Assembly: GCA_964016885.1 (NCBI GenBank)
Contig: OZ024740.1
Location: forward strand, 122,946,001-123,010,000
Reading direction: 5' to 3'
DNA: 64,000 bases
DNA from: Eledone cirrhosa
Taxonomy: Eukaryota
Shown: piece after piece, positions 1 through 64,000 of the stretch
Layout: each line of letters begins with the position of its first letter
Numbering within the stretch: position 1 is the stretch's first letter
The notes under the pieces: generated by a model
Database searches by the model: none
Told to the model about the DNA's origin: nothing
What the model saw: the letters and a program-made list of their open reading frames with translations, nothing else
Translations under genes and position numbers: made by a program

Positions 1-141
1 TATGAACATTTCAATAATTTTCAACAAGTATCTTAAAGTGAAAATAATAAAGTCTTATTGAAATGTCCATATTGTATGTATGTTCACCAATGAGAATATA
101 TATTAACATTCTAGTTTTGAGACAATGTATTTGTTTGATTG

Positions 142-154
<13 letters not shown>

Positions 155-235
<81 letters not shown>

Positions 236-300
236 CGTGCGTGTGCGTGTGTGTGTATGTGTGCATGTGAGTGAGTGTGGGTGCGTGTGTGTCTGTGTGT
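155..300. repeat. (TG)n microsatellite with degenerate 3' part
   Basis: Pure TG run directly visible; it explains the CVCV/HTHT pseudo-ORFs at 63-369. Confidence 0.98.
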
Positions 301-1973
301 ATTTATAGACATTCCCTGATAAATAAATATATATTGAAACTTGAATTTAAAATCATTCATGCACACCAATAGTTTCCTTTATTTTAAATTGTGTGTATGT
401 GTATATATATGTATGTGTGTTTCTGTGTGTTTGTGTATTTATATATCTATTTATTCATATTAAAACCAAACAATATATGACACTCAAAGAAACTAAGTTG
501 ACTATGAATTTTCTGGATAGAAAAATAAGAATAAAATGATAAGATAAAAGAAAGAACAACAAATAAACAAATTGATATAAATAAAGAAATCGTGATGAAT
601 ATTGAACTGATATCATTAACTCTGAAAACCAATTGATTAATTTTAATAGCTGATACAAATGTCTATTCAACTGATTGAAAAATTTATTTTTGTCTCATAT
701 CCGTATATTCCTACCAAACGAATACTGTAATCAAATTGCAAATTAAGTTGGAAATATCTTGTATCCAACATTAATATCGATATGACAAAATAAGGAAAAC
801 AGTCTGTAAAATCACAAAGATGTATAACAGTTTGATGTACCATTCTCATTGTTTTATTTAAACACTTTATTATGATTATTCTTTTTTTTTACAAAATACC
901 TGTAAATATTTTACTATATATGAATTATAAAACATGAAATATTGCTTACAATTTTGAATTAAATCTATATTTATTTTTATGAGAACTTTAAATAAGGAAC
1001 AGCTAGGTGAAGATGTTTGTGTATTTGTTATTTTGATTCTAACACGTGAAATGACATAAATGGCAAAGCATAGCCTGAATGATTAAATATATTTAGATTA
1101 ATAACTTTCTGTATATTTGAGTTCAAATCCTTCCAGAGGTGAGTTTGCTTATCATTTCTTGAAGGTCAAAATGTGTCACCTAGTAAGATCAGTTCAATTA
1201 TGTATATACAGATATATAAGTTGAGAAATATGTAACCCAAAAAATGGTGGTAAAATGAGGGGAGGGCAATATTTTGCCATTTTTCACCAACTTCAAAATT
1301 CTACACAAATGATGTGTATTATTAATATTTTAACTTTGGATGTGAACATTATACTGGTTTCACTTTTGACGAGAAATTCGTATTTACTACTGTTTTTCAT
1401 AAGTTTCGAATGAATATGACCTTCAAAATGAACTAAAGTTGGTAACAAATCATTATGTAATGGAGTTATGAAACATAAACTGTACTCTAAACAGCACTTA
1501 AAACATTTTAAATATCAAAACATTATAAATATATCTCCACTCATAAGAATTTCAAACCCACACCATATAAACAAAATGCATTGATTACGTGTGTCAGATT
1601 AAAATGGGGTTTGGACTCTTTTGGCCAATTTCTTATTCATAAACTAAAGGTTTGGCTTATATTTGGATCAACTTATATTCAGTACCACTTTGTTTTTACA
1701 ATCTAAGAAACCCTTATAATATTACTGTCCTTTAGCTTCACCAACTTCTAATTTATTTGTGATATAATATATCAGCTGAAATCATATAAACAAAATGACA
1801 ACGAAATTACCTAGTGTTGGCATATGTATGAAGCACATTACTTAAGTGAATACAGACAAACTTAATGTAGTGAGTTTTAATAATTCCTTTCACTAAATGA
1901 GGTCCTGAAAACATAGATTTAATCTTTAATGTTAAATATCTGGTCAAAGTCAAGGTGCAATACCTCTTTTTTA

Positions 1974-2205
1974 GAGAGGGTCATTGGGGCAGAGTCCTTA
2001 AACACTCCATCCATTAATTAATTAATCAATCCTTAATTAATCAATCATTAATTAATCAAAACCAGCTGAGTTCATGCATGTTATCCAATCATCTTGCTCA
2101 GATTCTACCCCTGGGTCTGTGGCTGGTTGGTTTTGTCTGTAAAATCTGCCAAGTGATTCTTTCCTGAGACATTCTAAAAACATGCCCGTAATATCAAGTG
2201 TGGTA
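1974..2205 (+). repeat. Unclassified interspersed repeat, copy 1
   Basis: Shares collinear blocks with 9413-9657 (gagaggg..agagtcct.aaacactcc; atgttatccaa.catcttgctc; tttcctgagacattcta..atgcc.gtaatatca). Confidence 0.7.
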
Positions 2206-3097
2206 CTTTTGAAGTTCAAATCAATTTTAGAATTACAAGCAGTGGGCACACATTTTTCGCACTTTTATACAGTTTAATTCTAATTTTGATTAATTAAAAT
2301 TCCTTAATTGTTACTCCTTTGTCTTTAACCTGTGTGATGTTAAACTTCCTAAAAAAAAATCAAACAAAAAAAGAGGTTCTATGATATTAATGTTTATGTT
2401 TTTAAGTGTTTTTACTTATCTAAAAATCTTCCAACATGACTTTCTGTAACAAAATTTATGTTCCAAATAGTTCTTTAATAATAGAAAAAGTTAGCTATAT
2501 TCCGAAATCCCTTCAAATCCTGGATTATGTTCAAAACTATTCACAAATCACAGGCAGTATCTCCCATTAGAAATATGGAAATGAAAAGGATAAAAAGGTT
2601 AATATTGACCATCGGGCTTATGTTTTCCTTTATCCTTGTAACTAATTTTTCTTTTTAATTAAATGACTTTTTCTTTTCACTACATTAAATATGTTAACAC
2701 TTACTCAACTATATAACACAATGATGCTGATATAAATTGTGAAGTTTGTTTGTTTATATTATGTTTATATTATGTTTGTATTGTTTTATCTCCCTTGGCT
2801 ATCTCATTAAGAATCACCTCATTCTCTGATTTCCATAATAATACTACTTACTTATAAAATAAAATTATGTCTTGGAGCTTAAGTGTTAGACTATTGAAAA
2901 TAATTTCTATTTGCTTGATTTAAAAAATAAATTTAATTGGTTTGTTCTTAAGGGAGGGGCTGTGCCAATGGCCTTGGTAAGCCTTCTAAGACCAGTGAGA
3001 TGAACATTTTTAATTTTCCTCTTGAATACATAATTATCTACGAATTTCACCACATAAATCTTGTATAGATAGTTTACTATAAAGCATTCCATATCTA

Positions 3098-3255
3098 ATG
3101 GCTATGTGGTTAAGGTGTTTATTTTGCACCACATGGTTTCAGGTTCAGTGCTTACTGTATGGCAACTTGGGCACATGCCTTTCTACTACAACAGTGAGGT
3201 GACCAATACATTGTGAGTGAAACCTAGTAGACAGAAACTTTCTGGAAGTTTGTCA
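3098..3255 (+). mobile_element. tRNA-headed SINE, decayed (family also seen near 27970, 45545 on minus, 50290, 57810)
   Basis: Head ggctatgtggttaag...ggtttcaggttca and 3' motif gtgagtga..tagtagacagaaact recur at several places in the window. Confidence 0.65.
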
Positions 3256-3309
3256 TTTACATGTTTGCGTGTTTATCTACCATATCTGTCCTTATGTTCG
3301 ATCCTCTTT

Positions 3310-3502
3310 TATATCCTGTAAAATGCACTCAGTATCATCCATAAAGTGGTTGGCATTAGGAAAAGCATCAGGCAATAGAAGCCATGCCAAAATATGGAAT
3401 GTATGATGAAGATTTGTCTGTCTGATTCCTTTAGTCTCAAAGCATGACAAGCCATCCAACCAAAGCCTGCATGGAAGGCAAATATAAAAGGATGATGATG
3501 AT
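3310..3502 (+). mobile_element. RTE-dependent SINE/non-autonomous element
   Basis: aaagtggttggcattagg..gcatc motif plus an RTE-type 3' end finishing in (GAT)n. Confidence 0.65.
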
Positions 3503-4016
3503 AAATGAATAAATGAATTTGGTGGATCTTTTGATACATATTTTCTTTTTCTATTATTAAGATTCACTATAAAATTTTCGAAGCATATATAGCATGTGTT
3601 GGAGTACTAGGATGAGAAGAAATATCTCAAACATTTCACATTAATGAAGAATGTAAACAAATTTTAAAAGTCTGTATTTAAAGAAATGTTGAGATGAATG
3701 AATGGTGGGCCGAGAGAAAAACAGAAGAGGAATTAGCAGAAGGAGAAAGAAGTTGCAAAAGTACAAAAAAGGATGGAAATAGAGCTTTAAAAAATATATA
3801 TGTATACAAGGATTAATGCCTCTGTAAATAAATTAAAAGAAGACATGAAAGAATAAAAGAAATGATTAAATAATTAATTAATTTCTTGGTTTCTTCTGAT
3901 TTTTTCCCTTTTTTTTGATCTTTTAATTGGTGTAGATCTGATTTAATGGGCACATTTATTGACATTATTGGTTTGCAACCAACATAACTACAGAGTGATG
4001 TCAAACAAATGTGGAG

Positions 4017-4239
4017 TTAGCCATTTTGCTACCACATTCCTAATAAAAGATACTGTTTAAAATGTTCAACCCTCTACTTGTGGAAATAATCAAGAATTTT
4101 TAATAATTAAGCTAATTTTTTTAACACAACAACACTAAATTATAATAGCCTTTAGATAAATATAAACACCTTAAAATAAACAACTTTTTTATCATAGAAC
4201 CAAGCCTGGTTTCAGATCGTATGGTATTAAAAAGGTTAA
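4017..4239. mobile_element. piggyBac-like MITE, decayed
   Basis: Ends ttagccattttgctacc / ggtattaaaaaggttaa are degenerate inverted termini with a TTAA end. The body (agataaatataaacac.ttaaaataaac) is shared with 10355-10606, 27601-27800, 29387-29553 and 31851-32084. Confidence 0.6.
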
Positions 4240-6147
4240 GCAAACCTTGATTGAACAGATCTTACATTAGAGAGTTAAGACATATATGACATGAGAGAAG
4301 ACATGGTATTTAGTTACCTCACTCTGTACAACACTTTGAAGACTTATTTCCTACAATAGGCCTGAATTAACTAAATCTATGTGGAAGAAATTTGGCAAAC
4401 TGAAACTGTGTGGAAGTCAGTTGGTGGGTTCTTATGTGTCAAACGCAATATGTTGCTTGCTTGAACACCACGATCTGGCCTTTGGGCGCCTTAAGTAGTA
4501 TTAATTTTGTTGTAAGCATGCAGGCCAGGTCTCCTGGCTGATGATAGCTTATACTCTTCCTGCTATAAGTATTGGAAGTAATATGTAACCATGCATAGCA
4601 AAGAAAAATTAGTATAAAAACAATGATCATGATCATCATTGTTTTCTTGCTGACACTAGTTGTACCTGCTATATTCATATATTTATTAATTATTTCAAGA
4701 CTCTGCCAAAGCTATCCCCAAGAGTATCCAACAAAATTTTCCACACAGCAGGAAATTTAACATATCCTCAACATTTGTCATGGTTTAATTAGAATGATCA
4801 CATTTAGTTAAATACGAACATAGACTTATAGCTGCTACCAAGTATTCACATTATATAAACTGACTGTGCATTAATATCAAACCGAATGTTCATAGATTAT
4901 TTTTATAATTATTAGAAAATATGCATTTAAGTGACCCAAACATTAGTAAGCTTAATACATTTTTTATCTAAAACTTTTTGCTAAATTTAATTTGTTTTTA
5001 AACTGGAACCTATGTAAGCTTTGAATAACTCAGGCTTGAGAAGAAAACCCCCCTATACTGACATACTTCGTTTTAACTGTTGAACATTGGTGGGGTTAGG
5101 CATATGGCAATGCTCTCTGTTTTTGGTAAAACCCCCTGTTACATAAATTGAGATTAGTGGTTTGATTAGTTTATCTTTACATGCCCTCTATGAAATGGTA
5201 TGGCTCGGATGTTTGTCACACTACAATTACATGTTCCATGATTATTAAGAGGAAAATCTTTATATATAAAATAATATGTCATATATCAGCAGAGTGGTAG
5301 GAAAAATGAAGAGATAGAATTAAAACGTTGGTTGAACGATGCAGCATGTGTTATAAGATAAACTGAGGTAGGTGCAAGCAGCATGAATAGCTATGCCATG
5401 ATATAGGGTAACAGGTGAACTTCTCTTCACCTATTTCTTGTCTCTTCATTAAAGCACCTTCATCTGAAATTTAAAACCTGTTCCCTGAAGGTTACAAAGA
5501 ATAATGAATCTCATTAAATACAAATTCCTCCTAAAGAATGTTATAATCAAGGAATATTTCAAATAATAATAAATATTTTCATACAAACAATTCCTGTTTG
5601 CATAACTTGTTTGATACTCAAATGCACATATTTTTAATAGTACTACTCTACTAAATAAGTAAAAGAAATGTAAGATTTTAAAATACAATTTATATAATGA
5701 ATAATAAAAATATGTACAGGACTTATAAAGGAAACATGTCTATAAAAAAGTCAGAGACAAAAAACAGAGAGAAGGCATGCAAATGCAATTACACACTACA
5801 AAAGGTAATACTTGTTTTGTCCTCTAAATCTTTTAAAAATATATATGAAAGGATTTAAAATCCCAAAGTACTAACAACTAAACAACAAATCTCAGAATAC
5901 ACAATTATATGCCTGTTAAATTATTTCTTATTTATATTGTTACTGTATTTTTATTTGTACCCTTCCCTATTCCATTTTAACCTAGTTCAAACACATAGTA
6001 TACCTCTATGCATTGCTAGTTATCCTTTTATCCTTCAACCTATTTGTATATCTAGCAATGTATCTCACTGTTAATCTATCAATCCATCTATCCATCTACC
6101 TATCTATCTATTGAATATACACTGAATGAATGTACACAATCACTGAC

Positions 6148-6272
6148 TGTAGACACTCTGAATTTCGACTCATTAAGTGTGGACTCACTAAGTCAGACTT
6201 GATGAATATAAACTTGGTAAATGTAGACTCATTGAAAGTAGAATTGATGAGTGTAGACTTGCTGAGGGTGAT
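6148..6272. repeat. Degenerate ~15-bp tandem repeat (gtagactcattgaat-like)
   Basis: Recurring tagact/ggactc/agactt motif at roughly 15-nt spacing. Confidence 0.55.
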
Positions 6273-6599
6273 ATTATTGTACTGACTTACAGACTGTTAA
6301 CAATGAACACATCTAGAAGAATGATAAAAAGACAAAGAAGGTGATCTGGAAACATCTTTTAAAATTACATTGAATGAAGCTTTTTAATTGTAATTTATGT
6401 CTAAGATATAAGATGACACTTTGTCCATAATTGACAACAAAATTCAACCTGAGTAAAAATTAAAACTAAGCTATGCTGGGTGCTGTTATTTCTGTTAGTG
6501 ATAAAGGGCTTCCTCTCCATATGAAATTTATGCACAAAGTACTATCCTGTATATTAATTAGACAAAAGTAATAACAAGGTTCTCCACAACACAATGGAA

Positions 6600-7330
6600 C
6601 CAAGTGTTATTGGGAAATGCAGAGGCCTATGCGACTTAGAACCAGCTCAGCTTCCACTTTGCATATGTCTACTCCTCTCTGCTTTCCGTAAACATCCTGT
6701 TGCTCCAAAGTAAATGGGATGCTATCCAGTGTGATATGGCCTTCAATAGACTCATACTTGACCAGTACAGTCTATCATTTTTCGCTCAGCCTCTCAGCAC
6801 CTCAGCAGTGTCTGACCTATCACCATACTCATGTTCTCAACCGGCACTCAGCTGAAAAATGACTACTTGTGTAGTGGTGTATCCCTGAGGCTTGGTCTCT
6901 GGATTTGTGAGCCACATAAATGTAGCTGAAATTTTACTGTGGATTCTTTCAGCCTCCTCAAACTATCATGCCTTTACAACACTACCCACCTCTCATGCCA
7001 TGCTGCTTTTAACAAAATCATAAAGCATGGTTTGGATGATACAGGCTTCTTCTTCCAGCTTGAGTTGGTAGGGCTGAACGGAGGAGAGAGTAAAAGGTTT
7101 GATGGCATAACAATCTTCCCATTCCATGGGGGTAGACATTTCATCAGGGATGTTACATGTAAATTTCCTTCTCCAGGGGCAACTTGGTGCATTTCATGAC
7201 TAACCAAATCTGGAAAGGGGAAACTGTTGAAGTATTGATTGCTCTTTGATTGGATTGTACTCAAACTTGCAGCAGTGAAGACTTCAGGTCTTCTTGGCCC
7301 CTGGATCACCAAGAAGTGGCTTGCACATGA
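6600..7330 (+). mobile_element. CRE-like non-LTR retrotransposon relic (C-terminal Zn knuckle + RLE endonuclease)
   Basis: Translation LSC..HAAFNKIIKHGLD..GLNGGESKRFDGITIFPFHGGRHFIRDVTC matches the RH..KRPDG..WD.TC RLE signature; homologous to 58290-59400. Confidence 0.7.
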
Positions 7331-9412
7331 GCTCTCATAGACAAAAGCATTGAATTTGATACATAATGTGGAGATAAATGATTTGAGTAAGATCTGTTAG
7401 ATATGTAATATTAATTTGCATGAAAAGAGGTGCACATGTGAGCTGAACAGCGAGTGTTGAAGAATTAAACTTTTCATTACCATATTTCTAATTTTGACAA
7501 TTATCAACAATTCCCCATTATTTGGAGAATAAAATAGCTTACAATAAGTTTTAACATAAAATCATGACGGATAGGTTTAAGATAAATATAAACATTTTAT
7601 ATAAAGCATTTTCCTTTGTAGAAACAGGAAGGTTTTCAGGCAGTTTGGTATCAACTGATTTAAAGGCTTCAGTTGACATAAGGAAGAAAGAGAAATTTAT
7701 AAATATAAATAGCTGATGTGAATGGATGATAAATTGTAATAAGCCCACAATTGGAAATTGTAATGTACCAACATTCAAAAACACCTCAAGTATATGATAG
7801 CCAACAACATTTAGAGAGAAATGGTGAGGTCAGATACCATGATATTACGATTTAGTAATGAGAAAATAGGAGTTTAAGCTGGTTGATGGTATAATATATT
7901 GGCTTTTCCACTACAGAAATTCAATGTTAAAATAAGAATGCCAATGCTGATGCTGCTGTTATGATGATAATGGTGGTGCCGGTGATAGCAATAAGTGAGG
8001 GGGTAAAGACAGGGAAGAAGATGATATTTGTTTTCAACAATTAAAACATTTTTACAGAGAAATATTACAGGCCAGGAAACAATAATATTTGTTTTGTTTT
8101 GTTTTTACTAAAAGAAAATTTCAGCTTCAAATCACCAACTTGTGGCATGATCATCAGAGAAATTAGATGAATTATATCATAGATAAATTTACCAATATGT
8201 CAATAGTAACACTGAGCCTGATTTCAAAAGTAATAAATTTCTGTTTTGCAAGAGAAATATATCTATTCTCTTGATCAAACTACGTCTGATGTCTGACAAT
8301 ATTAAATGGTCCTGAGAATTGGATATCATCCAAGTATTCTTTCAAGCAGATTCTGATAAGACAGCCAATAATTAAAGAAATACTATAAGCTGGTGATTAT
8401 ATAAAATTTCTTTAAAATGTTAACAAGCACTCATGTTTCTAATTTCTAATAACTGAACTATTCAAAAATACATCTGTTTGATTTCCAGATTATTCTGAAA
8501 CCATATGCAGCTTTGTATCATACAATATAAATGTATATTTTGAGGTTTGCTGGTCTTGCAGATAGATTGGAGATTGGAACAGTGTGATATTTAAAATAAA
8601 TGAAAGGCTTTGTATAGAACCAAAATAGAAATATCAATATATATCAGAAATGGGTAATTTGGGGAAACAAATATTTGCAAACACAATAACAATGATGAAT
8701 TGTATAAATATTTTTATCTTAAGAAACACCCCATCATCAAATAAAAGAAAATGTAATGTAAACCATTGGTAGAGTTTATGGTTTTATATATTGATAAACT
8801 CATTAACTTTATGAGAGAATGTAGTTCTTGTGTAGGTTTAACTTGAATGTTGAATATTAGTAAACCATTGAAGGATTGGACAATACGAATCATAGAAGTT
8901 AAATTATTTTATTTTACTAACTGTTTATATGAAAAAAAAACGGTAATGAAGAAAAAGAAAAGAAGAATCAAGCAATGAAAGGAAAGGATAGAGAAAGATG
9001 AATAAACTGGCAAAGGCATTACTGGGGAGAATGGCCAGAGACACCTGCTACAACAGCCATCCTACCTCATGTGCATCGCTGTCTTTCTGGTTTTATGGAG
9101 GAAATTAGTTGTGTGGGGACCAAGGACACCAGAGGTCATAACAGAGACCAGTACAAAGAGGAAACGGTTAGTCAGACTCTGGTAGATAAATATCTTCCTC
9201 TACCCTGCATTGTGGGTAGTGAAGCCCAGGTTTATGGCTGAAGTGACAAGGCTGGAGGTGGAAAAGAATCTGATAGAATTATTAGAAAGGGATATATTAG
9301 TAATGACTATATTGATATAGTTGATTTCTGATTTGAGAAACAATTTGATAGTTGCCTACATGAATTTATGGTTAAGTCAGAGGGCCTCTTTCTTCTTTAC
9401 TCACTTATTCCT

Positions 9413-9657
9413 GAGAGGGTTATAGGGGTAGAGTCCTCAAACACTCCTTTGAGAGTGTCCTATCAGAAGCAACTATCTCCAATTGATCTGACTGGATCCC
9501 TAAGCAAAACCAGCCAAGCACATGGATGTTATCCAACCATCTTGCTCGGTGTTAACCCTTGGGTTTTCTGCTGGCTGGCTGGCTGGTTGGTTATGTCTCT
9601 CCAGTGACTCTTTCCTGAGACATTCTAACCATATGCCTGTAATATCAGAGCTGTGAT
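9413..9657 (+). repeat. Unclassified interspersed repeat, copy 2
   Basis: Homologous to 1974-2205 in the same orientation. Confidence 0.7.
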
Positions 9658-10354
9658 ATCTCAATTTGGAGAATCAGTGGCTCTACTTGGGAGGGCTAAC
9701 TATTGTAATCCTTTCTCAGTCCTTGCTTCAGTTACATTCAAAATTGTTAATGTTCTGTATCCCATGAAACCTCATTAGCAATGCATTCTTGAAAAATACT
9801 AAACAACACTCTGAATGCATCACATTGAAAATTAATGTTTTTTTCCAGAGCTTACAGCAAGTGTTTGATAAATATACTATAAACATTTGAATTAATATAC
9901 CTGTGCTAAATTATTAAAAGATGTCAAATAAGAAGTTAGATATACGTCAAGTGAACCACTGCATAGTTTGTTTATATCAAGTACAAATTGGGACACATTT
10001 GAAAAGACCACTGTAATTTGCATAGCTATGCATTTGTTTGCAATGTGGTTAATCAATTAGTTAGTTATAAAAAAATTCAGATTAACCCATTTATGCTGTG
10101 TTATGCATAATAATTGATATACCACAGTGCCAAGGAATGCAAATTAAAATGGTCATTTCAACTCACTTCTTGTTTGTGTTTGATATGAAGTTATAAGCTA
10201 TCACTCACTTTGTGGACAGACAATGAAGCTACTTGAACTCTAATTAATTTCTAAAATAGAAATGAAGCAAGATTAATTCCAATAATGTTTCTGCTCATGG
10301 TAAAATACAAAATGTGTTTACATTTGTTTATATTTATGTGGTGAGGATTATATT

Positions 10355-10606
10355 TTAGCTCTTTTGTTACCATATTACTGTCTATTCTTTTCTAATAGTA
10401 TTGTAAATAATAAAACATTGAGAAAGGTTTAGTAATATAACAAACTTTCACATGATTAAGCTGGCATTTGTAGCACACTTTAACAAAGATTCGTACATAA
10501 AATTATGGTGGAATGTATTCAGATAAATATAAACACTTTAAAATAAACAGTTTTATTTCGTAAAATCATGGGTGGTTTCAAGCAGTTTGGTTTTGAAAAG
10601 TGTTAA
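10355..10606. mobile_element. piggyBac-like MITE, decayed
   Basis: ttagctcttttgttaccata...ggttttgaaaagtgttaa; same family as 4017-4239. Confidence 0.6.
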
Positions 10607-10974
10607 AAAATATGAGTATATCTATATTAAGAAAATTCAAATGTGTACCGTGTTGTGTATATTATCAATTATTAATAGCAATTTCAGTTTATAGATTTTT
10701 ATGTGTATACATAATTGAGAGAAATGTAATCTAGGTTGCAAAAGAAATAAATCAGTTGTACATACTGAATTTAAGCTTGTGGCACTAAATATCTTTGTAC
10801 TAATAATATTTATATTTTAGTACAAATTCACACACAAGCACGCAAAAATTAACATGCATGTGTGTGTGTGTGTATATATAAACATAAATATTTTTGTGTG
10901 TTTCTGGTTTTGAATGGATATAATATATACTATTATATTATAAGAGACAATGGCGATATCGTAGAGGGTCGGAC

Positions 10975-11092
10975 GCCAAACTCCGCCAAGGTTAACTTTG
11001 CCTTTCATCCTTACGGGGTCGATAAAATAAAGTACCAGTAATACACTGGGATAATTTCTGGCCTTGTGACAAAATTAGAAACAATTATATTA
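10975..11092 (+). mobile_element. SINE with conserved central domain and (ATT)-type tail
   Basis: aactttgcctttcatcctt.cggggtcgataaaataa.gtaccag core; other copies at 34575-34795 and 36705-36925. Confidence 0.75.
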
Positions 11093-12090
11093 TAAGAGGC
11101 AAGAAAAAGGTTTAGCACCAAGAAGAGCTTTTGAACATAAAACATTGCCTTGAAAAGAGTTCAATGATATGTATTAAGCCTGACATGGGGGCCTGCAAGG
11201 CTAACCCATGCTTTAACAGGAGAAATAGCCTTTAAAAATGATTCTTGTTGTATACATCTATGTATATATATATATGTGTGTGTGTGTGCATGTGTGTGTG
11301 TGTGTGTGTGTGTGGGTGTGTGTGTATCGTCATTTAACATCCACTCTCCTTGTTAACAAGAGGTGAGTTAGGGTACGACTGAGTTAGTACTGAAGCAAGG
11401 TTACTGACCTCCCAAAGAGGCCGTGAGTTTGCTTCCCACTTACATAAGTTCCGTCATTGAACAAATTGCATTTTATCATGGAACGACCACAAGAGCAGTT
11501 GTGATGACTTTGACACAATTGAAGGATTTCCGCAACCCATAATTTGGCAAGCTTAATTCAACTGGATACCTATTTCCAACCACAATGCAGTATGTACTGG
11601 GTGAAATTATTGCATAGAACACCAACACTAGAGATGATGCTGTACTGCTAACACAACTGAAGTGTCATCCCAGACCATAAGGTTTCTGTAGTAGAGTGCC
11701 TTTCCTATTGACAACCACCTTACTGGGTGTGCCAGGTTCATTTTCATGGCACCAGCAATAGAATGAGTGTTGGTTATTGTTCCAATGAAAGAGCACTCTC
11801 TGGGGGTTGGTGGGATGAGATAAGTGAGATAAGTATGAAGTTATGGCTGTATAGAAAGTGTGGTGTGATGTGACAGGATGATGTATGGGAAGGAGTAACA
11901 TTTGATAGCACTGAGTGAGTGAGGATGTAGTGGAGGTGAGAATATCTAAATGGAGATAGTGTGGGTAGAGGCATTGAAAAGGTGTCCAAAATAACCCTCC
12001 TCACCAAGCAATATTGGCAGGGCAGCACCTACTTGCTACCTGACACACACATATATATATATATATATAGATATATATATATATATATAT

Positions 12091-12181
12091 GGAATAACAA
12101 GATATCCTTATAGGTAATCCATTTAGAGGTTGTGAGTACTCTGTATTGTGGATAGTTTTAACGTACAGCGTTGTTTGACTC
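12091..12181 (-). mobile_element. 90-bp terminal fragment of a (TA)n-inserting element fused to the 5' end of PLE-1
   Basis: Closely similar to 63884-63954; both copies directly follow a (TA)n run. Strand is inferred. Confidence 0.65.
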
Positions 12182-14551
12182 CCCCATCTCCCCAGTCACC
12201 CTAGATAAAGTGCTAACCTTTGCCCAGAACAACTCAGACCTAACCTCTGATGAAATTAGAATAATACTAGCTGCTAGGAGTACTATCATTAGATTCGAAA
12301 ATAGTTACTGGGAACGAACAGCTTCGATATCACAATGGGATCTAGCGACTCAGTACAGGTAACAGACATAGTTGGAATATATATAGCGCATAACTTACAT
12401 AAGGAATTTAATAACCTCCAAGGACGAATTTATAGAGATGACACACTGCTTTGAGCTAAAAACTTAAATAATCAAAACATGGAAAGCTTACAGAAAAACA
12501 TCAGAGTCTTCTTCAACAAACTAGGCCTAAGTATCACTTTCGAACTTAACTCTAAAAGAGCAAACTTCTTAGATGTAACACTCAACCTAAACACAGGACT
12601 AATAGAGCCCTTCCATAAAAATAACGATAATCTAGCCTACATAAGTTATAACTCAAACCACCCTCACTCCATAATTAACTCCATATCAGATAATATATCC
12701 CTCAGAATATCCCGCCTATCTTCTAACATAGAGATTTTTAATGAACACGCAGCAACAACAAACCTAACGACAGCTACACTACCCACACCTATAGAAATAA
12801 CAAACATAGAACTAAACATAGAAATAGACAATGAGCACCAGAAATAACTGAACCGAATACTAATACAGGGACCCCTAGGAACTATAGAATATCCAGAGAT
12901 AGGAAATACTTATGGTTCAATCAAATATTCAACTCTTCTATAAAAAACAAACTACCTTCTGCATTCTTTAAGCTGATTGACAAACACTTCCCTAAACTAC
13001 ACAAATACCATAGAATCTTTAGCAGAAAAACTATAAAACTATCTTACTCTACGGCAGCCAACATAGAATCACACATACATAAAATCAACTATAAAAGAAT
13101 CTCTAAAGAAAATAACCTACCAACATACACCATAGCACCAAATACAAAATGCAAACACATAACAACATCACAACCACACACAAATCAGGGTGCATCGCAA
13201 CAAAACATCAATAAGCCTAAATCTCAGCCCATCCATAACAACATACAAAACCGCAACGGAGAACCTGCACACAGGAAGGCCTCCAACTGTAACTGCCACC
13301 TGCCAGATAAGTTCCCACTACAAAATAGATGCCTGGAATCAAGTATGGTGTACCTGTGTACTATAAATTTGGGCAACTTAACATGGCACTACATAGTTTC
13401 CATGGCTGGGGAATTCAAAAAAGATGGTACGTACACAGACACTCTATGAAGAACCGTAGACTAGAGAATTCAACAACGCTGGCCAAGAAAATCTGGCAGC
13501 TTAAGGACACAAACCAAGAATATGCGATTAGTTGGTCGAAATTATCAGGAGCAAGGGAATGTCCCACTGCGGACTTTGCAATATGGAGCTGTTCCATATT
13601 TGAAAGTATGATAAAATGCTGCTTAACAGCAAAATAGAAAGATCAATTTTCTGTAGGCACAAAGCAGCTACCAAGTTCACAAATTTCAAACCAACATGAT
13701 TCGATCCAGTAATCTCAGAATTCAAGCTGAACCACCCGAATTGTAATGTACTGACTACATACCATCCCACTGTTATTAGCTGTGAACTGACCAACTGGTC
13801 ACTAGATCAACATCATAAATCTCCTAACCTTTCTTTCACTCCCTCTCCCTAAAGCCACATCACCCCCATTAAGATAAGACAATCAGCATGCTAGACATTT
13901 ACCACACACACACACATTTATCAACACTCTCCCTCTCAATATTTATTCTATATCTACCTATCTACTCCTTCCCCGTCCTTAGCCCTACCCCTTATGTTTC
14001 ATCCTCGTATCTCTTCCCCTCTCACTTAATTTTTAATTTATTATTTTTTATCTTTTATCTGTCATTTGTTACTATTTTTTTATTTTCTACTCTAACTCTT
14101 TGAGATTTGACTACCAGGTATGTATGCATGTATTTAATGTTGCTTTTCATATTAGTATTATCTCTACCCTCACCATGTCTTTAAACATACACTTACTCAC
14201 CACTGTAACTTTAATCACCACCACGACTCTTATCAGGAATCCTATTCTGTACTTATTTTTTTACTTATTTTTCATCTGTATCATCTTCATTCTAACTTCT
14301 TTACTTCTTAATTATTATCTATTATTATTGATGTTATGGTTTTGATTCTCCGCTGTATCTATATATACTAATGCCATATGTAAAACCTCCAGTATTCAGA
14401 TGATTTGATCAGAGGTAAACACTGTATTTAAGGTCGAGTGACACAACTTCGAATGATCAGCGGTTTTTACACTCACCTTATCAATGAAACAATTGTTAAT
14501 ACTTGAAATAAAACCCTTTTTGTACAACCGACCATGTTATTCATCAAACTT

Positions 14552-14555
<4 letters not shown>
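12182..14555 (+). mobile_element. Penelope-like element PLE-1 (5'-truncated RT + C-terminal GIY-YIG endonuclease, disrupted)
   Basis: RT motifs YRDD (12431), ANFLDVTLNL, YISYNSNHP, WFN; Cys linker CNC..PL..C; VY..YI GIY-YIG-like motifs, KRWYVH, STTLAKKIWQLK, CRHK. AATAAA at 14507; ends at (TA)n. Several stops and frameshifts. Confidence 0.92.
14391..14503 (+). ncRNA. Type I hammerhead-ribozyme-like motif (variant core) in the PLE-1 3' end
   Basis: Stem I AGTATT(14391-96)/AATACT(14498-503); core CAGATGA (14397-403); stem II TTGAT/ATCAA with a long imperfect extension; GAAAC-AATT-GT-T. PLE termini are known to carry hammerheads. Confidence 0.7.
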
Positions 14556-14584
<29 letters not shown>

Positions 14585-14588
<4 letters not shown>

Positions 14589-14921
14589 TCCTCATTTTAC
14601 GTCCGCTTTTTCCTGTTTGCAAAGGTGGGACAGGAGCTGATTCTGGCTTGATTTCTACAGCTGGATGCCCTTCCTAACACCAACCTCATTTACAGTGAGT
14701 GCTGGGTGCTTTTTTTCCATGGTACCTACACGGCCACTTTACAGTGTGGGTTGGGCGCTTTTTTGCCGTGGCACCTCCACAACCACATTGCATTTCTACA
14801 GCTGAGTAAACTGGAGCAATGTGAAATAAAGTGTCTTGCTCAAAGAAACAACACATCACCCGGTCTGAGAATTGAACTCACAACCTTTCGATTGCAAGGC
14901 CAATGCTCTAACCACTAAGCC
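14585..14921 (-). mobile_element. Composite SINE: tRNA head + middle motif + RTE 3' tail
   Basis: tRNA-like head (14860-14921, A/B-box-like on minus). The middle ggatgcccttcctaacacca also occurs at ~19650. The tail cattttacgtcc.cttttcc matches the RTE 3' end at 16688-16740. Confidence 0.8.
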
Positions 14922-16129
14922 ATATATATATATATATATATGTAAAATAATTTGCTGTATATATTTATATATATATATACATACCATACATATTTGAATC
15001 TAATTGTATTTGAATATAGGCAGAAACAGTTAATCAACTCTTTATGTTTAGGTGGTGCAATTTTGAAATTTGTGCATCCAAACCCAAATGGACCTAATAA
15101 TATTCAATCACCATAAATATCCTCACATGTTGTTCAAATGATAGATTCCTTTTGTGACCAACCTTCAAAACAAATGCTGCTTCAAGCCAATAAGGAATCC
15201 TAGAAATAACAGTCAAATTCCCACAAATTATACATTCCCATGAATGGGTCTTCTCTTTATATGTAATAATGTGATGTTATTTGTGAATACATATTTAGCC
15301 ATTGTTGTAGCAGAGTAATATATTTTGGTGATTTAGGACTACACATACTAAGCCCAAATCTGGTTAAATAAGACAACACCAACAGTATCAGCAACAACAA
15401 AGGATGGTTTTTATCTGCAATGATATCAAAGTTGTGTTAAGGGAAGTAGTTTATAATTACCTCTCAACGGCATGGAAACTCTCTTTACATTTACAGTTCA
15501 AAGACAATTCTATAACATGTTTTTCAGCACAATGGAATTAGACTAGCTTATTTCTTATTGGTTATTAAGATTACCTTATTGCTTATTTAGTCTATAGTTA
15601 GGAACATTATGGCATGATTAAATCATTATTAGCAAATATCAAACAATATGAAAATAACAGAATGCGCTATTGAAAATCAAATCAAAGTATTAATTCTACC
15701 ATTGCACAACAAACAATTAGAGTCTATGAAATAAATCTGTGTTGAACTTTTACACAAAGAATGAAAGTGCTTCAACATGGCCTCAGCCCATGGACTGGAG
15801 CACGAAAAAGAATAAAGAATGAAAATAAAATGTGGTTGTTGTTATTGTTGTTTAGCTCCAAGGTTGAGCAGGCTTATTATCAATTACATCTCAGTCATGA
15901 TTAACTTGCCTGTTTGAGTATCAGCAACCATTTTGTCCAATGTTTATTTTTTTTATTTCAAAAGGTTTAGGTGTGACATTTGTGAAAGTGCTTCAGGCTA
16001 TACACAGCCCATGGTGTGGAACAGATAGAAGAGTAAATAATTGATTCCATGCTTGATCAGAATTAGAGAACTACAGAGTTCAATTCTCCACATTCTCCCA
16101 TCTATAAGGGTATTTGATATGATTTTTCT

Positions 16130-16670
16130 AAAGCTACAATTATCTATAATGATTAAATGTTGTTACAGTTATTTTCTGTGTTTGGATTACAATTCAAATT
16201 TGAAATTATCTCCCACATTAACAAATCATGTTTGTTTACTTCTGGCTCAATCTGTTAGATATAGCTTCTTAAATTAGATGAAAACCATTGTCACTTATCT
16301 TAGGGTAGTCGTTAAATCATTCATCCAGCATTCATAAAATATAGCCACTTTTTTCTGTTCTTAAGATTATTTTAACTTGTCGTTCTAAAGCTATTGTTAC
16401 TTAAAGCGATCAACTATTGTTACAGTTATTTTCAGTATTTGGAGTCCCAAATTTTAAATCATCCAAGTGCCGCAATATATCCTATGATTTGTTTCCTTCC
16501 AGATCTCACTGCAAGCAGTTAAACATAACTCCTTAAATTAGAGAGATACAGAGCTTACTTCTTTGTAGTGAAAAATGGTCACTTCTTTTCAGCCTGATTG
16601 TTCTAAAAATATTATCTATGAAAATCGAAATTTTTACAGTTATTTTCTGTGCTTATCTTCCCACATTACA
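16130..16670. repeat. Old degenerate tandem duplication (~220-260-bp units)
   Basis: ttacagttattttc recurs at ~16163, ~16420 and ~16634, with shared downstream blocks (ttaaattaga, tcccacatta). Confidence 0.55.
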
Positions 16671-16687
16671 CACACACACACACGTAT

Positions 16688-19600
16688 ATCATCATCATCA
16701 TTTTACGTCCACTTTTCCCTGCTTGCAAGGATGGGACGGTTCTTATTCAGCACAGCATCTCTCCACTTGTCACAGTCCTTCGTCATCTCCACTGTGAGCT
16801 TCAGCGAGCTGAGGTCTGTTCTCACCACCTCTGCCCATGTTTTTCGTGGTCTACCTCTACCACGTCTTCCTTAACTGGCATTTCCTGGCACTTCTTCACC
16901 CAACGGTCATCCTCCATGCGCATCACATGTCCATACCACCGCAATTTCCTCTCTCGCACACTACATTCTATCCCTCTCAGATACTGTTTCACTCTCAACA
17001 CATTCATGCTGGGTCGTTCACGCACATTGACATTACACATCCAACGGAGCATGCTTGCCTCATTTCTCTCCAGCCATCGCATATCCTCTGCAGTTGCTTC
17101 CCAAGTCTCACTACCATGCAGCATCGCGCTCCTCACACAGGCATCATATAACTGGCCTTTCGTATGCAGGGAGAAACCCTTCTTCGTCATTAGAGGAAGC
17201 AGCTCCCTAAACTTCTTCCAACCTGTCCTTATCCTAGATGCTATGGCCTCGGAACACCCCCCTCCCCAGCTAATCTGAACTCCTAGGTACTGGAAGCTAT
17301 CCACCACTTCTATAGCACCCGCCTGCATTTGAAAAATGTGTCTATCAATGCGACTTCTACTGTCTAATTTCCCTGTACATCTATTGCATACGTATTTCTC
17401 CCTACCTGTTAGTTTGACTGCTATCCCACACATCTCTTGTGTACCCAGGATCTGCATTGTGTGCATTTTATAGAATGTATGCCAGTTCCTTTTCTGCATA
17501 TCGAATATGGCCATTTCCCTGACGGAATCAGAATGTTGTCCTCTTTTCTACTCATCAACCCTTTTGTCTTAGCTAGGTTCACTCTCAGTCCTCTTGCTTC
17601 CAACTTCTGTTTCCATAGCCAGAATTTATTCTCTAGCTCCTCTACTGATTCTGCTATAAGAACCAGATCGTCAGCATAGAGAAGTTCCCATGGACAGCCA
17701 ATCTTAAAAGTTTCCTTAGGGACCACCAGATGACATATAGGGGTACCCTATCAAAGGCCTTCTGTAGTTCAACAAAAGCTAAGTATAGTGGCTTATTCTT
17801 CTCTAAGAACCTCTCTTGTAATTGTCTCACCAAGAAGAGGGTATCTGTTGTACTTTTCCCAGGCACAAAACCAAACTGCATCTCATCTAGTTTTACCCTT
17901 TCTCTAATCAGTTGCGCTAATATTCTCTCTGCCACTTTCATAACCTGATCCATCAGTTTTATACCCCTATAATCGCTCCTCTCCAGAGCATCCCCTTTAA
18001 TTTTGTAGCAATTTATGAGAATACTGCTGCACCAGTCTTTGGGTATGACACCACCATATATAGCCTGATTGATGATGCGTGCAACCAGTTTAGTGCCTAC
18101 GTCCCCTGATGCCATCAGCATCTCAGCAACTATCCCCGATGGTTCAGCAGCCTTACCATTTTTCATTTCCTTAATCGCCTCTTGGATCCTATATTCGTCA
18201 ATCTCAATAGCTGGTTCCTCTGTCGGATCTACTGAGGGTTATTTCGCTCTCTCCTATTCGTTGTCCACATTCCTCAGTCTCTTATAATGACATTTCCGGG
18301 CCTCTTTTTTCCGATCATTCGTGACACTAAGTACACCGGCATCATTCTGGACACATTTATCTCCAACAACATCCTGATTTGCATTGACATACTGCCTTGC
18401 AATGTGGAACACCGCACGCCTCTGATCTTCCGATCGCAGAACATTGGCAGACCTCCTACTCTCAGCCTCCCTGTGTGCTAAGTACACCTGACGTCTAGCT
18501 TCTCCCTTAGCGGCTGTATATCCTTCTCTACAGCCACCCTTTTTCCAAGCCTTCCATGCTAGTCTTTTGTCTCTAATGCCCCTATCTATTGTGCTGTTCC
18601 ACCACCCGGTCACTCTCTGTCTGGTTGGAGCTCTGCTCCAGCCACAAGTTTCATCAGTAGCTTGCAGTAAGTTGTCACGTAAGAAATTCCAGTTACTATC
18701 TATGTCATACGACTCTAAATCGTCTTCTTTTTCGTCATACACATCTTGAAGGGCTTTCCTAAATTTGTATTTTAGTGAAAGGTCTTTTAGCTTCCAGACC
18801 TCTCTTCACCACACCTTCCTGTATGTCGCATTCCATCTCTTGCTTACAGAGATATCACTAATGACTAACCTATGCTGTGGGGTGCATTCTTCCCCAGGGT
18901 GTGCCTTGGTATTTGACACCATCTGCTTGTCCCGCTGCCTAACTAGTAAGAAGTCAATCTAGCTTATGTGCTCGCCTGATTTGTAGGTTATTAGGTGGTT
19001 GGCAGGTTTCTGGAAGTTAGCGTTGCAAATAGTCAGTGTACTTGCATAAACAAATTCAAGAAGTCTCACTCCTTCTTCATTTCTTGAGCCGTAACTGTGC
19101 CTACCATGTACCCCACTGTAATCATCCTGGAGCTGTCTAACATGAAGTCACCTGCTAGCATAACGATGCCTCTGTCCTCTGTTATTGTGGCTGTTTGTAA
19201 AAGTTGCTCGTAAAAGCAGCCTTTCTCTTCTTTGCCTAGGCCTGCTTGGAGAGCATAGGCAGAGATGATTGTCAGTAGTCTCCTGCCTAAAACTAATCTA
19301 AGCTTAATTATTTGATTATTAACTCGAACTACCTCTATTGTCTTATTGATCCATCTCTCAGCCAGGAAAATCCCTACTCCCCTTAATCCATCATCTTTAC
19401 CTACCCAGAAAAACTTATAGATAAGATGTTTGCCTACGACTATTCTCGCAGAGGCACCTCTCCATCTCCTCTCTTGCACGCAGCACACATCCACATGCCT
19501 TCTCTCTAGCATCTCCGCTATTTCACCAGATCTACTCGTGAGAGTCCACCATTAAGTGTTGTAACTCTGAGATGCAACGTCTTCATATTTTGTTGTTCCT

Positions 19601-19720
19601 ATATATTTCTTGCTGTGCTCATAATTGTTTTGGCATTGATACACTGGTTGGATGCCCTTCCTAACACCAGTGCACTTTACAGCATGGACTGGGTGCTTTT
19701 ATTCGTGCCAGCAGCACTAG
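16688..19720 (-). mobile_element. RTE-clade LINE, near full length but decayed (APE endonuclease + RT + Cys-rich region)
   Basis: APE: MLERRHVDVCCVQE, ISAYA, AGDF. RT: QFGFVPGKSTTD, KAFDRVP, LLYADDLVL, FQYLG, WYGHVMRM. (GAT)n tail at 16688-16701. Multiple frameshifts and an internal deletion at ~17720. Confidence 0.95.
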
Positions 19721-20149
19721 AGAGGATGTCTTACTGGACTCATGGGCCCTCTCTACTTCTCCATTTTACAGCATGGTCAAAACAAAAAAAACAACAAAAA
19801 ACACCACTCACGGCACACACACACTCAGTCACACACCAACACTCATGCATACAAACACACACGCCACTCACGCACCAACACTCATGCATACAAACACACA
19901 CACGCCACTCACATCCATATATTACCGTCAGTACTGATATAATATCATGTCAACTGTTGACTTTTACAGTTCAGTATTTTTATAATAATAATAATTGTTT
20001 GCTTTACAGCATAGAGCAACGGATCTTCACAGTTCGGGCCCCAAAACAAGGCACCAGCAATAATGTGGGACAATTGCTGCCCCGTGCCAAGAACAGAATA
20101 GTTATTACTATTATTATAGTTGTTTTCTTCTTTTTAAGGCCTGATCGCT

Positions 20150-20546
20150 GGTGATGGTGATGGTGATGGTGGTGGTGGTGGATGCTGTCAGTGATGGATG
20201 CTGTCAGTGATGGTGGTGGTGGTGGATGGTGTCAGTTATGGTGATGGCAGTTGTTGTTGTTGTCGTTGTTGCTGCCGTTGTTGTTGTTCATTTCACTGAT
20301 GCTGCTGTTGCAGATAATGGTGTTGTTGTTGTTGTTGTTGTTGTTGTTGTAGTTGGTGGGTTGAAATTTTGAAATTTGGTCGCTTCGTGTGTGTGATATA
20401 TACACATACTCATATATATATATATATACACATATATATATAAATATACATACACACACATTCAACACAGACAATGGTGTTGTTGCTGTTGTTGCAGTTG
20501 CTGTTGTAGTTGTTGTTGTTGCTGTGTTGAAATCTGGTTGCATCCA

Positions 20547-20620
<74 letters not shown>
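20150..20620. repeat. Compound microsatellite block (GGT/GAT, GTT, TA, CA)
   Basis: Directly visible; it accounts for the poly-N/Q/T/YI ORFs at 20232-20731. Confidence 0.95.
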
Positions 20621-20626
<6 letters not shown>

Positions 20627-21056
20627 TTCAACACAGAGAAAGGAGTTTGGCAACAGGTCAGTCACTTTAGTGTAGATAGAGTAATGACTTATGTGGTGGT
20701 GGTGGTGGTAGTAGGGAATGAGTGTAGACATTATTGTGGAGGCGGGGGGAAGTGAGATATATCAAGTTCATAGTTCACTTGTCCTTTTTCCTCTCTCTTC
20801 ATAATTTGAATTCATGGCCATTTTGCAAAGGGGGGCAGGGGAAGTAAACGTAAAATGTAAAATTTTAAATAGAGATTGCTCTGGAAAAATATATGGAACA
20901 TTTCTGTAGCTTCCACAGCTTTTGTCAGAACATTTCCCCGGCGTTCAATGAGCAAAAATGCTGTATTTTGATCTTTCAGAATACGAAAATTAATAAAAAT
21001 TTACCCCCACGAAAAACAGTGCGTTGTCCTATCTATGATCTCCCTATATATATATA

Positions 21057-22202
21057 TCATAATCTATAAAGCTCAGTGTGTGGTCATGCTCCTTTCTTAT
21101 AGAAATCTACGATATAGAATTTCTTCAATTGAAATTTACAATTCAGTATTCGAAATAGCTTCGATTGCGTCTTGGCACAGATCATTTTTTTCAATTTCAC
21201 CCAAAATTACGCAAAAAATAGATAAAACTCAATATTTTACGATTTTTCTGTCATTTAAACTGCTAAACTCTTTCCACTACCATTCAAAATCTATACAACT
21301 TCATACTTATGCTACTTTCTCCTTCCAAGCTTGATGGTGATACTGTCCGTTTTACTCTCTCATATCATCTGCTTACCTCTAACTACAACCCACATATTTT
21401 GCTACTTTCTCTTTTATACAGATACATTTATTCAACAACAAGCGATACATCTTTTTTAAAACCTCTTTTCCAAACGCATACAAACACACACTCACTTCAA
21501 CAACAACAACAACAATCTGCCTTTTATAGATAATGATAAACAATAATATCCTCTATGAGGTCACTAAACCTGCTAGAAACAGCAGATAACTCTCCCCCAT
21601 ACCACACCCCTCCCTAATATCTTAAATTTAGAAAACATATCTTCTATGAGGTCACTAAACCTGCTAGAAACAGCAGCTAATTCTCCCCCATATCACACCA
21701 CTCCCTACTGTGTTAAATTTAGAAAACACATATCCTCTATGAGGTTACTAAACCTGCTAGAAACAGCAGCTAACTCTCCCCCATATCACACCACTCCCTA
21801 CTGTCTTAAATTTAGAAAACACATATCCTCTATGAGGTCATTAAACCTGCTTGAAACAACAGCTAACTCTCCCTCATATCACAACCCTCTCTACTGTCTT
21901 AAATTTAGAAAACACACAGACAACCATGCAGAACAACTCCATCGCAGCTCTGTTGTTCGGCTGGCATCGTCTATGCACGTGTTGCGCAAGTACTGTGAAA
22001 CAATAAATTTCAACACTTTTTTGCACAGAGATAATATCCATAGGCGAAACTACAATTGTCACTGCTGGCGCAGCTCCTGCTTCCAGGTCTGCAATTCATT
22101 CACCCAGTGCTTGGCAGACAAAAAAGTGCTGCCATAAAATGGGTGGTGCAACCTAACTTTGGTAACTTAATGACCCCGAGCAATGCCGGGCTTTAATGCT
22201 AG
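21057..22202 (+). mobile_element. Non-autonomous Helitron-like element
   Basis: 3' GC hairpin CCCG-A-GC-AAT-GC-CGGG (22175-22190) followed by CTAG (22199-22202) then T. Candidate 5' A|TC at 21057. (TA)n on both sides. The 5' end is less certain. Confidence 0.7.
21546..21915 (+). repeat. Minisatellite, 4 units of ~91-93 bp
   Basis: Units atatcctctatgaggtcactaaacctgctagaaacagcag...aaatttagaaaac start near 21546, 21637, 21730 and 21823. Confidence 0.95.
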
Positions 22203-22286
22203 TATATATATATATATATATATGTTTGTATATATATATATATATATATAAATATATATGTTTGTATATATATATATATATATGTT

Positions 22287-22323
<37 letters not shown>

Positions 22324-22846
22324 GGACATTGTGTATTTTTAATTGACATACTTTTAGATTTATGCTCTGGGTGTTTCTCTGATGAGATTAAGTTTGACCA
22401 GGATCAACAAGAAAAACGATACATGGTTATATGCAGATCTTTCTGTTGTTCTTCTGATACACACCAAGTTTCCAGCAACTGTGATGGTTTTAGAAATCGT
22501 AAGTAGCAAATAACATATCATGTCATCACACTCCTTTCAATAGGCTCTTAGAATCCATACAGCTTGTTACATTTATGTACGCGAAACAGTCAGTTAAACC
22601 TTAGATAGAAGAAGTAAACAATGGAATGCCATACTTGTTTCAGTAGGATTCAGGACCATCTCACAAAGCTCGGTTGACCAAAGAATTGATGGAAGACAAT
22701 CTTCATAATCAAGTGACACCCAACATATTTCTCCCAAGCTCACTTGTTTTAAATATCCTGAAAATACAGTTGGGTTTTTGGTTGGTTGTATTTTTTTTAT
22801 CAAATGATGCAACATGTTTTCAAATATATTATGCAACCTCTCCCTT

Positions 22847-22881
<35 letters not shown>

Positions 22882-25800
22882 ATATATATATATCTTCATC
22901 GTTTAACATATGCTTTCCCTGCTAGCAAGGTTTGGATGGATCTACAGAAACCAATCAGTACAGGTGAAGGTCTACTGAACTACCAGATAGAGCAGTGGGT
23001 CTGCATCTCACTTACATGTCTCACATTCTATCAAGGGAGCATGAACAGTTATCAAGTCTGTAACACCACTGACTGAATCCCCTTCATTACACCAACTACA
23101 TTACAGCATTTACACCACTTACTGAGTGCAATGAGTGAATATATATGTGTGATTAGGTAAACATATATGACTGTGAGCATATCAATGTCTCTTAAAGTGT
23201 ATGTTTTTATATGTTTTTCATATGCATTCATATATGTTTTTGTATCTCTGTTTACAAGTAATCATGAAGTATTTGTACATGTCAGCAAAGGTAAGAGTGT
23301 ATATGTGTGTTCAAATATATATGAATACAAACAAACGTAGTTGGACCTTGGCTGGGTCTGATGGTGAGTAGTCCAGTTGTTTAATCAATAGAATTGCTTG
23401 CTTATAAATGTATGTGGACGGAGCTATGTATTGCACAGAAATATGCACTCTTAATGACGTTCTCAATGCGATTTGGCATTTGGCTAGCCCTTTTAATTAC
23501 ATTTTCTCCAGCTGAGATAACTATAGCATTGAGAAATAAAGTGGTTTAGTCAAGGATATAATACTATGTTGGAAATAAAACCCTACCACTAAGCCCTGAC
23601 CCTTCACATGTGTTCAAGTATGTACGAATACAAACACAAACACATAAACACTATATGTCAGTACCATCATCATTCTCCATCAATATCTGCCCACTGTAAA
23701 GTAAAAGCCTCAGAAACCTGTGCCAATTATTCCTGTTCTGGCCACTCATACATATAATACTCATAATTGTATCGATCTCATGTCTTTATTTCATTCTCAA
23801 TCTTCCGCAATTTTATACACAGCTTTGTCAATCTAGTGTTAATTTCTCTTGCCTTGCCCACCTCCATATATGTTAAGCCTGATAATTTTGTTTGCTCAAA
23901 TGTCTATTGACAACATTTTTTTCTTTTTTTTAAAATATAGATTCATAGCACATATCTCTCTATACTCCATTGTGCTGTTCGAATGTGAAAATACCTACCA
24001 CCACACACTGCTTCAAACTTCCCCAGTCTCAGTGGCCTTGAAAAGGGTCATGGTCACTGGCCTTCCATCCCTGACTGATCAGTAACAAAAATTATGGATT
24101 TACCTAGTATTAGTACTAGCATGGATGAGGAATGTGAGGCTATTATAGTAATGGCTTTTGGTGAAAATAATGATGGAAAGATGTAGGAATACATCGTGAG
24201 ACTTAATGAGAAAAGATGTGAAGAATCGTTTGTGGTTGTGATACAATTCATGGATACAGGGTTTCAGATTAGACATAATAAAGGTTAAAGATCACAGAAG
24301 GTTGTTTATTACAAGCAATCCAGTATCCTACACAAACTTTCTGCAAGCTTTTACTTCTATTCTACCTAGATTTAAAACTCTTATACCTGACTTGTATAAG
24401 AACCTGAAAAGATTCCTAATCTGTTTTTCCTTATTAGGCACCAGATATTTCTGCATCTTCTCATTCTTATCTTCGCCAAAATAATCTACATTTAGCCAAC
24501 GTATCACATTCCTCAATCAAGCTAGTTGTATAATAATCACATATTTTGTCTCCAAATAATGTACTTTTTCTCTTCTCCTCCATAATGTTAAAGGAAAAAG
24601 TCTCCAAAATGTAAATCTTTTTTTCTTGCAATTATAATTTATTTTCTGGAATACCTCGCTAACTCAAATCCCATACTCAGATCCATCTATTTATTATATA
24701 CAAGTGTAGAATGCTTTGCACTCTTTTTCTAATCAGTTGTCCCAATCTATAAGATATAAATCTTATTGATTTAATGTAAGTGCTTCTCCAAGCTGAACTC
24801 ATAGACAGTATCATTTGATATTAATACTTCAAGATCTTAAAATACTCTCTTATACAGTGTATTTGGTGTTTACAGAAGTCATCTGCATTATCTCATAAGA
24901 TTTACTACCAAATAGATTAGAACATTGAGGTTTCCATGTCTTTAAAGAGGGAACTGTACAGTATCCATGACAGATTATAAATTGTTCACTCTTTTATTTG
25001 TATATTTCCACCCAGCTGAAGTAAAGAGATGACAATTATCTATGATGAATGATAAGTTAAGAGAATTGTCTCTGTTGGGAACTAGAAGGAAATTGTGTTA
25101 CAGATGTGATCCAACAAGGACTTACAGCCTTTGTTGAAGCTTTTCCCTTTTCAATATAGAAAAATGAATAAAAAATTCTAATGCTGCATATTAATGTTGT
25201 ACTTTATAGATATGGATATCAAGTATTTATATACATATATCAGGCCTATGACAGAAATTATTCAAGGCAGGAGAAATGGGGGATGTTTCTTCAAAATTCA
25301 AAAGGGCTGATATTTTTAGGGTAAGAGGCATCAGATACTGATGATATCTTGCTTGGATTTTCAAGTCCTAGACCAATGCATTGACTGAACTTTACCTGTT
25401 AGAGACCCTGTCTATATATTGATTTTATCATTACAAATTTATTCCAACTGGTTTACCTAGATATCTAATATTACAGATCTAGCATTTTATGAAATTCATG
25501 TGGTTTCAATATCATTACACCAACTTAATTTCATTTTTTTCATAAGTCAACAAGTTTTATTTGAGGGCTGCTATTTCTTATCGTTATCTATATTATTTTA
25601 TTACTGGTTTCAATCTTTCTGCCAGGAGTTGTGACTGGGAACAGGATCAGCAATGGTATGATTGTTTCCTTTCTCCTTCTTTTTCAGTCTCTAGATTGCA
25701 ACCATACTGAAGAAAGGTGTAAAGTTAATCATATCAATGAGTATTTAATTATTTCACTTCTGGTACTTATATTATTAATCACGTTTTGTTGAACTGCTAA

Positions 25801-26164
25801 ATTATGCAACATTAACACAGAGCCAAATGTGCATAAAAAATTGCAGATGCATGACTACCAGAAGCAAAAAAACACCCGTGTAATATATGCAATCATAAAG
25901 TAATGATTGGTGCAAAGTCAGTATAAATGTATATATATGTATGTGTATATAGCCAGGAAAGCAGATGTTAAATGTTGATGAGTTGCTGATGATGATGATA
26001 TATATATATATTGGCAAGATTATTTTGTCACATTTGATTCCTTATCACCATCATAAACATCATGGTTTAAACAGGCTGGCATGAGCAGGGAACCATGTCT
26101 TGTTCATAGAGTCTATCTTTCTCATGAGTTCTACAACCGAATGCCCTTCTTAATTATACAGAAT

Positions 26165-26400
26165 CTACCTACTATTTTACAGAATGTACTAGGAGCTTAT
26201 TGTTATGGAACTAGCTCTACCAGTTTATAGTGTTTAATGGGTGCATTTTATTGTGGCACCAACACTACTACTTTACAGAATGCATTGTGTGTATTTTATC
26301 ATGGCACCGAAACTTACACTTTACAGAATGTATTGGGTGCATTTTATTGAGGGACCTATACTACCACTTCATAGAATTTACTAGGTACATATCACTTTAT
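26165..26400 (-). repeat. Degenerate ~46-bp array derived from the SINE middle motif
   Basis: tttacagaatg.a.tgggtg.atttta..gtggcacc repeated about 5 times, directly after an RTE-type SINE remnant (26040-26165). Confidence 0.65.
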
Positions 26401-27600
26401 TTACACAGCTCTTGTGCCTCAGAAAAATTTAAATATGTCGTCAGCAAAGTTGTTTTTAATTTCTAATTTATTTAGTTTTATTAAAGAGCAATCATTGAAA
26501 ATCCCATTAACATTAATGAGATCAAATATGCTTTTTTTCAAAGATGAAACTATTGTAATGTCTTATATATACTAAGTAGCTAGTGAAATGTAGTATGGAC
26601 ATGTGGATACTGTGTATTGAGTTCAAGTGTATAATGTTTTGTATTTATTTACATTTTCCGCCAGGTGTTACAACTGGCACATAGCAGTAAAAAAAAACAC
26701 GGGATACATATATTTCTTCTTTTGGTCTGATCTGTTGAAATACTGGTACAAAAATAATTTTACAGCTGAGTGAATTGGAACAATGTGAAATAACATGTCT
26801 TTCTCAAAGGCAAAACATACTACCAGGGATCGGAATAATAAACCAAGAACCTAATGACCAATCCACACACCTTTGACGATGAAAATACCAACAAATCCCA
26901 GACCTCTTTCACTTACTGAGTGGGTTGGAACTCATGAAATCAGGCTAAGACAATATTGTGTCCATTGAGCTTCCAACTGCTGATACTATTTACTACTTCT
27001 AGCAGACAGAGTAACATCCAGGAATCAAACTCACAATTGTGAATTGTGAATCCACTTCCCTAACCATTGGTTAAGATTACTCAAGATTATAATACTTAAT
27101 TTGAGGGAGATAGATTTGGCATTTTTAGTAGTGTGAATGCCCAAGTAAAGACTCCCACATTGGGTTGTGATATTGATATTTGATCTTATAAAATTTGGTA
27201 AAAGCAGTAAAAAATCTCCTTCAGTAACATTAATGCCGTAATTTAAATCAACTATCAATAGATAGCAAAGCTTCCTGTTGAAAGCAAGCTTGCTTAAAGC
27301 TGAAATGAATAACATCACTAATTCATTTTGATCCATAAATCTCCCCCTATACACTTATTTACTCGGTTTGATCCACTTTTATGATTCAATAATAATCTCC
27401 ACATAATTATGATGGCCTCAGAATCAACAATGAAATATCAACAATATGCAAACATAAATTTTAATGTTTAATTTTATAAAGTATTTGTTACAATAGCTGT
27501 TGTTGTTGGTAGTAGTAGTAGTAGTAGTAGTAGTAGCAGGAGCAGCAGCAGCAGAAGTAGCATTGCTGCAGCACCAACAACAAAAGCAACAGCAGCATCA

Positions 27601-27800
27601 ATAACCCTTTTGATGCCAACCCACCTGAAACCACCCATTGTTTTATGTTTAAACTTAAACCATGCACTAAAAGTTATGTTCTAAACACCAACTTAAAGAG
27701 AAATTTGTTAAAATTACTAAACCTTTCCAAATTCTTGATTATTTTCAAAGTGCTTTGATTTGGGTAGTGTCTTTCATTAGAAATATGGTATAGAAATAAA
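27601..27800. mobile_element. piggyBac-like MITE (opposite orientation to the 4017 copy)
   Basis: ataacccttttgatgccaacccacctgaaacc...agaaatatggta. Confidence 0.55.
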
Positions 27801-29386
27801 TATTGTTGTTGTTACATATATCTGATGAATTATCAGGCTCAACACTATGTTCACCAGAAGTACTCAGGTTCACTTACAGTTTATCCTTGATATTATTGCC
27901 ATTGTGGTTTTATTCTTTGAACACACACATACATACAGAGAGATACACAAATACACATACGGGAATAACTTGGCACAGGTTTGGTAATGTGGTAAAGGTG
28001 TTCACTTTGCAACCACATTGTTTCAAGTTAACTTCCATAGCATGACACAATCGAGATGTATCTGACACAATAGTTTTTGAATGAAAATTGGTTGACATAA
28101 AATGGAGAAGACTGTCAAGTGCACGTGTGTGTGTTTATACATTATAAGTTAGCAGTTTGACAAAAAGAGAGATCAATAAAATAAATACTAGACTTAATAT
28201 GTAATAGGATTGATATGGTTAACAAAATCTCTTTAAGGCAGTGTACAAGCATAGCCATCGTCAAACAACTGAAGCGAATAGATGAAAATAATTTGTGGTT
28301 TTACTATATTGCTATTTCTCTTGTGTAATATGAGTATTATTGTTAGTCATATGTGTAGTACAAGAAATTATTGTTGGCATTATTATTGTTGTTTTCAACA
28401 GCTCCATGCAAGTTTCTACAGCACCACCAGGCAGGGGCATGACTAGGAAAATAGAACCTATGGCAAGCAGTGAAATTGTTCCCCTGACCAAACACTTGAC
28501 ACCTATATTTCAGATAACCATAAACCCAGCTCAAAACTACCAATCTCATCCATTAAATTTAAATTTTGTAAACAATACATGAAAATTAAAATTGTATTTT
28601 CCTTGAATTTTCTGATGCCAATTTATCTGTGATGTAGTCAAAGTTACATTTTAACAGAAAGCATTTCTAGTCCAAGTGGAAACCTCCATGGCACATGTCA
28701 TGCTTGCTAGACCCTAGTTATGCCTCAGCAACCAGGTGAACCTCTGTTTCTGAGATGTGTGTAACATTGTCTTTTAAGGAATGTATAATTATATTTGTAT
28801 GCTATATTGGTTCGGCTGTGTTCTCGGATTTATTTCATTTCTGATATTTTGTTTTTCAACTCTTTCTCAGTAGAAGATGTGCTATCCAACTTGTGTTATT
28901 TTATTGGATATTGTTAATATTTCATATATTGCATGAATTGTTTTCGTTATTTCAACAATGATATTTATATTGCGTGATGTCACTACATAAACTTGTATCG
29001 CTTTATGTGACTTGGCTGTACAAAGAGTTTGTCTTATTGTATTAAGAGTGTATCACAATGTATGTACAATGTCTGCTAATGTTATTTACTGTATGTTGTG
29101 TATGAGTGAAAGTCATGGGATTAGGTTGTATGTTTGACTGCATTGAGACTAGATTAAGAACAACTGATACCTTATATTCTAAGAATGATGTCACCTTGTC
29201 TGTTTCAAGATATCAAGATATAAATACTAATTGTTAAACAAGAGATTATATAGTTTTTTTTCATCTTTATTTTGTTAATAGTATTTACTTAATACCAAAT
29301 ATCAGGAAGCAATGTAAACAAATTATTGACTTATAACTATGGCAACGTTAAACAATGTAAAATTTCAACCTGTTTGTATTTATTAA

Positions 29387-29553
29387 GTAACCTTTTTCAT
29401 TATTTATCTGGTCTTTGTAACAGAATTCAACACATGTTAATACATACAATTATAATAGCTCGTTTTCAGATAAATATAAACACTTTAAAACAAATAATAT
29501 TGTATCATATAGCCAGGATCAGGTAAAGGTGATTTGATATTAAAAAATTTAAT
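29387..29553. mobile_element. piggyBac-like MITE, decayed
   Basis: Contains agataaatataaacactttaaaac, shared with the 4017 and 10355 copies. Confidence 0.45.
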
Positions 29554-30379
29554 CTCCTCATTTGTGTGAATCACCCCACCCTAAAATATAGTCACTTTGT
29601 CATTCTCTTGGACCTTTTGTAGTGTGTGTTTGTACCACCTCATTTCTATCAGTATCTTATAATGTTATAAAGTTATAAAACTGCCACAGTTGTGAGTGTT
29701 TATATGTATATATATATACATATGAATTAGTAGAGTCAATATGAAGCATTGTGACATATGTATTAAATGACTGATAAGTCTCAAAATGCTGGTACAAAGG
29801 ATGACAAATAAAACAAAAGACAGTGACGTTTTGCCCAGTATATTTCAGAGTTATTACCTTCTTTTCAAATGTGAAACAAGCGGTGCAAAACAAAAACAAA
29901 CAATCAAGGTGTTCCCTAACTTCTCTATGTGTCTGAAATATATATATGTGGAGCCGTTATAGTAGCCAACCTTCTTCGTGCATTTCTTCTCTATCATTTG
30001 TCTGTGTTTTTTTTTTATGATAATGGCCTCTTTGATTCTTGAATATCCCACACTAGCCACTTTACAACATATACTGAATGCGTTTTAAATGTAGCACGAA
30101 TACTACCTCATTACAGATTAAAATTGATACATTTTATTATGGTACCAATACTAAAGATGTTGTCATATGTACAGCCAGACTGAAGCCCTCTATAGCTTGT
30201 ACTTTCTTCATTTGATCACCAACTACACTACAGAATATACTAGGTACATTCTGTCATAGCACCAACATTTTCCAGGTGTTTCACTAATTTTATGTCATAT
30301 ACACTGGTGTGCGGGTCTGTTGTAGTATGAGAAATTGTCAGTTTACTTGATTCTGAATCATCTTCTCCTTCAGGCGGTT

Positions 30380-30640
30380 CTGCTCCTTAAAGTCAGTGAT
30401 CTCTCTCTGGCATAAGTTATATCTACTTTGAATGTTTGGCACTTCTTTATACAGCTCTTTTTCTTCTTATGCATCACATGACCATATCAGTAAAATCAGC
30501 GCACACAGCATTCTATTATTCTTATACTCAGATTTTCACTTAGTTCACTAATGCTCTTGTGTTCATATATACTAACATTACCCAACCAGCAGAGTATACA
30601 TGCCTCATTTCTTTAAGTTGCTGCAAAGCTCCCTTTTGTC
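30380..30640 (-). mobile_element. Highly decayed RTE 3' fragment
   Basis: gcatcacatgaccata = YGHVM on the minus strand; aligns loosely with 16880-17100. Confidence 0.5.
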
Positions 30641-31850
30641 TAAAACTGTTGTTTCTTTAGTCCCCAAATATTAAACCATTATTTTTGGGGGTATTTTACT
30701 TCATTGCATATTTTTGGATGAGTTGAATTTGCTTTTGTGTTATACATGGCAAAATAGCTGAATTATTTGAGCATCAGTTCCTTCGTATTTATTATGGCAT
30801 ACTGTGCTTTGATTTCATATCTTACTGTGGTCAACTTTGTTTCTCATCCTTTTGAGATTGATACATAGAGTATTCATTTATGGGAAGTTGATTTGTGGAA
30901 TTGCTAGAGTTGAACAGGAAGATTTACAATATGTGATCTAGCTCTATGTATCTGAGTTCAAATCCCACATCCTCTTGTCATGTGATGTGGCCAGTAGATA
31001 TTCTATCCACAATGCAACAATCAATAGAAACATGATTTTCCTTGTCTTATCTGATAAACTGCACCATCCATTTTCCTTAGTCAAAAACCTTATAGTCTAA
31101 TCTTTGAGTACTGACATTCTAAATAATCCCAAAAGTTTTCTTTATCGTTATCATCATCATCGTTTTTACATCCATTTTTCCATAATTGCCTGGGTCAAAT
31201 AGGTTCTTTTCGGTACAGCATCTCTTCATTCATTGAGTGCTTTCTTCACCTCTTGTATGGGACTCAGCGATTATCTTTTTCTAATTTTCTGTGTATTTAA
31301 ATATGTAAATTATGTAAGGGTTTTTCCTTGCCATCATCTTAGTAGGATATTTTACAGTCTTGTTTTAAGTCTTATCAAATCATTTCTGTTATTATTTTTC
31401 CATCATTGTTGTAGTTGTCTGTTACTTTAAGCTGTGTTTTATAACTTCCTGACTTCACTTTAAACAACAAACATCTTTTTATTTTTTGTTGTTCATATTT
31501 GCTGGCTTCATTTTATTATGTACAATATATTTTTATAGTCCCATGGGAGTTATTTTATAATAGTTTTCTAATTTCCATAGATTTGTGTCTGTCTGTGTTC
31601 ATGGTAAATATAATCTTTTTGTCTCAGCTTTAGTCTACTGTAATATAAATTCTGTAAATATATATGTATTTTTTTTTTCATGTTTCTATCTAGTTTTGCT
31701 AATTCATTTAACTTCCAATTGACAATGTTATAACAGTAATTTATTACTGGATCATCTAGGGTATTGAAACCTATTACCTTATTTTTAACACTAAGTTCAG
31801 TTTTAAGTATTCATATAAAACAGCTAGAATATCCCTTTGTAAAATTTTCC

Positions 31851-32084
31851 TTAACTCTTTTGATAACAAACAAGCTGAAACTGTGTGTTTTAAAGTGTAT
31901 ATATTTATCTAAAAACGTTCCATCATGCTTTTTATGTCAAAACCTTTGTTAAACACCAACTTAATAAAGCAAAAGTTAATTATATTACTGAATCTTTCCA
32001 AATGTTTTTTTTTATTATTTAAAAAAATATTTTTCAAAGTTACTGGCAATGTTTTACATTAGAAATATGGTAATGAAAGGCCTA
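31851..32084. mobile_element. piggyBac-like MITE, decayed
   Basis: ttaactcttttgataacaaac...agaaatatggtaatgaaagg; same family as 27601. Confidence 0.55.
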
Positions 32085-33099
32085 GTTTTTATGTTGTACT
32101 GTTCAATTCATTGATTCTTGTGTATTTAGAAGACTGTTTTATGTCTACTTCTCTCATCTAATATAATTATATCTTTTTGGCTTTTCTATTTTAAATTTTC
32201 TTTCTACATTTTTCTCAGCTGAATATCATGCACATTTCCTTATTGAATCTGTACACCTAATATAACAGAATTTTCCATTGTTTATCTTGTGCAACATATT
32301 GCACCAGTTCCGCAAATTACAGAAAAAATTGCTTTTAATCCACATGCTAAATTGCAGGCAGATTAAGGACAAAGGAAAATTTCCTTTCAAATGTTCATTC
32401 TCTGGAAGGGATTGGGTTTATTACTGTTATTATTATTGGGTTTATTACTGTTATTAAACATTGTTATTATTCTCATTAGCAGAATTGATAGTGCCTCAGA
32501 TGAAATCCAGTGCTACATATTGTTATGGTCCTCTACATTCTGGTTTCAAATTCCTTCTGTAGTTGATAAAATATTATACCATTAAAGTAATACGGTCATT
32601 ATAACTAATTTTACCTGGAAATTATTGGCTTTATACTTAAATTAAAAACCATTATATTTTTACGGACAGTTTCATGCAAGTTACTGTCAGATCACAAATT
32701 ACAACTTCATGTTCCTGAGGTATGTACATGATTGTGTTCTTATTTTCGTGGGTAGCCAGTGTATACACACCTGTTAATGTAATGAATCAGTCATGTTATG
32801 AAATTTAGTTTGCTTCTCGTGTTATTGAAATGTTTGTTCTGTAGTATATGATATGAGTAGAATTAATTGTGTATTAATCCTGTAGGGAATATCCTGTATG
32901 AGTTATATTGTTTTAATATATTAGGAGCTTATTGTATAGAGTGTTTGTTGCATGTGGAGATTTTCCTGTTTCAGTTGTGTTAGTGAATTGTTACTATCTT
33001 GTGCAAGATGTTGAAAAGTTATATTTTGTGCAGTGTATGGCAACATTACTTGCATAACCCTAGGTGATAGACATATTTTATAAATATTACATGATCTTG

Positions 33100-33460
33100 T
33101 AAATCCATGAATGTTGAAAGAAATAAAGCATGCTTCAGTGGATGTGTAATGTTAATATGCATAAATAAGACAGCATACATAAGTCAAGAAGAAGATTAAG
33201 TGTAAGATGGAGTAGTATGCAAGAGGGAAGACAACATTGGTATGGACATATGATGCAGATGGTAGATGACAACTGTATAAAGAAGTGCAGAGATCTGTAA
33301 ATGGTGGAACTTTTGGAGAAGGCAGATTTAAGAAGACAAAGTATAAAGTAGTGAAGACCAGCTTTAGGAAACTGAACACCACGACAGAGACAACAAAGGA
33401 TTTCAAGGACTAGTGACATACAAAACTGGAAAAAACTTGTCTATCAGTATAAAATTTGAA
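33100..33460 (+). mobile_element. RTE 3' fragment
   Basis: Encodes WYGHMMQMVDDNCIKKCR, homologous to the RTE C-terminus WYGHVMRMEDDRWVKKCQ. Confidence 0.75.
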
Positions 33461-33969
33461 TGTGAATGTGACCAGAGCCATTCATGCCCCATCCACCACT
33501 AATCACTAGTAACTATTTGTCTGATGACTGCACATCATTTATTCTATCAAAATTCATCCATCACATCTTCATGTTATTCACCATCACATCGTCATGTTAA
33601 ATCCCACCACACCAGTCATAGCTCCTTAGTGTACTTTTTTTCATCATAGTAACCCCTACTCTATATATGTTCACCAACTCCTTTCCTCTGTCACATTACC
33701 ATGTCAAACCCTGCCACAATTGTCAAATACCCATAATATACTTTCTCAAACCTTTTTTCCCTCACATTTCCCCATGAAATTCCACCATACCTGTAATACA
33801 TTCATCACATTATGCTTGTCACCTATCCTTTAACCTTGACATACTTATTGTCATTCTAACTTTCACTTCCTCTGTCTAAACATGCCTCACTTAGGATAAG
33901 TCATTATCCCCCACCCCACCCCATAGGGAGAGAGGGCGCTTCAGTTGAGTCAATGACTAACACCCTCCC

Positions 33970-34395
33970 TAGTCATGGCACCATGACAGAATGTTCCTAG
34001 CACATTCTGTAAAGTAGCTGGTGTTTCGCAGAGCATCCAGCTTAGAAAGCATGCTGAAAGAGATTGAGAGGACGCCTCTGCCATATCACATGGTAACCTC
34101 TCTAGTCTTGATGCATTCAGTATACTCTGTAAAGTGGTTGGCATTACGAAATGGACCCAGCCATAGAAAACTATATTTGTGTCAAAAGTGCAGCAATCTC
34201 CCTAGGGTTAGTGTGTCACTAAACCACACTGAGTGCACTCTGTAGAGTGCAGAAATGAATTTAAGCAAGTTGCAATACCAAGCCTGTCAGAGACATCAGT
34301 GGCATGGATTAAGTATTAACTTGGTCAGTGAGGAACCTTATGAGTGTTGCTAGCAAAAGAAATGAATGTTAAATGATGATAATGATGATGGTGAT
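33970..34395 (+). mobile_element. RTE-dependent SINE with an internally repeated motif
   Basis: Repeated actctgtaaagtggttggc motif; ends aatgttaaatgatgataatgatgatg. Confidence 0.6.
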
Positions 34396-34574
34396 GTGAA
34401 TGAGGAAGGGGAGGGTAGAAGGATGCTTACCTTCCATTTGTTATAATTTAATCAATTTCAATATAAACTCACATAATTTTTTGTAACCTGTCCATGTAAT
34501 GTCCTTGTTTTCACCCTTGTGGTGAATAAAAGAAATCACCATCATCACCAACATCATCATTATTATCATTAGTA

Positions 34575-34795
34575 GATTGTCAGGATCATAAGAGCATCAG
34601 ATAAAATACTTCACATTATTTAGTTACAGCTCTTTACATAAAGATTTGAATTTTTCTGAGGTTAACTTTACCATTCATCATTCTCTGGGTCATGAAATAT
34701 CGTACCATTAAAATATTGGGGTCACTTTAATTCATTTTCACCTTTTCTCCAAATTGCTGTCCTTATGCTAAATGTAGAAACAATTATTATTATTA
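34575..34795 (+). mobile_element. SINE (same family as 10975) with (ATT) tail
   Basis: gaggttaacttt.cc.ttcatc core and 3' aaattgctg.cctt..gc.aaa..tagaaacaattattatt. Confidence 0.65.
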
Positions 34796-34796
34796 C

Positions 34797-35889
34797 AACG
34801 GTGATCAGGTGTGGTCGCCATTTGCTAGACGCGTCTTTCCCCAGCTCATCTCCTTAACGGAGCTACAGTCCTGGGTCAAGCGAAGACCAAGAGGGAGCGC
34901 TTGGAATCTCTTCAGGCGCTCAAGGCCCTCAACCAGTCAGGCAATGTGATCGGTCGAAACTTCCCCTTGGCGTTTTATAGAGGATTAGTGGATGAGAAGA
35001 GCGACGATGTACTTGGGGAAACTCTAAGCGTCGACGAAAAGCAAGTAGCCAATCTCTTCGGAAGAACTTTTGGGCCAAGGCATATGGACAATTTCCAGAA
35101 ATCCCTGGCCTGGCAGTACTACCGAGGAGCTTTGCCCGTTCGGGATAAACTCTGCAGGCACAGAAGTGCCATCAGCCAGGCATGTCCGAGATGCGCGCAG
35201 TGTGACGAAACCGTCCTGCATGCACTCGTCCAGTGTCCCAGCATTGCTGACTTGTGAGTTTATGTCGAACACCTGCTGTCGCATGTAGAACGGATCCAGC
35301 TATCAGCTGAGTCCATCGTGAGGATTGCCCTGCCCTCTTCCTTTAGCCGGGAAGGGCAGGCAGTTTTTATCTGTCTGGTGGCCATGGCGAAAGAGATAGT
35401 ATGGTGGATGCATCTGAAAGGGCTGAAGATGAGCACTTACCTCTTCGGTGATGCCCTGATTAACTTTTTCAAATTTCATTTGAAAAGAAAAATCAGGGTA
35501 GAGAGGGAAGTGCTCTCTTCCCAGCATTTTGTTGAAAGATGGGTGAGAGAGGCAATAATGGCCCGAGTATATATACAATTTACAGGCATATACTCTGAGT
35601 ATATGCCTGTAAATTGAAGGTGGAAAACTGGGAGTGGGCACTTGCCCTGGTGGTCAGGGTCACCGTGGCTTTTTTTTTAATGGGCTTTCTCCACGATGGC
35701 TCTCGGAAGTCTCCCCCCTATTGGGGAATTTTTCATTGTTCTTTTTTTTGTTACATCCTCTTTTTTTTTTTGTATATGCAGAAATGCCCATTTGTACCGC
35801 CCTGTATTGTCCTGTACTGTCCTTAATGTCTACTTTGCGTAAAGCCTTGTGGTTAATAAAGAAAGCATTATTATTATCATTATTATATA

Positions 35890-35926
<37 letters not shown>
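34797..35926 (+). mobile_element. L1/Tx1-like LINE 3' fragment (zf-RVT domain, 3' UTR, (ATT)n tail)
   Basis: SLAWQYYRGALPVRDKL..CPRCAQCDETVLHALVQC zinc-finger motif; AATAAA at 35855-35860; (ATT)n at 35867-35926. A second short 3' end of this type lies at ~34480-34540. Confidence 0.85.
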
Positions 35927-35929
<3 letters not shown>

Positions 35930-36704
35930 TTGATGCATATGCATTATGAGAAATTACCAATGTGACAGAATGGAAACAAATGAGTTAGCTTTGTGAAAAT
36001 CTCTTGGTGAATATGTTGGAGGGAATAAGAGACAATACCAAAGGCAATCAGATAAATATAGATAATAAAACAGATATACATTTAAGATATATACAGATAT
36101 ATATTTAAGATGAAAATGGCAAACATAAGAAATATGAAATGTCCAAGCTAGGAACTGATATATAATAGTAGCTGGAACATAGCTATTGCCAAATAAGACA
36201 AGAAATTAGATAATTAATCTTGATGTAAGTGCATTTAGTCTTACGAAAATGCTGACAAAGAATTAAGAAAGATGGAGAGCCATTCTGCCAGCCAGTCAAA
36301 TCCCATTTTTAATGTGAAAATCCAGATGTAAAACAGTTCCATATGAGGATATTGTTGCAATGGAATTTGATATATTTGTAACTTTTCTCATATCATTAGA
36401 CCGGCCACTTCCCAGCATTCCTGGTATAACCAGAATATTGAAATATATACATATTAGATTAGAAATCCCAGAACAATATTCTATATTGTGTACATCTTAA
36501 GAATTGGCATCACATCTTGATATTATCTATTCTACTAACGTAATTCAGTTAAAACTAACAACAACAACAACAACAACAACAAAAACAATAATAATAATAA
36601 CAATGATAATAACAACAACAATAATGATAATAAAAATGATTATAAAAATAATATTAACCATCACTATTATCTTAGAAACTATTATTATTACTATTAACTG
36701 AATC

Positions 36705-36925
36705 ATGTTGGATTGGCAAAGTCAGAGCTTTGTCGAGCAAAATGTTTTGCATCATTTAGTTAAGGCCCTTTACATTCTGAGTTCAAATCCCTCCGAGGTC
36801 AACTTTGCCTTTAATCCTTCCAGAGTCAATAAAATAAGATACCACTAAAGTACTGAATTGATTTGATTGGCATTCCCCTCTGCCAAAATTTGCTGGTATT
36901 GTGCCTAAATTATGAATTATAATTA
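36705..36925 (+). mobile_element. SINE (same family as 10975)
   Basis: ctgagttcaaatcc B-box-like sequence, gaggtcaactttgccttt core, att tail. Confidence 0.75.
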
Positions 36926-36929
36926 TTGT

Positions 36930-37550
36930 GGTTCATTTTTATAAATCTCAGACACTTACATATTAAACGATCTGGGTATTTCAGTTAAGGAGATGTCAAC
37001 AACACGTTGACAAAAGTCCCTTACTGCATTTTCTCCTGTATCTTGCATAGATACGACCTTCCTTAAAATTCTTTCTGTCCCATGAAATGCTATCTTCTGC
37101 ATGACCTGTAACCTTGCATTCCTTCCTATTCTATTTACAGTCCTCAAACTGCTCTATATCCATCCCAATACTGCAATCCCCACTGGAATCTTTAAACCTT
37201 ACCTTCATACCGAACAACTTTCCAAACTTTTTCAGTGGCTCAAACTTCTCAATCTTTTCATGATCTTTATTCGTCACTCTATTATCTCTTGGGACTGATA
37301 TATCGATAATTTGGGCCTCTTTTTTCTTCTTGTTCACAACTGAAATGACTGGCCTTCTTGTCACATTGCACTCTGAAGTCCCACAAAAGCTTAAATTTCC
37401 CATCCTCTAAAACCCATTCTAGTCTCTGCTGACACCATGTAGCTGCTCTAATAAACGCACATTTCTCATATATCTTCCAATGGATATATCTGGCAACATT
37501 ACCAGGTCTTTTGTACTCTTGCTGAACCAAAGTCTGTACTCTTGCTTACA
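36930..37550 (-). mobile_element. Dong/R4-like RLE retrotransposon 3' fragment
   Basis: VARYIHWK, KLLWDF, RRP..IIDISVPRD..EKIEKF, QKIAFHGTERILRKV. Confidence 0.85.
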
Positions 37551-37619
37551 ATACGGCTGATTATTTATTGTGTTCCGCACATTATTACTACTACTACTAC
37601 TACTACAAATATTTGGGCA

Positions 37620-38720
37620 TGTTGCAGGATGCAATAATTAGAACAGGTGAAATGAAAGAAAATGATAATGCTCTCACTCAAGAAAATGAAAGCATTGTCA
37701 AAACTGTATGCAAGAAATTTAAAATCTAGAATAAAACAACAGGCTGTGGGAGTGGTGAGTTATAATACTGGAATAGTTGATTGAACAAAAGAAGACCTTG
37801 AAAGAACTGATAGATGCCCATGTAAGATCTTAACGTGCAATGGGTGCTTACACCCAAGGGCAAATGTTGCAAGTATATTAATAGAAAGGAAGGTGGGATA
37901 GGTTTAGTTTCAGTTGAGCAATGTGTATGCAGTGAGTGCAACGTTTTGTGGGATTATCTGTTATTAACTTACGAACCACTACTCATAGAAGTTTTGAAGG
38001 AAGACTTTATAACAGAAAGCCAAGGTCAGAAACCATTCAACAAGACTTCTTGTGAGAAACAAGACCAGGCATGGAAATAAAAGTTTCTTCATGGAAAATT
38101 CCCAGCTGCCAATAGAGACATTGCTGATCTTAGGTCTTCAATTTGACTTAGGCCAGGTTGGGTTAAAAAGAACACTGAGGCTATTATTACAGCCACACAG
38201 GACAAGACACTCAGAACCAATTAGATGAAAGCTAACATCAATGGAACAAACTGCTCCCCACTTTATAGAATATGACTTAAAGCAGATGAATCTATGGCAC
38301 ATATTGCTAGTGGATGTGAGCAATAAGCAAAATTACATTATAAAATCCAGCATGATCTTATAGTAAATCGTCTCCAATGGGAGTTGTGAATAAAAATTGG
38401 ATGCTAATTGATATTACAATCCCCCAAGACAACAATGTGGCTGAAAAATAAATGGAAAAGATCAGTAAGTATGCAGACGTTGGAGGCACTACTAGAACTC
38501 TGTATCATGTAGAGACAGAAGTTGCACCAATCGTCATTGGGATGGTAGACACGGTCTCTAAATGCTTTATATCTTTCATCAAAAGCCATGGGATCCCTGA
38601 CTTCATAGGCAGAGCCCAAATTTTTAACATCTCTAGCATTGCCAGACATTTATACTATATATTGAACCTCTGAGATCAGGGAATGATGTGAGGCTAATTA
38701 ACACACTTCACCTAGTAACT
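37620..38720 (+). mobile_element. Dong/R4-like RLE retrotransposon 3' fragment (decayed, internally deleted)
   Basis: YINRKEGGIGL, LHGKF, GLKKNTEAII..QD..LRTN, HIASGC, LIDITIP, EKISKY, PIVIG. Confidence 0.85.
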
Positions 38721-39099
38721 TATTGCTAGAGAAACCTTAAAAAAGGGAAAAATTATTATTATTATTACATTTTACTTTGATTTCACTTTATATGCAATGA
38801 CTACCAAGTATCAACCAAATATTTAGGGTAGGCATCTTTAGTTGTAACACTTTACGACAACTTTTTTTGTTTCATCCACACATTCACTTAATTAGTCACA
38901 CCACAAAGGTTGATAGGTAAAGTATTCAAAAAATAATTGAGAAAATAAATATAGTAAGTTATGTGTAGAAGAAGATAAAAAGAAGAATTAAGGAGTATAA
39001 AAGGTATGAATTAATTTGGCATTAAGGATATTTGAATGGTATTAAATACCAATTAAATTTATAACAGGAATTAAACCGGAAAGCTTGAGTTGGCATATA

Positions 39100-39335
39100 T
39101 TTGAATGACAATAATTTACTTAGTATGTGGGTGGTATTTGGATTCCATATTTGCTATATTTATCAGGTATGTTTTCTAGAAACTTTTGAACACCTTTCTT
39201 TATGACACCTAATGCTCCTATCACTACTGGAATAGTTTCAATCTTAAAGTGAGACAATCTGTTTATTTCAATTTACAGGTCTTTATATTTTGCAAGCTTT
39301 TCATACTCCTTTGCTGGTACATTTCTGTTGTTGAT
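39100..39335 (-). mobile_element. Dong/R4-like RLE C-terminal fragment
   Basis: Minus-strand translation EKLAKYKDL*IEI..IPVVIGALGVIKKG. Confidence 0.75.
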
Positions 39336-39365
39336 ATGAGTTAGCATATTTTCTTTTTAAATTCT

Positions 39366-42300
39366 TTATTATTATTATTATTATTATTATTACAGTTGCA
39401 TTTATCTTGCTTTATGTTCATACGAGTTATCACCAAGTCACAACCATTGACCTCAAGAGACAACAAGGTCTGCCATGTTCAAGAAAGAACATACATACTC
39501 ACACATGCATCTTTAGGTGTTTAGACTTGTGATGTACTTATATTGACAGAATCTTCCTTAGTATATGGGCAGTTCCCATTAGTACTATCTTTTGTATTTC
39601 TCCTATACGCGGGTTTCCTGGGATTTGTGATAAGTAATCATTAGACCCCTTAGGTATCATTCCCAGAGCGCCTACAACCACTGGTATTGTTTTAGTTCTC
39701 AGTTTCCACATTTTTCCAATTTCTATCTCCAGGTCCTTATACTTGCTCAATTTTTCAAATGTTTTTAGAGATACATTCTTGTCTATTGGAACAGACATAT
39801 CAATTAGCAGGCATACCCTCTTTTGAAAGTCCTTCAATATTATATCAGGTCTATTTGCATCTATTTTTCGGTCTGTTTGGATGCTAAAGTTCCACAAGAT
39901 TGAGATGTGATCTTTTTTAAGTATGGGAGGTGGTTGATGCTCCCACCAATTCTTTTGATGGGGCAGGTCAAAATGCTTACACATTATCCAATGTATGTAT
40001 TGTGCAGCTCTGTCATGCCTGTTTAGGTATTCGGTTGGAGCTATAGGACTGCACATTGAAATTATATGGTCAATGGTCTCTGGTTGTTTTTTGCATACAC
40101 GGCATAATGGGCTGCACCCATTTTTTATTATGTTGGCTTGGTAATTTTTTGTTGGCAGACACTGATCTTGTGCCGATATAATCAGTCCTTCAGTCTCCGA
40201 TTTCAGTCCAGAGGATGCCAACCACTGATGGGTTAAAGTTTTGTCAACATCAGGATTGTTAGCTCGCTCTGGGTATTTTCCATACAGAGGCTTTTCTTGC
40301 CATTTCTTAGCCAGTTTCTGTAGCAGTTCTTTCTTTGCAGTTACTTTTACCTGCTTTGCTTTTTCTGTGTTTTCCATTTCAGCAGTAAATGGGACTTCTG
40401 AAATTTGTAGTCCATTACTGTATCTTTGTGCATCTTTTGTAATGGAATATGATCTTTTGATGCTTTCGTGTTTCAAAACGAGTTTGATCATCCAATCAGG
40501 TGATTCCCTTAGATATGTAGATAATCCAATTGTTGCAGTTTTCAACGCAATGTCTAACTGGATTAACCCACGTCCTCCTTCTTTCCTAGGGAGATATATT
40601 CTATCTATATCTGCCTTAGGGTGATGCATTCTGTGCATGGTTAAGAATTTTCAGATTTTTGTATCGAGCCTACGGATCTCTGTGCTTGACCAGTTGATGA
40701 CATTGTAACTGTAGGTTACTACTGGTATGGCAAGCGTGTTTATGGCATCGATCCTATTCCTTGCATTCAATTCCGTTCTTAAGATTGCTCTTACTCTGCG
40801 GTAACATTCCTTCCTTATCCTTTCCCTCATTGTCGAGTGCTTGATTCCGTCTCCTTCACAAACACCTAGATATTTGTAAGTTTTTTCTTGATCAAGTTCT
40901 CTTATCACGTTCCCCCGATCAAGATTAATGTCTGAACTCTTCAGCAGCTTTCCTCTGCTGAACGTTGCTTTGGCGCATTTATCTAGTCCAAACTTCATTT
41001 TAATGTCATCACTGAACTGCTTCACAGTGGATAATAGCCCTTGCAATTGTTCATCATTTTTTGCAAATAGTTTCAGGTCATCCATGTAGAACAGGTGATT
41101 AATGGTTTTGTCATAGACTTTATATCCATGTTTTGTTTCATTGAGCATTTTACTTAATGGTATAAGTGCGATGCAGAATAAAAGCGGTGATAAAGAGTCA
41201 CCCTGAAAAATTCCACAATTAATATTAACTTCTCCAGCTTCCAGTGATTTTGTTTCACTATTCAAAAGGAGTGTCGTTTTCCATGTCTTCTTACTGAATG
41301 ACAAAAACCTCCTGACAATGGGGGATATTTTGAAAATCTCTAAACATTTTTCAATCCAACTGTGTGGCAAACTATCGAATGCTTTTTTATAATCTATCCA
41401 AGCAATCGATAGATTTTTGTGTCTATTATGACAATCTTCCAGTATCATTTTGTTAACCAGAAACTGATCCTTACAGCCATATGAGCCTCATTTACACCCT
41501 TTCTGCTCAATGGGAAATAGGTCATTTGTTATCAGGTGGTCATATGTGTATTCAGCTAGGACTGATGTTAAAATTTTATACATTGTGGTCAAGCAAGTTA
41601 TCGGTCTGTAATTTTTGGGATTGTTTGTCTCATCATTCTTCGGAAGCAGGAATGTAATGCCGTTAACTAGCCATGATGGTATCTTTTCTGGCTCCTTAAC
41701 TATTTCATTGTAAAGTTGGGCTAACAGCTCATGAGACTCTGTGAAGGCATTTATCCAAAAGTTTTGTATTTTGTCTTTTCCTGGGGATTTCCATTTGCTG
41801 GTTTTTCTTAGAGCCAAGCGCAACTGTTCAACTGTTATATTTTCCCATGTTTGTTCCTCAAGGTGAGCTGTATCTTTCATTTGTCTGTCTATCCATGGGG
41901 CATGTATGTTATGAACTTTTTCTTCGGCCCAGATCTTTTCCCAGAATTTTTGCACTTCCTCCTTGGGTGGTATTGATTTAGCAGTTATTGTTGACTTACC
42001 AATTTTTCTGTAGAAGTTTCTTTGGTTGTTTTTGAACATATTATTGTCCATATAGAATCTAGATCGTTTTTCAAAGCGCCTTATACGAGCAGCTTTGGCC
42101 GACACTTTTTGCTTGATTATTTCTATCAGCATGTCTATGTCACATGTTGATTTTATACTGTACTCTTTTTTTCAATTTTCTAAGTTTAGTTTGTTTAACA
42201 TGTTCACCTACTTTATAGTTTGTTAAAATTTCTATGTCAGATCGGAGAAGGTTTATTTGGCGATTGATGTTCTCTTGCTAAGTAGATTTCTTGTGGGAAT

Positions 42301-42746
42301 TCCTTTGTTTTTTCATCTTCACTCCACATAAGTGAGTGGTGACTTTAGCCGATGCATAATAGAGATGATTTAAATCAGTAATGTTTAGTTTGTTTGTGAT
42401 GATAATGTTTTTGAGAATTATGTTAGTCTTGTGTATTATCTTTTGGTTCTGTTTGGAGTTCTGGATCTTAGGGAGGGTGTCTCGTTGCCCCATGTCAGAT
42501 TTTTCCATTTTCATCCATTCGATCATAATTTCATCCTTCAAGTTGGCAAGTTCATTCTCATTCATTTCTTTATCATTTACGATCTCATTATTTTCATTTG
42601 GAGTTTCATCCTGAGCATGCACTCCCTCCACTTTTTCGATCCTTTCTTTAATTTGTTCTGTTGCCAGTGATTCCGCCCCAACCCTGGGATTCGAAGTGTT
42701 ACAGTTTACCTCGTTTTCACTGACACATGTTTCATTTTCCCTTCCC
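39366..42746 (-). mobile_element. Dong/R4-clade non-LTR retrotransposon (RT + CCHC + RLE), 5'-truncated, inserted in (TAA)n
   Basis: NYRPITCL, DYKKAFDS, GIFQGDSLSP, YMDD, YKYLG; CRVC..HIISMC; RHD, NRPDII, LIDMSVP, KYKDL. (TAA)n tail at 39366-39392 and TTATTATTA at the 5' junction (42747-42755). Confidence 0.96.
39538..42132 (-). pseudogene. RT-RLE ORF of the Dong/R4 element: one frame with two premature TGA codons
   Basis: ORFs 41488-42132, 40651-41448 and 39538-40638 are in the same frame, separated only by TGA at 41488-41490 and 40651-40653. Confidence 0.92.
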
Positions 42747-42755
42747 TTATTATTA

Positions 42756-42790
42756 GAAGAAGAAGAAGAAGAAGAAGAAGAAGAAGAAGA
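42756..42790. repeat. (GAA)n microsatellite
   Basis: Directly visible. Confidence 0.97.
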
Positions 42791-45700
42791 CTCCTGATCT
42801 ATAGATTACATAAACCAAATGCACATATCCAGTAGTTTCAAATAGAAAGTAATATGAGGAATATAAACCAGATATGAATAATCCCAATTTGAATATATTG
42901 CTACTACTAACACAAGAAAACTATTCTAGAGTGTGTACAAACATAAACACAGCAAAATGATTAATCCTATACATAAAATCATAGGGCTCAAGGAATGAAT
43001 TTGTATCTCAATCAAATTATGATCAGGCATCCAAAACAACAGAAATAAAACGAACCTAAAAAAGGATACAATGAGAGACAATAAAAATATTCTTACATCA
43101 GAAATATTGATTAGTAATATATGAAACTGTCTTTCACACTCAAATCATTCACAAAGTTTGACCATTTCTGAGCTTAAAAATGGAAATTGGAGGGATGGAG
43201 GATGCAGCACAGGATTGGAATTTTCTTGTATAGCTTTACTTTAAAACAACTGTAAATAATTATATTGGGTAGCTGGGGAAATGTTTAGTAAAAAATGGCT
43301 ATTTCACAAAATACTGAAAACACTAGAGACACACCAAAGTAACAGGAAATTGCCATTTAGGATATCCTCATCTAAATTGAAATAACTTATAAATCCTATG
43401 AACAAAACCCTAAGGATGTAACAGAAAAAATATGTTACAGTGCTGTGAGATATGGTTCAGCACATAGGCAAAGAAATATTAGTTAAGCAACTACTGGTAA
43501 TTTTTCTCCATTGACACAAAACAACTGTTTAATCCTGCTTGGTTGTATTGCTACAAAGCTCTTCAAGGATTGAGATTCACAAAAAAGGTAAAATGAAAAT
43601 AAAATAAAAAAAATATATAGACAGGTAAAATTCTATATTTGAATATTAAATATTGAAACAAATATTTAATATGTGAATGATTTGGGCGATTCTTATGGGA
43701 GTTAAAATATAATAATTAAAAGTCATGTTATGTACCAATGAGAAAAACTGCACAACCAGCATTGTAACTCTTTTGTGACAATATATTTAATAAAATACAC
43801 TCAATTAATTAATGAAGAATTTTAATAAATTTACTAAAATTGTTAATTATTTTATACTCAACAATCAGTTTTTATATGAAATGATATTGGAAAATTTTAA
43901 TCTAGATAAGAACCCTTTTAATTGATAGTTTTCTTTCATAGAACTAGAGCCAGTTTTCACTGGGTTGATAAGGAAAGGGTTATGACCATTTTCCATATTA
44001 AAGCAAGGCTTAGCCATGAAAACCCCATGAATAGCTTGTCCATTTTGTCCTATCATCCACAACTGCCTTCATCATCCAACTGGCTTTCATTTACTCCTCC
44101 ATCGTCTTTAGCCATGTCTTTCTTGATATGAGCAAATGACTAACTAATATTTCCAATGATGAATCATGACATTTCAAATGTCAGTATTTCACGACTCAAA
44201 ACAAAGTAAACTATAAAAAAAAAAAATGGTGCCAATTCTTCTCGTACAGTCTAATTAATCAAAATCTACTTATAATTCCTTCACATGTTTAGCAATTTAA
44301 GTCTTGAATACCAGCAATGAAAATATAAAAAAGTAATGGTTTCTGACAATAAACAATTTGCTTTAATGAAAGCAATAACTATGAATAGTTAGTTATTCAT
44401 ATGGCTTACATTTATTTAACCGATTGCTATAATATTGCACTGTAAACCCATCGATGTTACAGCAAATATTTTTTCCCATTGGGAGAGCTCTCAAGTGGGA
44501 AATACTTTAGATAATGGAAAATAGTTGAGTAAATGCTAAAATCTCATTCATCATTTATTTAAAGTTACTTCGATTGTCTGTACTCTTACTCTCAAACAAT
44601 TCTGTATCATAATCAACTTCTAAAGATTTGTGTGTTTTTCCATATATACAACACTTTGTTGTATTTACAGTAAATTAAGTTAAATTGCTAAATTATTTTA
44701 TGGGTAATAAACAAGATAATAATGGAAGCAGACACAATGAATTTAGCATTCCAATCCACTTGCGTTAGAAATTCCTTTAATCATTGCTTAGTTGCATTTT
44801 AAGTGTAGCACTATCTGTAAGAAGTAATGCTTGTGTAATTATCAGCAACTTAAAAATTAGCTTAACAGAGATGAGGTTATTTTGCAAAAATATTAGAAAT
44901 ATAACTTTCATATTTGTTTTCATTAACATCATACACAGTACTTCATTCAATTATTCTTGCCATTTCCTAACCTTATATAATCCCTGCCTACCACATATGT
45001 TGAACTTCCATCAGATTTGACAAGTGTTCTTGTTTGTACAATGGAACAGCTAACTCACGAAGTTTCCACACAAGTGACTGAGCAGTCCACGGACAAATCC
45101 ACTGGCAATGTCACAAAGTGTGCAATAAGAATAGGCTTTTAAATTACAAGTACAACTCATTTTTGCTTACAGCGGGGTCTGAGTGGCATAAAGTATGTTG
45201 CACAAGGACACAACACACCACTGGGAATCAAACTCACAACCTTTCAAATGCAAGTCAAACAAGTTAATCACTAACCCACGTGCAATGAGATTGGAAAATA
45301 GTTATGGGTTAGCTAAAAATAATTTTCAATCAATTCAAATTATAACCACGGAAAGAAAACTAATAAGCATTAATTCTGATAATTTTTAACAGGTTTCAAT
45401 ATTTTGACTGGTTTTAATCAATCATATAAACACCAGTACTTATTGTGTTCAATGTGTTAATTATTTTATCAATCTCTTTTCACCAAACTGTCAAGTAAAA
45501 TTACTAAAACATACACACACACACGTATGCACATAGATATAGAACACAATTCTGCACAGTTTCCATCCACCAAATTTCACTCATAATGCATCTGTCATCC
45601 AAAAACTATAAGAGATATTTGCCCAAGCTTCCATGCAGTGGGACCGAACAATGAAACACCTCATTGCAAAGTGAATTTCTTCTTAACTGTACAGCTATGC

Positions 45701-48700
45701 CTGTGCCAAATAAAAAATTATATCTCATTGTTGTAAGTGCCAGACCAAATAAATTATCTTGGTATCTATGTTTTAAGAATCAAATAAATTTATTGGGGTT
45801 CTGGGCAACTGCTCTAAATGACTGCCATCTATTTGTGAATTGAGGTTAAAAGAAAAAGAAACAGTACACTATGAGATGAATAATGTTGCCACTGTGTAGT
45901 GGTCACACTCTTTACTAAAGATCAATGGTATTTAACCCTCATAGTCTCCATACATGTTGCCATTATCCTCATCATTTCCATTCTTCAAATAAATACTGCC
46001 ATAACACTTTTCATAATTACCTCTATCACAAATAAATTTATATTTGACTGACTTTCTATGCATAAAAAAGATAGAATTACCAGTTGAAATAATCTCTACC
46101 TATTTATTCCATTTTGATCTTGTTGTATGGCATCTTGGCCATGTGTCATTTTTCTTAGCTTTGTGAGTGGAATTGTGGAAATGGAAAGTATGTGAAGCTC
46201 ATCAGATGGACTGTATCTCTATGTCAAATGGTCAGCATTGCACAGCATTGCATTACACTAAATCAAGTAGGTTATGAGCACATATGTCTGTGGAATGCTC
46301 AGCCACTTACACGTTAATTTCATGAACAGGTTTTCCACTGACTGATCAATGGGAACATGCATTGGCAAACCAATAAATATTTATTTCAGTTCCTTTTGTC
46401 CTGTACATTTATTGATTAACAATTATCAAGTCGTCTATATGTCAACGACTTCAGTCAGTGAGACAATAAGAAAAGCTGTATGATGCTGTATAGCTTATTA
46501 GAAATAGCAGTGAAATTTTGCTCAAATTGCATTCTATCAACTTAATAAAGGAACACATTGGATAATGTAACATTGATAAATAAGATGAAATGATCACAAC
46601 TAAAGCAATTTTAATATGCCTGCTCAATCAAGGAAGATATGAGGCTAAACAGCAACAACAACTCAGATACCATTTTCTGTTCTCTCTTTTTTTAAAAAAT
46701 CTGTTATCTGTCACATAAATAAATCCAGACAACTCTTGCTGAAACTTAATCATTAATACTTTCTACCCACCCAACTGGTGTCAGAAATATTGCTCCTTCT
46801 TTGTTTCTCCATAGTGGTCATTGGCCACTATTTTCCGTCCTTAAGGGTATTTTACCCAATTCTTACATTGTTATTATTAATGTCATTTAGCTGTTTAACA
46901 AGCTATTTCTTATGTTTGAGTTTCCCATTATTCTAGGAATTAAATAAATTGTTTCTTTTGTTTGATCAATCTCAATGTGTGTCCTTCTTCCATCTCCCCT
47001 GTCCCCTATGCACAATTCTTATAGGAAAATAGCAATAATCATTCTAATTCTAAATATCTGTAGTACTTTCAGGTATACAGACTGAAAAGACCTTTACAAA
47101 ATGTGGTGTCATTTATCATAACAGCTTTTCAGAAATATTGATGACTCTAATTTACTTTTCTGTGTCATATTATTGAAAACTGTTGTCATTAATTGGAGGT
47201 TTTTGGCAAAAACTTTAATCCAATTAAAACTAAGTGGGGAGGAAGGAAATAAAAAAATATTCAATATGCTTTGACTACAATTACTAATGATCAATAATGA
47301 TTTTACTGTTGAACTAACATTATAATTTTCAGTAATTGGGCAACTATTATTAATAACCAGTAGTTCTGTCATTTATTGTGAAGAACGATTGTTAGTTTTG
47401 CACTCAGTCAAATGATTCACTTTCTCTTTTCTTTACTGTTCTGTCATGATTGAAGTGTGGTGGGATGAGTGATAGGCGTATCATGAAGAATCCTCCTTTG
47501 CTTTCAACGATGTGCTATCAATTGTACGTTCACATCAATGTCCAAGTCATGAATTAATGTGTAAGTGGTTGAGTATTCCAGAGTCATGTATTCTTGACAT
47601 AATTCTTTGGTCAAATCAGCATAACATCAGTACCTTTGATTTAAAGGAAAAGTCTATTCAATGAGCTTCCACTCAATTTTCATTTACACAATTTCTCAAA
47701 GAGCTGATGCCACAGAACAGGGCATTGCCCAGACTTGTGTCACAGAAGTGAAATTTTCAGATGCAAATTAAATGGTCATTCATGATCGAAGGGACTATTT
47801 ACCCTCTTTGCCCATATATGAAATATATTTTTCAAAATTTGCTCCTTCACAATAACAGTGACAAGCATATTCATTTAGAGAACATCTGTTAGGAGTCCAG
47901 GCAGTGACATCAGATTACTTGTAGCTCCTTACATCAACACCTCATCACACGTTTCTGGCTCATGTAATATCTTACATACTTCTCTAATATCTTTACTACA
48001 GTGCAAATAGAGACCAATCCTGTCTTGGCACCATGCATTCATATGATCTGAAAAGCTGACTTACTTTCCTCTAACTACCTATGTGCAGACTCATATACCC
48101 ATACACAATGCATAAAGTGCCACCACTGTTACATACACATCTCCCTTATCCCAAAGTACCTATACAGCCTTCAAATGTTCATATATAATCTATGTTAACT
48201 CCTAACTTTAACATACAACTGACTATGCTATAATATCTGCTCACTCACATTTCTCTTCCTCTGTGTTGCACTCTTGCTTGTCAACCCTTATTGTTGTTTT
48301 TATTACTTCTCACCAACAGAGCTATTACCAAGAATAGGCTATTTTCTTTGCTTCTTCCAATGTTTTTTTTCCTGCTGAATTCCTTCTCTTTCCCTTTTCT
48401 CATCAAAGACCCACAGTTTAAAGCATCAAATTCATTCACTCTCGACTTCTGTGTGTATATAGTGTATGTTGTTTGATTGTTGTTTCCTTTTGTTGTTTTC
48501 CTAAGGCCTTTCCCCTTTAATACCAGATACAAACAGAAATTGCTTCAACTGACTATACTTCTAGATTTTAAATTTCTATATTGTGCCAACGCAAGAGGCA
48601 AAATAATCAATATTATTCTGAGAATGTAAAGAAAAAAATCCCCATAAAAATTAACTAGATATTGAATCATTGGAACTCTATAACCAACAATGCTATTGTT

Positions 48701-50996
48701 CATAAATGCATGATATAAATGATATTTTTTAGTGTGTACAATCCATGTAATTGTCGAAACTATCAAGATACTCTAAAATTAATTAAAATAAAACTAAATC
48801 ATATAATAGCAATAACCATATCAGGAGAAATTTATTGTTATATTTAATAACCATACAAATCTGAGCAATGAACATGTATGGTTACATGTATAGATATTTA
48901 TTTTTTAAAGATAAGTGCAAGCTAATGAAAAATTGGCATCATTTGTATTTTCTGTACAGCATGTTTATGAAAATGTTTTGTGAATGTAAAACAAAAAGAT
49001 TAAATATCAAATAGATTTTTTTTTTATTTCAAATTTAAAACATTTTTCATCCCTCATTTACCTTGATTATTTTTTATTATTTTTCATGGATTTTTACTTT
49101 TTATTCTTTTTTATCTTTTTAATTTTATCAGAATACGAAATTTCATTGCTATTATGAAGGACTCTCACACAAAAATGTACTATATGAGTTTATTGATTCT
49201 ATTTCTTAATTCTGTTATTCATATCCTGATTCTGATTCAGAAACAAATATTAATTTCACAGTTGTAAAGCTTGATTGCCTCTCATACATGATAAGCAATA
49301 TAATCCATGAAAACATTTTAAATATACGACACATTTTGCTCAGCAGATTTAATAACTATTAACTTCTTCCTGCCAAGTTTGACAGCAGTAGCAACTGCAT
49401 CAGCAAAATGTCATTCCGACCAAAATGGCTTGGAAATTGGCCTACTGCTGGAAATTGCCATTGAGAATTCTCTGGATTGAAGTTGTTATTGACTTTACTG
49501 ATATCAGCACTAGATGATAGATTGATTTATTATTATTATCATTGGCATTCTCCTTCAGCTTCATCTTCTTTGTCTTTTGTTATTATTATTAATAATATTA
49601 TTTTTTTTTTGTATTTCCTCCTCGGGATTAAATTCCTTTGTTGCTTTATGGCAAGGACTTAATGTCTTGTTTGCATGTTGCTATCAATTGTGCAGAAGTT
49701 GATGAAATTACAGAGAGAGAAGGTGTGGAAGCGAGAGTGAAAGGGGGAGTAAATAATAAATATTTGTGTCTCTGAATGTGTGTTTGAGTTTGTATGCATC
49801 GCAATAGGTGTGCACGTATATGTGTAAAGAATAAGATATATAAGGATAGTGGTAGAATGCAATGTAGAGAAAGTACAGTTAAATATGGCATTGTGTTATG
49901 CTTTTAAAGGTTGCTCTGATTGTTAGTTTGCAATATATTCCCAAAGAAGGTAATAAATCAAATTTTTATTTACATCTGAATTTCACAGAACAAAAACAGC
50001 TATAATAACTATAAAGAAATTTGTTAAAAAGTATGAGTATCATATGAAGAGTATACAACTGGTTGGGAGGATTACATTAAGTTATTCACAGAAACGATCT
50101 ATTTAATTCAATAGGGGTAAGCATGTTTCACAATTATGGGGTATCTGATTCAATTTTACTCAGCAGCACCTTTTGTAGGTCACTCAGATTGATCAGAGCA
50201 GGGTGAGTAAAACTTGATGAATATAAACTGTGTGAAAGTAGGTTAGAGGTGTCTAAAGAAACCATTTGTTTAATTCAATGGAAGTAGACAAGGCTATGTG
50301 ATTAAGAAATCTGCTTTACAACTATGTAGTTTATAGTTCAAACCTACTCTGCAGCAACTTTAGCAAGTTACATATATGAATTTATGGTTAGTGAAATTTG
50401 ATAGATGTAAACTATGTGAACGTTTGTTGGAGGTAACGTTCTTGTTTTTAGTTGGAAGATTTAATTTGTTATTTGGCTTGAGAACAGCACCTGGCACTTG
50501 AGTACTTTTAGTGGAGTCTATACTGTGGCAAGAATTTGAACAATACCAATGACTTAAAGATAACTTCTTTTATTCATTCTACCAGTTTCAGAGGTCATGA
50601 AATGGATCATGTGTACTACCCTTCCAACACTTCCTATAAAATCATTTGTCATAATGTGCCAACTTTTGCTGAATTTGACATCATGCCATTTGTGATTTGG
50701 TACAAGCAATATATCATAAAACTTAAATATACACAGTCCATTCAACAAGTTAATTAAATTTAGTCCAGAAAATAATCATCTTACTATATTGCATTTTGTT
50801 AAATATAGCTTACCTCTATCAGTTTTTGAGATAAGTTTTCCAGTAGTTTGGTCATCAAAACAACCTGCTCATTACACCCATATGTAAGTAGTTGAGTGTT
50901 TCACAGGTACATATACTTTTCATATAATTTTCATGGGTATTCAGCATGACCATATGTTATGAGGATAAATATTTGACTTACAAATACAATTTACGT

Positions 50997-51082
50997 TTAC
51001 TCAATTTCCCTCCAGTTTTGGGCTGGCATATGGCTTTGATAAAAGATATTTGCCAGCCCCAAACTGGAGGGAAATTGAGTAA
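50997..51082. repeat. Near-perfect inverted repeat (32-bp arms, 22-nt spacer)
   Basis: TTACTCAATTTCCCTCCAGTTTTGGGCTGGCA versus TGCCAGCCCCAAACTGGAGGGAAATTGAGTAA, one mismatch. Confidence 0.95.
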
Positions 51083-51479
51083 CCATAAACTGTAATTGTG
51101 GTAAAAGACATTTGCCTAATACGTCATGCAGTCAAACAGATTTCAGAGCCTTATGATTAAGGTGTAAACACCCTAATCATTTGGCCAATATATTTTGTTA
51201 AATAACATAAAAAAAACATCAAGTAACATTGATTAAGTGTTATCTTTTAATTTCAGATATAACATAATCACCAATATGCAGAGATTATGTTAATATTTAT
51301 AATAGAGATTGAGAATATTTAATCTGTAATATTAGTACATCTATCTTTATTGTTCCCTACCCATATACCACCTCAAATATCCTCATATATTTCTGGGCAC
51401 CCTTCTCATTACCACTGATGGTCCCCAAGGGAAAGGCAAAGGCTAATGCAGTTTGACACCTGTGTCATCACAACACATT

Positions 51480-51615
51480 TTTGACAGGTGAGTAGACTAG
51501 TGCTATGTAAAATAAAGAAACTTGCTCAAGGGTACAACTTGCTATCTGGTTCAGAATTTGGTCTCGTGATTTTACAATCGTGAGTCCACCACTATAACTA
51601 CTAAGCTACATGCCT
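51480..51615 (-). mobile_element. tRNA-headed SINE fragment (same family as the 14585-14921 head)
   Basis: gtgagtagact..tgt.aaataaa..cttgctcaagg..acaac motif; similar relics near 23500, 26760 and 45170. Confidence 0.6.
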
Positions 51616-54135
51616 TCATCAAATATACAATCCCAAACCAATCTAATCCAGGGCTTTCACATTCCTATGGGAGGAACCACTCCCCGGCTGAACTTCACCA
51701 CTTTTTGTTTCAGTTTGGTCATGTCAAGGTGTATCTCTACTCACCACACTTGGCCAAATTGTATGTTGGTGAGGCTATTTAACCCATAGTTAGGATGGAT
51801 GGCTGTTGACTTTGAGGAATTCATCTACTCTTTTTACAGCTCTTGTTTTTTTGTGCTGCTGGGGTTCCACTAACCCTCCTCACCAGACAAGTTATGTCAT
51901 ATATCTTAGTATATTTTAATGTTTTGTACACTTTATATTTATTAGATTGCTGCATATAAAATATTGTTGGTTGTGAATACATTTTTAACACCACTTTTAA
52001 TCTTATAGCTTGAGAATTTCACCTTGTTTACAAACATATATCTTGTCTTCATGTCAATACAAATGTCTGAGAAAAAGAGAAACACTGCACTTGTTGCTTA
52101 TTAACTTGATGGCAACTTTTGTTATTGAAATAATGTTTACGAGAATTAAAATACTTTCAAAATCTTTTCAACCTAAAATGACTTCTAGAACTTTTTACAG
52201 ATACCAAATCAAAACTTTCAATAGCAGAAACATACAGAGCTTATAATGACAGCTGTTATTCAACAGCTAGCGGCATCATCAGTCATGTGTGTAAGGGGAA
52301 ATACAGCTTATAGACATTAAATTTGCTTCAATAGGCAGTTCTCATTTCAATAATCTTCAGGTTTCCTTTTAGATTAATGCAATATGTGGTAATTAAATGT
52401 TAAAAATAGAAGAGAGATGCAGTCCATTAATCTCAAACTTAGAAATGTCACAGATCTGTAAAATATTATATTCCTGCACCAACAAAACTATTGATTCAGA
52501 GTAGATTCCTGTGAGTAAACATACATGAGTTTAAAAGAGCAACGATGCCAACAAACATTGTCATTACCAAAACAGATAGACAACCAATACTTGCAATCAG
52601 AACTTGATAGCTTGCAGAAGCAAAACAAAATCTTAATCTTATGATTATAAGGAAACTTCAAATAGTGTCAGCAGCCAAACTGAAAACCTATATATTGATC
52701 CTTGAATCTAAACATCTTGACATTGAATAAAATGAAGAACTGTTGTCACAAAGATGTAATCGTTAGGTTTCATTGATCTCTTTGTAAATTATCAGTCTCA
52801 TCAAATTCAGATCAATAAATAAAAAAACAAAAATCAATATTTTCAAGAGCATTAATGAAGTGAATGCAGTTTCACGCAATCTTGACATGCTGCCCAGACA
52901 GAAAGTTTGGCTAATAATTTGAAATTCTATAGATGGCACCTATATATCTAAAACTATAAAGAAAGTTTAATTATTTTCTTGTGATCTGACAAATGTAAGA
53001 AAGACCATTAATTAACTAAAGCAATTTTGAACATTATGTTTTTCTTCTTATTTTTCCAATTTTTTGCTTTTCTTTGAAGCTTAATATTTGAGATATTTTG
53101 AGAAAAGTTATTTTCCTACACAAATATATGTGAAAATTGAGGAATATAACACTAAGTATGCTCATCTTTTCAGTCAGAAAATTCCTATTCAGTGTGTAAC
53201 TAATATTTAATTTATATAGTGCTATTCCATTATAGTTATGGAATAATAATTTATTGACCTCACAGGTTATGCATTCAAATTGTTATTGCAGATGTTGAAT
53301 TGTTTCCTTCCTTTCACTCTTCATCTTCTAACTTGGAATAGATATTTTACAATTGGATTATTTTCCAAAGTTTACAATTCGTTCTCGTCTATTGCAATCA
53401 AGAATATTAAACATCATATATATATATATATATATATGAACTGAACCTCACAAGGAAGATGAAAAAAGGCCGTGAGAATTGGAAGACCTCGCTACCAGCA
53501 TAAAATGTGACCTAACCCATCCCCATGTCACCCTCAACTCTTACTTAATATATATTCTCACAATCACTAGACACCTTTCATGAAAAATGTTTGAGAGGTC
53601 CCTTCCATCATATCACGACAAGACAACCTCTCTAGTGTTGGTGATCTGTATGTTGATAAATGCACCCAGTAAAGTGGTTGGGGATATAAAGGGCATCCAG
53701 CAAGAGAAAGCATGCCAAACAAAGTTTTGAGGAGGCCTTCAGGCGTGTCAAAGACACAATAACCTACCCTCTGCACTCAATAGAACATGAAACTGAATGT
53801 GAAAAGCACACACCATGCAGCCTGTCTAGGAGGTCAGTTGCCCTGCTTCAGTAATAACATGGGTTATGTAGATCCCTCCAATCTTTGATAGCATGAATAT
53901 CTGATATTAAACAATGATGGTGATACTGATGTGTACATATATATATATACAATCGCCACAGATAGACGAATGCGAGAGAGTTCTCCAACCCAAGTTAACC
54001 AGGAATCTCTAAAATTGTTCCCACCGAAGTTAACAAAGAACTTACTGGATCTACCAACTCATAATATTATAATATTATAAAATTAAATCAAAACTTTTTT
54101 AACACTACAAGTGAAGTCATCCTTTTCCTTGTTTT

Positions 54136-54219
<84 letters not shown>

Positions 54220-54429
54220 TATTAAAATGCTGAACCTCACAAAGCAGATGACAAAGCATTACAAAAATGAGTGACAAAATTTAGTTCTGGAGAAGATCTG
54301 TCTATCAGCATAAAATATGACCCAACACATCCCATGTCCCCTTTCTCTATAACTCATTAGCTAATTGCACTATCACAACACACTCTTCTAATATCTTCCT
54401 TTAATGTTACATAATTTCATATATATATA

Positions 54430-54625
54430 TGTGGCTGGCTTACATCATCAGATCATGATGCAAAAAATTGGAAGCAGCCTGGCTAGCTATGCCACTCACC
54501 TCCATATCAATTTTATATTTATATTATGCCAGTAGGGGTTATTCAACTAAATCTATTATGTTCACATCATCTGATGTCATTACCGATTGTCTTTTCTCAT
54601 GGTCTGATGACATAAGCCAGCCACA
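54430..54625. mobile_element. MITE-like element with 29-bp terminal inverted repeats
   Basis: tgtggctggcttacatcatcagatcatga (54430-54458) versus the reverse complement of 54597-54625 (3 mismatches); no clear TSD. Confidence 0.7.
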
Positions 54626-54846
54626 GAAATACATAATTAATAATGCATCATTAAAGGAAGATGTTGGAATCTGGCCTTCTTTTGTTTTCAATGAAGTAGT
54701 TAAATCCATTCCTATGCCAGACACGTGCTACATCTATGGTGGAAGCTACACATAATGTCAAGTGCTTTTGCTTAATCAGAACAAGTAGACCACAAACCCA
54801 GGTGCCTATTAGCTAAACCATCTCACACAAACAGTATATATATATA

Positions 54847-54957
54847 TGGTTGAGTGGTAAGATAATTGGATTTGCAATCGTGAGTTTGTGAGTTTGATTC
54901 CTGGACTGGGCGATGCGTTATGTCCTTGAGCAAGACACTTTATTTCACATTGCTCCT
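54847..54957 (+). mobile_element. tRNA-headed SINE 5' part
   Basis: tggttgagtggtaag (A-box-like), gagtttgattcc (B-box-like), gtccttgagcaagacactttatttcacattgctcc; reverse complement of 14810-14920. Confidence 0.75.
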
Positions 54958-56049
54958 TCTACCTGGAGTTGCAACTGATAGATAGTATTAGCAATTGGAA
55001 AGACCAATGGAAACATTGTTTCCTTGGTCCAATTTGACAAAAGTCAATCGACTCTCGATATATATGTACCTTTGCTACTCACTATACCCTATTTTTTAAT
55101 ATATGTTTATCAGATATTTTTACTTGATATAAGGGCATGCATTTTATTTTTAGAGGAAAATAGGGAGAATTTAGTCAGTAAATTTTATTTTTTTTAAATG
55201 AGAAGGGAGAAAATTTAAGTTGATTAATGAATAGGTGCAGGTATGTCAGTGTGAATTCACAAACACGTCTTTAGATTCAGTCTTTCTGTTGAGTGGAATT
55301 TAGTAGACAGAAACTCTGGAAGTTCATTAAATATATATATATATGTGTGTATGTATATAGGGGTGTTTATGAAAACATAGATATATACTATAAGTTTATA
55401 TACAATAAACCTATGAGTAGCCTTGATATCAAAGAAAGAAATATTTTTATAATGAAAATAAGTTATTTTTCTCTATTTTCCTCTGTGAATATATCATAGA
55501 ATGGTTGGTATGATTGAGAATGTTAGACAGTGCTGTTTCGACATTTGTTAATCTTTCATCAGACACTCTCTCAGCTTGTACTGGAGTCTATATAGAATTT
55601 TGGAAATGTTAATTTGCATATAGTGCAAACTTGGTTGATTATATTTAATTGGCAGTAACACTAAGACAGTTTTTAAGCACAGTAGGTTTGTATATAAAAA
55701 CATATACAAATATATTATAAATTTACATACAATAAACATATGGGTAGCTATGCAATCAAAGGAAAATATTTTTTGTAAGAAAAGAATTTATTTTTCTTTA
55801 TAGGTTTATATACAATACACATTTGAGTGTGTGTGTGTGTATGTATCCATGTTAGTGCTTTTACATAAAGTGCTAAAAAAATAAATTCAGGGCTTGAAAA
55901 AAATAAATACTGGGTTGATACGATCCACTAAATCCTTTCATGGTTGTTTCCTAGCATTGCTCCATTATGAAACTGATAAATGAGTAACATGATTTGATTT
56001 CAGAACAGATGAAACTAATATTGAAATTTATTTAATTCAATGCTCAACA

Positions 56050-56420
56050 ATTTCTTCCACTCAACCACATTCTTTTCAACTCCTCACCACTTCTTTCTTT
56101 TCTACTTCAACCCAATCAAGTCCCCTCCACTCCACTTCCTTCAATTCCATTCCCTTTCATTCCATTCCACCCTAATTCTCTTTCTTTCAATCCATTCTAT
56201 TGCAGTGCACCCCTTTCTACTCCCCTGCACTCCACTTCCCTGTTTACCTCTATACTCCATTCCATTCCAATCTTCTTTCAATTTCACTCTCCTCTTTTCC
56301 TTTCATCTCCACTCTACTCTACTCTATCTTAGACCATTGAACTCCAACTCTACTCTTTTTCTTTCAGCTTTACTCCCTTCCACTCCACTCGCTTCCCTAC
56401 TCTACTCTACTCCACTCTAA
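56050..56420. repeat. Pyrimidine-rich degenerate pentamer repeat (CTCCA/TTCCA)
   Basis: Low-complexity tract; the ORF at 56040-56420 is a compositional artefact. Confidence 0.85.
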
Positions 56421-56639
56421 TCAACTGCCATTGTCATAAAATTAATAATAATTACAGTTATGTTTCAGTGTGTCTGCTAAAAGAAATAACTGATTTATAA
56501 ACTATCAATTAAATAAATAAATATGGGGAGGGCAGATAGGAAAAAGGTTTTCTATGAAAAATATCATTTAGGTTGTTATATAGCAGATAGTTTCTCGGTT
56601 ACCTAGAAGAGTTTGTTGCTTTTGATTAAAATTCATATT

Positions 56640-57045
56640 TAAAATAAGGACAACATTTGAAAATAATAGAATAATAATAATAATAAAATTTGTAAATAAT
56701 AGATAAATGTTTAACAATGATAAATAACAACAACTGAAAATAAAAATAGAAAAACGAATGATAACAGATAAATGAATAAAAGTAATAACATTTCAAAATA
56801 ATAATAAATAATTAATAAAATGTGAAAATATTATTAGATAAACAAATAACAATAAAATTTCAAAATAATAGATGAATTATTGATAATGAAATTTGAAAAT
56901 AATAATAGATAAACAAATAATAAAATTTCAAAATAATAATAAATAAACAAATATAGAATTTGAAAATATTGAAAGGAATAACATTCTAAAATAATTATAG
57001 ATAAACAAATAATGATATTTAAAAATAATAATAGATAAATAAACC
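56640..57045. repeat. A-rich degenerate minisatellite (aattt[cg]aaaataat..gataaacaaataa)
   Basis: Recurrent ~30-35-nt unit. Confidence 0.75.
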
Positions 57046-58289
57046 GGGATAGAGGGTGGGAGTTATTTTCCATTTTCTCTATATTTTCATTTGAAAAGGG
57101 CTTAAATAGTGATTTAAAAATGGGGATTAAATATTCATTCTAACATAACCGTCGTTAAATAACATGAAGGCAGAATTTTATCAAAACTTCATACTTCATT
57201 CACTCTCTTCCAAACTATTTCCCATATCTGTCTTGCTATCTCACCCTCTCTCTCTCTCTGCATTTTCTTCTTAACTCTGTCTTTTTTATCTTTTTTACTT
57301 TCTACCTACCTCCAATCCCATCTCACTCTGTATTTTAATTCAATCTGTTAAACTTTATCTCTTTCCATCTACTTCCTTTCCTTTCTGTCTCTCTTTCTAT
57401 CAACATACCTCTATGTTGCTGTCTTTCTATCAACTTACCTTTATGTTCCTGTCCCTCTATCTCCATACCTCTCACTTTCACTCTCTCTCAATCTATTCTT
57501 TATGATTAATCATTTAGAGAAATGATGTTCTCCCAGCATTGTTGTGTCTCTTTCATTATGCAATGTAAAAAAATACAATGTAGCTGAGATGTCTTATGTT
57601 ATATTACATTATATTATATTTCAATATTTCAGTTTCTGCTACAAAACAGAAGATTGATACACAAGCAAGCAAGCTCATTACATTAAGAATTATATTATTT
57701 CTAAAATGAACATTAAACGAACATCTGCATTATATTAAAACTAAGTGTTTCTTTCATTTATTATTAAATAGAAAGGCAACATTCAAATATTTGTTGTAGT
57801 TGTTTTAATGTTTTAGCAGACATGGCTCTGTGGTTTCAGATTCAGTCCCATTGCATGGCCTCAGGCTGACCATAGCTCAGCTAGTGGTTTTGAATTCAGT
57901 CGCACTGTATGCCGCTTTGAGCAAATTTCATCTTCTAAACTTTCAGATTGACAACTGCTTTGCAAGTAAAGTTCTGTTGACCAAAATTGTGAAGAAGCCC
58001 ATGATATGTCTGTTTATGTCACATAGCAGAACAATATTTTGTAAACCCTAGTTTTGTAATCATATTCTGGAGCATTTGTAGGATTTGGGTTCCCAACTAT
58101 ACCAGGTGCATTGTCTCTATGTCCAGTTACATCAGTAGCCGTTTTATTATATTGTAAGAATAAACTTTTAAAATTCAGGGTAGTATGATGACAACAAAAA
58201 CACATAACAATACTCCACAAGGTGCAGGTGACCTCTAAAGAAGAATTCTTTATCTTTGCTTCACCTATCCTCCCACCTACCATTCGAAT

Positions 58290-59400
58290 CACCCTAAGGT
58301 CCAGGCCTCATTAGCTTGAAACGCTGACTAGCAGACTGAACCTTATTGAAGCCTCTCTAGCACTCTTTCTGTTAAGGAACTGCTTTGCCATGCTGATGCT
58401 TCTATACACGTGGCACAGCCATGTATCTCTCCTCCCAAATCATGATGCCTATTTCTGATGGGCTTCTGAGTATATATTCAATGACAACTTTGATGAATCC
58501 AGATGGTAACAAATCAGCTTAACCATCAGATACGGTGGTTTGGTCTCCAGTCTCACTCACCCAGCTACAATTTCTTTAATCAGAGACATCTTCCTGTGTC
58601 TTCATCAACAGGATTCTTCACAACACAACAGAACCTACTGTGAACAGGGAATGCAAGGTGAGCAGTACAACATGGGACCAACTCAGCCTCTAGCCTCTGG
58701 ACGTCCATTCCACTCACCTCTTTGTAGATGTCCCATCCCTTCAAACTAAATTGGATGCCACCCAGTGCAACATTACCTCAGAAAAGCTGATGTGCCAGGT
58801 TGACCATTGTCATCTGGCATGTCTTTGCCCAGCCTCCCAACACTACAGAGTTGCCTAGTTCGATGCAGTACGATCACTCTTCACCCAACTGTTTATACAA
58901 CAGTGTTTCCCTAAAGCTTGGCCCCAGATCTGTGAGCTTCACAAATGCAACTGTGGATCCACTGTAAACACTTTTGGCTCCACTAACTGTCATGCTCCTA
59001 TTGCACTGGCAATCTCCCATGCCATACTGCTCTCAGCAATATTATAAATCATGGCCTTGATACTACAGGCTTCCTTTCCAAGCTCAAGCCAGTGTGGTTG
59101 AACCAAAGGGACAGGAAAAAGCCAGATGGGATGATATTCTTCTCATTCAACCGTGGTAGGTTCCTCATCTGGGATACCTCATGTTGTGACACTTTCTCCA
59201 GTGGCTACCAGTCGATGCTGTGCTCTTGTCAGACTGAAGAGGGTAAATTGTCAACATATTGGCCACTCTCAAATAGACTGAGGCAGCAGAGACTTTGGCA
59301 TTCTTGAATGCTTGACCACAACCCTACTCACTGTTATCAGGATGGAGTTGTCTACCTGCAAGAGCGAGCTCATTGAATTGGAGTAACTGTTACCATACTC
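58290..59400 (+). mobile_element. CRE-like non-LTR retrotransposon relic (Zn knuckle + RLE)
   Basis: HKCNCGS..LSC, HTALSNIINHGLD, RDRKKPDGMIFFSFNRGRFLIWDTSCCDT; homologous to 6600-7330. Confidence 0.75.
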
Positions 59401-59609
59401 CAGGACAATGTCTTCACTATTCTGTCCACTGGAACCATAAGGTGGACAACACATGTAAAGAAAAAATGGAAATTTGACAAAAATAGATCAATAGAGTGAG
59501 TACCAGACATGAACAATAGATTAGTACTGGGGTCAATATGATCAACTATAGCTGCAAACGAATTGTGCAAACTGGAAAAATAATAAAATAATGTTAATTT
59601 TGTTTTTAC

Positions 59610-59908
59610 TGTGGTTGGAAAAAGCTATCTCACTTACCGCTTTTCAAAGGCGCCGCTCAATCTCCACTGCATGGTAGTTTGAAGACCATTTCTTGTACAT
59701 CCGTCTTCCCCTGTTGGCCGTCTCTATCTTTGTATCAACAGTCCCATATCGTTTTGCTCTTTTCACTAGCGCTGCTATCGTCACAGCTCCTTACTCCTCG
59801 CCTGCCTGCTTCCAACTGCCTAGCACCGGGAGATCCCAAACTGGCGTTCACCCCGTTGCTAGGCACCACTAAGCACCTGCAGCCACCGCACGCCACACCA
59901 TACCCACA
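59610..59908 (-). mobile_element. 3' LTR (~299 bp) of a Ty3/gypsy-like element
   Basis: On minus it begins TGTGG (59908) just after a G-rich polypurine tract (59911-59922) and ends CCACA (59610), giving 5-bp inverted termini. Confidence 0.8.
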
Positions 59909-59926
59909 CGCCCCCCCCCCCTGATC

Positions 59927-61800
59927 TCAAGGATCAATTTCCTCCTCGTCTCTCTGCATGTGGAAGTCTGCTGTCCAGGTTGGTGGTCTACGACATCGTT
60001 GCGATCTCCGTAGTATTGGGGCAGAGCTCTGGGTTTCCTCTTCCTTGGAGTCCGTCGACACAGTGATTCTTCTTACATCCAGGACATGACGTGGTACCCC
60101 ATCCACGGACACATTGTTCTTTGAATTTACGGCCGTCACTGTTCCCCTTCCCCATTGAGATGTGCAACGTGCATCTGGGGGCTTAACCCAGACTTCTTCG
60201 TCCACCTGCACGAATGCACTCTCTTTCCCCACTGGCCGTTGTTGTGGCGTGCACGGGTGCCTCCACTCGTATTTGAATACTGCTCTGTGTGGCACCGATT
60301 CCTCGACCTGTCCAACCCGAGGGGACATGTTGTACCAGAACACTGCCTCTATTGGTGAGACATGGCCCCGCTCCGCCATTGCCTTGATCGTCCGGTGGTG
60401 TCGCTCCACGATTCCATTACCGCTCGGCCTGTGCGCCGCTCTGAAGAAACGGTTCACCTTCCATCCATCGAGCATCTCCCTCAGTGCCTCCGAGCGGAAC
60501 GCTGCGCCCTAGTCCATCAGCAGTTCGTCCACAGGGCCCCGCTCCAAGTACACCTCTCTCAACGTCCGCACGATTTCCTCGGCTGTTCCAGTCCTCATCT
60601 CCCTCCATATCGCCATTCGACCTGGTCCACAGTCAACCATCGAGAAGTACGTTCCCTGCCGGTAGTGCGTCACATCCACCGCTAATCGTTTCCAGTCGAG
60701 ATCCACCGGGAGGCTTCCCGTTTCGTGTACACCCGGGGCGGCATCAATGGACTGACATGGGACGCAGCCTCTAACCACTCCCTGAACACTGTGTCTGCTA
60801 ACGTCCGGGTCGATTCTCCTGGCTAGGAACAGGCTCCTATCCACCCCCATGTGGTGCATGTCATGCAACCCCTTCAGATCCGACTCGGTCAGCCGACACA
60901 CAGCAGCCATCTCATCCTCTACCTCCTCCGGCGCTCCCATCCAAGCTTTCTTCACCCTAGTTAATACGTCCGCCCTATTTTTATCTGAGGGCACGAAAAC
61001 TACGCTCAGCCTCAGGTCGAACTCGGTGGTCAGCTCTCCTAAAGTTCCCAGGCGGCGCTTTATCAGCATCTCCGCCGCGCCTCTCGTTCGCACTCTCTTC
61101 TCACTGGTGAGCACTGATCTTACCCATCCAAGAACAGTAGTCGAGTCGGTGCGTATCTCGATGGTGTGCAGCCCCCACCGCAGGGCGAGGTTGACCCCTC
61201 TCAACACCGCGTCCAGTTCGGCCACATTGATGTGATTGCAGTCGTCCTTCTTTCTAAGCCAGGCTGCATCCTCGACCTCAACACCTCCTATCTCCAACGT
61301 GACACCCAGCGCTATGCTGCTGGCATCGCACCACACGGTCCCGCTCTGTGATTTGGGAACATACCAGCGTCCCCGCACTGGGTCGTCGGCCTTCACCCTT
61401 CCAACGATCTCCTGCATCATGGCCACCGTCCTCTCTCCCACTCTGTCACTCCAAGTCACTCCTCCCGCTCGTCTCTTGACATAGCTGCATGCCGTCCGGA
61501 GCCACCCAGCGATCAGGTAGTGACCCACCAGCTTTCTGCTCACCGAGAAAAGCTCCCGCCTACTCATACTTGGGCCCAGTTCCGGAACTTCGTTTCCCCT
61601 CTGGAATACCTAAACGCCCGTCCTGTCTCGCCGTAGCCTAAGTCCCAGCGCGGCTCCTCCCTCCAATGCTTCTGACGGCTTCGCAGTCAGTCCGTACCCC
61701 TGTAAATGGCTCGTGACCTCCGCCGCCGACACCACCGACTCGTCCACTAAAATGTCGTCAATGTAGGAGTTAGTAGCCCTCTTTATCTTGTCAGCCTTCC
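59927..61800 (-). pseudogene. Ty3/gypsy-like pol, 3' half (RT C-term, RNase H, integrase), one frame with two TAG stops
   Basis: YIDD; RNase H WCDAS..HINVAELDA..IRTDS; HH..CC Zn motif; integrase AVDVTH..LMD..GNGIVERHH; RRSQR tail. The three ORFs are in frame, with stops at 61610-61612 and 60509-60511. Confidence 0.93.
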
Positions 61801-63178
61801 CCTGGTTCAACGGCATATGTAACAAGGAACATTGCCGTTTTATCCAATTCGACATCAACAATTACTACTCCTCCATCACTTTACCACTTCTCCTTAGAGC
61901 TATCAATTTCGCTAAAACACTCACAGTGGTTAAGGATTTCGAAGTTGATGTCACCCTCATTGCCCGAAAGTCGGTGATTAATTTCGACGACTCTATTTGG
62001 ATTAAAAAATCCAATAGTACCCCATTCAACGTGAGTATGGGCGCCAGTGATTCTGCGGAGGTTACTGCTCTTATCGGCCTTTTCCTTCTTTTCTCTATCA
62101 AGGACGAATTCCCCAACGCGGGCGGTGGTTTGTACCGTGACGATGGTCTTTTGACCATGACTAAGTGCGGACCTCGTGCTGGCGACAGGTTCAGAAAATA
62201 ACTCACAGCCTTCTTTAAAGGCTTCAACCTCTCTATACAGGTTGAGGCCAATCTCTCGGTCGTTAATTACCTCGACGTTACCCTCAACTTATTGAATGGG
62301 TTGTATTACCCGTATAGAAAGCCGAATGATACGCTTAATTACATAAGTAAGCATTCCAACCATCCTGCCAGCATAACCAAGAACCTGGTAAGAAACGTTT
62401 CGTTGAGGCTTTCCCGTCTTTCCACCAACGAGTGTATTTTCAACGACCATTCCACTTATCACAATGATGCTCTTGCTCGAAGTGGATTTGTCGATAAGGT
62501 AGCATATACAGAGTACGAAAATAGACCTAGAAGAATAGATCCCGTCGCATTTGTTGGTATAACCCACCATATAATATGGAGGTGGCCACACCATTAGCTA
62601 AGATCTTTCTTTCCCCTATTACGAAGCATTTTCCCCCTACACATAAATATAGTAAATTTTTTAATAGAAATACTATTAACATTTCTTACTCTACGACTCC
62701 TAACCTTGCACATAACATCACAGCTTCAAATTTAGCTAAACTATCTAGCCGTAGGAACACGTGCAGCCCTGTTGTTAGTACTAACTGTAATTGTAGGATC
62801 GGGTTGATTGCCCCCTATCCGGGAAATGCCTCTCTAGTAACATTGTCTATATGTGTATATGTGTACTTCATGTTTTGGTTGACTTACGTCTCCGAACATT
62901 CGTGTATTTACATGTAGGTATGTGTGTGCGCTTGTTATATACGTATTTATTTATATACGTTTATATAATTATTTATGTATTTGTATACACGCATACACAC
63001 ACACACATATTTATATGTGCGTGGTTTTGTTTACCTATGGTAAGTTTTTGCGTATGCTTGTGTATGTACGTTTTTGTTTGCGTGTATGTATTTATTTATT
63101 TCTATTACTTCTGTATTGTATTTATTTACTTTGTTCTTAACTCTGTAGCGGAGATTTATTCGTCTCCTAGTTAGAATT

Positions 63179-63441
63179 TTAGTCTACGTCTTCTGCTATA
63201 CCATTTACGTGGTTTTGTCTTTGCGTGCTATTGTTCTCCACGTTCCACATATGACGTATTATCTTCGTTTTTTTCGTTCATTGCCAGAGAACGTCTCTAT
63301 GCACCACCTAAGAGAACATTAGTCTACGACCTCTTTTATACCATAAACGTGGTTCTGTCTTTGCGCGTAATTGTTTTTCACTGCCCCTATTAATGACGTA
63401 TTATATTCGTTTTTTTCCCGTTGTTTACCAGCGAACGTTTC
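63179..63441 (+). repeat. Diverged ~140-bp direct repeat in the PLE-2 3' region
   Basis: ttagtctacg..tatacca..acgtggtt.tgtctttgcg..atgacgtattat.ttcgttttt occurs at ~63179 and ~63319. Confidence 0.85.
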
Positions 63442-63512
63442 CACGAACCAAAGTATCGTCTTCCTGCCTTCCTCCGGTTGCAACGTTTTTCGAAATATCC
63501 AGTTCTGCGTTT

Positions 63513-63588
63513 ACAGATTGACTTTGTTAGTTTCAGAAGATCCCGTTAAGGGTAAAAGCAGCGATTACTTGCTTAAACTTTAATCTGT
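63513..63588 (+). ncRNA. Type I hammerhead-ribozyme-like motif (variant core, probably mutated) in the PLE-2 3' end
   Basis: Stem I AGTTT(63529-33)/AAACT(63575-79) plus distal ACAGATT/AATCTGT; core CAGAAGA; stem II CCC-GTTAA-GGG; AAA in place of GAA; stem III AGCA/TGCT; T at the cleavage position. Confidence 0.62.
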
Positions 63589-63689
63589 TATTTTAATAAA
63601 TATTTTCTCTACGGTTCTTATATATTTTATATATATTTATCCTTATCGAGCCCTCTTTGGATTTTAGTCTTCAAATTTATTATTATTAC

Positions 63690-63723
<34 letters not shown>

Positions 63724-63883
63724 AGGATAAGGAACAAGGATTCAGTGTTGCATCATAATATATTTAACATATTACATATGTTTCTCTATCGATCAGCTCG
63801 AGGCAAAGTCTATAATAGATTGAACCTGACACTTTTAATTGATATATATATATATATATATATGGGATAACAAGTTAGCGTTT

Positions 63884-64000
63884 TAGGTAATCCAGTTAGA
63901 GGTTGTGAGTACTCTGTAATATGGATAGTTTTAACGTACGGCGTTGTTTGACTCAACAAGAGGTTTCCTTAGTTAGGTAGCGAGTTTGCGAGAATTCTTA
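63884..64000 (-). mobile_element. Terminus of a (TA)n-inserting element (possibly another PLE) running off the window
   Basis: Homologous to 12091-12181; abuts the (TA)n run at 63842-63883. Strand is inferred. Confidence 0.6.

What the first reader, a model, noticed from the sequence alone, without database searches (positions are those of the whole stretch)
63513..63600. Second, sequence-unrelated PLE carries the same variant hammerhead core
Seen: PLE-2 has a 3' region with no evident nucleotide similarity to PLE-1. Yet at the equivalent position before AATAAA it folds into stem I (with a distal 7-bp helix), CAGAAGA, U-[CCC/GGG]-U, AAA, stem III AGCA/UGCU and U17. All helices differ in sequence from PLE-1 while pairing and the unusual core are retained, which is the pattern expected of a conserved structured RNA. 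G12 appears as A in this copy, which should inactivate it (inference). Together the two motifs point to a distinct hammerhead subtype in these microsatellite-associated PLEs.
Basis: partly seen in the sequence, partly recalled or inferred. Interest (0 to 1): 0.75.

Follow-up and report, generated by a model that had tools for sequence, protein, structure and literature searches.

The report
Retrotransposon hammerhead with fixed U4A change
This is a mutated copy of a hammerhead-ribozyme motif at the end of a Penelope-like jumping gene of a known group; about 15,000 sister copies carry adenine where published hammerheads have uridine, which likely slows self-cutting, and the neighbouring element's family does not share that letter.

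Summary
The motif is at the stated coordinates. It is the type I hammerhead in the terminal repeat of a young Hydra-clade Penelope-like element (PLE). G12A is private to this copy: 14,981 of 15,264 matches have G12. U4A is family-wide (15,264 against 132) and older than the current burst: an old subfamily found by flank alone has A4 in 25 of 27 copies. Between old and young consensus, 0 of 50 core and paired positions changed, against 9 of 26 loop and 53 of 160 flank positions.

The 'shared subtype' reading fails. PLE-1's family has C4 (33 of 42), so its A is a private mutation, and non-U4 cores are not one clade (AU p 0.00016). What the two motifs share (U10.1·U11.1, U17, 3' position, (TA)n targets) is already in Craig et al. 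2021 File S2. Only the fixed U4A was not found in print, and Lünse et al. could not be read.

Most likely a slow, possibly protein-assisted ribozyme; cleavage is untested. The scan noted this family before on other DNA (e1-10313543).

The parts
63513..63588 (+). Type I hammerhead motif of the PLE-2 terminal repeat: distal helix, internal loop, stem I, core, U·U-closed stem II, stem III, U17
   Evidence: family alignment
63535..63535 (+). A4: family-fixed replacement of the conserved U4
   Evidence: 15,264 A against 132 non-A exact matches; old subfamily 25 of 27
63554..63554 (+). Position 12: A in this copy, G in the family; predicted to inactivate this copy
   Evidence: 283 of 15,264 non-G; 41 of 43 aligned rows G
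63574..63574 (+). U17, predicted cleavage-site nucleotide
   Evidence: position inferred from hammerhead numbering
61800..62857 (+). 5'-truncated, frameshifted RT-to-linker part of the Hydra-clade PLE ORF; about 620 nt (most of the endonuclease and the start of the 3' UTR) are deleted after 62857
62852..63689 (+). 3' UTR and terminal repeat, with a tail of about 115 nt after U17
   Evidence: 94% to full copy L141; end classes
63690..63723 (+). (TA)n at the insertion end
14391..14503 (+). PLE-1 hammerhead (comparison motif): long stem II, palindromic stem III; A at position 4 (14398) is private, family has C
63864..64000 (-). 3' tail of another PLE-1-family copy that continues past the window end and carries CCGAUGA
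   Evidence: L151

Best explanation
The motif is the type I hammerhead fold in the terminal repeat of a Hydra-clade Penelope-like retrotransposon, with family-fixed A4, and it likely acts as an attenuated, possibly protein-assisted self-cleaving RNA; this window copy is predicted to be dead because of a private G12A. Shown: position in both terminal repeats of tandem copies (about 215 nt before the ORF start frame and about 900 nt after the ORF), fixation of A4 over three subfamilies, and selective conservation of core and paired positions. Inferred: the element is transcribed from the upstream repeat; the fold forms and cuts after U17 slowly, because U4A removes the U4 contact, U10.1·U11.1 and U17 are suboptimal, and A4 extends a competing UUUCA/UGAAA helix that hides G12-A14. 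Slow cutting would leave uncut RNA, with the downstream tail needed to start reverse transcription, while still trimming some tandem or read-through transcripts. A stable stem III, an extended stem I, an A at the end of loop II and U at 1.7 would allow a monomeric, tertiary-stabilised fold.
For: Hydra membership: 713-aa ORF with DKT, CxCX5C and C-terminal endonuclease (definitions). Motif upstream of the ORF in the same orientation in 7 of 20 long loci and downstream in 19 of 20. A4 15,264 against 132. Old subfamily found by flank only, 10.4% from its own consensus: A4 25, C3 27, G5 25, A6 25, G8 25, A9 26, G12 26, A13 27, A14 27 of 27. Old against young consensus: 0 of 50 core/paired changes, 9 of 26 in loops (Fisher p 2e-5), 53 of 160 in flank (p 5e-8). 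No canonical CUGA or CCGA hammerhead elsewhere in the full element. Predicted C3-G12 mispairing 0.40 with A4 against 0.02 with U4. Literature: U10.1·U11.1 is natural and active, and U4C is natural with lower activity (PMC3088659); a PLE hammerhead needed its protein to cleave (PMC11167929); U1.7 to loop II A contact (PMC11875169).
Against: No cleavage was measured. In a type III hammerhead all single mutants of CUGA had low activity and no second change rescued them except the 3-8 swap (PMC9901934). Hammerhead-dead mutants did not block insertion in vitro for another PLE, so catalysis may be dispensable. No two-sided compensatory change occurs within the A4 lineage, only one C-to-U change that keeps G·U. 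The hammerhead fold is not the predicted minimum-energy structure. Only 12 core positions are unpaired in the hammerhead fold and six of them pair in the competing fold, so the core alone gives weaker support. The old-young test rests on one pair of consensus sequences, and the tail just downstream is also well conserved. 5' junctions show no clear peak at the predicted cut.
Confidence: 0.58

Rival explanations
1. Non-cleaving relic: U4A ended catalysis, and the fold is kept as a binding site for the RT/endonuclease protein, a promoter part or a reverse-transcription start signal.
For: CUGA mutants are near-inactive in vitro; dead hammerheads do not block insertion in vitro; the competing fold is favoured; the neighbouring tail is also conserved; no junction peak at U17.
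Against: All catalytic and junction positions (G5, A6, C3-G8, A9, G12-A14, A15.1-U16.1, H17) stayed unchanged while loops and flank drifted by about a third. N7, the one free core position, did change.
Confidence: 0.3
2. Fully active new core: A4 is compensated by the U·U mismatch, tertiary contacts or the protein, and the ribozyme is as fast as canonical ones.
For: Long persistence and very high copy number; stable stem III and extended stem I; Perreault et al. propose that tertiary contacts offset variant cores.
Against: No partner change tracks A4: N7 is U in the old and A in the young subfamily, and U·U occurs with U4 in tens of thousands of motifs and in 14 of 26 published Hydra rows.
Confidence: 0.09
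3. One subtype shared by PLE-1 and PLE-2 and defined by a CAGA core.
For: Both window copies read CAGA-N-GA-U ... U-(G)AAA ... UU.
Against: PLE-1 family is C4 (33 of 42); its sister family C4 in 24 of 30; closer relatives of each have U4; one clade rejected, p-AU 0.00016.
Confidence: 0.03

Closest known systems
Hydra-clade PLE hammerheads (Craig et al. 2021, PMC8557442, section 11 and File S2; e.g. Hydra-1_Ajap, Hydra-1_Crog, Penelope-3_HM, Hydra-1_Obim)
   Same: Type I, near the 3' end of (TA)n-inserting elements; U after A9 and U before G12 in 14 of 26 rows; U17 in 10 of 26; both in 8. Host protein has the same DKT and CxCX5C motifs.
   Different: All 26 Hydra rows have CUGA; here A4 is fixed. 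Stem III is a 4-5 bp hairpin with a 7-9 nt loop, not a near-palindromic stub, and stem I has a distal helix.
Minimal hammerheads of metazoan PLEs (Cervera and de la Pena 2014, PMC4209133)
   Same: In PLE terminal repeats; extra nucleotide after A9; core variation known (U3-A8); low activity in vitro.
   Different: Their descriptor requires CUGANGA and they note a conserved G10.1-C11.1 pair and a palindromic stem III for dimers; this motif has A4, U·U and a monomer-type stem III.
Natural hammerhead core variants (Perreault et al. 2011, PMC3088659)
   Same: U10.1·U11.1 and a viroid U4C are natural and weakly active.
   Different: U4A does not occur in the main text (0 hits; figures not seen); those variants are rare single cases, not fixed in over 15,000 copies.
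PAc hammerhead of an anole Poseidon PLE (Frangione et al. 2024 (author name recalled), PMC11167929)
   Same: PLE terminal-repeat hammerhead upstream of the tail; cleaves only with the element's protein.
   Different: Different clade; C3 and G8 conserved, no position-4 change mentioned in the passages read; overlaps the start codon.

Membership tests
Hammerhead ribozyme, type I | Three helices around the core, open ends in stem I | tested here: met
   0 of 5000 shuffles; 0 of 50 constrained changes
Hammerhead ribozyme, type I | C3, G5, A6, G8, A9, G12, A13, A14, A15.1-U16.1, H17 | tested here: met
   family and old subfamily; not met by the window copy (G12A)
Hammerhead ribozyme, type I | U4 (Y in CYGANGA descriptors) | tested here: not met
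   A4 in 15,264 against 132 matches
Hammerhead ribozyme, type I | G10.1-C11.1 pair | tested here: not met
   U·U; a known natural variant
Hammerhead ribozyme, type I | Compensatory base changes in helices | tested here: inconclusive
   none two-sided within the A4 lineage; helices differ while pairing holds across U4 and C4 families
Hammerhead ribozyme, type I | Self-cleavage after H17 | not testable with these tools
   no assay; junction test inconclusive
Hydra clade of Penelope-like elements | Single ORF, RT with DKT motif, RWK-like N-terminal motif | tested here: met
   713-aa frame with HSDKT and LLWR (RWR in window-family copy L144); by-eye match to Hydra proteins; Pfam, NCBIfam and PDB gave no hit
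Hydra clade of Penelope-like elements | CxCX5C linker before a C-terminal endonuclease | tested here: met
   CNCRNRADC followed by IVY...YIG
Hydra clade of Penelope-like elements | (TA)n insertion, tandem and inverted terminal repeats | tested here: met
Hydra clade of Penelope-like elements | Placement in a tree with published Hydra, Neptune and Nematis proteins | not tested
   the tree holds only families of this genome and two metagenome loci
Minimal dimeric PLE hammerhead | Short palindromic stem III | tested here: not met
   PLE-2 has a 4-5 bp non-palindromic hairpin; PLE-1 meets it

The most novel reading that the evidence does not exclude
A natural hammerhead that cleaves with A at position 4, kept for a long time in a very successful retrotransposon lineage, where A4 doubles as a switch: it locks the catalytic GAAA strand in an inhibitory helix until the element's protein or transcript context releases it. 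Together with independently fixed C4 and U3-A8 cores in sister families, PLE hammerheads would be tuned for slow, regulated cutting.
Probability: 0.22. Interest if true: 0.7.

Novelty: new variant of a known kind. Interest (0 to 1): 0.42.

Why it matters
U4 is treated as near-invariant, and CUGANGA or CYGANGA descriptors miss this motif, so over 15,000 hammerhead-like RNAs in one genome go uncounted. The role of PLE hammerheads is an open question (processing, dispensable, or parasitic). One genome with related young families carrying U4, C4, A4 and U3-A8 cores gives a ready natural series to test whether cleavage rate matters for transposition. The gain is limited: it is one base in a known element-ribozyme pairing, and activity is unproven.

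Tried and rejected
Rfam scans found no hammerhead. Pfam, NCBIfam and PDB searches of the ORF were blank. 5'-junction test at the predicted cut: counted by eye, about 39 of the first 100 of 751 matches were junctions at the cut against about 21 of 100 of 656 at a control site 4 nt upstream; 11 of the 39 are inversions through a 5-nt microhomology and the site begins with AAA, so this is inconclusive. Expression: no RNA holder listed. Other organisms: contigs of 8 of 20 listed runs were laid and none shows another letter at A4; only X8 is deep, the others may be trace DNA, so this is weak. A loop II to internal-loop pseudoknot fits the young subfamily but not the old one: rejected. A 4-7 covariation: rejected (A4 with U7 and with A7). 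An abundant repeat with CAGAAGA...GAAAC has no stem I and C at 16.1: not a second A4 hammerhead. CAGA hits are by eye scattered mutants of U4 families. Metagenome scan: 5 loci, 2 with a readable motif (CUGA; U3-A8), none A4. One search had a mis-set gap and caught only 19 matches (18 CCGA, 1 CTGA). Four ORF rows without an assigned hammerhead were dropped from the tree. Neptune and Naiad membership were considered and rejected on motifs. Papers not held: Lünse et al. (PMC5785218) and Nelson and Uhlenbeck 2008.

Full report
Observation. The described elements are present: distal helix 63513-63519/63582-63588, stem I 63529-63533/63575-63579, CAGAAGA at 63534, U-[CCC/GGG]-U, A at position 12 (63554), stem III AGCA/UGCU, U17 at 63574 and AATAAA at 63595. 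For the family form, 0 of 5000 dinucleotide shuffles of the last 300 nt fit a type I descriptor with free position 4. Energy folding alone gives no support: z -0.24 for the window stretch, and the hammerhead fold lies about 6 kcal/mol above the predicted minimum. Rfam lists no hammerhead.

The host element. The window lies in a 3.0-Gb genome. PLE-2 is a 5'-truncated copy with an internal deletion of about 620 nt. Its family is young (29 copies 3.2% from consensus; these were the best matches, so the figure is a lower bound) and has 713-aa open frames. The protein has DKT, CNCRNRADC and a C-terminal endonuclease, and the copies end in (TA)n. These match the Hydra clade as defined in PMC8557442 section 11 and resemble its proteins by eye. 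In 20 long loci the motif lies about 900 nt after the ORF in most (19 have a downstream copy) and, in 7 tandem arrangements, about 215 nt before it. So it is part of the terminal repeat. The full element has no CUGA or CCGA hammerhead.

Position 12 and position 4. Of 15,264 exact 32-mer matches with A4, 283 lack G12: the window's G12A is a private, post-insertion change. Only 132 matches have another base at position 4, split among G, U and C in the 100 listed, as expected of random decay. An old subfamily retrieved with upstream flank only (30 of 40 matches fetched; 27 used after dropping 3 that lack the motif) is 10.4% from its own consensus and has A4 in 25, G12 in 26 and C3, A13 and A14 in 27 of 27. 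Its protein is 68% identical to PLE-2's. Between old and young consensus, 0 of 50 core or paired positions differ, against 9 of 26 loop positions including N7 (p 2e-5) and 53 of 160 flank positions (p 5e-8). This is purifying selection on the hammerhead-shaped positions in a lineage that already had A4. Limits: one comparison, no two-sided compensatory change, and the tail is conserved too.

The PLE-1 comparison. PLE-1's family reads CCGAUGA: C4 in 33 of 42 copies, with A4 only in the window copy. A sister family found by downstream sequence has C4 in 24 of 30. A third group has CCGA in 28 of 29 copies picked partly by a CCGA pattern and 18 of 19 in a pattern with free position 4; a CCGA pattern gives 12,677 matches against 1,256 for the reversed control. 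Close relatives have U4: 28 of 30 in one family, with a CCGA subfamily, and 31 of 31 in another. On a 15-row protein tree position 4 changes at least 3 times and the non-U4 rows are rejected as one clade (p-AU 0.00016; ORF-to-motif links are by adjacency, and several rows are partial). The A4 lineage groups (SH-aLRT 90) with a U4 family and a U3-A8 family. Genome-wide, the U·U motif with a short stem III occurs 86,480 times with U4 (control 155) and 2,384 times without (control 765); this pattern does not include PLE-2 itself.

What is known. File S2 of PMC8557442 (supplement parts 1-2 and searches read) lists 26 Hydra rows. Fourteen have U after A9 and U before G12, 10 have U17, and all have CUGA. 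PMC3088659 (section 8 and passages) reports U10.1·U11.1 as natural and active, U4C as a weak viroid variant, and a U4 contact with the A6-N7 phosphate. PMC4209133 (parts 1-2 of 4; supplement file 2 searched, file 1 not searchable) reports PLE hammerheads with low activity and a U3-A8 variant. PMC9901934 (passages) found all CUGA single mutants weak in a type III hammerhead. PMC11167929 (passages) found a PLE hammerhead that needs its protein and is dispensable for insertion in vitro. PMC13481778 (passages) uses CYGANGA, so C4 is tolerated in some descriptors. PMC11875169 (passages) describes the U1.7 contact. Also seen without bearing: PMC6765202, PMC7151607 and PMC11014351 (passages) and bioRxiv 2026.07.22.740005 (part 1 of 5; supplements closed). 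I found no U4A report: one search returned 0 papers, and searches gave no relevant listing. Lünse et al., the largest survey of PLE hammerhead variants (content recalled, not read), could hold one.

Mechanism. Inferred: RNA made from the upstream repeat folds the motif and cuts after U17, slowly. U4A should remove the U4 contact; U·U at 10.1·11.1 is suboptimal, as is U17 (recalled); and A4 extends a UUUCA/UGAAA helix, raising predicted C3-G12 mispairing from 0.02 to 0.40. A stable stem III, a distal stem I helix, A as last base of loop II and U at 1.7 are present in both subfamilies and would allow a monomer fold. Slow cutting suits an element whose uncut RNA is the template. A test for 5' junctions at the cut was inconclusive, and no RNA run was listed. 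The main rival is a non-cleaving structure kept for protein binding or priming (0.30).

Verdict. A real, selected hammerhead-type structure in a known element class. The fixed, old U4A is the part not found in print. Earlier scan notes reached similar readings for this family and for C4; they are not independent evidence and were read after my reading was set. New variant of a known kind; interest 0.42.

Noticed in passing
L337 3' region, L338, L339; L398:2400: A Hydra family with a U3-A8 hammerhead core (UUGACAA) and a long stem II; a metagenome Hydra locus has U3-A8 with U·U.
   Followed up: partly
L335:6322-6450; L373-L397: Very young Hydra family (40 of 40 scored copies 100% identical over 166 nt) with CUGAAGA. 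The strand after C17 does not pair with the 5' stem I strand but is complementary to GGUAUU in loop II: a possible pseudoknotted stem I.
   Followed up: no
L298-L327: Large group of C4 (CCGA) hammerheads in Hydra subfamilies in which 10.1·11.1 is a variable mismatch (A·G, C·A, C·U, U·A), kept despite CpG decay.
   Followed up: partly
window 55504-55570 (-): Isolated CUGAUGA...GAAAC motif with a short stem III and an imperfect stem I; probably a decayed minimal hammerhead.
   Followed up: no
window 59927-61800 (-): Gypsy-like pol (RNase H/integrase) frames abutting the 5' end of PLE-2.
   Followed up: no
window 12091-12180: Inverted 3' tail of the PLE-1 family at the 5' end of PLE-1, the usual PLE inversion.
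   Followed up: partly
L091-L093, L180-L185; C1:5388706-5392670: Tandem retrozyme-like arrays (units of about 310 and 430 nt) with U-mismatch type I hammerheads; six matches in one array at C1:53.36 Mb carry CAGA.
   Followed up: no
L062:1658 and thousands of places: Abundant repeat with CAGAAGA...GAAACCUAC and a hairpin, lacking stem I and U16.1; identity unknown.
   Followed up: partly
window 39538-42171 (-), 16822-19551 (-): Decayed non-LTR retrotransposon (RTE/LINE-like, by motif, recalled) reading frames.
   Followed up: no
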